Assembly: GCA_024137785.1 (NCBI GenBank)
Contig: JAHRHZ010000126.1
Coordinates: 274,719 to 338,718 of the forward strand
Origin: Ginglymostoma cirratum
Taxonomy: Eukaryota
Reading direction: 5' to 3'
DNA: 64,000 bases
The notes under the pieces: generated by a model
The model's database searches: none
Told to the model about the DNA's origin: nothing
Seen by the model: only the letters and a program-made list of their open reading frames with translations
Position numbers and translations under genes: made by a program
In this document: one piece after another, positions 1 through 64,000 of the stretch
Numbering within the stretch: position 1 is the stretch's first letter
Layout: every line of letters begins with the position of its first letter

Positions 1-177
1 GATGGATTGACCATGCTAAATTGTCCATAGTGTCCAGGGATGTGTAGTCAGGTGGGCTAGCCATGGGAAATGCAGGGAAAGGGTAGGGCAGTGAGTCTGG
101 ATAGAATACTCCTCAGAGAGTCAGTGTGGACTTGTTGGGCCAAATGACCCATTTCCACTCTGTAGGGATTCTATGAT
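1..177 (+). mobile_element. HE1-type SINE, 3' part (cut by window edge)
   Basis: GGATTGACCATGCTAAATTGTCC...GTGTGGACTTGTTGGGCCAAATG...CTGTAGGGATTCTATGAT matches the 3' half of the full copy at 9756-10061. Confidence 0.85.
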
Positions 178-806
178 ACCCACATCCACTACTTCCTCTG
201 GAAGTTCATTCCTCATGGCCCCTCATGTCTTTTTAAAATCTTTCTCCTCTCCCCTTAAAAATAAAGCTCGTAGTCTTGAAATGCCCCACCCTAGTGAAAA
301 GATATCTGCTATTCACCTTATCTATACCCCTCATTATTTTATAAACCTCTATAATGTCACCCCTCAAGCTTCTATGCTCCAGTGAAAAAAAGTTGCAGGC
401 TATCTAGCCTCTCTTTATTGCTCAACCCCTCCATTCCTGGCAACATCCTGGTAAATCTCTTTGGAACACTCTCCAGCTTAATCATATCTTTCCTATAAAA
501 GAGGGTGAACAGAACTGCACACGATAGTCCAGAAGACGCCTCACCAACATCCTGTATAAACTCAACATAACATCTCAACTCCTCTACTCATAAGTCTGAG
601 CAATGAAGGCAAGCACCCTATTTATACGTGATGCAAAATTCAAAGAATTATGTACCTGAACTCCTAGGTCTCTGTTCTACAACATTACCCAATGCCCTAC
701 TTTCAATTGTATAAGTCTTCCTTTTATTTGTTTTAGTAAAATGCAATATCTCATATGTATCCAAATTAAAGTCCATCTGCTACCCTTCAACCCACTGACC
801 CATTGT
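178..806 (-). mobile_element. CR1/HER1 LINE 3' fragment, decayed
   Basis: Minus ORF 372-578 contains KLESVPKRFTRMLPGMEGLSNKERLDSLQLF, matching the C-terminus of the CR1 ORF2 copies in this window. Confidence 0.85.
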
Positions 807-855
807 CAATACACACTTGGGGCTGCTCCGCTATGAAACGAGCTTGAATATTTTA

Positions 856-1880
856 ATCTTTAATTCTTACCCTGAGCTTGCCTTCAAGAACATTGCAAAT
901 CTTTTTGTGTCTTTCTGATTATGCATGAAAAGACCATATTTTTTTAATTCTGTGAAGCTCCTCCTCACTGATGGCAAGAAAGACTTCCATAGCTCTTAAA
1001 AGCACTTCATGTTTCATCTTCACACATTGTAAGCATAGCGGTAAGTAATAAAGATGTCACTGGATGTCCAATTCATGCTTAAATTTTTGCCTTCCATTTG
1101 GCTGTGGGTCTTTCCATTTTCTTAAGGAGGAAGGTATTTTTTTTTCCCCTTTTATTCTTCTGTATCTATTTATATTCTCTATGTTGCATCTCTTAAGAAT
1201 TGTAATCTCGTGGTAGCAGGGCTTCTGGCTGTACGTAGTATTTGCATTTCTAAGGAATGATGGTTTCCATGTTTTTGCGCTGATTTAAAAAAAGCTGTGG
1301 AATTGGCCAAAGTTTGGGAATGGATGAAGCTTTTAAATGTAGAAACCAATTGTTTTCAAGTGATTTTAAGCTGCGTTTTCTTCAATGGGGGAGATTTCAG
1401 ATGTGTGTTCAGGACTATTTAACTGCCTTTTTCAAAAACCTAGATCAGCTGTCTCTTTTTTCTTTAAAATAAAAGGTGACAGAGAGAGAGTACATTTTGA
1501 TTTCACTGTAAGATCAACATTTTTAATTTTAATTGGCTCTCTTGTAAACTTACTGAATCTTGAAAGAAATTGTATTGACGTCAATGAGGTTTGTCTGCTT
1601 GCTGGGCAACGCTCTAAACACTGTTGTGCACGACTATTCGTACGATAGAAATCGGTGCTGTTGATTGTATTTTCTGATGTCCAAAGCTGTTCTTGGTTGG
1701 TCTTCAATTTATTTTCCAAATATCTGGCAGTCTTTATCATAGGTGGCTATGACTTCTGCCATGAAATGATCCTTCCTCTGGCAGGGTATTTTACCTGGTG
1801 TGGTACTGCTTATCTTACTCACTGTAAGGTAGGAAACTGGGTGTGGCCATTTGGTATTTATGAATCCAACAGCCATTTCT
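856..1880 (-). pseudogene. Fossil ORF of an APE-type non-LTR retrotransposon (possibly RTE-like): endonuclease end, linker, start of RT
   Basis: One minus frame from 1740 to ~860 has 6 stops in ~290 codons and no frameshift; FINTKWPHP...HQVKY upstream (one frameshift) resembles the APE IxNTxFxH...NQIDY motif; IKGEKKIPSSLRKW and KICNVLEGKL resemble early RT blocks. Confidence 0.45.
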
Positions 1881-1990
1881 TACAGCCAACTATTATATAC
1901 AACTTTACATTCATGGGCACATATACGTCTGCACTAGCACTAAGATATTCAATCACCCAAAAAAGGATGACAAAGTGATGATATCATGAG

Positions 1991-2114
1991 ATAACAGGAA
2001 CTGCAGATGCTGGAGAATCTGAGATAACAAGGTGTAGAGCTGGATGAACACAGCAGGCCAAGCAGCATCAGAGGAGCAGAAAGGCTGACGTTTCGGGCTT
2101 AGACCCTTCTTCAG
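1991..2114 (-). mobile_element. ~125-bp Penelope terminal-repeat unit with hammerhead core and 13-bp target-site duplication
   Basis: Matches Penelope ends at 8416-8515 and 55618-55708; flanked by ATGATATCATGAG at 1978-1990 and 2119-2131. Confidence 0.8.
2087..2114 (-). ncRNA. Minimal hammerhead ribozyme core
   Basis: CUGAAGA-A-GGG(UCUAAG)CCC-GAAA-CG-UC; conserved core, 3-bp helix II, palindromic ACGU; helix I not supplied by the flank. Confidence 0.6.
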
Positions 2115-2884
2115 GCTCATGATATCATGAGTCTGTCTCTTAAAAGGTATACTTACATAGATAAGACATAACACAAGTTGCCTTGTTGCACTCCCTGCTT
2201 CAATTGAAACGTTATGATTGTCCTTCCTCTAACCTGATGCTTGCTATTTATTCTGGTATAGGCTCTGGACAAATCTAATTTTTACTACCAATGTCACATT
2301 TGAGCAACATACCTGTTATAAAGCTGAAAGGATGTTTTCCCTCATGGACAACTGCAGGATCAGAGGGCATAGCCTCAGAATAAATGAATGCAAATTTAAG
2401 AGTGGGCTGAAGAGAGGAATTTCTTTTCTCAGAGGGTTGTGTCACTTTGGAACTCCACAAGAGAGCTGTGGGAGCAGAGTCCTGTTGTATGCTCAAGACT
2501 GAGATAGATAGGTACTTGACAAGTAGGGGAATGAAAGATTATGAGGAGAAGGCAGGGAAGTGAATGTGAGGAATGCTGGATTAGCCATGATCATATTGAA
2601 TGGCAGAGCAGGCTCATAAGGGCCAAATGGCTTACCTCTGTTCCTGCTTCTTATGGTCTTAGGGTCTTATGGCCTTACAACCTTATTAAATGTTGCTCAC
2701 AGACTGGCAAAAAGCCTTTGTGTTTATGAGGCCTTAGTTACCTAAGCAACTTACAACAGTGGAGCACAATCAGTCTGGAAATACAAGATTCATGAGCCGC
2801 CTCATGACAGGGATGGCTCAAAATCAATATAAGGAAATTATACACATTTAAAGGTAGAGATTGTGTTTTTGTTTCTGTTTTATC

Positions 2885-3100
2885 AAAATACTGGAGAAAC
2901 TGAGCAGCGCTGACAGTATCTATGTAGAAAGAAACAGATTTAATGTTTTGAGCACTTTTTAAAAAAAAGACTCTTTTTTTAGAACTGAAGGGAGGTAGAG
3001 AAGTGGTTTTGTTTACTGTAGAAAAAGGTGGAGAAGAGCAAGTAGAACAGAAGGTCAGAGGAACATCAGAGGATGAAGGAGGTCAGAAATCAAACATGTC
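2885..3100 (-). mobile_element. Old Penelope-related terminal repeat (second family), decayed
   Basis: AAAATACTGGAGAAACTGAGCAGCGCTGACAGTATCTATGTAGAAAGAAACAGATTTAATGTTTTG is the reverse complement of the unit at 50134-50255. Confidence 0.55.
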
Positions 3101-4749
3101 ACAGATGAGAAAAGAAGGAAAGATCTGTCACTTGCATTTTACAGTGAATAATACAGTAAAATACAGGGAAAAGCTGCAAAAGTCACCACAATCTGGCCCA
3201 TTTTGTATAGTTTCAGAATAAAAAGGATGAAAGATATAACTGGAGGAAAGTTCCGAGCCAGCCCCCCCACAATGGCTCCTGCACTGCCACCTGTCCTCCA
3301 TGGTCTCACCGCTGCCTGCGTCAGACTCACCAATGTAGGAATTACCACTCTTCAGGCACCATGTTACTCTCTGACTCCTGATTCCAGGTAAAAGTGTAAT
3401 GTCAATGTTTCATTTGTCAGATGTCATTGCCCAGAAATACCTTTGTATCAATGGCCATTGTTCTAATGTTAGATCAAAAAAAAAAGTTGGCCTTCATTCC
3501 TGTCTTTGTCTTACAAATTATTTTACCCACAGTTCTTTTTTCCCTCTTTGAATCTTTCAACCTGATTCAACCTGGTTTTAAAAATTTGGATTCTGGTCTA
3601 ACTTATATACTTTTTTTTTATTATTTTGGCTTATTTCGGTTGATCAACCCTGGAAATGAGCCCCAAGTTCAATCATGAGTAATGGATAAATGAGGTGAAC
3701 TTAAACCTCATTTTCCCCATTTAAGACTGAGGCTGTGAGGTACTGTTTGATCAAAAAACCATAAGGTTGTAAGATGTAGGAGCAGTAGTAAGCTATTCAG
3801 CCATGGCTGAGCTCATAATCCTCAACTTCACTCTGCTGCCTTTTCCTCACATCCCTTAATTCCCTCACTGAATAAAACTATCTCAGCCTTGAATATGCTC
3901 ACCCTCTGCCTGTCAATAACAGGGACTTGGTTCCTGGCTCCCATTTACATCAACTCTGAGGAGAAGAGTCTGCCATTTTCACTTCAGGCCTACTCCCTTC
4001 AATACCTGTCTGTGAAGCCTGCCACGATGATTTCTGAACTTTGTTCAGTTTTCTACACCTCTGCAAGACCTTACTGATACAACTCATTTTGGGGCACTGA
4101 CTTGCTCTTCCTGGAGGTCCAGCAAGATTCCTTTTCCTAAAGGTGTCTCTTTCTGCCCCTTAATTTACTGAGCGTACTGTTTTCTTTATATTCCCTTCGT
4201 AAGGAACTGGACTGACCTCTATAAATCTCTACGGCTATGCAATATTTCTTGGGATGCTGGTCTAATCCAAGCTTTCAGAGTTTGCTTGCTGGCCAGCTAG
4301 GTCATTCCCGAGTATGTAATCTATCCCTGTTACTGTAAACTCTGGAATGATTGACTGGACCTTGCAGATGAACTTGGTGGAGAGGTACAGACATACACCA
4401 TTCCTATTACTCCTGGATTTGTGCCTTGGTTTTCAATTAGTTGGGAGTGGGGATTGTGCAGATGTGGGGGAAGGAGGAATAGTTTACAATCCTCCCAGAC
4501 ATGAGTGATTGTGTGGTCCCAGTGACTCTAGGCAAGGAAACCAGTGTATTCTTTACAACAAAATAAGTCACTTCAGACTGGAAAGTTGGGAACTATAAGG
4601 TAAGCTACCTGTCTGTTCCAATTGTGGGCTGTGGCTAAGATGATCAAACAATATTTAGACCATTTCAGTTCATTGGGATTAACCAGATCATTTTAGCTGT
4701 TGCTCCTTGGCTTTCACTTTTACCTAGTCTGTAATCAGGGATGTTAACA

Positions 4750-5030
4750 AGACCATAAGATAATAGCAGCAGATTTAGGACATTCAGCCCATCAAGTCTG
4801 CTCCACCATTTGATCATGGTTGATATGTTTCTCAACCCCACTATCTTGCCTTAATCCCCAGAACTATTGATCACCTTCCTTAATCAGAACCTATCTTGGT
4901 CTTAAAGACACTCAATTACTTGGCTTCCACAGCCTTCTATGGCAATGAGTTCCACAGATTTACCTCCTCTGGACCCCATCCAAGACCAGCACATCGTTCC
5001 TTAGTTACAGGGCCCAAAATTACTCATAAT
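4750..5030 (-). mobile_element. Older CR1 3' end, host of the young CR1 (continues at 7217-7577)
   Basis: Typical CR1 3' UTR; ...GGCCCAAAATTACTCATAAT resumes colinearly as AAATTTAAGTCTGAACAGAGCC after 7216. Confidence 0.7.
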
Positions 5031-7216
5031 ATAGAACATAGAACATTACAGTGCAGTACAGGCCCTTCGGCCCTCGATGTTGCGCCGACCTGTGAAACCA
5101 ATCTGAAGCCCATCTAACCTACACTATTCCATTATCATCCATATGTTTATCCAACGACCATTTAAATGCCCTTAAAGTTGGCGAGTCTACAACTGCCGCA
5201 GGCAAGGCATTCCATGCCCTTACTACTCTCTGAGTAAAGAGCCTACCTCTGACATCTGTCCTATATCTATCACCCCTCCATTTAAAGCTTTGTCCCCTCG
5301 TGCGAGCCGTCACCATCCGAGGAAAAAGGCTCTCACAGTCCACCCTATCTAATCCTCTGATCATCTTGTATGTCTCAAATAAGTCACCTCTTAACCTTCT
5401 TCTCTCTAACGAAAACAGCCTCAAGTCCCTCAGCCTTTCCTCATAAGACCTTCCCTTGATACCAGGAAGCATCCTGGTAAATCTCCTCTGCACCCTTTCC
5501 AATGCTTCCACAACCTTCTCATAATGCGGTGACCAGAACTGTACGCAATATTCCAAGTGTGGCCGCACCAGAGTTTTGTACAGCTGCAACATGACCTCAC
5601 GGCTCCGAAACTCAATCCCTCTATCAATAAAACCTAACACACTGTATGCCTTCTTAACAACCCTATCAACCTGGGTGGCAACTTTCAGGGATCTATGCAC
5701 ATGGACACAGAGATCTCTCTGCTCGTCCACACTACCAAGAATATTACCATTAGCCCAGTACTCTGTATTCCTGTTACTCCTTCCAAAGTGAATCACCTCA
5801 CACTTTTCCGCATTCAACTCCATTTGCCACCTCTCAGCCCAGCTCTGCAGCTTATCTATGTCCCTCTGTAACCTGCAACATCCTTCCGCACTATCCACAA
5901 CTCCACCGACTTTAGGGTCATCCGCAAATTTACTAACCCATCCTTCTACGCCCTCATCCAGGTCATTTATAAAAATGACAAACAGCAGTGGCCTCAAAAC
6001 AGATCCTTGTGGTACACCACTAGTAACTGAACTCCAGGATGAACATTTCCCATCAACCACCACCCTCTGTCTTCTTCCAGCTAGCCAATTTCTGATCCAA
6101 ACTGCTAAATCACCCTCGATCCCATGCCTCCGAATTTTCTGCAATAGCCTACCGTGGGGAACCTTATCAAATGCTTTACTGAAATCCATATACACCACAT
6201 CAACCACTTTACCCTCATCCACCTGGTTAGTCACCTTCTCTAATAACTCAATAAGCTTTGTTAGGCACGACCTACCCTTCACAAAACCGTGTTGACTATC
6301 CCTAATCAAATTATTCCTTTCTAGATGATTATAAATTCTCTCGCTTATAATCCTTTCCAACACTTTACCCACAACCGAAGTAAGGCTCACTGGTCTATAA
6401 TTACCAGGGTTGTCTCTACTCCCCTTCTTGAACAAGGGGACAACGTTTGCTATCCTTCAGTCTTCTGGCACCATTCCTGTAGACAATGATGACAAAAAGA
6501 TCAAAACCCAAGGCTCTGCAATCTCCTCCCTAGCTTCCCAGAGAATCCTAGGATAGATCCCATCCGGCCCAGGGGACTTATCTATTCTCAGACTTTCCAG
6601 GATTGCTAACACCACCTCCTTATGAACCTCAATCCCGTATGGTCTAATAGCCTGTATCTCAGTATTCTCCTCAACAACATTGTCTTTTTCATGTGTGAAT
6701 ACCGATGAAAAATACTCATTTAGCACCTCTCCTATCTCTTCGGACTCCACGCACAACTTCCTACTACTGTCCTTGACTGGCCCTAATCTTACTCTTGTCA
6801 TTCTTTTATTCCTGACATACCTATAGAAAGCTTTAGGATTTTCCTTGATCCTACCTGCCAAAGACTTCTCATGTCCCCTCCTGGCTCTTCTTAGCTCTCT
6901 CTTTAGGTCCTTCCTGGCTAACTTGTGACTCTCAAGTGCCCTAACTGAGCCTTCACGCCTCATCTTTACATAAGCCTCCTTCTTCCTCTTGACAAGCGAT
7001 TCAACTTCTTCACTAAACCACGGTTCCCTCGCTCGACCACTTCCTCCCTGCTTGACAGGTACATACTTATCAAGGACACGCAGTAGCTGTTCCTTGAACA
7101 AGCTCCACATTCCAATTGTGCTCAGCCCCTGCAGTTTCCTTCCCCATCCTATGCATCCTAAGTCTTGCCTAATCGCCTCATAATTGCCTTTCCCCCAGCT
7201 ATAACCCTTGCCCTGC
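5031..7216 (-). mobile_element. Young 5'-truncated CR1 (HER1-like) LINE, copy 1
   Basis: ORFs 6457-7218 and 5119-6435 are in frame, separated by one TGA; (GTTCTAT)2 tail at 5031-5044. Confidence 0.95.
5119..7216 (-). pseudogene. CR1 ORF2 reverse transcriptase, truncated, one internal stop (6457-6459)
   Basis: KSPGPDGIYP, NYRPVSLTS, QHGF, MDFSKAFDKVPH, GVPQGSVL, KFADD motifs; no endonuclease domain. Confidence 0.95.
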
Positions 7217-7577
7217 AAATTTAAGTCTGAACAGAGCCTTAAAAAGCCACACTGTTGTATTTTAGCCCTCTTGAAATGGATTCTAACATTGCATTGGCCT
7301 TCCTAAATGCCATTTGAAACTGAATGGTAACATTAAGAGAATCCTGAGTCTCTTTGTGCTTCAGATTTCTGAAGCCTTTCCCATTCACAAAATACTTTAT
7401 GCCTCTCTTCTAGTAAATGTATAACCTCACACTTTCCCACATGTATTCCATTAGCCACTTCTTTGCCCACTATCTGAGCCTGTCCAAGTCCTTCTGCAGT
7501 CTCCCCAATTCCTCAACACCACCTGACCCTCCACCTACTTTTGGGTTATCAGCAAACTGAGCAACAATGCCCTCAGT
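7217..7577 (-). mobile_element. Older CR1 RT fragment
   Basis: End of ORF 7470-7859 reads EGIVAQFADNPKVGG...RLQKDLDRL. Confidence 0.8.
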
Positions 7578-7757
7578 GCTAGGGGTGGTGGGGTTAGTGG
7601 GGAGTGTGGAGGGGACGAGGGAGTCGTGGAGAGAGCAGTCCCTCCGGAAGACAGATAGCGGTGGAGAGGGAAATATATCTTTTGTTGTGGGGTCGGATTG
7701 TAGGTGGTGGAAGTGGCAGAGAATGATACGTTGGATGCAGAGGTTGGTGGGGTGATA
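7576..7757 (-). mobile_element. Penelope (Neptune-type) RT-EN linker, inverted segment
   Basis: TYHPTNLCIQRIILCHFHHLQSDPTTKDIFPSPPLSVFRRDCSLHDSLV is typical of the linker upstream of GIY-YIG. Confidence 0.8.
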
Positions 7758-7762
7758 TGTGA

Positions 7763-8515
7763 CTCCATACTCTCCACCAACCCCACCACTCCTGGCGCCA
7801 TTTCCTACAACCACAGCAAGTGCTACACCTGTCCCTACACCTCCCCCTCTCACCTCCATTCAAGGCACAAAACAAACCTTCCACATTAGACAGGGGTTCA
7901 CCTGTACATCCTCCAACTTGGTCTACTGCTTCCGCTGTTCCCGATGTAGCCTCCTTTCCATCAGTGAGACCAAGCAGAGGCTTAGAGACCACTTTGTACA
8001 GCATTCATACTCTGTTCGTGATGAACGACAACACCTTCCCGGTCACATTTTAACTCCCCCCTCCCACTCCCTGGGTGACATGTCCATCCTGGGCCTCCTC
8101 CAGTGGCACAATGACACCACCTGCAAACTGGAGGAGTGGCACCTCATATTCTGCCTCAGGAGCCTACAGCCCAATGGTCTCAATGTGGATTTCATCAGTT
8201 TCAAAATCTCCCCACACCTGGCCTCATCCCATGACCAACCCTCCCTCTCATCCCCACTTCCTTGACCTGACACAACCTATCCACCCCTCCCACCTCACTG
8301 ACCAATCCCCACCACACTCCCTACCTGCACTGACCTATCACCATCCCACCCCTCTTCTCCAGCCCCAGCCCTCCTCTCTCTCTTTATTTCTGAGCTCTCT
8401 TCTCCCTCCCCATTTCTGAAGAAGGTCCCAACCCGAAACGTCAACTTTCCTGCTCCTCTGATGCTGCCTGGCCCACTATGCTCCTCCAGCTCCACGCTGC
8501 GTTGTCTATATCTCA
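7763..8515 (+). mobile_element. Penelope (Neptune-type) GIY-YIG endonuclease remnant and terminal repeat
   Basis: KCYTCPY Cys-rich linker; FTCTSSNLVYCFRCSRCSLLSISETKQRLRDHF (decayed VY..YIGET); LQPNGLNVDF; pyrimidine-rich UTR; hammerhead-like core 8416-8442. Confidence 0.88.
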
Positions 8516-9159
8516 CTTTGGATGTGATCTCTCCTTCCTGACCGTGCAAGGCTTACTCTATTGCTCAACTCTATCAAACAGCCTGCACAGGATAGGCTGA
8601 TTGACGCTGACTTATTCTGTGTTTCACATTCTATGTTTCACTTGCCAGTTGTCTACAAGTGCCTTTGCAACAAAATGGATACTGTTCTTTTTGTGTTGCA
8701 TCAAAAAAAAGGATTGGCTGTCTTTATTTCACAAATAATTTCAACCACTGAATTCTTCCTTACGGCTTTCAAATAAACATTTGGACTTATTAAACACAGT
8801 TTTTCCTTGGGATTTGTTTTCATGCCCTTTGATGCTGACAAACGTCAAACCATAAACTTTGGTCTCTAATTCTTTTTTTCCCTCCTGTCTTATCAGCTTC
8901 TCCCCAGTGTCTGGTTTTCATGCTTTTGCTTTCAGCACAGCTGACCTACATTTCGACACTACCAATCTAACATGAAGTAACCATATTGTATCAAGCTCTC
9001 TTGTCTAAAACAATTTTCACTCTTTTTCCTTTTGTTTTATAATACTTGCGTTCTCTAACATCCCTCACTCTCCAAATTACCCTTAATCTTTCTTACCACT
9101 TCACATGCTCCTCCCCTCCTTCTTCTATTGTATAAAACTCATCACTTTTCCACATCTCT

Positions 9160-9310
9160 GCCCAGTTTTGAACAAAAAGTCATATTCATCTTGAAATGTT
9201 TATTCTTTCCCTCCCCACAGATATTACCGGACCTACTGAGTATTTTTGTAACCCCAGAACTCTGTTTTAATTTCAGAGTTTTGGCATCTGCAGAATTTTA
9301 TATTTCTTTT
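9160..9310 (+). mobile_element. Old Penelope-related terminal repeat (second family), decayed
   Basis: CCAGTTTTGAA...GAAATGTTTATTC...CCACAGATATTACCGGACCTACTGAGT resembles 50134-50255. Confidence 0.55.
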
Positions 9311-9755
9311 GGTGAAGTGCCTTCTGGATTTAGATCTGGACTAGAAATGAGAGGATATATCTAACCTAAGAATAACCTCTGATAAATATCTAGAAGAATA
9401 CTTACATTTGCTTAATAGATTATGAAAAAAAAATTAATCATGTGTATCTCCAGAAGGCAATCTATGCGTTGCAGCAATCTGATAGTGCCAGTAAAGATGA
9501 CAGAGTCTGACTGCCATATTTATCAAGATCTGGTTTCCTAAACTAATACTATTAGTGAGAAAACATTCCAGACCACACCATTCTAGTTTCATTACAACTA
9601 AGTAGCTGTGTGTTTCAATCTTATATCACTGCATTAGGAACTGACATAAGCAGATGATAGATAACCAAAACAACACTAATCTTTTCAAAGGATTAAAGTT
9701 TAACTTCAAATAATCATTTTATAGCTTCAGTTATTAAGTATTCCTCTTTTTTTTT

Positions 9756-10061
9756 TAGAATCCCTACAGTGCGGGAACAGGCCCTTTGGCCCAACAAGTC
9801 CACACCGACCCTTGGAGCATCCCACCCAGACCCATCCCCCTATAACCCACACACCCCTGAACATTACGGGCAATTTAGCACGGCCAATCCATCTAGCCTG
9901 CACATCTTTGGACTGTGGGAGGAAACCAGAGCACCCGGAGGAAACCCACGCAGACACGGGGAGAACGTGCAAACTCCGCACAGACAGTCACCTGAAGCTG
10001 GGATCAAACCTGAGTCCCTGGCGCTGTGAGGCTGCAGTGCGAACCACCGAGCCACCGTGCC
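9756..10061 (-). mobile_element. Full-length HE1-type tRNA-derived V-SINE
   Basis: A box TGGCTCGGTGG (10044-10054), B box GGTTTGATCCC (10000-10010), V domain GTTTGCACGTTCTCCCCGTGTCTGCGTGGGTTTCCTCCGGGTGCTC, LINE-like tail and A-run. Confidence 0.92.
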
Positions 10062-11019
10062 ACAATGATTTATGATTGTGTTGCAATGATTTATTGCAGT
10101 GAGTCCATATACAGTAAGTATGCACTAAATTTAAAAATAATATTGTATTTAGAGGCCAACTAATGATGGGGAGGAGCATGTCATATGGAAGTCATTGCAA
10201 TTTGACTTCTACTGAAAATGGACACCTTTGTCCAAAGCTTAGCATCAGGAAGCCAAAGCCATCATCAGTTTTGAGCTTCATTTGAAAATTGTTGGCAGGA
10301 CCTGGGTACCAAATAGTTTCTTTAGTGGAGGTGTACAAACAGCCTCTCCCCACCCACTCCAATTTTCAACTCTTTCTCACGCAACCTTCAGTTGGAAAAC
10401 TCACTGCACAATCTCAATTCAGTCAACTGTACTGTCAAAAGAATGGAAAGGCCAAGCAATGGTCTCAACGGAATCACAGTAACTAAGTACGCATGTCCCA
10501 CTGGAAAGGAAAGTTGAAGTGAAATAGGAAGAGTCTAGTGCAGATTAAATGTGGTTACAGATTTTTTTGGACTAAATTACCTGTTTCTGTGCTGTAAATA
10601 GTGTTTAATTCTATGTAATTACTTGTTTAAGGTGTAAACTCAGCTTGTTTGAAGACAAGGTGTGACATTGATTCCTCAACTTTCTTTGCAGTCTGAGGCT
10701 CCATATGGTGTATAATTGAGTTGCTATGATTTTATGTAGAAACTTACACAGCTGCACTGACATTATGATGGTTACAAATGTCTCTAATACTACTTTGCCG
10801 TAGTTCCTCAAAATATTTACAGAATCTTAACTGAATTTTCGTGAATCGTTATTCCTTATGAAACCTTCTTCACGATCACATTGTTAAATGCATTGGCCGA
10901 ACTGTCTATGTTGAGCATCAAATTGAACTTCCATTGTTAATACATACAACTCACACAAATTATGTGGAAAGAAACAATCCAATTAATTGTTCCCAAATAA
11001 AATTCAAAGAATGAAAAAA

Positions 11020-11135
11020 ATCAAAAGAACTGTGGATGCTGCAAAGCTGAAACAAAAACAAAATTGCTGCAAAATCTCAGCAGATCTGGCAGCATCTGTG
11101 GAGAGAAGTCAGAGTGACTTCAGTTTTTGTTTCAA
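11020..11135 (-). mobile_element. Penelope-related terminal repeat fragment with short inverted end
   Basis: AGAACTGTGGATGCTG...CTCAGCAGATCTGGCAGCATCTGTGGAGAGA; TGAAACAAAAAC is inverted as GTTTTTGTTTCA. Confidence 0.6.
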
Positions 11136-12504
11136 ACTTCTTCGCTGAGAACAGAGTCGAAAATGTCCCTCCTTTGTAAACACATAAGCAAGTTCTTTAC
11201 TCGTCTCCTGAGCAGAGTTTCTGCTGTTCTTTAGGTTGTTACAATATCACAGAAGGGCCTGCTATATGTATTATTTGCAAGGTCTTAAACTTACAAAGGA
11301 TTTATAGGTTCCTCTAAAGCAAGACAAGTTGAAAAGTTAGAGACACAAGCTTATGTCTCTATATGAATGACACATTTGAGAGTTCAAGCGACTATCTGCA
11401 TGTCCCAAATGTGGACCATTTTTCTATTAAGAATGATTGTTGGACAATAGAACACATGTAACATGCAATTTTCCTTTTATTTCATAATATACTCCTTATG
11501 GAAATTAAATGGAAGATAAATGAACTATGTGCTCCCTCTAGGCACATCCTAAGAGTGTTTAATAATTTTGCTTCCTTTGAAAATGAAACCTATTGGGTGG
11601 AAATTCTTCAGCAAAAACACTGGTTTGTGCGATTTTCTCAGGGTTGCCATTGGTCTTCCACAAAAGTTAGGTTGACCACTTGGGACAATCTGACAGAACA
11701 TTCAATCACAGTTATACATCTTCCAGGGCATCTATTTCTTTGGGATTTCTCTTGCTTCCCCAACGTAAATCATTTTTCTGTTAAAACGTCCACCAAAAGT
11801 TATAAAGTCAGAGAGGGAGAAACCCTGAGGAAATTCAACCTATTTATGTCTTACATTTTCTGATGACTTTAAGACCTAGAGACAAAAAAAGAGAACATGA
11901 CAGCACAACTCTAGCACAAAAAAGGCTGAAAACCAAATGTCTGTGATGATGAGATTCATATTTTCCATTCTCATAACACACTGCCTCTAGTGTAATACTT
12001 ATTTTTAATATTCTGAACTCCTTAAAGGTAGCAAAGTAACAACCTCTACTGAATTCCTTATTCATCTGGAGTATGCTTAGCATCGAAAGAAGCTTTCTCC
12101 TTGAGTAAATACTGAGGCAGAAGCTATGTATTGCCTCATCCTCTCCTGCCTGTATAATAGAAGCTATGAATTAAGTGGCAAAACAGCTTACTAATCATCA
12201 ATATTCAAAGACTTTGTCATTAGGTATGTGAGTCAAGTACTTATTTTTCCCTCATGTTGTAAAATTAAAGCTCACCTTCCTTTCTGTCAAGGTCATCTTA
12301 TCAAAAGGACCAAGAAACACTCTTCCTTGAAGTGAATCTTCCTCTCCATTTAAAAATAAAAGTGTTATAATGGACTATATACAATTTCAATCACCTCTTA
12401 CGTCAAGGATTATGCATTATCAAAATTTAAGAAATCAGCATTTCAGAAAAGAACACTGAAATCAAAGTTCTCTTTTCAAATAAAATTATGAATTACATAA
12501 AAAT

Positions 12505-14900
12505 TAGAGAGGTGGACCATTCAGCTTCTCGAGCCTGCTCTACTATTTAATAAGGTTATCGTTGATCTGGTCATGTCATTAACACCACTTTACTGATTGG
12601 AAGCCTGCCTACCCCCACTTGAAGACAAATTTTGTTTCTTACTAATCGGAAATCTAACTCAGCCTTGAATATATTCAGCGACCCAAACTCTATTGCTCTC
12701 CGTGAAAGAGAATTCCACAAGCTAACAATCCTCAGAGATTAAAAAAAAAACTCGTCTCAGTCTTAAACGGGAGACCTGTAAATTTTAACCTGCGTTGCCT
12801 AGTTCTATTCACCACCACAAAAAACAAACAAACATTCTCCCACAACCCCAAATTCCCTCAGGATTTCATGTAATTCAACCAAAGCACATTACATTCTTCT
12901 GAACTACAACAGGTATAGGCACAACATGAATAACCTTTTCTCAAAAAAAAACTCTACATGCCAGGAATCGATTCAGTCAACCTTTTCTGAATTGCTTCTA
13001 ATGCAATGATATCCTTTCTAAAGTAAAGAGACCAAAACCGTCCACTATACTCCAGATGCAGTGAAAAGCTCTGTACAGATGTAGCAACACATCCTTCCTT
13101 TTGTACTCAATTCCCTTTACAAAAATAAAAAGAACATTCCATTTGCCTTCTGAATTTCATACGGAACTTGCGTTACCTTTTTGTGAGTTGCATATCAGAG
13201 CACACATATCCCTGTGCACTACTGTTCTGCAGTATTTCTCTTCAACTAAAATAATTTCCTACTTTATCTGCCAATGTGGACAAGTTCATATTTTACCGCA
13301 TTAGACTCCAACTGCCAAATTTTTGCTGCTGACCGAACCTATTTGAATTCTGCTGCAGGCTTTAATATCCTCTTGATAATGTACTTTCCCATCTGTCTTT
13401 GTGTTGCTAAATTTAGTAATCATACATTTGGTCCCTTCATCTAAATCATTGATATAGATCGTAAATTGTTGAGGCTCCAGTATTGAACCTTGTGTCACTC
13501 CACTAGTAACAACTTGTCAACTCAAAACTGATTCATTTAGTCCTAATCTGTGCTTCATATTAGTTAACCAATACAATCTCAGATGTTACCCAGACATCAT
13601 GAGCTCTTACTTTGTGTAGTGACTTCAGATGTAGCACCATAATAAATTTCTTTCGGAAATCCAAGTATACCACTTTCCCCTTTGTCCAACTTTCATTTTA
13701 CTTCCTCAAAAAAAAAACCCTCTAATAAATTAATCAAACATAATTTCCCTTTCAAAACAACATGCTGGTTCTGCCTGACTGTATCATGATTTTCTAAATG
13801 TCATGTTATTACCTCGTTAATCATGGACTGTAGCATTTTTGCAATAACAATTGAGTTTAAGGAGCAATAGTTTACTGCTCCAGCTCCCTTCTTTCTTCAG
13901 TGAAGGTATAACAAACCAATTTTCCAATCTGCTGTCACCTTTCAATAGAGGGAATTTTGGAACATCACAACAAGTACATCTGTACAGCCCTTCTTCAATG
14001 ACTGGGATACAAACCACCAGGTCCCAGGGACTTCACAACTATCATTTCTAATAGCTTTCCCTGTATTTTGTCTCGTTGGTACTCTTGGATTGTGATTATT
14101 TAAGTCACTCCCTTTTTTTTGGAAACCAATTGATTGTCTTATTGTATCTTCTACAGTGAGGACAGACAAAATTTCAATTCAACGCTTTCACCATTTTCTT
14201 GTTTCTCGTTGTCAATAACCTAGTGTCGTCCTATACGTGACCAACAGTCACTTAGTTACTCTTGTCCTTTTTATATATCTACAGGATTTTTTTTCATATT
14301 TCCACCTAGCTTTCTCTCATATGTTTCTCCTGTCTTCTTTTTTATTTTTTAAAAGTATGTAATCCATTGCTGTATTCCAAAGTCCATTCAATCTTCTGAC
14401 CTACCTCTAAACTTTGCAGTATTGTGTCCCTTTACATTCAATTTGATTCCAACCTTAACTATCTTGGTTATCAAGAGAGAGTGCGTCCTTCTCATTTTTT
14501 TTTTCCAATGGAATATACATTTGCTGAGAGCTATGAACCACTTGAAACAGCCCTTATTTAATTTTAAGGCTTAATTTTTGAGTCTTAGACTCATACTTCT
14601 CAGTCACAAATAATATAGGATGACTGTGATGTTATGGCATATTATGACAACTGTAGCCTAGATGCTCCTTTACTGTTAGATCATAAATTAATTCTCTCTC
14701 ATTGCAAATTGTCACGTCAAAAATCGTCTGTTCCCTTGTTGGCATCAGTATGTACTGCTCAATTAACAATTTTTGAATAAACTCTGAGATCACCTTTCAG
14801 ACTAGCTTTGTTTATTTGAAGCATCCAATCTGAATGAAGATTAAAAATCAGTCACTGCTATTGTAGTACCTTTCCGACAAGGCACTACTCTTCTTTCTGC
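12505..14900 (-). mobile_element. Old long CR1 fragment
   Basis: ORF 13301-13498 TQGSILEPQQFTIYINDLDEGTKCMITKFSNTK (decayed PQGSVLGP..FADD); CR1 3' UTR near 12510-12720. Confidence 0.8.
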
Positions 14901-15367
14901 ATACTCGGTCCGACAGTATTAATAATATGCCATGGGTGTGGGTGTGTGCACGTGTTTGTGTGTGTGGGGGGCAGGGTATGAATTACTTTCGCTTCTTATC
15001 TTGCCAATTTCTTAACTCTATCCAAACTTCTGAACACAAATAATTTCTTTCAGCTGTACAAAAATTCTGAAGCTGTACGTTGGTTCCATAATCTGCAGTT
15101 TTTTTGGCCTTAGCTGCCCCCTCTTCACATTGTTGTGTAATTCTACTACATGCCCATCTCATATCATGGTGGTCTGAAGGATCTTAGCTTCTTCCTTGAA
15201 AACAGGTTTGAACAATCCTTGTCCACCCCACTGTCACTAGCTTCTAGGGCTCTAAATGGAGTTCTGCAACTTCAAGGTATGGCTTCTACACTCCATTAAT
15301 TCTTCTATTCTCCTCCAGCTGTGCCTTCTTTACATTTTGTTGGCTTTGTTCTCAGTGGAGTGGACCC

Positions 15368-15514
15368 ATTTTTGTGGTGCAGTGGTAATGACCTTTCCTC
15401 TGATGTAGGAGGTCTAGATTCAACTCCCACATGCTCCAAAAGGTGCATAATAACATCTTTGAACATGTTGGTTAGGAAATATCTGTAAATGTACAACACA
15501 TCAGTAAGCAAGGT
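15368..15514 (+). mobile_element. Short tRNA-headed SINE-like repeat
   Basis: TGGTGCAGTGG A-box-like and GATTCAACTCC B-box-like motifs; inverted homolog at 16379-16515. Confidence 0.6.
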
Positions 15515-15670
15515 CAGAGCTAACATTTACACATATTTTACATACCTATCAATGCTTTAGCATCATGGTGACTGGCTTTGAGTTTTGATCCAAACACGCA
15601 TACCGCCTGTTCTGGTTGCTCCTCTCCTCCCTCTGTCACACGCATAAAAAGAAAATCCCCAGCTCCATTT

Positions 15671-15778
15671 AGTTCTGAAGATGATTCAGACTTTATTTGA
15701 AAAGGTTAACTCTGTTTCACTATTCACAGATATTGCCAGACTTGCTGAGTTTCTCTAGTACTTTCTATTTTGTTTCAA
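15671..15778 (+). mobile_element. Penelope-related terminal repeat (second family) with decayed hammerhead
   Basis: AGTT-CTGAAGA...GAAAAGGTT-AACT followed by CACAGATATTGCCAGACTTGCTGAG. Confidence 0.6.
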
Positions 15779-16378
15779 AGTTCTGTCAGAACTGGACAGA
15801 CCAGATTAAGGCATGATGTTTCCCCTGGCTGTGGGGTTCTAAAATGAGGGGTCAAAGTCTCATGGTTCAGAGTTGGTCATTTTGGATTGGGATAAAGACA
15901 CATTTCTTCCCTCACATCAGAGAATCTGTTGAATCATCTACTAGCTAGGCTGTGGAAACCAAGCATCTGAATTTGTTTAAAGTAGATTTCTTGAAATGTG
16001 TTAGTTGGTATGGAGAGAGAGTGAGAGTATGACTTTCTGCTAAAGGATTAGCCATGGTCATTCTCAAAGGCAGAGCACGTTAAATGGGATGAATAGTCTT
16101 TTCTTGCTCCTATTTTCTAATGTCTATATAATGTATCCTTAATTAGCAGAGTTATAACACCACTTTATTTGTTCTTGTCCTCCCAAAATGAGAAAACCTT
16201 TCAACATAGAGTTCCCAGTCTTAGTCATCTTGCAACCATGATTCTGAAATGGCTATAAAGATTATATATACTTGTTTTTAATCTGTGCTATCAATTCATC
16301 CGTTTCATCATGATTGTTGTGTACATTCTGAATGAGAACCTTTAATTGTGTATTTTTATCATTCTTGCAAACCTCAGG

Positions 16379-16515
16379 CCTTGATGGCTGATGTGCTCTA
16401 CATTTACAGATATTTCCTAAACAACCTGTTCAAAGATGTTATTACTCACTTTTGGAGCAGGTGGGAGTTGAATTTGGGCATCTTAGATCAAAGGCAAAAT
16501 CACTACCACTGCAAC
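16379..16515 (-). mobile_element. Short tRNA-headed SINE-like repeat
   Basis: Reverse complement aligns with 15368-15514 (GGAAATATCTGTAAATGTA shared exactly). Confidence 0.6.
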
Positions 16516-16835
16516 CCTCACCCTTTATTTCTATGCCCTGTCTCCCTTCCAAACTCTAGTTATCATTATCTATATTGTTAACCTACTATATTGACTTATC
16601 CTTTCATTAACTTACTAAATCTCTCTTCATGATATCTTCCCTCTCAACTGCCCTACCCACCACCACTATCCAACACAAGTCCCACACTATTTAGATTGAA
16701 GCCCTCTCTACCTTACTTGCTGTTTGATTCAAAAGAACACCGGTCCCAGCATGGTTTAAATAAAGTCCATCCGAATAGTACAGCCCATACCTTCTCCAGC
16801 AATATACAGGAGGAAAAACACAGAGATAACTTTGG

Positions 16836-17059
16836 AGATAAAAGGTACTGCAGATGCTGGAGAATCCGAGATAACAAGCATGGGGTTGGATGAACACAGC
16901 AGGTCAAGCAGCATCATAGGAGCAGGAAAATTTGATGTTTCGGGCCTAAACCCTTCATCAGAAATGGGGGAGGGGAAGAGGGTTCTGAAATAAATAGGGA
17001 GAGAGGGGGAGGTGGATAGAGGATGGATAGAGGAGAGGATAGGTGGAGAGGAGGCAGAC
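16836..17059 (-). mobile_element. Penelope 3' terminal fragment with hammerhead core (16934-16961)
   Basis: Near-identical to 55618-55794; CTGATGAAGGGTTTAGGCCCGAAACATC on minus. Confidence 0.85.
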
Positions 17060-17064
17060 CTTGT

Positions 17065-17180
17065 CCAGACTCAAAACATTAACTGTTTTCTTCGCACAAA
17101 ATGCTGCCAGACCTGCTGAGTTTCTGCGGCAATTTCATTTTTTGTTTCATATCTCCAGCATCCGCAGTTCTTTGCTTTAT
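17065..17180 (+). mobile_element. Penelope-related terminal repeat (second family)
   Basis: AAAACATTAACTG...ATGCTGCCAGACCTGCTGAGTTTCTGCGGCAATTTC...CCAGCATCCGCAGTTC. Confidence 0.65.
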
Positions 17181-17624
17181 CCTAAGAAAATATAACTGGC
17201 TAGAATTTCGATGGAGACTGCCCAAATTGTTACCACAATTTCAGCACAGTATTGGAGGAAATCCAAGAGAATTTGTGATTGATTAGCTAAGGGGCCATCC
17301 AAATGAACATTCTTGCTAAAATTTTAACCACATAAAAGCCTTACAGAACTAAGGATTATAAAATAATGCAAAAATTAGAGGTAACATTGTAAAATAATAT
17401 GGTTTTGCTAATAACTATACATATGCAAATGGGACTATGCTTGTCAAGCCTAAAGTGTGCTTAACTAATAGGTCAGCCTTCTAGTTTAAAGTCCAGCACG
17501 TGTCATCTCACTTCAAAATTTTATATGTGTAATGACAACTAAATACGACCAAACTGGGTAGACGTGACTGAATTTCAACTACTCCATTTAAAAAGTACAG
17601 TCTGGAATATTATGTACAGTTGCA

Positions 17625-18560
17625 AACCCTGCAAGTTCCTACCTAATGGCAATGTGGGTCTACTTACAGCAAATGGACTGCAGCAGTTCAAGAGATCAAC
17701 TCACCACCACCTTCTCAAAAGCAGCTAGGAATAAAAATAATGCTAGCCCAGCCAGTGATGCCAAAATCCTGTAAATTAATTTGGAAGAAAAATAGTCACT
17801 GGGGTTTACTGCTGTCAGGGAAAAAGTTCCAGGATGTTGACTCAGCAACAATAAGCAATCAGCAATATGGTTCCAAGTCATGATGGTGAGAGACCAGGAC
17901 AGGAACTTGCAGGTGGTGATGTTCCCATGCATCTGGGTGGTGTGATGTGCAGGCTTAGAAGCTGCTGTCTCCAGAGTCTTGTTGAGTTCCTGTAGTACAT
18001 CCTGGAGGAGGTACACACTGCTGCCACAGTGCATTGGTAGTGCAATGAGTGAAAATTGAAGGTGGTAATTGGAGCGCCACTCAAGTGCCGCCTTGTTCTA
18101 GATAGTGTCAAGCTACATGAGTGGTGTTAGAATTGCACTTATTTAGTTCACTGGGGAGTATCCATTCACACTCCTGACCCATGTCTTGTAAATACTGGAC
18201 AAGCACTAGGGAACCAGGAGCAGAGTTAACCATGCAAGGTTCCTAGTTTTTGACTTGCTCCTCTGGCTACGCTAGTTATAATAGCTAGTCCAGTTCAGTT
18301 TCTGGTCAATCATTAACCCTAACCTGAGGATGCAAATGGAGGGGGATTCAGTGATGATGACACCATTGAATGTCACGGGATGATGTCAGATTCTCTCTTG
18401 AAGATATCCATGGTCTGACATTTATATGACAGAAACTGTACCAGCCAGTTATTCCAAAGCTGAGATTGGATGTTGTCTGGGTGATTCTGCATTTGGACAT
18501 GCACTGTTTCAGTATCTGAGGAATGCTGAATATTACTGAACATAGGACCACATGAAAAGA
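17625..18560. mobile_element. Decayed CR1/L2-group LINE pieces: 3' end on plus (17625-17780), upstream part on minus (17800-18560)
   Basis: Homologous to 61975-62480; shares the GGACTGCAGCAGTTCAAG...CACCACCACCTTCTCAA tail. Confidence 0.6.
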
Positions 18561-18654
18561 GTCAGCCTTCCAGCCTGTCAAAATTTGCGCTGTCGTTTGA
18601 TATGGAGCCAGCGCCTTTAGTAACATTATCTTCACTACCAATGGTGTATTGGGT

Positions 18655-20090
18655 TATCAGAAACATAGGAACCTCTCCATTAAATATACACACAAAGGCA
18701 TAGCTCCCTCTGGGGTGGAAATTTCCAAAGTAAAAAAAAAAATTCTCATCCTGGTCCGAACTGGCATCACCCTCATATTTAAATTGTGCCCCTGGTTCTA
18801 GACTTCCCAAGCAGGGGAATCATCTTATCTGCAACTACCCTGTCCCTTTAAAGTGTTTTGTAGGTTTCAACAAGATCACTTCTCATTATTTGATACTCCA
18901 TGAAATACCGGCCCAATTTGCCCAATCACTCTTCATTGGACAGTCCCACCACTCTGGTGGACCTTTGTTGCACTCCCTCTATGGTAATCATATATTTCCT
19001 GAGATAAGGAGTCCAAAACTGCACACACTACACTAGGTGCAGTCTGATCAAGGTCCTATTGAAGACAGACTTCACTCCTCCTGAACTCAAATCCTCTTGT
19101 AATTAAAGATAACATTCTATTAGTCTTCCCAATGGCTTGTTGTACCGACATGTTATTCTTCAATTACGTATTGAAAAGGTCACCAAGGTCCCTCAGTACA
19201 TTAACACTTTCCACCTCTTACCATTGAAAAAATAATTGCATAACTTATTCTCTTACCAAAGTAAATAACCTCACATCTACCATGTATTTGCCCATTCAGT
19301 AAATCTATCCAAATCCTCCTGAACAGCTTTACAGCTTCCTCACAGCACATATTTCCAGTGAGCTTCGTTCCATCCATAGATTTGGAAATATTACATTTGA
19401 TCCCCTTTTCTAAACCATTGATACTTGTATTACGAACAGATAGGGCCCAGGTATTGATCCTTGCAGTACCCTACTAGCTACAGCCTGCCAACATACAAAA
19501 TGATTAATTTATTTCGACTCTTGGATTTTCTGTCTGTTAGCAAATCCATAATCCCATGTGATAGATCTCAAACTCCTTCTGAAAATCTAAGTATATTGCA
19601 TCCAGACACTCCCCTTTTAACATCTTCAAAAAAATTCCTGCTTGTCAAATATGATATTCCATTCACAAATCCATGCTGAGCACACCCAATCAGATCATTT
19701 TCATCCATGTGTCCTCTTATCATGTCCTTTATGATAAATTCTAGCTTTTTCCGACTCCTGATGTAAGGTTGATAGGTCTGCAGCTCCCTGTGGTCTCTCT
19801 TACTCCTTTCTTAAATATTAAGGTGACATTTTCCAGCTGCCAATCTACAGGAGTCATACCAGAATGTTTGGAATTTTGGAAAATGATAACCAATGCATTG
19901 TGCAATCAGCGGATGTGCCCACCTCTGACTTTTTGACAGGGTGAAGGTCAATGATGAAGGATCCAAAGGTGATTTGGCCCTTGATATTATCTTTAGGTAT
20001 TCTTGTAGCTATGTCCTGTAGTTGAGAAGACTGGTCTGCAACAACCACAACCATCTTCCTTTTGTGCAAGGTATGAATCCAACCAGCACA
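18655..20090 (-). mobile_element. Old CR1-group LINE fragments
   Basis: CR1 3' UTR near 18660-18830; decayed QHGF region near 19660-19680; ORF 19854-20069 RKMVVVVADQSSQLQDIATRIPKDNIKG (decayed PQGS region). Confidence 0.65.
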
Positions 20091-20406
20091 GAGTTTGAAT
20101 CTAACCAGAGGTGATAAGAATAGAAAAGATGATTTTTTTTTTCCCCTTAAAAGGCATGAAACCTGGAAATGTTGATGCTCAAATAGATCTGGCTGCGCTT
20201 ATACAAAGAACACAAAGTTAGCATTGGAGCAACATCAGCATGATGTCAGTCACATGATTATCTCCAAACAAACTGGAAGGGAGCAGAAATGCTATCAAGG
20301 TCTTCAGGAAATATGCGTTTAGATTATGTTGTAGAACAAAGTTCTTGCAGGAAGTTCCATGATCTCAGCTGTATTACACTGGAAGAGTAGATGAGTTAGA
20401 CCCTAT

Positions 20407-20408
<2 letters not shown>

Positions 20409-20444
<36 letters not shown>
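20409..20444. repeat. (AC)18 microsatellite
   Basis: Direct reading. Confidence 0.97.
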
Positions 20445-20448
<4 letters not shown>

Positions 20449-20454
20449 CAAAGC

Positions 20455-20735
20455 AGCATGCTGGAAATTTGACGCAAGTGCAGAAAATGCGGGAGAAACT
20501 CAGCTGGTCTGGAAGTATCTGTGAGACAGAAAAACTGAGTTGATCTTTCCATCATGACTCATTTTGATAAATTGTTCTTTTTTCCGCCTCTGCTTCTATC
20601 AAAAGTATTAAAACAAAACTACTTTTCCACAATTTCCAGTTCTGAAGTCGTCATACTAGGCTCAAAACAATAGCTGAATTTCTCTCCACATATGAATTTC
20701 TTCAGCATTCTCTGTGCTTGTTTTAGCATTCCAAC
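20455..20735. mobile_element. Inverted pair of decayed Penelope-related terminal repeats
   Basis: Minus unit 20455-20545 (GGAGAAACTCAGCTGGTCTGGAAGTATCTGTGAG) and plus unit from CCAGTTCTGAAG at ~20636. Confidence 0.5.
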
Positions 20736-22199
20736 TTTTATTACAAGGGTCGTCAGTACAGCAATAGAGGAATAAATGCTTTATGAAAATATGAAAGATT
20801 TTGGTCAGATTATGCCTGGAACACCAGGTGCATTTTAGTCTCCATATGGAAATAATGATATAGTTGCATTGGACACCGTACAGCAAAGAGTTACCAGACT
20901 GGTCTCTGGGATATGAAGAACTGCTTAACACTTTATTTAACGGTAAAGTTTCAGTTTTATAAAGTTGCTTCCTGGATGCTGAACATGAGCACATTATCGT
21001 ATCTTGAATAGCAACTGAGCAACAGAGGATCTTCACAGTTAGCAAACAGTTCTTTGACAATTTATCATGTCAGTCAACATCAACTTACCATTTGTCAAAA
21101 CATTCTACAGGGAGATTGCAATTAAACATGTATTTAAATAAAATAGTAAAGGATTTGCTTCTAAAATGAACTCTAATGAGATAGTCTATAAAATTAGAAA
21201 CGCAGTAATGGAGTTGTCACTCCACTAAGACCATAACATGTGGCAGCAGGATAGTTTCTTTAGTTATCAGGGTGATGTGAGATAATTATTGAAAGTCTTA
21301 CGTAATTAAGTTGTGTATAATAATGTTTTTAGAGTTAATTTAGCAATATCTAACAAGTATACAATAGTCCAATCTTTTATGTAGAATATTTCATGATTTA
21401 CTGCAATGAGTTAACATCTAATGACTCGTGAATTCAACTTGAAAAAAAGCCTTCACTCTTTATCTGCAGGCAACTATTCTTTACATTTATTAGGTCGCTC
21501 ATTAACAGCCCAAAAGTAGAAAATTCCACTATTTCTTTAGATTGTCAACTATCTATGCAAAGTGAGATTTTCACAGCTCCCTCTTGAACTCGTTCTACAC
21601 ATCTGAGATCAAAGAGAACGGCCTTCGTTTTGTTTGAGGAAGTCACTTATATCTGTCAACTATCAGGTCAGCACGACAGTCACCTTTACTTCTCCCGGTC
21701 TTATCGGAATATTTGATGGACTCCAAAGACATGGAGTCAGTGGTATCAGGGCTGGGCTTTAACTTTGCAATGAGCTGGCAGGAAAGGAGCTTAGCACCAT
21801 GGGAAACCCAAAGGTTTCAGAAGTGTATATGTAAGTGAACTTTTATTGCAGGAACTAAATACACATTTGACATTTTTAAGTTTGTTTAATTTGCTGCATG
21901 AACAAAATAATCGTTCCTTTTGTTCCCACAATATCAATTTCTCTCTCTTTCATGGTCTTCTCCCATGATTAATAGTAAGAAAAGAGTGACATTTGAACAA
22001 TGGATATATGTTGAGTGTACGATTACTTTCTATTGAGAAATGGGGATGTTACACTATTCATCAGATCATTTCTTAAAAGGCGAACCAACAAGGTCAGTCT
22101 CTGAATACCAGCAAAACCAAACAAACTGAACACGCAAAACAGAAAAACATGAAATTACAGTTTTGTGGTCGAGTAGAAAGCACTGGCTATGATCTGGAT

Positions 22200-22680
22200 C
22201 AGGATTTTTGGCAGTCACCTTAAAAGTCAAGAATATTGATATTAAATCTTGTCTTCATTCCACAGCAGCCAATACTGTACCAGCTGACACTGTGGAATGG
22301 CTGGACATTGATGCCCTTAAACATCTGTTGTAAGAATTAAAGGTCTTGCAGGCAAAATACCTCCAGTTAAAGCCTGTTTTGTAGAAACACTTACCTATGA
22401 TGGCTTACAAACCTGTCTATGTCTCACACAATCTGACTAACTGCTTATTAAGTTGGCTTACATGTACATTATTAGGTCTTCTATAGCTGGTACAAGACAC
22501 TCCATGCCAAGATGACGGCTACATTTCATTTGTGAAAAGTCACCCCAGATACTCCAGAAATATGAACTTCTGGACCAAAATTCTTGAATGACACTTCTTC
22601 CATGATTTATCCCCAATTTTCCAAACCACTTCATACCAAGTAGACTGGACAATGTCTGGAAAAAGTGCCTCTGCTATTTC
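22200..22680 (-). mobile_element. Very decayed Gypsy-like pol fragment
   Basis: SSLLGMKWFGKLGIN resembles the protease-end PSLLGRxW motif; GACTTTTAAGGTGACT (minus, ~22215-22230) resembles RT DFKVT with a frameshift. Confidence 0.4.
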
Positions 22681-23136
22681 AAAAGTCTGATAAACCGCAG
22701 TGTACAACTCACCCAACAACGCTTGAAGAGGACAAACCTATCTAAATCAGAAGCTTCTCGACAAGATAAGCATCTAGCGGGGGGATCCAGAGAATACGAG
22801 ACCATTAGCCTAGTTGCAGCATTTCAGTAAGAAATTTCAGAGTAAGTCATTGCACCAAAAGCTCCTTGGCTTTCTTCCAGACCAGGATGAGCAGAATTAT
22901 CCAAGTACTGCAACGATAATGCCAATCCATCAGGTAAACTGTGCTAACAAAGCATCCCCGCATGAGATTATCAAAGATGTTACTGAACTACCACTTGTGT
23001 AGAAGGAGGTCGCAATGATCTTCCAACATCAACATATAGACTAATCCTAATGATATCTTATAGATTTTGCAGGATAACACAGTACAATAAACTTTGCACT
23101 TACTAAAAGGTTCCTTAGCAGTACTTGGCAAGCACA

Positions 23137-23352
23137 GCGTGGGTTTCCTCCAGTCTCCTCCCACTGTCCAAAGATGTGCAGGCTAGGTGGATTGGCTATG
23201 CTAAATTGCCCATAGTGTTCAGGGATGTTTGGGTTAGGTGGGTTAGACAAGGGAAATGCAGGAGCATTGGGTCTGGGTGGGGTGCTCTTTGGAGGGGCAG
23301 TGTGGACTTCTTGGGTTGAATGGCCTGTTTCCACACTGTAGGGATTCTATGA
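23137..23352 (+). mobile_element. HE1-type SINE, 5'-truncated
   Basis: GCGTGGGTTTCCTCC...CCAAAGATGTGCAGGCTAGGTGGATTGG...CTGTAGGGATTCTATG. Confidence 0.88.
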
Positions 23353-24129
23353 AATAAAAATGATAGGTGGAATCAAATATTTTTGGCTCAGTCTGTTTTG
23401 CGTTGGGTTTCTTGGAAGGCTTTTTTGACTGGAGGCTGAGCAAGTTTTCTTGGCCGATCTACTAAACCTACCTCATTAATTACCAACCATGCCCCAATGG
23501 AGTCTTCAATTCTATTTCGGACCCATGTCAGCACACACCATTCTCAGAGCAATTCGTCCCTCTTAGATATTCTCCAAAACGTCAGCATCACTTGCAGCAC
23601 CTCTGCCACCTCTAAAAGGTCACTGTCGACCTGGACAAGACAGTTGGCAGTCTGGGATTTCTCCCCATCGACAAAGTAATGGTACAACAGCCACAAACCC
23701 ATGATGCTCACAACTCTTAAGCCAATACGGCTGACACTCCATCGCATACACAAGCCTTTTCTATCAATCTAGGCACTGTTTAACCACGAGACCCCAAAGT
23801 ATTCTCATCCTTGGTTACATTCCATCTAATCACTCTTCCTAAGTCATCACTATTGTCCTGAATTCACATGTGACACTCACATCTTGTCACGAACCAGGTG
23901 GGGAATATCATGGATAGGCGAACAATCAGACAATTACAAAGAAAAATGTCAACTTTTAACTACGGAAAGAGAAAGAACAGATGCTGAACTGCAGTCCCAT
24001 AATGCCAACCAGAGTTAGGTACAGTGATGAAAACAAAAACACAATGACAGTCTGCTGCACCAGCACTCTTTTATCAGAAATAGCTGTCAACGAAAGTCTG
24101 TCTGACTTGTAGCATCCATCACAGCTGGG

Positions 24130-24715
24130 CTGTGTCATGGATATTGTCAGTTTCCTCCACCTCAAAGTCCTCGTCCTCGTCCTCATCCTCTTCCTCGGAA
24201 GACCTGCTCCAATTCCCCCAGTTCCTCAACATCCAGGCCATCACCTCCATGTGCGGAGCACTGTCGGCCAGAATGATGCAGCATGCTCTATGTCTGGTCT
24301 ATACTGGAGGGCCTCCCTAGCCCAATCCAAACAATAGACCATATCTTCAGTAGCCCTTTCATCTGCCCCATCACAGCCCTGGTCAAAGCATAGGCAACTA
24401 GTATCTGTGCTCCATATCAGTCAGGGAGGTTGTACAATGGTTTCATGAGCTATATTGTAGTGGGTAGCCCTTGCCCCTAGTAACCAGGCTTGTAAAGTCC
24501 CCGGACTCTCAAATGCACTCTAGGATATAGGAGTTGTGGCAGCTGCCAAGTTAGTGGGCACACACCTCCAAGAAGTGGCAACGGTGATCATAGATCACCT
24601 GAACATTAATGGAATGGAATCCTTTCGTGTTGATGAATTCCTCAGCGTTTTGATACCACCCTCTCAGTACCCAACATGTGTACAACGTGTATACACCTGG
24701 GGGAAGCTAGATTAT
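24130..24715 (-). pseudogene. PIF/Harbinger DDE transposase remnant
   Basis: Minus translation: FPQV..CTHV, NAEEFINTKGFHSINVQVIYDHRCHFLEVCAH*LGSCHNSYIL, GKGYPL, CLDWAREALQYRP, acidic tail EEEDEDEDED. Confidence 0.85.
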
Positions 24716-27700
24716 TTCCAAATTCTACTGCCCAGTCTGTAAAAAAGAAACAAAAAGGTGTGACCAATAAAAGTCTAACCAAGAGGAAGCTCCATCCTGT
24801 CTGAGTCGTTCAATGATCTTGATCCTGATGGAACTGCCCACAGACAGAGACAATCATTCTTTTTCAAAATCCTAATGTCACTAAGCCTACTCCACTCATT
24901 TGTGGTTGAACACACAATTTGAGATCAGCTCAATGACCTTTTCCACCACTTTAAACAAGAACAGAGAGAACTATGAGGTTGCTGGAGAGGCTGAACTGAT
25001 GTTCTCCAGAGTTCAGGATGGGAGGTGGTGAAAATACTTGCTGCTAATTATTCTCAGTAAACAATGTCTGGAGAATACTTTCAGTTAATTATATTAGAAA
25101 AGGGGAATATACTTTTGGGAGGGATGGTATTTAAAGGAAGATATAGATGAGCCTCTGATGAGTGTTATGATGTAACAGTCTGTAGTCAAGCAAGGGACAC
25201 TGCTAGGAATATGAATTTAGAGGAGCTTAGGATGGAGATTTCTACCACAGAATCTTCAAGCATATAGTGTAAATAAGTACTGTTTGAAATAGATACCTGG
25301 TCTGACCTTAAGTGAATAGACAAATCCATTTTAAAACACAATTCAGTAGGCTACAATTAGTTTCCTGACATGTCATCAATTTCAGCCCTCCTAACTAGGC
25401 AACCACACTCAAACCTTATCAGGTCAAAAAAACCCCAGTGACAGTATTATCTGCTGACTTCAGCAACGGGCACGCAAACAAAATCAAATTAAACAACAGA
25501 TCACATATGACACACTAACAGCTGGGTAAAAATCAAGATAATCACTTTCATGTTTTAATTTGTCCTGGATTGGGAAAATTACCTACGGGAATAAAACTCA
25601 CGGACCAAGAAAAAGTTAGAGGAGAACTGAGTCACCAATAAAAAGGAGGCAAGTGCTCAGGTTATACAGAGAAATTAAGCCAATTTATCCTGCCAGCACC
25701 TTCTGACAGAAGCTCATCTGGGAGCATTTCAGTTAATTACTACTTCGCTGAACCAACAGTCCATCCTAGCATCAGTTCCCGACCTTGCACCAACACTGAA
25801 GTACACTCAACCCAAATACCCAACATGCCTTTCAGTTTAAAAAACATCTTGTAGTTAAAAAAGAAACTCATTAAATAACACTGCACGTCAAGAAATCTAC
25901 AAAACAAACCTATCAAAAATGAATGTGAACATATCAATTCATTAATGAAAGTACTAGTGCAAGCCTCTGGTGTTTGGTTTCATTCTGATCCTCTACATGT
26001 TCTGGTGATTCTATAAAGTGCAATCTCCATGCCTCCATCATGGAAGGAGAAAGCTGTTGTGTCTCCAACATTTTTAAAATGTACTACCCCTTTGTAGAGT
26101 CTATCCAATACAATGGGCTTCCCCTATTTAAAATGGCTCTCCATTCGCCCTCTTAGCTGTTAATGGGATTTCCCATTGAAAACAAGGAAGAAAGTAATAA
26201 TATTGGAAACTACAATTTTAATAAATTAAACTGAGCATACACATCAAATAAAGGAAGAACAAAAATGAATTAAATAGGAACGAAATCAGCAGCAGATCCA
26301 GTTTTAAATATTTTTCTAATCAATGAGTAATAATATCCAACTCTGGAGCAGGTGGGACTTGAACCTGGGCATTCTAGTTCAGTGGTAGGAATACTACAAT
26401 TGGACCAAAACAGCCCCCCCAGATACAGTCATAACACTTTAAATGGCTGCAAATGACCATCTAACTGGATTGCTCCAAATGGCGCTTGTGATCTAAATCT
26501 TTCACTTGTCTATAATTGAGACTGTTGCAGCTCCAGTGTGCTGAGGAATTGTCTCGGGGAAGAGTTCTTATCATCAATTTTAAAAGAAATACAATTACAC
26601 TATTTGATTTTCCTTGTTTTGCCCTGTTTGTTGACCCTTAGATCTGTTGGAAATCTCTCCAGGGATACTTTTACCTTTTCTATTTCTTGTTATGATTGGA
26701 GTCGACATCCTCTGGAGGATTACGCAACTAACTATATCAAACACTACTTTATCACAAAAATCTAATAAAGAGTCAAACCTAAAACATTTAAGCGATGGGT
26801 TTGCACATTTACACTCAGTGTAAGATGATCACAATGCAGCAAAAGGTCTTCACAATCTCTATTCGCTTTTCTCCTTTTCTACTTTTTCTTTTGGTCAAAG
26901 CCACAAGCATTTTATCAAATACAAATATCAATATACATTATCACTGGAGAAGAGTACAACAAATTTATAGGCCAATTCTATAGCCTATCAATTCTTGAAA
27001 AGGTCATAGAGGCCTCACGTATTTATTGATTATTTTACATGCACAAAAACAAAGTTAGAGCTGCAATAAAAATCACAACTGATATGGTCCTTGATCATAG
27101 TGCATTAGTCCAAAAAGTCCCTTTCTCTCTTTTTGCAGTCTTTGACACAATGCGTCAGGCCAGCTTTGTACCTCTGTCCACCAGATCAGGCAAGCCGGAA
27201 TCCATTTGGTTTCACTCTGACCTCTCCATACCATCACATCTGAAGATGCTCAATGATCGATCCTTCACAGCACCTACCCCTTCTCTGCCTTAACCATATG
27301 TTTGGTGGCTTCAATCAAAAACAGAAGACTCAGGTTTCATATTTATGCTGATGGACCTCAATCAGCTTTCCCATCTCATCCTCTCCCTTTGTATTGTCAT
27401 ACTGCTTGTACATTGCCTGCTTTAGGATGAACAATAATTTCCTGCAGAACAACATTGTGAAGATCAAAGTCGGCATTTTTTAAACCCCAACCACAATAAC
27501 ATAACATTAAAATAACATAAGATCTAAATTGCAATGCGCCCTTTCAATAAATTTGCTGAGCTCCACATCAAAGTGGGTAGAAATGAAGCATTAACTGCAT
27601 ATGTCAGGAAGCTTGAATTGGGAATAGTCTTGTGACGGTTGGAAGAGTATTCAGCTCCCAAGGTCATTGTAGTTTCACAACCTTTTTATGAGGAACACGA

Positions 27701-29699
27701 TCACTTAAGAATAAATATGACTGATTACAGTCACATTAATTTTCGTGGATTACAAAAGCCAAATAAATCCATTGGAAAAACGTAGAGTTCCTCTTTAACA
27801 AATCAATAAAAATCATGTTAAACATTAAAAGATGCAGCTTAGCATTGACTGGGGTAAAACTTATATTAGGCATTGTTTTATGTCAAAACTTAAATGATAA
27901 GTACATTTAAAATGATAATTATTCTAAAACAAAAGGTAAGTGCTGAAAATTTCCTGGCACAGCTTAACAAAAGATTTAGGAATTCTTTTACTACAGTTGG
28001 TTTTTTTTCCTATTCATTTGTGAGTTGTAGGCGTCGTTGCTGGCCAGTTTTTCTTGCCCGTCCCTAGTTGCCCTTGGTAGTTGGTACTGATGTTCAGGGA
28101 ACTGGACACTATACCAGCACACTGGCAACCCATAAACAGAAAAGGCAATATCAAGTGGCATAGGTTGTCATTTCTAGAAACATGATGGCTTGGCCCCACC
28201 TTACTCGATTTTTCTTTGAATAAAAAGGTTGGTCTAATCTTTAATATTCCACTATTTAACAAAAACTACCTGCATTCATATAAGGACGAACTTGCTTTTT
28301 TTCTGGTGGCCTTCATGACTTTTGGCTGCCTTAAAAGGTGTCTGGGGCTCCTTGCATCAGTATGAAACTACCTCTTTCTCACTTGGAGCATCAGGCTCTG
28401 ATGTTACTGCAAGCTGTGGCTGCAGAAAGTCCTCATATTGAAGTCCTTCGTCGCAGCCCTAACCCCCCTGACTAAGTAAGTAGTGGAAGGAAGTAGTGGA
28501 AGATCTTTCCCAGATCCCAAACAAATTTCACTCCAAAACTGAGTGGATCCTGATCAATATGAGTCCCATTTCTTTGGGCTCTAGTTGGAGAAATGCAGGA
28601 GTCTCTTAGACAGCCACAAACGTTAGCAAAAGCAAATCTATATATGTGGAATACCTCATAGGATTTATTGCTAGCTAAATATACACAATACACATGTATT
28701 CATTCACACTTTCAAAATAATTGTTACATTTACAATACTGTAATAAAAAGGACTAATCCTGATCAGAAAATCTAACATAGTCACAGATACCTATGCATCA
28801 AAATCACCTTTGTTAGCTCCTGTCCTAAACTTTAATGTTTAAAATTCCAGTAATCCTTTGCAGTACAGATGGAATAAGCAGAAAGTCTTAGCCTCAAATT
28901 TGAACGCTATTTTTAGCACTCCTACAAATCATATTTTGTCAGAATAGCATATACAAATGTATGACACAAACATGTTATTATCTAAAACAGGGCACATATT
29001 GTTTCTAATCTCTCGAAAACTACTTTGCATGCTTAGGCGAATTAATATTCATCAAGACTATTTATTTCCAAAGTGCAAGTTTAATTATGTGTCACTGATT
29101 AAGAGTAGAATCTGATGCAACTTGAGATTTCACCGTTTAGTGAAGGATGATGCATTGGCAAAATATGGCATACTGGATCCCAGAGAAATCAGTTGCCCAA
29201 TGAGCTTCTGATCTGTGCTTTTCCCAATGGAAGAAGACTGACATAGATGCCACCTTGTGCTGTCCTTGAATAACCGGTAGTGGCTGACTACAGAAGGGCT
29301 CAGTGCAGACTGCCACTAACAGGATTTTCAAAAAAAGTAAAGCATGGAGACCTAAGTGAGACAATAATAGGGAATAGGTATCAATCTCCTACTATATGTT
29401 TCAATTTTTGGTGATTAGGATTTGGAGACCTGTATAACAGGCATTTCACACTATTGCCCAAAGTCAAAATGCTTGTCAAAGTCAAAATGTTGTTCAAGCA
29501 TGTGAAAAGATTTGAGACGATAAATAACTGGTTGGCACGACAGTAACAAGAGAACATAAATTTGGGATCAACAAGAGATGCATAAAGACAGAGGCTGGAA
29601 GGGATTTCCTTTTCATTTAAATGTTATTGAAATATTTATTACAATTGGCTGTTACAGCTGGGGTGTCACAAAATTTAAGATAGAGTTCAAAAATATTTT

Positions 29700-30270
29700 G
29701 AGAAACAAAATAGTAAAGTGGAACAGCAAGGAGGTTATGTTGAACTTATATAAGAAACTAGTTCAACCTCAGCTGGACTATTGCATATATTTCTGGCAAC
29801 GCACAAAGGAAACACGTGAAAGTGTTGGACAGAATGCAGAAGAGATGAACATGAGTTGTTTTAGGAGGAGGAATTTCAGTTAAGGAAATAAAGAAACTGG
29901 AAGAGTTTTTCTTGGAGGACAGAAAACAGAGGAGATTTGATTGAAATATTGAAATCATGAGAGGGATGGACAAAGCACACCAGGAAAAAAATTCCCAGCT
30001 ATTAAAGGAGGATAACAGGCCATAGATTTAAAGTAGTGAGTGAAGGAAGCAGAAGATTATGAGAAAACATGTTTCCACACAACAAGTAGCTAGGGTCAGC
30101 AATGCACTTTGTGTTTGGCGGCAGTCAAGACATTCAAAGGGAACTTAGATGGTCATTTGAAAATGAACAGCGGGTCTGGTTATGGAAAAAGGCACCAAAA
30201 AGACACTAATTGTGATGTTTATTTACAGACTTGTAAATAGGCTGTTTCTGCGCTGCAACTTCTGTGACTT
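29700..30270 (+). mobile_element. Old CR1 3' fragment
   Basis: SKEVMLNLYKKLVQPQLDYCIYFW in ORF 29578-29883. Confidence 0.8.
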
Positions 30271-33200
30271 GGGAAAAGATAAGTAATTTGATATTGTCTT
30301 TGGCATAATGGGTAGAATAGTTTCTTTAAGTCATCAGTGGCTGTAAACACATCGTAAACAGGTTCTGGAGCCTTAGTCAGGTCAGGACTGGCCACGATCC
30401 TGGTAAAAAGTAGTGAACATGGATGAACTACTTATATTTTGCACAGAGGCACGGTTGAGCTGTACTTCACTAAAACCCCTTTCCATCAGATCAAACATTA
30501 TCTGATATCACGAATGATGCAATCCAACTATTAGCATATAGCTATTCATCCCATATGCTCCATAGGACAACTGATTCTCAAATATTATTAAGTAATCTGC
30601 ATGACATAAGACTCTGAACATTGGGAGTGCTGCAAATTGTACTTAAAGGTGGTACATATAATAACGTAATTTTGCAATCGCACAGATCACGGTTTCGTGA
30701 TGGAGGAGTCACCTTTAGCACATTTACTGGTTACGTCATATGATACTAATGAATGGGATACATCATTAGTGACGCTTGTTGACACAGGGACAGAGTGAGA
30801 ACCGAAGGGTACAGCTCAGGTGTCTGCAGTGGTGTCCACTTACATTCCAGCCTGCTCAAGATTCTGCTTTCCTACCAAAGGAATGTGAACTAGGAACACC
30901 CCATTCTTCTACAAGATAGGCTGAGGAAAGTTTCAAAAAAACAGACTTGGGGATTGAGGAAGTGAGATTGAGAGCAAGGTAAGTAGTTACTTGCGGATGC
31001 GTCAATGTAGGTAATTAAATGTTGTTCATGACGAAAGACAAAATGATTTAATAGGGATAAAAGAAAAGACTTTACAGAAGGTGTATGATCACAGTTCAGT
31101 TCCATTGTGCTCATAAACTGGTCATATCAGTGATGACTGCTGACATCAGGACAAAAACTTGGTTTTAGGACTGAGCCAGTGTGCTTCTAGTAATGCTCTC
31201 ACCTACCCATTCATGTATATCGCACATTTAGTTAATAAAAGGTTCTTGTTCACGGCTATGAAGGCAAAATCATCTCTTTCTACATAAACTCAATACAATC
31301 GCATAACTTTGAAAATTTGTAAGAACAGTTAATGATAACAATACGGCCCGCAGTATATTCAAAAACAGCTGATGCAAAACATTTGTATCAGAAACTGAAA
31401 TAGGAAGACAGATGAACGGCTGAATGAAGAAAATGAAGACCGAAAAACTAAATTTATACAATTGTATCACTTCCATTTGCCATGGATATAATTCAGCCTG
31501 AAAGAATCACACCAGCTAGTGTTGTTTTTCAAACGTGAACTTTTAAAACATAATTTTGTTCAATAATTGCTAAACAACATAGAATCATAGATTTCAACGA
31601 TAGCTTCTCAATTCACTAGACTGTTCCATGTATACTTTTACTGCTAGGAAAATATCCATTTTATTAAATGTCACTTTATTAACAAAATTGCTGATTAATA
31701 GTGGTCCAATATATAAAATTTTACTTTTATTGCACAAGAATCTACATCTTTCACAGCTGTTTTTGATATTTCTTTCCACCATTTTGTTAATTTCAAATTA
31801 ATGTCATGAATTAATAGGGATTGAAGAGCTTAAATTTTGATTTAATTATACAGATTTACAACATTTTCACCAATGCATAGTGAACACGTCCATGCTTCAT
31901 TCTTTCTGTACTGTTGACTCCGAATGAATCTATGATATTGCTTTTTTTAAATGTAGGATTTATTCAATGTTGTTGTTTAATTTGTTGTTTGGCACTCTGG
32001 ATTACGAAAGATAAGTAGCATCTATTAAGTCTTAAGCGAATTATAAATCACAACCACTGTCTCTCACTAATATCGACATTTAGGTAGCTCTTGGCTGCCA
32101 AAGGCAGAACGCAGATCAAAACATTTCACGGTGTTGCCATCTCCCCTTTGGTTTCCAAGCTAACCCTGACAGTGCAAACCGTGCCTGCTCATTAACGAAA
32201 GGTCAATTGTCGGTTTTAGCATTTCCACCAAGTTTTCCATCATTTACACTCCTAAAATACTGAATGTTGGAGCTGCTGATAGTTCCCAACGCTCATTTTG
32301 AAATCACCAGATAAGGCCACCATGTGAAAACTACTCTGTGGCATTGTTTATACGGCACTGACATTCACAGAACCATTACAGGACAGAAAAGGGCATTTTT
32401 TAAAAAAAATACAAAAATGAACAATTTGATTAGATAATCACCGGTCCTCAGTTTTCTCCTGCTGTACCAACTCCCAAAGGCCCAACATACCATGGTTTGG
32501 ATTTTGCAGTGGGCTTAGGAAAATCTGCCCCCGAGCACCTTTACACCTTCCAAGACGCAAACCTGACTCAAATGCAACTTTGCCCAACATTTTTGTCCTT
32601 TCGCAAAGAGATCAGGCTTTCAATACACACTACATTCCTCATGGACTCCGTCATGGCTTGCAATGTGGAGGCTGGCCAGTTAGAAGACTCACCTTTAACA
32701 GAGCAGCCCAACTCCTAACCTCATCTAAAGACTCCAACAGCTAACCACTCCCAACCTCAAACCCATAATGCTCCATGCCATTTAAGATCACTCATGCAAT
32801 CTCCATATTCCCCCCCACCCCACCCTACATTATGTTTTCGGCACACTAATGAACAGCGCATCATTTTGCATCAAGAAAGGATGTTGCAGGTAATAAAGTC
32901 ACTGATGGTGAGATGTACTCAAATCGTGATGTTACACATATGATGAAACACACCACGAGATTCAGGATTACCATTTTCACCAAGAGATTATGTTCAGAAG
33001 GCAAATCAGGACAATTCCTCTGAGCCATGATCTGATCAGGCCGCTGTCAGCCAAAGGAAAAAAAAACACATTTAAAAAAAAGGTTACAGGAAACAAAATC
33101 CACACACGACAAAGAGATATGGAATTGCCTCTTGTGGATGGTGCGTAAAGGGTCAAGGAGATACAGCCTCAAAACTGGACACAGATCCCTGCAGAGGTAT

Positions 33201-33747
33201 CAAATATCTGTAATGTGCCACAGTCACATGATGACCAGCCTGAATGGAGAGATGTTGAGGCAGAATTGATGACTATTGAGATAATTATCTAACAGCATCA
33301 TTCCTAGCACTTGTGCAGAGCTGAGAATAAGTGGTCTTTCAAGTCTGGAGAGTATAGTTTAGAAAGATGGTAGTGCGAGTTAATTGTTAGTCCATACTTA
33401 TGAATCGTGAGAACAAAGGGAGACATCTTCAGAGGAAGTTCCACTGTCACCAGATCTGACCAAGTCAGTACAGCAAATGTACATTTCAGAGACACTTGAA
33501 TAATTAAAATGAGTGTCAATATATGTGCAAGCACTTTTCAAAGTTACCCAATTCCATGAAATATGGAGCATATAACGTGTGTAATTCTATTTAAGGGGAT
33601 CTTGTAATAATTGCAACTTGTTTACCAGACAGATTAACATAGTTCTGAATATGTAAACAGTTTCAAACACATCACCACAGGAAGTGATGCACGGTAACAT
33701 TCACCATAATCCCAGTTGGAGCATTATCAAACAGCAAATAACATATG

Positions 33748-34440
33748 GGGCTGAATTTTATTGATGCCTATGGTCTATTAATAGGACTGGGGGTGGGGGA
33801 GCATGTACAACAAAGCAGCTGTCATTCTGTTGTCTTCTCTTCAACTACTGGATCTTTTCCAGAATACGGCTAAAGACAGGATGCCTTTTATTTGACCTAT
33901 TGAGGCATTAAGTGGATCTTATTGCAATATAATGGCCTCATTCTGCCTCTGCTGCAAATTATTGGTCCATTGGGAAAGACAGCTGTGAGCTGAATAGCCC
34001 AACAGCTTAAACTATGCAGGCTACTGTTGGATATGAAGGTGACATAGCCATAGATTTGGGAGGGGGGGCGGTGAGTCATCTCCTGAACAGAATTCAATAT
34101 GGTATCCACCTTTTATTACATATCTCTCTTGGAATCTCTAAAATGACTCCCACCTCACTGTGCTCTCAGCTGTACCACCCAAAACCTCTGGAATTATCTC
34201 AAATTCAATATCCATCATGACCTTTTTTTGGTGTGGCCTGGTTGTAGTCACAACAGTGGCTACCATTTTCTTTTAGCATAGCTGGGACTATCAGCTGTCA
34301 ATCAAGCAAACTGACTGGTAGCTAGGGCAGGACCTGCTTCCAATTGGGACCATAGGCTTTAAACAGCTTTCAGCAGCACAAAATTTCTGCATTATTCTTT
34401 TAGTAGCCGTGCTTCCATATAAACGCTTCAAAATTGGACC
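33748..34440. mobile_element. Possible non-autonomous Harbinger-type element
   Basis: Imperfect terminal inverted repeats GGGCTGAATTTT (33748) and AAAATTGGACC (34430-34440); no ORF. Confidence 0.35.
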
Positions 34441-34925
34441 TCACTTCTGTACACTATGTCTGGAATAAAATGATACCTATATTCTATTTTCAATAGAATT
34501 GCTCGTTATACAGCTGCCTGTAATGAAGGTATATCACGGCATAGGTCATCTGACCAGAGTAGGCCAACAAAGGCATTTCTACCATATAAAATTTCCAAAC
34601 ACACAGAATGGAGACCTTGATGTATGCCATTACTTAGGTTGTAGGACTCTATGCCAACAGCAGCACCATTGCAAACTCACTTACATTTCAACAACACCAC
34701 TTTAAGCAGAGTCCATGCTAGTAGCACTCCGTGTTTAAAAATGGTGTAAGGTTGATTCAAACTAAGTTGATCGCACTTAATCCACAGTTAGAACTAAAAC
34801 ATTATATCTATCATCTTCCGCGTAGAAATCATTAAGGAAAATAATTACTTGTCACTCGCCAAGATTGCAGCAAAAATTAATCAAAAGAAGATAATTAGTA
34901 AGTGCTATAAATGTTGAGGACTCAC

Positions 34926-35013
34926 CCTTAGATGTGTATTATTCTGCATCTTTTAAAAATCGTCCAAAATGAAATCTAACTTTTAAAAGCCCAGCCGGTA
35001 AGTAACCTATGTG
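34926..35013 (-). other. Candidate 88-nt exon of an unidentified transcript
   Basis: Acceptor TTCTAATTTTTTATTTTGCCCTCACAG with branch-like CTAAT; donor AGG|GTGAGT; unique sequence. Confidence 0.4.
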
Positions 35014-36492
35014 CTGTGAGGGCAAAATAAAAAATTAGAAACAGGATACTCTATCTACTTTTGCACACAGAACACAGATCACCTGCAGGGCTTTGGAGAA
35101 TTATTTCTTTTTTAAGAATGCACCACTAAAATAAAGAATAACAGTAAATAAGACAAAGCCTTTTCATCACAGTAATCACCTCTAGAATTACAATCCTTAG
35201 CAAATAGCGTGAGGTTGCTACCTGAAGTTATAAACACTGGTATAATTGATTTAAAAATTACAATCCATATCTAAGAAAACAACAGAGGATTTTACTCTTT
35301 GAAATGTGGTGGTACAAAGGCACTGCTTCAGAGAACGCTGAAAATTATATTTCAGCCTTTGAAATCCATTGGCGACCTGATGTTTTGCTGGATCTCAAAT
35401 TAAGCAGCTGTATTTTGTGTTAAAAGATAAGGAATAAATGTTGTATCGTTTAGCAGTAACGTAGTGGATCTAGCTTGACTTCAATATATACAGATAGTGT
35501 CCAAGTAACCTTGACCAAAGATGGTCAGCTATGTAGTACCCTGGACACTAACTACTTTGGTGAGAGTTCAAGGAAATATAATCTTCAACTGCTCATGGCT
35601 AAGTGAAGACTAAACTGCTGAAGTGTGAAGCTAAAGCAAGGCTGTGTTTAAGTCATTATTAATTTATTGAGACAAGAACTGGAACCGTGAGAAAAAAAAA
35701 TTGCTGTTATATATTCGAACTTTAGGTTGTGGGTGATACTATCAAGGCCAGATTTGTTGCTCCCTACTAACTGAGCTCGGAGATGAAAAGATTTTGTTTC
35801 CTCTAATTGCTGAAGTCATTGCAGTGATGGTATTCTCACAATGCTAGCAGGTACGATATGGTTAAAAACAGTCACATGCCAAACAAGTGCTATGACTGCA
35901 CATATGGAACTACTGCCAAAAACAGCATTAGTTTCATTTCCAGTATTATAGTTGTTGCTCTGACCTGCATCCAAAGAAGTCCTTTTGCTCACCGTCTCTT
36001 ATTACAGCACTATTGTCACTGCTTGTGTATAAATATTTATTAACATGGCATAAACAAATTTATTTACTGCTTACCTTTTCTCATTGGCAGAGAGCTAATT
36101 AAGAGGTTGGCCAAATACATGTGATAAAAATCGTGAAGGAGAACAGAACAGCAGAGAAGATGCCAACACTCAAAAATTATTAGCATTAAAAACGAAGAAA
36201 TTTGCAGTCGGGAATTCAGATGGGAGTCATTTCATACAAAAGGAGAATCAATGGACTAAAGAGGACACCCAAGGAGGTCCACGAGCATAACCAGTACTAA
36301 TTGATTACAAGCTTCATCCCCTTTAACATGGGATTGGTAGAACAAGATCCAGCACGTATACTGCACGTACAATCTCCTGCTGTCTCTCTGCGACTGGGTC
36401 TGTATTCATCAGAATAATGAGCAATGTCAAAGCTTCATGACACTTCTTCCATGGTTCTCCTCGTCAGAGTGTTTCATGTCCGACTGAGTAAG

Positions 36493-38367
36493 GAGAGCTA
36501 AGAAAAGCCAAGAGGGGACATGAGAAGTCTTTGGCAGGTAGGATCAAGGAAAATCCTAAAGCTTTCTATAGGTATGTCAGGAATAAAAGAATGACGAGAG
36601 TAAGATTAGGACCAGTCAAGGACAGTAGTGGAAAGTTGTGCGTGGAGTCCGAAGAAATAGGAGAGGCGCTAAATGAGTATTTTTCATCAGTATTCACACA
36701 TGAAAAAGACAATGTTGACGAGGAGAATACTGAGATACAGGCTATTAGACTAGACGGGATTGAGGTTCACAAGGAGGTGGTGTTAGCAATCCTGGAAAGT
36801 CTGAGAATAGATAAGTCCCCTGGGCCAGATGGGATCTATCCTAGGATTCTCTGGGAAGCTAGGGAGGAGATTGCAGAGCCTTTGGTTTTGATCTTTTTGT
36901 CATCATTGTCTACAGGAATGGTGTCAGAAGACTGAAGGATAGCAAATGTTGTCCCCTTGTTCAAGAACGGGAGTAGAGACAACCCTGGTAATTATAGACC
37001 AGTGAGTCTTACTTCGGTTGTGGGTAAAGTGTTGGAAAGGATTATAAGAGAGAGGGAGAGGATTTATAATCATCTATAAAGGAATAATTTGATTAGGGAT
37101 AGTCAACACGGTTTTGTGAAGGGTAGGTCGTGCCTCACAAAGCTTATTGAGTTCTTAGAGAAGGTGACTAAACAGGTGGATGAGGGTAAAGCGGTTGATG
37201 TGGTGTATATGGATTTCAGTAAAGCATTTGATAAGGTTCCCCACGGTAGGCTATTGCAGAAAATGCGGAGGCATGGGATCAAGGGTGATTTAGTGGTTTG
37301 GATCAGAAATTGGCTAGCTGGAAGAAGACAGAGGGTGGTGGTTGATGGGAAATGTTCATCCTGGAGTTCAGTTACTAGTGGTGTACCACAAGGATCTGTT
37401 TTGGGGCCACTGCTGTTTGTCATTTTTACAAATGACCTGGATGAGGGCATGGAAGGATGGGTTAGTAAATTTGCGGATGACACTAAAGTCGGTGGAGTTG
37501 CTGATAGTGCGGAAGGATGTTGTAGGTTACAGAGGGACATAGATAAGCTGAAGAGCTGGGCTGAGAGGTGGCAAATGGAGTTGAATGCGGAAAAGTGTGA
37601 GGTGATTCACTTTGGAAGGAGTAACAGGAATACAGAGTACTGGGCTAATGGTAATATTCTTGGTAGTGTGGACGAGCAGAGAGATCTCTGTGTCCATGTG
37701 CATAGATCCCTGAAAGTTGCCACCCAGGTTGATAGGGTTGCTAAGAAGGCGTACAGTGTGTTAGGTTTTATTGGTAGAGGGATTGAGTTTCGGAGCCGTG
37801 AGGTCATGTTGCAGCTGTACAAAACTCTGGTGCGGCCACACTTGGAATATTGCGTACAGTTCTGGTCACCGCATTATGAGAAGGTTGTGGAAGCATTGGA
37901 AAGGGTGCAGAGGAGATTTACCAGGATGCTTCCTGGTATCGAGGGAAGGTCTTATGAGGAAAGGCTGAGGGACTTGAGGCTGTTTTCGTTAGAGAGAAGA
38001 AGGTCAAGAGGTGACTTAGTAGAGACATACAAGATGATCAGAGGATTAGATAGGGTGGACTGTGAGAGCCTTTTTCCTCGGATGGTGACGGCTAGCACGA
38101 GTGGACATAGCTTTAAATGGAGGGGTGATAGATATAGGACAGATGTCGGAGGTAGATTCTTTACTCAGAGAATAGTCAGGGCATGGAATGCCGTGCCTGC
38201 AGCAGTTGTAGACTTGCCAACTTTAAGGGCATTTAAATGTTCGTTGGATAAACATATAGATGATAATGGAATAGTGTAGGTTAGGTGGGCTTCAGATTGG
38301 TTTCACAGGTTGGCACAACATCAAGGGCCGAAGGGCCTGTACTGCGCTGTAATGTTCTATGTTCTAT
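36493..38367 (+). mobile_element. Young 5'-truncated CR1 (HER1-like) LINE, copy 2
   Basis: ORFs 36531-36935 and 37089-38279 in one frame; (GTTCTAT)2 tail 38354-38367; about 27 differences in 396 aa from copy 1 by hand count. Confidence 0.95.
36495..38279 (+). pseudogene. CR1 ORF2 reverse transcriptase, truncated, stops at 36933-36935 and 37077-37079
   Basis: MDFSKAFDKVPH, GVPQGSVLGP, KFADDTK; in-frame GAGAGG duplication near 37050-37062. Confidence 0.95.
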
Positions 38368-38539
38368 GAATGGAGGAGTATGGTAGAGTGTCATTTGTGA
38401 GTGATGTGAATGCTGACTGCCCACATTACTAACGACCTGTCCCGTTGCTTTTTTCAGCAGGTTTGACTGACAGATCTAGCCACTTGCAGGGGCTATCCTT
38501 GCTGTAAATGCATTGCAAACAGGCACAGAGACGGAGAAG

Positions 38540-38800
38540 CAGATGTGTCAGCAAGGCTAGGACCATGTGCAACCTATAATAGATGCTGAACAGCCTCCGC
38601 ACTGAGGCTGCAGGGTGGGCAGGAGATGCAGAAGGGCTGGACTCTATTGTTATCAATGCCATTTATTCCAGATGAGTGAAGTGCAAACCGAGGTTGACCT
38701 GGTACAGAACTATGCCAACTGGAGTGGGTCGTGTGACCTGAAGGAATGAGTAGCCGTCGTGGTGTGAGCTGCACGAGATCATTTTGTTGCAAGGAGTTAC
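38540..38800 (-). mobile_element. Possible old LINE C-terminal zinc-knuckle remnant
   Basis: FCISCPPCSLSAEAVQHLL resembles the CxxC...ExxxHLL motif of non-LTR ORF2. Confidence 0.3.
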
Positions 38801-40389
38801 TGGAGACCTTTGTAGAAAGTCTCAATCATCCCCCATGGATGTATTAACGTTGTTTCCAATACCATTTATGACAGATCACACCACTTCATCTTGTTTCCCC
38901 ATGACGTCAGTGCTGCAGGTCCAGGTAGTAGGCTCTGGCCACATAACTGGCTTCACCCTGTGCAGAGTGTGATAGAGCGTGCACATGTTGTGTTGAGAGG
39001 ACGTATAACATAGCTGAATTCATCAACATAAAAGAATTCCATTCTATCAACGTACATGTCACCTATGAACACTGGCACCACTTTTTAATAGGTTTGTGCC
39101 CAAATACTCTTGGAGCTACCATGATGCCTATGTCCTTGAGAACTCTCATTTAAAAGTAATTTGATGAAACTATATTCATACAATATGACGGTGCAACTTT
39201 CATATTTAAAAATCATACACTATAGTGTGTTTAAGAACACTGAATTAGAACGGAGGACCAAAAGGACTTAACGGAATAAAAAATGTAAATGCAGTTTAAA
39301 AAGTATAAATTGGAGGGAACAATTCCATTAATTGAAGTGGTTGGAGAGGTTCAATGAAGCTTATTGGCACAGATGTCTCTGAAAGAAGAAGAATTCATAC
39401 AGAAACGAAAATAATCACACAGTGCAGGAGCAAACAAAAAGATTTGACCATCAATTACTAGCTACAGATTCTCATCAGTGCACTCTGATTCCCACTGAAT
39501 AAGAAGTATCAAAGCAAGACAAAACTTGAATTACTACTGGGTAAAATCACGAAAATTTTCATTCTACTACTAATTACTCCAAATACAATATATATTTGCA
39601 TTAATTCATCGGTGAATCACAAGTGCAATTGTGAAATAAAGCTCTCATTAGCTTGCATATTTGTTTCTAACACAATATGGCTGCATTTAGTAATGGGCAT
39701 GATGGCCTTACAGTCGTATCTGTTACTGCAATTAATCTGTAGATTGAGTAGAGTTAGTCAAACACAATTGGATTAGGGAATGGATTTCCTAATGTCTAAA
39801 TATAAAGCTAAATATGCTGACTGGATAACACATGAATTAGCCTCTGGGATTTGGAGATGCGAGATTTTGTACGCAGCCTAGTGACACTCGAAGGTTTCCT
39901 CTCCTTACTGACTGCAACCATTTTCACAAAATGTTTGGCTGCAGTAGTTTACTGGCTATATTACTGCCTTTAGGGAAACAGAGGGTAGTGGCAGAGCAAC
40001 TCACTGAAATATCTTAAACTCCTGAACCACAATATTCATGAACTCCACATTGTTTATGGAGATGAAGGTGGAACAGTCTGAAGAACGAGGTTATAACAGA
40101 TGTTTGCAATGGTGAAGAGAAGCCCAGGTTGCTCGCATACTGACAATATCATCACATGCAACAGTCCAATACACCGCACCATTGGAGCATAACAAACTTG
40201 AAGACAGTCCCCTCATCTTTCAATTAGACACATTATAGCCTTCTGGATGCACAGTTTCAAAAAGTTCAAACCATGAACTCTGTGCCCTATTTTGTTTCCT
40301 TTTCTTACTCCAGTTTATATTTCTTAAAGCCAGCAGCACATCTGTTGAAGACAGGTGTTTTACTTCTGTGGGTGAAATCATCTACTCTG

Positions 40390-41080
40390 ACTGAATTAGG
40401 TGGGGGTGGTGGTGGTGTCAGACCTGAACTCCCGTCTGTCCTAGCCTTTGAAAGGTCGTAATTCTAGGCAGGACAGCCCATGGTCACAGTTTACACCTCA
40501 CTGCCAATTGAAGCCCTTAAGTGGCCAAGCAAGAGTAATTTGAGGGTCTTAGCCCACTGCTGCTGGGATTGCCCCAGGTCCAAATAGGACCATTAACATG
40601 CAGTGCGCAGGTCAATTGTGTGGGCCACTTTTCACCTTGGTAATGGGAGTTCCTTGATCAAAGGCAATGATCAATGGAGTGGACATCAGAACTTAGGAGT
40701 GTTTGTAATGAGGATCAATGTCCTAATCTTGCTTCTGACCTCCCTTTCCCCAGAACTCCCCCTCCCATATACTTATATGAAGCTTGGGTCCTCCAAAATC
40801 CTAGGATTCTGGAGTCTGTGGCTGGGTATCATTCGAGCAGCAACCACAGTCTACGCAGTGACTACACTGGGCATTGGAGCCAATCTGATCACCCATCAGC
40901 CCTCACTAGGCCAGACCTCTGCCCTCAGGGTCCTGATTCCAGGGATGGTCTGCAGTGACCTCGCCACTGCCTGACACAGCATGTAGTTTTGTTGACCTTT
41001 TAAAAGAAGGACGAGTGTGGGTTTCCCACCAGTTTTCCAGCTGACAGGCAAAAGCCCCAATACCACAAGAAGATTCAGCT
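40390..41080. mobile_element. Possible non-autonomous Harbinger-type element
   Basis: Ends AAGATTCAGC, similar to the reverse complement of GCTGAATTTT at 33750; internal TTAAGTGG motif shared with 33748-34440. Confidence 0.3.
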
Positions 41081-41253
41081 TTCAGTTCTTTTACAGCCCC
41101 ATTTCTATTCCCTTTTGCCCCACAGGAGTAAGTTTCTGATACTCAATCCTTTCTGTCTTTCACCAACAGAGCTTTATGCGGTCCAGCCAGATCCAGCAAT
41201 GAATGACTAAACCACTCATCCTCCATATCTATTCAAGATTGCATCCTTCCAGA

Positions 41254-41601
41254 AATCATAAAAATCACAGAATCACTATAGTGTGGATACAGGCCATTCA
41301 GTCGATCAAGTCCACACTGACCCTCCAAAGAGCGACCCAATCCATTCTCACCACCAGTCCCGCCACAACCCGTCCCCCAACCCTAACCCCATAACCTTGC
41401 TTTACCATGGCTAATCCACCTAGCCTGCGCCCATTCCTGGACACTAATCATTTTACCATGGCCAATTCACGTAACTTGTACATCTTTGCACTGTGGGAGG
41501 AAACTGGAGCACTCGGAGGAAAACCACACAGTCACAGGGAGAATGTGCAAACTCCACACAGACAGTCGCCGGAGTTCCTGGTGCTGAGCCACCATGCCGT
41601 C
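41254..41601 (-). mobile_element. HE1-type SINE, diverged
   Basis: CTGTGGGAGGAAACTGGAGCACTCGGAGGAAAACCAC...GAATGTGCAAACTCCACACAGACAGTCGCC V domain. Confidence 0.85.
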
Positions 41602-42399
41602 CCTGAGTTAAGAGACTGGAGATGAGGGCCTTAAAGTTCGAAAAAAAAAACAGGGTGAGAAAAGACAGGATTAGTTATAATATAGTCGATTGTATCAAAG
41701 GCCTTTGGGAGAGCGTGATTGAGAAGATCAGTGGCTGAGTAAACATCGACCTGCATTGGAAAGCAGAGGCAAAAGGGAATTTAAAAGTGCGTGTTTAAGT
41801 GATTTGAATCCATTATTTCCACGGGCTATAGTGAAATAATTGAATCGAGGGATACTGATGGAGAGTAATAGCTCAGAAATGGCTTTTTGTCTGATTTGAT
41901 TGGGCACAGCAGCAAATGTAAGATGAAAAGGTCATGAGGGCAGCCAAGAAATGGGTCTTCATCGTTTTGGGTTCTTTGCCTTAAGGCAGGTCCAAGCGAT
42001 AGTATCATGACCTTCACCACCTCCAAGGCACTGGTTCTGAATCCAATCGAACTGGAACAGGAATTGAAGCCTGTGCTGTTGGCACCAAACTTGGTGTCCA
42101 GCCAACTGTTGCCCCAAAACTACTCCCTTCTCCACCAACCTAAGGAGTCCGAGTTGCTTTGGCAACATGCCTGTATCAAGTTGTAGCCTACAGCTATGAA
42201 TAGTTATGGCTCAGGCTCCAATTGCCTTTCTATGACAATTGATCAGGAACATCTATCACACTTACCACCTACCATTAGCCTATGTTGTAAGGATTTACAA
42301 CTGATGATCAAACATTTCAGCTGTAATATGAACACTCCTTCCCTGGCCATCAAGTCCTGGAATATAGGGAACTGGGAACTTTGAGCAGGAATAGATCAC

Positions 42400-43410
42400 G
42401 CAACTAGATCATGGAAACAGGAGAAGGCCACTCAGCAGCCCTTCGAGCCTGCTCCATCATTCATTATAACCATGGCTCATCCTCCATCTCAATGCCATTT
42501 TCCTTCACCACCCCTATTTTCCTTGAAATCTTTAATAAACGAATATGTATCAATCAGTGTGGAGTATATTTAATGGCAACTTACGTAGTCTTCTAGGGTA
42601 GAGATTCACCATCCTCCAAGAAGAAATTTCTCCTTGTCTCAGTTTCACATGGCCTACTTGTTCTGAACAGTTATCCAGGGCCTTGGTGGGACCACACCTG
42701 GAATACTGTGTGCAGTCTTGGTCTCCTTCCCTAAGGAAAGGATATATTTGCCAGACAGTGGATGCAGCAGAGGTTCAGTAGGCTGACACCAGGGATGGCA
42801 GGACTGTCCAATGAAGATTGGTTCAACTGGGCCTTCTGAAGAAGGAAGGGTCTAGGCCCCAAACATCAGCCTTCCTGCTCCTCTGATGCTGCTTGGCCTG
42901 CTATGTTCATCCAGTTCTACACCTGGTTATCTCAGATTCTCCAGCATCTGCAGTTCCTACTATCTCTGTATTCACTACAGTTTGGAAGGTTGAGAGCAGA
43001 TCTGATTGAAATACATAAAATTCTAAACAGGGCCAGGCAGAATAGATGCAGGAGGAGGTTTTCCCGAGTAGGGAAGTTTAAAATCAGGATGGTCTTAGGA
43101 TTTGGGATAGACCATTTAGAACGGAGATTTTCTTTTAATTCATTCAGGGGGTGAGGGTGTCACTGACTAGGCCAGCATTTATTGCCCATCCCTAATGAGG
43201 AAACTATGTTCACTTAATGGGTAGTAACCCTGTGAAATTCTCTTATCACAGAAGGTTAAGAACCAAGTTACTGAACAGTTTCAAGAAAGATCTAGACTTT
43301 AATATTTTAAAGGCATCAAGCATCAAGTAAGTAGAAATATGATAAAATCATTGGGCATGGGTTCAAAGAGCTGAATGGCCTACTCCTGGTCCTAGTTTCC
43401 ATGTTTCTAA
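42400..43410. mobile_element. Nested old CR1 fragments (minus 42400-42660, plus 42670-43410)
   Basis: GCCTTGGTGGGACCACACCTGGAATACTGTGTGCAGTCTTGGTCTCC encodes LVGPHLEYCVQSWSP. Confidence 0.75.
42835..42966 (+). mobile_element. ~130-bp Penelope terminal-repeat unit inserted in a CR1
   Basis: Same span as 1991-2114; interrupts CR1 sequence CAACTGGGCCT|GTATTCACT; hammerhead core damaged (CAAAC for GAAAC). Confidence 0.8.
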
Positions 43411-45464
43411 TCTGACAGAAGCAATAAGAAATCAGTAATAACACTAAAGCTGTGATATTTTACTTTAATATCGAATCATTATCAGAAGGTCATCTGACTT
43501 TTTAAATCAGATACACAAGTGAGCTTTTAAAGTCACGGTGAATGATTGAAAGGATCATCAAAATACAGAATACATCTTTCGACGTTGATCTGACCCAAAC
43601 CTCAACTGTCATTATAATTCCATTTTTTTTTAGTGTGCAAAGCCAGTTAAATATTAAAATGAGGTATTCCACTTCTAAATATACTTCTTGTATTCCTTTC
43701 AGTCTTTGTCTACAACAAAATTCATTTTAAAGCACCATTTAGACGTAGTTCCAGGTATGCCTGTAGGTGGTGCTATAATAGGGGCTCCTACTGTAATTAA
43801 ATGTTCTGCCAGTTCTTTGTTTCTGAATTAATGTTACATGACTGACTCCCACGCACTAAGTGTAATTTAATCTAATGCTGTGCCTGTGACAAAGGAGCAG
43901 ATGCAGTAATTGCCAAAGAAAATGAAACATCCAAACTATTTCTTGTGCCCCCTGGGAAGAGTACTCAGATGCCTTTTTCCAGTATAACACTGTTAATGAT
44001 TACCCATCAAGCTTTCCCTTAAGGCCTGTGCTACATCCCTTCACAAATCCCTTTCATTGTCTCCTTCCTTTAACATACTGAATTACTCCTCTGTACCGAC
44101 GTGCACCTCTCAGCTTTTCCACACCTTTCCTATTAAAAGATGTTGGTTGGTTAAGGTTTCATCTTACCTAGACCTGCAAACCTCCCAGATCAGAACATAA
44201 CAGGATTTTACTCCCGGGCTGTCAGTACCCTTCTGTCACAATTCATCCAAATGCAAACTGGCTTATATCATTTGGAATTAAGACAAATCCCTGCACCATA
44301 GCAATCTACTTTCTTTTTGGACAGTTATCAACTTTGAACGATTGCTAATAAATTGCGTTTGCTTCTCATTGGACCTGTGTTGTCTGAAGTGGTCTCGAGT
44401 TACTCTCTAAGTCTCCTGTCCAGTGTCCACTCGTTGCTACTTTCCTTCTAATTTGCCACTTCACACTTTAATTTTCATCTGAACAGATCTTAGCATCTCA
44501 TTAGCCCTGCTCCCATTGTGTCTGTGGTCCCCTTCCATCTCACACCCATGACCGACAGCCTTCGCTCATCCCAAAGCAGGCCATCAATGCAGCAAAGGGT
44601 GGGGTCATGCGCAGGGGCTCTCTGTCAGATGTTCAGTTTCACAGTCTTAGTGAGATGCAGTATAATCTCAGCAGAACACAGGCTTTATCACTGAAGTTTC
44701 AGAGATGCACACCGCTATTCCATTGGAAGTAAATATTTTTGACAGGTTGAAAAATTAAAAATTATTGATTTTACTGCAGGCAGATTATTAGTTAGCAATG
44801 TTGTTTCCAAACGACAAATTCGGATTGGTAGCCCCATTTTGATCAGAATGTTATTCTCAAACACAAGTTGCTTGCACCATGCAGATATCTTATGCTTAGA
44901 GGAAATTAGACAGAATTAAAAGGCATGCGCAGGTTTCATCTTCTCATTAAATTTTACCTGAAATTTTTTTTTTTTTGAACAGACAAATTTTTCTCCTATT
45001 GCCCTAGATCTACCCTCTCAGGTTGGCGAATTTGAGATCTGGAGAGATCATGTTGAATGTACATCCAAAGACACTGAGTGAGACCCACTCACTCCCTATT
45101 GAAAGGGAGAGGCCTGTTGTCCATGTCAGTTTCCTGAGCTGGTCTAATTTGAATGAACCTGGTAAGCTGCCAACACCAAGTGAATCCCTGATAAGCAGCT
45201 CACCATTAGGAGAAGGCCGTTGGCCGAGATCGCTGGTGCTTCATACTGGTGCATTTCAGAAGGAAAGTGTCTTATATCAGGACGGATAGCAGGTTGAAAG
45301 CATACGTAGCAGAAGGCAAAGTGTCAAATCCAAAGTGGATTGGAGCCCACAGCTCCTCCGAAAATGAGGTCTCAAAATATGCCTGCTACTCACATTATCC
45401 CAAGAAATGGGCAAAAAAAAAGGTTCTGACCAGGACTGCTGCTTGATACGACTCCCCTTCTTAT

Positions 45465-46625
45465 GAACATACATATGATCATATGAACTAGGACCAGAAG
45501 TAGGTCATGTGACACTCAAGCCTGCTCTGCCATTCAATCAGATCACGGCTGGTCCATGTGTGCTCCGAATTCCACATTCACATTTACCCAGTATAACCTT
45601 CGATTCCCTTGCCCAACAGGAATCTGTCTACCTTCACCTTAAAAAGATTCAGTAGCCTTGCTTTCACAGCCTTCGGAGGCAGACAGTTCCAAAGTCTCAC
45701 AATCCTTTGACAGAGAGAAAAAAAAAAATCCCCTCATCCCTGTCCTTAAAGAGCAACGACTAATTCTAAAGCTACACCTCTTAGACCTCCTCACTTGCCA
45801 CATCTACCGTGGCAAGATTGTTCAGTATCTTAGAAACTTAAAACAAACCACTTACTACTCTTTTAAACTGTAGTAGACAGCCCAGTCAGTCTAATCTTTC
45901 TTCTTAAGACAACTCATTCATTCCAAGTATCAATCTACTAAATCTCCCCTGAACTGCCTCCAATGCAAATATGCCTTCCCTGAAATAGGGAGACCAAAGT
46001 GGTGCACATTGATGAAAGTCGTATCTGAAACATTGTCCTGTGTGACTGGAGCATAACTTCCTTCTTGTATGTCCAATCCCTCTCATAATAAAGGGCAGCA
46101 TTCCATTAGTCTTCTTAGTCATTTGCTACACCTGCTTACTAATGTTTCGAAACTCGTGCACTAAAACACTCTCTGTACCATGGAATTCTGTAGTCATTCT
46201 CGGTTTCAGTAATTATTTTATTCTTCCTGCAAAGTGAACAATACCACTTTCCAATATTAAACCCCATCTGCCATATTTTTTCCCCACTCTTAACCAATCT
46301 ACATTGGCTGCATATTTGTTGTGGTGTCATCAACGTAACTTACCTGTATACCTATCTGAGTCACCTTTAAATCTAGCTGTCAGGCCTTTGTTCCCCTCTC
46401 ATAAGTCATTGATGTAAATTGGAATAAGTTGAGTGACCCGCACATATCCGTGTGCAACTCGTCACATTCTGCCAATTTGAAAATAAAAGACATATTTACA
46501 CCTACTCTTTGGCTGGCTTGCAGAAAACAATCTTCTATGTTAGTGTGCTACCCCCAATATTTTGCTGCTTTACACAATAACCTTTTACGTACCAACTTAT
46601 CAAATACCTTCTGGCAATTCAAGTG
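45465..46625 (-). mobile_element. Old CR1 3' fragment
   Basis: ORF 45904-46122 LWSPYFREGIFALEAVQGRFSRLILGM; KIWQMGFNIGK. Confidence 0.8.
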
Positions 46626-46983
46626 CATGGCTCTTTATTTCTTCAATGCCTACTTCGCAAATCCCTACATATCATTCTTGCTGGTTGTGCAGCCCTGATT
46701 GACCCTACTTGACCATCACTAATACCAATCCTCTACATTTCTAAGTCCCTTGGTTCTCCAAAAGTTAGGAGGGAATGCTCCACTGCATATATTTTCTGCT
46801 TGCAACCACAATTCTCTCCCTTACTTGATCAGACGTTTCTGTCTGTCATTAAGCACACTATAATCAATTTACTTCATTAAATAACATATTAACCAATTCC
46901 ACTCAACCAACAGGTGAACTTGACACCCAAGAAATGTATGAGACTGAAGCAGATTCTGTCAATATGCAGACATAAAGCAAAGA

Positions 46984-47405
46984 CTTACATTTATATTGCG
47001 CCTTTTAATAAGCAATTGATACAAAGATGCTTTACTGCCAATAATATTTTTAAAAGTGTACAAAATGTAATGAAGGAAACAAAGAAGCTAATTTTCAGTC
47101 AGCAAGCTGCTGTAAACAGCAATGTAATAAAAATCAGATTGTCCTTTTGTATTTTTGAGGATGAAATATTGCCCAGGACACTGGAGGCAACTCCTTTGCT
47201 CTTCTTCGAAAGGGTACCATGGAATCTTTTACACTCACCCAATGGGGTAGACAGGGCTTCTGTTTTACATCTCATCCAAAGGACAGTGCCCCCGCGGTCC
47301 TGGCACATCAACCTTGATTGTTGTTCTTCAGTCTGGAGCAGGACTCTACCCACAACCTTCACACCTCAGACACAAGAGTGCTACCAACCCGGCCGCAGCT
47401 GGAAC
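46984..47405 (-). mobile_element. DeuSINE (SacSINE1-like)
   Basis: Minus strand GGATGAGATGTAAAACAGAAGCCCTGTCTACCC and TTCGAAGAAGAGCAAAGGAGTTGCCTCCAGTGTCCTGGGCAATATTT resemble the Deu domain; tRNA-like head near 47340-47400; GCGCAATATAAATGTAAGT tail. Confidence 0.75.
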
Positions 47406-47534
47406 TGATGCGGATCAACGGGAAATGGGTCTTTTCTCGTTCCTGGCAGAAAGGGGGACTCTTCAGGCTGGCACAACTGGATTTCCAATGTTTTCTAGTG
47501 CTTTCAGTCTCCTGGCAGAATCACAGCTCAAAAT

Positions 47535-47773
47535 TGTTGTAGCAATTGGAACAAGGTCAGCCTGGTATACCTCGCTGAACATGAGTTCCCCGATTGGACC
47601 AGGTTAGCAGCCACAATCAGGGAGCCCTAGCTGACAGATATCAACAGAGCGGCAGAGGTTCTGTTCACTCTAGGAGCCGGTTCTAAGCTAGAAGGGTCAA
47701 TTTCATGGACTATGCACGTGTAATAAAGGGTGACTCGGTGACAGGATACTGGCATTTGTGGAGCAATTTCACA
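47535..47773 (+). mobile_element. Solo LTR (probably Gypsy)
   Basis: TG...CA ends, inverted CCAAT-like pair (CCGATTGG / CAATCAGGG), TATA-like GATATCAA, AATAAA near 47722; no target duplication seen. Confidence 0.55.
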
Positions 47774-48954
47774 TCTGTGGAATTTTTTTTTTGTCTCTCT
47801 TATCCCATGTCTACCCCTAGTCTGTTTCTCAGCCTCTCCCTTACTGAGGTACAGTCAGTCAGTCTCTTTCCTTCACTGCAATTTGTTTTCTAGGTTTGTA
47901 GTACACAAACCTAGTAAAAATATACCATTAAAGGGAGTGTTCAATCAATCTCTGTCACTTACGCACACTTTGTCTTTTATCATTCTACGAGAAAGATTGA
48001 ATGTAAATGTTATACTTCAGCACCATCCTGTTTGCTTTCTCCATGCTATGAACCTAACTGCAGTGAGGTTAGACATCTAATTTGCCAAAATTTGAAGGAC
48101 ACAGACTGAATGAAGAAATTAATCTGCATCTGAAGCCTCACAATGCTGTCAATTTGGTGATCATCCTCTTTTCGAACCATAGGCCAATCATTCGTCGCTG
48201 TTGCAAAAACATATTAGCTTATCATTTCCTAATACATTATGACATATGAAGCCGTCAACAACATTTTTATTTTTATCTGTCAAAAGGTTCAGACACTAGA
48301 CTAAGCTTCCACTATGGCTCACGGCTCTTGGGAATGACAGTGCCTACCAAAATGGGCCCAACTCCATGAAATTAGTAGCCAGTCTAAAATGCCCTATTGA
48401 CTGGTAGTTGAGTAGGCGTGGGTGAAATTGCTGTGTGTTGGAGCTTCCACTGCAATGTTATCCCACGGCCAGAAAAATCCCACTCATCAGGAATGGGGTT
48501 TGGAATCCCAGAATTGGGTCCCCTTATCCTACCATTGTTATATCTGATCTACCTCTGTCATTATATAAAAAGAGAGGTTTGAAACTCCGGGCCTAGAAAT
48601 CTCATCTAATAAAGAAAACCTAGTGATTTTAAAAAAAACCCAAAATGCATGTTATGAGAGCTTAGAGATCAAAAAGACATAATCAGGGAACAATATTTAA
48701 CTAGAAAAATAGCAATTATTGTGTCACAGAGTGTTATACCTTCAATAATGAGAATTCCCATAATCAGCAATTTTGATTTTTTGTTTTGATTTGATTTATT
48801 ATTGTCACATACACTGAGATATGATGAAAAGTATTGTCTTGCGTGCGAAAAAGAAAGTTATGCAGAAAGTGCAAAGAGAGTTATGTTCTGCTCCAATCTT
48901 GACTTTATTTTAATGGAGTCATTGGGTGGCAATTAGTGAATATTGCTGAAAAAA

Positions 48955-49355
48955 AAAACTGTGTCAAAGCTTTTCATCTTAAGCCCTTCAGGGAAACTCA
49001 CAATAATTCCAATCTAAGGGAAAAGCAAACATTTATTCTGCATGAGAGGAGAGTGCTGATTGTTTGACAAGTAAACTCTGACAGGTACAGGCATCGCCAT
49101 GGAGAATATACCCATTAATGCTAATTGACAGTTCACAGTCAGGTTTTGCTTAAATTTTAAACCAGGCAGGTTAACTCCGTTGGTCAAGGCACCACCCTAA
49201 GGAATGTATCAGCAAATAGCTATCACTCATTTTATTGAGTTGAAATATGCACCTGCATTTACGTATTCTCTCTGTCAGCAAAGAACTCGGCCCTGTGCAT
49301 TTATATTTGTAGCAAGCACATCACACCATGAGCCCAAGTGACAACATTAAATTTA
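48955..49355 (-). mobile_element. Old repeat with a degenerate hammerhead-like end (possible third Penelope-related family)
   Basis: Minus CTGAAGG-GCTTAAGAT-GAAA-AGCT-TT at ~48965-48991, palindromic AAGCTT after GAA. Confidence 0.3.
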
Positions 49356-50091
49356 TTTTAATATATTTGAGAAAAAGGCACCTTTAAAAATGCCATTATG
49401 CATTTAGAACATCAAATATACATGAGTTCACTTGCGAAGTCAGGTTCAAAGCATTGTCAGACAATGGAGTAAAATATGCTATCACAGGTTTATTGCATCT
49501 GGATAGTATTATTTGTGCTGGTTGTAGGCTTGATCTTATGCAGACAAGGTCCACGCAAACATTAACCATTAGGCTTTGAAGCATTTGAAATGCCTCATAA
49601 TTTGTCCATAATAGTGTCTGACCTTCTTTTGCTGATGGGCTACCTTCTCAAAAAAGGATAAGTAATTCTGCTTTCGAGTACACGAGCAGTCACTTGAGCC
49701 ACATTGTATTAATATGAACATTAGATCACGTCAGATATATCTGTTTCAAATCATCTGAAAGGAGCCAGGACACAAATGTTCAATCAAGTTGCGACCTTTA
49801 AGCGGAGGCAAACACAACATCTGTCAGCTCTAAGTAAGATATTTGTAGACAGAAATTGCTCACATATATCATTGTCGGTTGTCTAGTTGTCTTTTCTGCA
49901 TTAGGTGTGGTACTTTGATCATATCAAAATATACGGTCAGTGTTAATGCCGCTTTGCTTTTTGGAGATAATTTATGGCTCCTGTAATTCAATACCCAGCA
50001 AAGTGGCAATTTGCAGATCAGCAAACTTTAGGTTGGAGTACATGCATACTAGTTAGTCAAGTAAGATCTTGAAGTGAATAGAGAAGCAGCA

Positions 50092-50255
50092 AAAACAGAA
50101 ATTGCTGGAAAAGCTCAACAGGTCTGGCAGTAGCAGTTCTGAGGAAGGGTCACTTGGCCAGAAACATTAACTCCGATTTCTCTCCACAGATGCTGCCAGA
50201 ACCACTGAACTTTCCAGCAATTTCCGTTGTTCCTGATTTCCAGCATCCACAAGTC
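50092..50255 (+). mobile_element. Penelope-related terminal repeat (second family) with inverted 5' copy and hammerhead-like core
   Basis: AGTT-CTGAGGA-AGGGTCACTTGGCCA-GAAACATT-AACT at 50135-50172; 50093-50130 is an imperfect inverted copy of ~50191-50231. Confidence 0.7.
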
Positions 50256-52934
50256 GTTGGGGTTTTATTTTTAATAGAAAGGTACTCTGGTGTTCAACAT
50301 ACATAATCACAAATTCATGAAATGTTCATATTTTCATTATGAATTGTGTGTACTTAGGAGGAAGATGTTATGTCATATAAAATAAAATTCTTGGACAAAA
50401 GAACAGTTTTGCATTTTCACTGGAATGAAATATTTTAGAACTCCAGGGGACTCCAACTTTCTCCGCATTTCTTTGCTCAGCTGCATACACTGTTTGAATT
50501 TTCATCTTCTGCACTTGCTAAACATTGCTAGCCACACACTGTATTCCCATCATTTTCTGAATCAGGTATTACTGGTAGCAATCCCTCATGACTGGTTAGA
50601 ATTTATCAGCCCAGATTGTAGAGAAGTTGTGATGATTTGAGAGACCTGAAAAGATGGCAGGTAGAAACAAAATTTGGAGTTCTCACCTTCCTTTCTGATA
50701 GGTCATGTTTATGCTGGTGGCGAAAGGGGCACTTCACGAATTGCATGGATGGGAAACCCAAACTGAGCACAGCCATCAGATTTGTTTGCTGAGCATAAAT
50801 GCACGTTTACTATTGTTGCTTGAACAGCCCTCCACTGCAATTGGGAACCATGAATTTTTGAAAGAGATATAAACGGTTAAGGGGGAATTTAAAGTCATTT
50901 CCCATGATCTGAAGCAATTTAAATCCCGAGCCCATTAAATTTTGAAAATTAAACCCGAGGCTTTCATTTAGACTAGATGAAAATTTGTTGCTGGAGTGCA
51001 TTTGATGACAGAACATCTGGTGCTGCACAGAAACAAAAAAATAGCAAAGTAGCCATCTGTTTATTGAAATTTCAGTTGTATTGTTTAGAGTTCAGAGTTT
51101 GATTTTATTATAGTCAAACATATTGTGAATGCTTGGCTGGGTTCCAAAAGTCCAAAGCAGTTATTACACCAGGGTGCTGTATGGATAATTTAATTAATAA
51201 CTAATTAAATATAAGATAGTAAAACTATATTTAAATATGGTAAGTGAAATAAATGCTTGATTTTAAAGAACTGATTTAAGATTTCAGGAGTTGTACATAT
51301 TTTAAATGAATTCCATGAATGCAAACTTATTTTTAAATAATCAAGGAAGATTGAAAGTGAACTGTTAGATTGTTCAGTAAAGGAGTCGTGGAGGTAAAAT
51401 ACAGGTGAGTTTAGTGAGGTGGTATAGGGAATTTGAGGGAGCATGAGTGATAATGGGGGAATATGGAGGTCATGAGACCACTGAGGTGACATGAGTGCAT
51501 GGGGGAAAATGGGGTTTGGTTGCAGAGCTGAGAGCAGGGAGGGCTATGGTATCAAAACAATTCAAACTGTAGGATTAGAGAACTGAAATGATCCTGCTAA
51601 ATAGCTTGCCTTAAATGGTCACCCACCTCCAAACTGCTCTCAGAGATGGCAAGACCAATTTAATCCCAACCCATATCTTCAAAAATGAAAATATGTTGGG
51701 TGGGGCCTTTTAAAGAAGCCAGCAAGGTCCCTGACAGGACCTTCCTGCATCCTCCATGCAAGTCTGTTCTATTATTTCCTTTATACCTCATAAATCAGTG
51801 ATCTACAGAATGTCAATTAACATTTCAGCAGAACTGCAAAAGTAATGCTTGCAAGCAGCAAAGCTGGGGTACAGTCCTAACACTTCATGACAGGGGCTTG
51901 TAATGCCAAACCAATACTGGGGCAAAGCCACATCATTGGGAAAAGTACGGTTAAATGAATTTTTGCACATCATGAATTCCAACCGTTTATCCATTCTTTC
52001 CTTGGAATCTAAAGCCCCTCAGGCCTACACCATTGTTCTAGTCATGTGTTCTTCAGTCTCACCTTCCTATTTTTGTCTTCACCCGCATGTGGCATTGGGA
52101 GTAAGTGGAGATGACTATTTTTAAGGCCATATTTATTGATTTTATGCCCAGCTCCCCAAATTATGATTGCAGATCTGGATTCCTCATCTTATGTATGTTG
52201 TTGATTCCAACATGGATGACATCTTCTGGCTGTTCACACCACCCCAGTGTCCTACAGCTGTTCTATGACATCGAAGACTTCAGCATCAGGGAAGCAATAT
52301 ACCATCCTGGATTCAAGTTGAGGGACACAGAAATGCCTGTCTGCTCCCTGAATTAAAGAATCTCCAGTACTACTGCCTTCCTACCCTTCTTCCTTTCTCC
52401 TCGTACAAGCTTGATGCTTGCTGCATACTTTCAAGGAATCAATGTCCTTGCCAGTATCCAGAATGGAAAACGAATTAGCAAGTGTTCCTGCACTACCTCA
52501 ATGTTCACCCATTCCCCATCTGCCTGCTAGCCCCTAACATGTGGTGTTACCACCTCTTTAAACATGCTATGCATGTTGTTCTCTGCCTCATGGACGTAGC
52601 CCCTGAAATTGAAGGGCTACAGCAGTACCTAGGTGAGAGGAGGTTGCTGATAGCATTTGCATTCAGTAAATAGATTCAGCAATCTTCAATAGATTCAGTA
52701 CCCACTTTCACAATGATTGGGTCAGGAACTGAGAGGTGGGATAAAGATGCCATCGCTCAGTTAAAGAGACAAAGCAATGCCTGCAGGAAATTTCCCAAAG
52801 CTCTACTGGTGCCAACACTTCAGCAGGGCCTGCACGTTGAAACTTCCACTCTTTGTGTTCTCACGACAGTCTACTTTCTCAGTCAGTTTTTCATCATTAA
52901 CAAACCAGGATACACTACACTCAGTCTCTTTATC

Positions 52935-53650
52935 TAGGTCATTAACATAAATTGCAAATAACAGAGGCTCAATTACTTATCCATACAGCATGCAACTAGC
53001 CTGTCTCCCTGAAAATGACCCATTTATTTTTGCTCTCTGTTAATCAACTTTCCATCTATGCTAATATATCACCATATTCTCATGGGCCCTCATTTTGTGT
53101 AAGACCTATCCAGTGAATTTTGAAATTCATTAATATACTACAGCTACTAATTCCCAGTTACACCCTTAAAAAAACTCCATTAGACTTGTCAAACATGATT
53201 TTCCTTCTATAAAACTATGTTGACATTACTTAATTATGATATGACTTTCTAAGTGCCCTATAACTATTTCCATCATGATGAATCCCAGCATTTTCATGAT
53301 GACCAGATGGCCCATAGCTCCCTGATAACCTTCTCACCATCTTTCTATATAGTAGTGTTACATTCACTTATTTCTAATATGCTGGGACTATTCCAGAATC
53401 AAGAGAATTTTGGAAGGTCACAATCAGTTCATCATCAACTATTTCTTTATGTGCCTCCACGGAACTTGAAGATGTAGGCCAGCAGTTCCAGGGGATTTGT
53501 GACTTTTAGTCCCAGTAATTTCTCTGTTCCTTCTTCTTGACTAATATTAATTACCTTTAGGTTTCTTCCTTTCATTAGACCTTTAGTTCCCCCTCATTCC
53601 TGGTACCTGTGTTTTTTCTCCCCCCTCACAGTGAAGACAGATTTTAAAAA
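52935..53650 (-). mobile_element. Old CR1 RT fragment
   Basis: GTCAAACATGATTTTCCTTCTATAAAACTATGTTGAC parallels the QHGF..G.SCLT region of the young copies. Confidence 0.6.
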
Positions 53651-54767
53651 CTGGTCTTATATCTCAGCTGTCAAGCAATCCACCTGTTTCTCAGAATCCT
53701 CTACCTTTTCTTTTAAATTTAGAAAAAGCCTAGAAGCTCTTGCAATCAGTTTACTTAGTGTATTTTTCCTTAAAAAAAATCCTTTATTAATAAAATTCTC
53801 CCACTCATTAAACATACTATTTTTCTTGGTAATATTAGAAGTCTCTTTGAATCTAATGCTTTCCTAATCTCTCTAGCTCACCATAGATGAAGCTGTGAAA
53901 CTCTACTTAGTTTTTTGGTACGAAATGCAAATCTGTGGCAATTGCTTATCACACATTTTTTAAAAAATTGCAATTCTCTTAAGTATGAGAGGAAATGCTT
54001 TAGCTTTACAATTAGATTTATGGTTAGATACTTGATTCTTGAACTCAATGTGAAAATTTTATTGCAATATGACCGGTCTTCCTTGGAAAATTCCTGTTGG
54101 ATTATGCATTAACCACGTATCATCACACAAGACAACAGTCAAGATAGTGGCAAGGCATAAAATAGCCTCTTCACTGATTAATGCATCATAGAACCATTCT
54201 AGGAACGCTCAGTTGTAATTTTGGGGCTGAAGTCTTAATTAAGAGGGGAGCAAAAAAACGATGACTTTCCATGGGCCCCAAATGATTCCATCAGTGTACA
54301 AGTGGATCTGGGATCATTGATACCACACCTTAAGTCTGCAGCTGGTACCCTGAAGCTGAAGTAATGCTATAATATCCTCGACTATCCTCATCTTCTGACT
54401 TCATTTCAAGGACGGAATGGCTACCGGAAGACAAGGGCTGATGACTCCCTTACACACCCCTGACTCAGGCCATGTATAGGTACAGTGCAGCCCAATTCAA
54501 CCATAGCAATTGTGCAACAAGTGATAGATCTGCTGAATTTGAAAGGTCATATGCTTGGATTGGTATGTTGGAGCCTGTCAGTACCCTCCATACAGGGAGT
54601 GTTGCATGATCCAGACAAAGAGGGCATGTGATGAAAGCTGAAGAGCTAGGACAGCAACAGCAGTAGTTTACTGATGAGGAAGCCATTCAGCAGGAGGAGC
54701 ATCACCTTCTACTTGATATGGTGCTTCAAAGTCAGGTACAACAAGCTAGACATGACTTCAAGTCATG

Positions 54768-55087
54768 GAATCATAGAATCCCTACAGTGTGGAGCAGGGC
54801 ATTCAGCCCATTGAGTTCACACCAACCATCCAAGGAGCATCCCACTCCAATCTCTGTAACCCTGCATCTCCCATGGCTAATCCACCTAGCCTGCACATTG
54901 TCAACAGTGTCCAGCAATTTCCCATGGCCAATCTATCTAACCTGCACACATCTTTAGACTATGGGAGCAAACCAGAACACGTGGAGGAAACCCAGAGAAA
55001 CACCAGCAGAATATGCAAACTCCACGCAGTCATCTGAGAGTGGAAATCAAACCCAGGTCCCCAGTGCTGTGAAGCAGCAAGGCTAAC
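54768..55087 (-). mobile_element. HE1-type SINE, diverged
   Basis: GAATCATAGAATCCCTACAGTGTGG tail; GGAGGAAACCCAG...GCAAACTCCACGCAGTC V domain; B-box-like ATCAAACCC. Confidence 0.82.
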
Positions 55088-55530
55088 CGGTTTGTGTAAA
55101 AAGTTGCCCCTCATGTCTTTTCTGAATTGGTCTTCTCACCTTAAAAATATGCCCCTTAATATTGAAATCCCCCAAGATAGTGAAAAGACACCTTCCACTC
55201 ACCTTATCTATGCCCCTCAAGATTTTATGCATCTCTACAAGGTCAATTCTCAACCTGTCACATGCCAGTGAAAAAATTCCCAGCCTCCAGGTGCTCCAGT
55301 TTCCTCCCCAAGATGTGCAGGCTAGGTGGATTGGACATGCTAAATTGCCCATAGCGTTCAGGGGTGTGGGTTATAGGGGGATGGGTCTGGGTAGGATGCT
55401 CCAAGGGTCGGTGTGGACTTGTTGGGCCATAAAGGGCCTGTTCCCACACTGTAGGAATTCTAATTCTAATTCTATCCAGCCCCTCCATTTCCAGCAATAT
55501 CCTGGTATATCTTTTCTGAACCCTCTCGAG
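55088..55530 (-). mobile_element. HER1/CR1 3' fragment interrupted by a plus-strand HE1 SINE
   Basis: RLGIFSLACDRLRIDLVEMHKILRGIDKV in ORF 55083-55352; resumes after 55473. Confidence 0.8.
55290..55473 (+). mobile_element. HE1-type SINE, 5'-truncated, young
   Basis: Near-identical to the 3' half of 9756-10061; (ATTCTA)3 tail. Confidence 0.88.
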
Positions 55531-55680
55531 CCTAAATGGTTCCAGTCAATGAGAGCTGGGTCAGTGATCATTCAATAACTGTAAAATTATTGATGCTCAA
55601 AAAACACACAACACAAGTTAACAAGCATGGGGCTGGATGAACACAGCAGGTCAAGCAGCATCATAGGAGCAGGAAAGCTT

Positions 55681-55708
55681 GACGTTTCGGGCCGAGACCC
55701 TTCATCAG
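55681..55708 (-). ncRNA. Minimal hammerhead ribozyme core, best-preserved copy
   Basis: uuu-CUGAUGA-A-GGGU(CUCG)GCCC-GAAA-CG-UC-aag; canonical core, helix II, GUC triplet, 3-bp helix I. Confidence 0.7.
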
Positions 55709-55943
55709 AAATGGGGGAGGGGAAGAGGGTTCTGAAATAAATAGGGAGAGAGGGGGAGGCAGATAGAGGAGAGGATAGGTGGAGAGGAGGCAGACAAGTT
55801 GAAGAGGCGGGGATGGGGCCAGTAAAGGAGAGTGTAGGTAGGGGGGTAGGGAGGAGATAGGTCAGTCCAGGGAGGACGGACAGGTCAAGGGGGCGGGATG
55901 ATGTTAGTAGATAGGAGATGGGGGTGTGGCTTGAGGTGAGAGG

Positions 55944-56343
55944 NNNNNNNNNNNNNNNNNNNNNNNNNNNNNNNNNNNNNNNNNNNNNNNNNNNNNNNNN
56001 NNNNNNNNNNNNNNNNNNNNNNNNNNNNNNNNNNNNNNNNNNNNNNNNNNNNNNNNNNNNNNNNNNNNNNNNNNNNNNNNNNNNNNNNNNNNNNNNNNNN
56101 NNNNNNNNNNNNNNNNNNNNNNNNNNNNNNNNNNNNNNNNNNNNNNNNNNNNNNNNNNNNNNNNNNNNNNNNNNNNNNNNNNNNNNNNNNNNNNNNNNNN
56201 NNNNNNNNNNNNNNNNNNNNNNNNNNNNNNNNNNNNNNNNNNNNNNNNNNNNNNNNNNNNNNNNNNNNNNNNNNNNNNNNNNNNNNNNNNNNNNNNNNNN
56301 NNNNNNNNNNNNNNNNNNNNNNNNNNNNNNNNNNNNNNNNNNN
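55944..56343. other. Assembly gap, 400 N
   Basis: Direct reading. Confidence 1.
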
Positions 56344-57489
56344 TAACCTACAAAGAGGCAGGCATAGCTTGGGCCCATGCGGGTACCCATGGCCACCCCC
56401 TTTGTCTGCAGGAAGTGGGAGGAATTGAAAGAGAAGTTGTTGAGGGCGAGGACGAGTTCGGCTGAGTGGATGAGGGTGTCGGTGGTGGGGGGATTGGTCA
56501 GTTCTGCAGGACAGGAAGAAGCAGAGGGCCTTTAGGCCATCTGCATGGGGAATACGGGTGTATAGGGACTGGACGTCCATGGCAAAGAGGAGGTGTTGGG
56601 GACCTGGGAATTGGAAGTTCTGGAGGAGGTGGAGGGCATGGGTGGTGTCACGGACGTAGGTAGGGAGTTCCTGGACCAAGGGGGTGGAAGTGGAGTCTAG
56701 GTAGGTGGAGATGAGTTCGGTGGGGCAGGAGCAGGCGGAGACAATGGGTTGACCAGGGCATTCAGGTTTGTGGATTTTGGGAAAGAGATAGAAGCAGGCG
56801 GTGCGGGGCTGGGGAACAATGAGGTTGGAGGCGGTGGGTGGGAGGTCACCTGAGGTGATGAGGTTGTGGATGGTTTGGTGCTCGGGGCTGGGGGTCATGA
56901 TCCAGGGGGCGGTCGGAGGTGGTGTTGGAGAGTTGGTGCCTAGCCTCAGCAATGTAGAGGTCAGTGCGCCATACTACAACTGCGCCTCCCTTGTCCGCAG
57001 GTTTTATGGTGAGGTTGGGATGGGAGCGGAGGGCTGCACGTTGTGCTGCACTTTCTGCGGGGCAGAGGTTGGAGTGTTTGAGAGGGGTAGAGAGGTTGAG
57101 ACAATTGATGTCTCGATGGCAGTTGGAGATGAAGAGGTTGAGGGAGGGTAGGAGGCCTTGGAGTGGTGTCCAGGAGGAGGGCTTTGTTGGAGGCAGGAGA
57201 AGGGGTCAGTAGAGGGAGGGTTAGATTCACGGTTGAAGTCGTAAGTGTGGAGGCGGAGGCGGAGGCAGTGGAAAAACTGCTCAATATCCAAGCGTGAGTG
57301 ATATTCATTGATATGTGGGTGGAGGGGGACAAAGGTGAGCCCTTCACTGAGGACTGACCGTTTGTCCTCAGTAAGGGGGAGGAATGTGGAATGGTGAAGA
57401 CTCGGCAGGGCTCAGTGTTGCTGTCTCCTCTGGAGCTGCTGGCTGTGGACGGAGTGTTGTCAGTGTCAGCGGTGGGCGGAGAACTTGGA

Positions 57490-57995
57490 TAAGAAAATTC
57501 GTTAGACCTCAGCTGGATTATTGTGTAATTTGTAGACACCACATTATTGGAAAGATGTTGAATGCATTGGCGATTTACAAGAATCGTTTCAGGAATGAGA
57601 AACTTCAGCTTTGAGAATAGATTGAAGAAGTTGAGACAATTGTCCTTGGAAAGGAGGTGGCTGAATGGAGATCTGATACAGGCTTTCAAAATCATAAGCA
57701 AGCCAGACAGGAGATAGCAAGGATGTTTTGTTTCTTTTACAAGCCGAAACAAACGAGGGGCACTGATGCTGTGCAATTGAAACAAGGGTGATGTGAGATT
57801 TAAAAGCCTTTTGCACACAGTGCATAGTGAGGCTATGAAATGCCTCCACTACATTTCCAGGCAGTGCAAGTTAATGGAGGCGTTCAAGGTGGCATTAGAT
57901 GATTGTTTTGATAGAACTAGTGTGGAGAAAAGGCAGAAGGTTGGCATAAGATACAGAGGGCTAAAGGCCTTCTGCACTGCAACAGTTCTGTGAAT
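57490..57995 (+). mobile_element. Old CR1 3' fragment
   Basis: KFVRPQLDYCVIC; homologous to 29700-30270. Confidence 0.75.
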
Positions 57996-58808
57996 GTAGG
58001 AGATAAGTTAAGAAGAGTTTGATAGTGAGTGAATAACTTTCGTTCCCCACCCCCCCTCCATGGCCTTCTCCAACGTTATTGGCATCAGCACCTTAGACAT
58101 ATGCAAGAACAGGATTTAGCTTTCTACTGTTCAGCTCCACATGCTGGCATGGTCAAAAACAATCTCTATTAGATTTCACAGGCTTCTAGGTACTAGCTTT
58201 TTTTGGGAAGACAGTGAGATTTTTCTACAAAGTATTTTCATCCAATCCTACCAACCTTCCTCAATCCCTGCTGCTGGTTTTTGCTGTCCATTTTACCTAA
58301 ATATCCCTGGTCCTAGAAGTTCAGATGGGCTAGACCACTTTGCTTATTTTATGTTGAAATAGAAATACATCAAAAACTTTTTCTTAAAAAAGGCAGGAAT
58401 GGATTGATTCTTGTTAGTCAGGTGAAATCAAAGGGTTTTTGGAAGTTGATGGAAAAGGATTCAAAATCCAAACAGATTAGCCATGCTCCCATTGAATGGT
58501 AGAGCAGGCTCAAGGGGCCAAATGGCCGACTCTTGCTCCAAGCAGATATAGAGGCTGGCGTTGATATGATGGGACTGCCTATAGCCAGCCTACCATTGCT
58601 GCAGCAGCTGAGCTGGAATCATACATCTTTTGGCCTCTTCTGTTTATTAAAAAGGGCTCTTGGCCTTCCCAGGAGAGCAGATTTATTTGTTTATCCATTT
58701 TGTATGTTTGCTTTTGAAATATAAATTGAATTTTAGTGGCACAGTGCCAGGACTTAAACTTGGCAAAAGAAAAGCTTATGTAAAAAGAAACCTTTTGAGA
58801 GCAAGTGG

Positions 58809-58965
58809 AAGGCAACGGCCTAGTGGTATTACCTCTGGATTGTTAACCCAGAGACCCAACTAATATTCGGGCGGTGGGGGGGGGGGGGTGGTGCAGGTGC
58901 AGGGGGCTGGGTTCAAAACCCTTCTTCATGGCAGGTGGTGGAATTTGTATTCAATAATAATTTGG
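58809..58965 (+). mobile_element. tRNA-derived SINE head containing a G13 run
   Basis: GGCCTAGTGGTATTA A-box-like and GGGTTCAAAACC B-box-like motifs; matches the reverse complement of 63510-63597. Confidence 0.6.
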
Positions 58966-60859
58966 AGATGGACAGACAGACAGGCGGATGATTTTTAAAA
59001 AAACCCTCAAGCTCAAAAAACACAAAATATCAATATGGCAATGTTTGAGACTAGGGAGGTGAAATGAGAGGCAGCTGCAAGTAGGCAGGTTTAGTGAAGC
59101 CAGAGGAAACACTGTTGCCTCTCCTAACTCCGCATGTTCGCTTCCAACATTTAATCTGCAACAACTAGGCCACAGAAGAAACTGAGAAAACTGGCTATAG
59201 CAGATCAGACAATATCCTCTCAGATTCAGACTGACTTTAGAAATAGTATGATTTTTAGACATGTAATAGACCGTCATTGACATGGGGCAATGGTGATGTT
59301 TTAATGGTTCAGGGGATCTCAGCTCCTATCTCAACAGTCATCCTACACACACACACACTATAGCCTTGAGCTTTGTATATAAAAGGTTAGAAACTCTTTC
59401 TTTCCAATGGGTTGACCAGTAATCTCCCCACTTATCACTGGTATGTTGGAGACTTTTACATTAATTACTCAACTCTGTGATGGGTTGTATAACGAGTGTA
59501 TATTCTTTGGCCTACAAGTCCTAGGGTGGAACTTCAACCCAGAGCTTCCTCATTTAGGAAGAGGGACACTATCCATTATGCCACAAGACTTTACCAGTGG
59601 TATGTTTAAAAAAGGTCCTAACATCTGTTAATGCCAGCTTCAAGAATACTTACTTATCAACTAAGCCAGTATGGATTGCACAAATTTCAGATGCCCTTGG
59701 AACAAGGGCATGACTCCCAAAGAGAATTCTTTTTGCCTTATTTGTTTAGGAATCAGTTAAGGATTTAATAAAAAAAAATTTCACGTAAAATAGTGTGCAT
59801 CTTCAGAAAGAAAAATGTTCAAGCTTTCAAAATAGTCAGTACAAAACACCAGGATTTGGCACAACATTTGTACTAACGATGACAGTTCCTTTGCATCTAG
59901 ACACAAAAAGAGTGGTCTCGTGATAAAATGAGATTACAGTACAATTGTTATTGTGTGATGTGATTTGTGTCTGTTTTCATTTTGAAGTGTTAGGACAAGA
60001 AATCAAGGCAACATTTTAGCTAGAACATGTCAGCAATAGTTAGAGACTATTGGGTAAGGAAAGTCTCACCAACGAAACATTGGCTAAATTCAGACTTTAA
60101 AAGCTTGGTGAGTCTGCATCAATGTTTGATATACATTTGCACCATTCTTACATTTCTTTATGGGCAGGCTCCTCTTAAGTTGGTATTAAACTGCAGCTTC
60201 AAGTAGGTATGGTTTTGCTCAAGATTGCTGCTTTTGTTGACTGCATCTCCTTATTACACAAGATATTTCACAGCAATGGAGTAATAGAAATCACATTGCT
60301 GTTCAAAAGCTGCAAATAGGCTACTTGGACACTAGGGAATTAAACACTTAAAAATATAAAGGCCAGCATTTACCTGCAGTGTTTGTAGAGGGATTGATTG
60401 TTGTTTAGAAATATTTTTAAAAAAGGACAATTAAAAGACTCTTCAGGCTGCCTGGTTGCTTGAAATTTTGTTCTGCCCTCGACAATTAGGTCTGCCAATT
60501 TAGCAGAAGATTAGGCAGGCTTCCTTCCCTAAAAAAGGAGATAGTGATTTAAAAAAAGTGATCTGGTACTCAATATGGTCACCACTACAGACATTAGCTT
60601 CTTAATTCCAGATTTACTTATCATTGAAATCAAGATTTTCCACTAGCAATGTTAAAATTTAGACTTCCTTCCAGTCATTCGTCAATGTCTCTGAAATATT
60701 CAGTGACATGACAACTGTAGAAGTGACTATGGAACACTAACCAAATTATTTAGGCCCCTTGTGAGGTGCAAGCCTAGGTGAGGTAGAGGGACAAAGGGAC
60801 CTTTGAATATAAATACCTCAGTTGCATCACCTGTTAGTATGACCATAAGAGAAAAGATC

Positions 60860-61900
60860 AAAGTATTAGGCTTTATTTCAAGAGGAATGTGACCGAAAAG
60901 GTAAGGAAGTTATGCAAAACTGGCACTGATCATTTCTTAGACCATAGAATATGGCATGCAGTTCTGGTTGCCAAAATATAACCAGAACATATCAGCATGA
61001 AATGATGCCTAGTTAGGATGTTAACAGCAATATGTGGGTATACATATCAGAAAGGGACTGAAAGATTAGGTCTCTTCTCACTTGGAAAAGGAAGGTTGAC
61101 TTAAGAAAGCTTGATAAAAAATTACAAGAGGGTTTGACTGAATGGATACAAAAAAAGTTTCCTGAGGGGAAGGTTATACTTCTTACCATGATGTACTACC
61201 TCAATTATCTGCATAGAATTAGCAAATTAAATTCAACAAGTTCATTGATATTCTCTTTTGTTTTGACTACATTGCCCCCCCATTTTCATTTGCAAATTTT
61301 TAATTTGCAGTTTGAGATTCCAAAGTCCAAATTTCAAGAATGGAAACTGAAAAGCTGTAGTCCCAGCAATGATCCATGTTGATTATTTCATCTCAGCTTC
61401 TGCCACTCTAAACTGCACTTGATTTCCACTCTCTGCTTCTGGCAATCAGTTCTGTCACTTGCCTCCGATTCCACATTGCCCGATCTTACGCATTAGCATA
61501 TTGTACAGCACCTTAAAAAGGCCTTTTGATAATCCAGGTATATCACATTTACTTTTATTTTAAAAGTTACATTGTCTGTTCTTCGAAGCAAAAGTGTAGT
61601 AAGCTGGTAAAAAGGATTTTTTTTTCCCCTTTTGACATCCATGTTAACTATTCAGTGTTTTGTTACTAATTACGGGGATGCTTTTCGATTCTGTCTTTTC
61701 ACAAGAACTCCATTATTTTTCACATTGTCGAATTAATCAGACTTAGGTCTATAACTCCCTCAACATGTCCAATTCAGTTTCTGATGTATAGGAATGATAT
61801 TAGCTGTTTACCAGTATGCTGCCACTGCATTTTTTCCCCCCAACAAATTATTAAAATGTGTAGCAATGCTCCTGATGTTTTCTTAAGACTCAGTTAAAGT
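60860..61900. mobile_element. Very old CR1 fragments (plus 60860-61170, minus 61300-61900)
   Basis: AAGGAAGTTATGC...TAGAATATGGCATGCAGTTCTGGTTGCC parallels KEVML..LEYCVQFWSP. Confidence 0.5.
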
Positions 61901-61974
61901 AAATGGATGCAATGAGTTAATACAAAGGATAAAGCCCTTAATCATAGTTTATCCACAGGATATTGCCACCACTA

Positions 61975-62480
61975 GTTGGACCAGCATTTATTGCCCCTCC
62001 TTTGCTGCCCTTGGTAAGGTGGCTGTGAGCTGCCTTCTCAAACTTGTGCACTCTACCTACATGTGATTTAGGTGGACCCATAGAGCCCTTAGGGAGGGAG
62101 TTGAGATTTTTGACCTAGCAGCAGTAAAGGAACAATATATTTCCAACTCAAGATGGTGACCAACTTGGATGGAAACTTGCACAAGGATTTTTGGTGAATT
62201 TCTGTAGGGCATTTTGCAGACAGTACATGCTGCTGCTGCTTAGCATCGGTGGTGGAGGGACTGGATGTTGTGTCAATCAAGGGGGTTGCTTTGTCCTGGA
62301 TGGTGCCAAGCTCCTGACAGTTGGAGCTGTGCCCATCCAGGAAAGTGGGGACTATTCCATTACAGTTCTGACTTGTGCTTTATAAATCATGGAGAGCCTT
62401 TGCTCAGTCAGGAGATGAATTATTTGCTAGCATCTGATTTGAGTAGCAATTGTATCTACATGGTTCATCCAGTTCAGTTT
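61975..62480 (-). mobile_element. CR1/L2-group LINE 3' fragment
   Basis: CCAGCATTTATTGCCC...GTGAGCTGCCTTCT tail; homologous to 17625-18300. Confidence 0.65.
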
Positions 62481-63284
62481 CTTTACCTGTAAAAAGAAAA
62501 GTCATATGTTTTAAGAATTTAGGAAGTTTACAATGTAGTGTAGTTTCTGATTTGAGTATATTTGCAAATTGCATCTTAGCACTCAAAAGAGAGCTTTTTA
62601 AGGTTCTGCTTTCCTTTTGTCTGGCTGCTAGCCAGCTGACTTCCAGCAGTCCGAGAGGGCCTGTACCTGCAAAACAGGTACCTGGGGGGTAGTTCTTCTA
62701 CTGTAATGGTCACAGTAACAGGCTTCTTGGAGACCACTGGGTATGCAATTTCTTTCAGTCCAAATGGGTCATTGCTGAGGAACAGATTGATCCCATCCAT
62801 AAACAGAGTGGGGGGTTGGATTCCATGGTCACCAGCCCCAACACAAGGACACTCTTCAGATGCATGCAGTGAAAAAGGAGCATGTACATGTACCCTCCTT
62901 TAAATCATTTTTACCAGCAACAGAGTCTGGCTGGCTCTACTATTCCCTAGCATCACTAAAGGTTTGCTAGTCACATCCTGGCAAAATGTGGCCGCCCTTC
63001 TTTTAGATACAAAATACCACAGACTGTTTAACGTCACCACTTTAAACTCCTCAAGCAAATTTTGAAAGAGATCATTAGTTCGGTGATATTCTTCCCCCAC
63101 CCCCTTCAAGTAGCCTTCTGTATTAAGTGCTAAAAGCCACTGGACAAAAACAAACTGCTTAAGCCTTTAAAAGTTTCCAGCCGGTCTGGACAGGCCATTC
63201 ACTGCAGGTAGAGGACAAACTGACAAGAATAACTACAGCTGTTTCTGTTTGGAGCTGTGGTGGGCCTACAGTTTTTAAAGAAAT

Positions 63285-63597
63285 CATTCATGGGATGTGG
63301 GAGTTGGTGGCTGGGGCAGAATTTATCATCTATCCTTAACTGCCTAAAGAGTTAACCACATTGCAGTTGGTCTGGAGTCACATGTCGGCCAGACCAGGTA
63401 AGGATGAACAGCAGATTTCCTTCCCTAATAGTGAACCAAACAGGCTTTTCCAACTATTGGCAATAGTTTCACGGTCATCATTAGGAGAATTCTGCAAGTA
63501 AGAGCCTACCTGCCATGACAGGATTTGAACCTGGGTCCCCAGAATGTTACTTGGGTTTCTGGATTAATAGTCTAGCACTAATACCAGTAGGCCATCG
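63285..63597 (-). mobile_element. tRNA-derived SINE with LINE-derived tail
   Basis: Minus strand GATGGCCTACTGGTATTA head, CAGGTTCAAATCC B box, tail CCCACATCCCATGAATGA related to the 61975-62480 LINE family. Confidence 0.7.
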
Positions 63598-64000
63598 TTT
63601 CCATTTGGTTAGATCAGAAAATGACCAGGCAGTATAGGATAGTGCACCTCGATCAGGAGGCCAGTACACTAAGCTAGCCCTGCCTCAGTGAAATTGGCTG
63701 GCATCAAATTAAAACTGGTTCAGGACCGGATCTGCAGAGAACACTAGTGTGTTAAAAAATTAAACTAGCTAGTCTACTATGATCAAAGTAACCTGGATGT
63801 AATTTGACCATTTGCATCTCAGAGTTAGAGCTTCAGCTATGAATATATAAAGTGTAGAAAAGGCAAATGCCATTGTCAAAACTTGAAATGGGGCTAATTT
63901 TAACATTTTAGACTAGGTGCAATACAAAGATGTGTATATCCACAAATGTGTATGAAAGACTTTAAAACATATTTAATACATCCATTACACTGTCGAAAAA

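Follow-up and report, generated by a model that had tools for sequence, protein, structure and literature searches.

Introduction

Minimal hammerhead motifs are a known feature of metazoan Penelope-like elements (PLEs). In the account of Cervera and De la Pena (2014, PMC4209133), most of them are single and dispersed and some are paired on opposite strands, 100–700 bp apart; that paper already ascribes single copies and opposite-strand pairs to truncated PLEs. Solo pseudo-LTRs (pLTRs) are explained by recombination or deletion in PMC3846280, a study that also reports TATA and initiator-like motifs in the pLTR of a rotifer element. Drosophila Penelope is described as having an internal, TATA-less promoter (PMC2377424). 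Elements of the Neptune/Nematis type are marked by a CX2-5CxxC linker and by cysteines between GIY and YIG (PMC8557442). The insertion reaction has been followed in vitro for an anole PLE, which cleaves two strands and primes internally at two sites that define its tail, independently of ribozyme cutting (PMC11167929). Non-LTR retrozymes, by the descriptions in PMC7229834 and 10.64898/2026.07.22.740005, form head-to-tail arrays of 150–450 bp units with canonical type I hammerheads, and give circular RNAs.

Here we analyse a solo hammerhead-bearing unit in a 64-kb stretch of Ginglymostoma cirratum DNA (64,000 nucleotides of contig JAHRHZ010000126.1), referred to below as the window. A preliminary description of the window, which had proposed that the terminal repeat itself moves as a tiny retrozyme-like element, is confirmed in part. 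In our reading, to which we give a probability of roughly three in four, the unit represents the terminal repeat of a shark PLE that is abundant, was made by copying the 5′ end of one of the element's transcripts, and is unable to spread alone.

Results

A pseudo-LTR inserted alone

Features of the window are collected in Table 1. Element positions are counted from the C of CTGAAGA at window position 2114 on the minus strand (+1), and there is no position 0. The unit of about 125 bp that had been described as starting at CTGAAGA is real; it measures 127 bp, and CTGAAGA are its first bases. It differs from the family majority at four places, and each of these four variants also occurs singly among long copies. 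The 13-bp target duplication, ATGATATCATGAG, does flank the unit at both places as claimed, but four extra bases intervene on the right and three bases overlap the element on the left.

Table 1. Features of the window, with the basis of each assignment or a remark.
Feature	Position	Strand	Basis or remark
Solo pseudo-LTR and its tail, from a Penelope-like element of Neptune/Nematis type, +1 to +127	1988..2114	−	sequence comparison
Predicted minimal hammerhead motif, made up of the CUGAAGA core, one extra base, a short helix II, GAAA and a palindromic ACGU	2087..2114	−	sequence compared with the description in PMC4209133
33-bp tail bounded by the proposed priming sites at +94 and about +127	1988..2020	−	ends of arms and main copies; contig ends in related organisms
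Left copy of the 13-bp target duplication	1978..1990	+	last 3 bases are also the element's 3′ end
Right copy of the 13-bp target duplication	2119..2131	+	direct repeat of the left copy
Four junction bases, GCTC, between unit and right repeat	2115..2118	+	lengthen the target palindrome from 10 to 16 bp
Second short copy, starting at −2, no target duplication, within another repeat	42834..42966	+	paralogue comparison
Related copy continuing upstream into the element's 3′ untranslated sequence	16835..16961	−	sequence
Related copy that has long upstream sequence and ends close to the +94 site	55632..55708	−	sequence
More diverged related copy with long upstream sequence	8416..8495	+	sequence

The hammerhead was called from its core motif alone. 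The core boxes, helix II and palindromic helix III of a minimal hammerhead are all present, and the predicted cut falls after 2087. A helix I of 4–5 bp is not found in the insert, from which one strand of the helix is missing, nor in the family majority, where helix I has 2 bp; it reaches 4 bp in the copy at 16835 and in a second family treated below. Rfam at its gathering score gave zero matches in the window, and cofolding of the motif yielded no informative dimer. Compared with the metazoan PLE minimal hammerheads described in PMC4209133, the shark motif shares the core boxes, the extra base before helix II, the G10.1-C11.1 pair and the palindromic helix III. It departs from them in its helix II, of 3–4 bp as against 7–8 bp, and in its reduced or absent helix I.

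The family is abundant: a 39-mer of the unit (+80 to +118) has 12,375 exact matches in the 4.36-Gb genome. Upstream of the unit, long copies carry a pyrimidine-rich stretch and then the end of an ORF. [quoted passage not shown] The Pfam GIY-YIG match of this translation is below the cut-off (E=0.0078). The closest named proteins are from sharks, and the best homologue (P0001, 82% identity) has GIY-YIG above the cut-off and a weak RVT_1 match. Downstream, the continuation past the tail into the interior has 145 exact matches. Our interior-bearing set comprises 30 loci, and 25 of these 30 have a second pLTR downstream. The interior reading frame begins with an ATG at +167 and is open for about 250 codons in L150. 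Because the unit is joined upstream to the end of the RT-GIY-YIG ORF and downstream to an ORF start, it is both 3′ repeat and 5′ leader. Judged by sequence, it is the terminal repeat plus tail of an EN+ Neptune/Nematis-type PLE. Its identification as a Penelope pLTR with a minimal hammerhead motif holds; it was inserted alone, with a duplication of the 13–14 bp typical of the family. The analysis assembled no intact full-length element.

Relative to the EN+ Neptune/Nematis-type PLEs described in PMC8557442 and PMC3846280, the shark family agrees in its C-terminal GIY-YIG after RT, its CX4CxxC linker, its pLTR and its tail (33 bp as against 30–40 bp). Adjacent head-to-head inverted 5′-truncated copies, partial tandems and variable target duplications are also common to both. 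The shark family differs in that most insertions are only 50–135 bp per arm and in that copies stop sharply just before the hammerhead.

There are five family copies in the window, of which three (8416–8495, 16835–16961 and 55632–55708) extend far upstream of the core. The second copy that had been placed at 42835–42966 with the same span as the insert exists, but it is one base longer at its left end, starts two bases upstream of the core and lacks a duplication; the repeat that it interrupts has paralogues that read straight across the site. Also in the window are a segment of about 1.87 kb present in two inverted copies that are 96% identical (5031–6899 and 36493–38367) and a 400-base run of N (55944–56343).

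Copies stop at a wall just before the hammerhead

We tabulated 5′ ends in 100 of the 12,375 matches, namely those listed first, a sample that is unbiased for the 5′ end; 12 were dropped for masked flanks, which left 88. Among these matches listed, 24/88 have their end within −6 to −2 and 20/88 further upstream, with no end between −7 and −30; 44/88 are spread across +1 to +74. By eye, three of the 24 reach −7 or −8, because the reference copy carries a variant at −6; the wall is spread across about 6 bases. The smooth spread of ends that would have refuted the preliminary description is thus not seen, but the peak lies at −2 to −6 rather than at the core, where exactly one of the 88 matches listed begins. 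Ends at +28 to +30, around the predicted ribozyme cut, number 3/88 among the matches listed, not above the general spread, and we reject the cut as the origin of the ends.

Genome-wide exact counts show the same wall. Matches extending to −2 number 17,230, to −4 9,898, to −6 6,504 and to −9 4,972, so that retention per base over successive steps is 0.76, 0.81 and 0.91 as against about 0.96 expected from mutation alone. The equivalent losses per base are 24%, 19% and 9% as against about 4%; the mutational baseline is taken from 11 of 15 long copies that are exact over seven bases. The base directly preceding the core is non-T in 859 exact matches, compared with 17,230 that have TT there, and this, with the single core-exact end, leads us to discard the idea that the family characteristically starts at the core itself.

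A second hammerhead family has a CTGAGGA core and is found in the window at 50138–50251 and 11024–11115 and at loci L191–L220; a 44-mer of it has 2,545 exact matches. The 330 bases upstream of its unit align to those of the first family over just 11 bases. Its 4-bp helix I ends exactly at −4. In 14 of its 30 loci the 5′ end is at −5 to −2, in 9 it lies inside the unit and in 7 far upstream, two or three pairs among the 30 being arms of one insertion.

Both families carry promoter-like words at a fixed distance from the wall. In 13 of 17 long copies of the first family, TATTTAT precedes the A at −4 by exactly 31 bases, and that A lies within CCATTTC, an initiator-like word. In the second family, TATAAA precedes an A at −4 by 29 bases at 5 of 7 long loci. 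The TATA-like box is outside the unit, and short copies have none. Given the genomic ends and motifs of two families, the simplest reading is that the wall is likely a polymerase II transcription start at about −4. A likeness exists in rotifer Pen2a, whose pLTR is described as containing TATA and initiator-like motifs (PMC3846280). Two observations speak against a start site: a cap-derived excess of G before the A at −4 was not found in the genomic counts (G 688, A 1,035), and the wall extends over about 6 bases.

At three loci, L150, L155 and L158, a TATA-like box, pLTR and ORF start follow one another; these are candidate sources of short RNA.

We considered whether short copies could instead be ordinary 5′-truncated 3′ repeats of long transcripts, the wall being an RT stall or template break at the front edge of the ribozyme. 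Truncation is the textbook origin of single pLTRs, it would suit both the 44 of 88 matches listed whose ends are smoothly spread inside the unit and the missing cap signature, and the first family has a run of C just upstream of the wall. However, the second family stops at an identical offset with no such run. A structural stall would moreover be expected before, not after, the folded motif, and beyond the wall only 7/20 copies among the matches listed end within the next 300 bases. We therefore consider this origin of the wall unlikely.

RNA processing, in which a splice junction or cleavage rather than a transcription start would set the 5′ boundary of the template, seems highly improbable to us. 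The intron of Drosophila virilis Penelope is described as ending at the 5′ end of helix I (PMC4209133), and the second family does have, at −5 to −3, a CAG that follows pyrimidines. Yet the first family lacks an AG at the wall, and no upstream exon sequence is common to the short copies.

Target duplications, inverted arms and priming sites

Among short copies, 43/68 are flanked by a target duplication of at least 10 bp, with modes at 13 and 14, as against 2/204 decoy boundaries; flanking repeats of this length are therefore not due to chance. An inverted partial copy adjoins the 5′ end, head to head, in 42/68. Of these inverted arms, 23/42 start at +91 to +95 and 13/42 stop at −7 to −2, with none going beyond, whereas the 3′ ends of main copies lie mostly at +125 to +135. 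In the first 100 matches listed, the 3′ end continues into interior sequence for at least 3 bases in 33/100 and for at least 6 bases in 18/100; this match to the interior indicates that many templates were likely longer than the unit.

The two arms share non-majority variants in 11/55 cases, compared with a mean of 3.8% and a maximum of 16.7% in 2000 shuffles. At the common +32 variant, however, only 17/24 pairs agree, and a single template per insertion is thus not general. Two unrelated loci, L100 and L102, have an identical arm-to-arm junction (two C between −3 and −2). At L109 and L125, short copies are inserted at a similar position within a related GIY-YIG coding sequence that belongs to a different Penelope family.

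The ends of the copies agree with the in vitro model of the Poseidon element PAc of the green anole (Frangieh et al. 2024, PMC11167929), that is, two-strand nicking with priming at both tail-defining sites. In PAc, and by our reading in the shark family, both strands are cut and extended, two internal priming sites bracket the tail, and ribozyme cutting is dispensable for insertion. The two elements belong to different clades, and their priming differs: in vitro, the PAc priming site is no different on one strand from the other, whereas in the shark tail-anchored copies the inverted arm starts mostly from +94; and PAc primes inside the ORF, whereas shark priming would precede the predicted ATG at +167.

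The same end points appear in related organisms. Contigs of two of them (A and B) enter the unit from both flanks, which are 6–8% diverged, and the insertion is old and common to these organisms. Loose contig ends pile up at 1988 and 2020–2021, the same two end points as the +127 and +94 sites. An empty orthologous site, which had been suggested as a check, was not found: among the 15 of 183 joints listed for organisms A and B, none skips the unit. Some contigs of related organisms join the tail end (1988, +127) to the second priming site (2020–2022, +94) on opposite strands, tail to tail; such joints may reflect repeated insertion at one site.

The long palindrome as a probable product of the junction

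The right repeat had been reported to lie in a perfect 16-bp palindrome. This palindrome (2116–2131) is real and is the sole one of at least 16 bp in the window, and over the wider span 2112–2135, 22 of 24 bases are self-complementary. It depends, however, on three of the four extra junction bases: when the pre-insertion site is rebuilt from the flanks with the duplication removed, the palindrome is only 10 bp, and palindromes of at least 10 bp number 84 in the window.

Two origins can be given for the junction bases. The GAG after the insert's duplication is identical both to the first three bases of a second, inverted arm and to what the palindromic target would yield by fold-back; target fold-back plus one transition accounts for all four junction bases and the CTG join. 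It seems likely that bases 2115–2118 are either such a fold-back copy or the stub of a second cDNA, and the long palindrome would be a product of the junction under either origin.

Tabulated across the matches listed, target palindromes of at least 8 bp occur in 0/43 duplications of short copies; the largest within them is 6 bp, similar to random flanks, and we reject a preference for palindromic targets.

Discussion

The preliminary description had gone furthest in proposing that the solo unit is a self-propagating non-autonomous mini-element, which would be transcribed, processed by its hammerhead to unit-length or circular RNA and reinserted by Penelope enzymes. Several observations are in keeping with this. 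Short copies outnumber long ones (68/88 among the matches listed), their 5′ boundary is defined, and they carry duplications of their own; PLE-derived retrozymes have been described (10.64898/2026.07.22.740005), as has mobilisation in trans by pLTRs (PMC3846280). The boundary, however, lies 30 bases upstream of the predicted cut, where 3/88 ends fall (+28 to +30), which means that the copied RNA was uncut, and helix I cannot form in the insert. Among the exact-39-mer copies, an anchoring that limits power for diverged short subfamilies, no allele separates the 68 short from the 20 long copies (smallest uncorrected P 0.048), and divergence is alike for both, at 3.6–4.7%. Solo copies have no TATA-like box, their 3′ ends enter interior sequence, and nowhere in the window is the unit arrayed in tandem. 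The dimers that do occur (25/30 loci) include interior sequence of variable length with variable joints, as in ordinary partial tandems. With no cluster of ends at the cut site, no array in the window and no private alleles among these copies, self-propagation is unsupported, and we judge it very unlikely.

Comparison with defined classes of small element leads the same way. The unit resembles the animal non-LTR retrozymes of PMC7229834 and 10.64898/2026.07.22.740005 in being non-coding, hammerhead-bearing and related to PLE pLTRs, but it is a dispersed monomer with a minimal motif and with ends off the cut site. Head-to-tail arrays with a hammerhead in each unit are lacking in the 64-kb window, and the motif is minimal, with no Rfam match to a canonical type I hammerhead. 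The insert is not a retrozyme. Nor do short copies form a SINE-like subfamily of their own, with diagnostic alleles and fixed ends: their ends are variable, and among the copies with an exact 39-mer no allele is diagnostic and no separate short subfamily was found. Short copies are likely by-products of element transcripts.

In our preferred reading, the copying of the 5′ end of an element transcript, the events would run as follows. The template RNA would start at about −4, directed by the TATA-like box some 30 bases upstream and by the initiator-like sequence. The element protein would nick both strands about 13–14 bp apart, and reverse transcription would be primed internally, at about +127 on one strand and at +94 on the other. 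Both cDNAs would run off the 5′ end of the RNA within 130 bases and would then be joined, leaving a product with no TATA box; the ribozyme would have stayed uncut in the copied template. At the insert, only the +127 cDNA would have survived, and the other nick would have left the four junction bases, lengthening a chance 10-bp palindrome. Long 3′ fragments that retain the TATA box could serve as alternative sources of the RNA.

It is tempting to speculate further that shark Neptune-type elements shed tens of thousands of units of about 130 bp, their priming sites being close to their own RNA's 5′ end. Every transcript started by TATA and initiator ahead of the hammerhead would then be a template, including those of non-coding 3′ fragments that keep the promoter. 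We advance this only tentatively, and think it somewhat doubtful.

The element itself is ordinary, a dispersed Penelope end piece of a known kind of insertion and one of many thousands. Its value is as evidence on the poorly understood Penelope reaction, and the main point of interest is the start-site wall in two families. Our results suggest that solo pLTRs arise as run-off copies of an RNA 5′ end and not only via truncation or recombination. We found no statement in the literature searched that solo pLTRs are run-off copies from a transcription start, although Repbase or Dfam entries, subscription papers and preprint supplements may hold one. The run-off model predicts an exact, testable start site and promoter. 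For annotators there is a caution, in that such stubs should not be called SINEs or retrozymes. If the wider shedding of units is true, the genome would be a fossil map of the Penelope reaction, recording two nicks 13–14 bp apart, two priming sites and run-off where transcription begins. Fragments that bear the promoter would, in that case, be non-autonomous sources of a hidden class, giving rise to ribozyme-bearing stubs.
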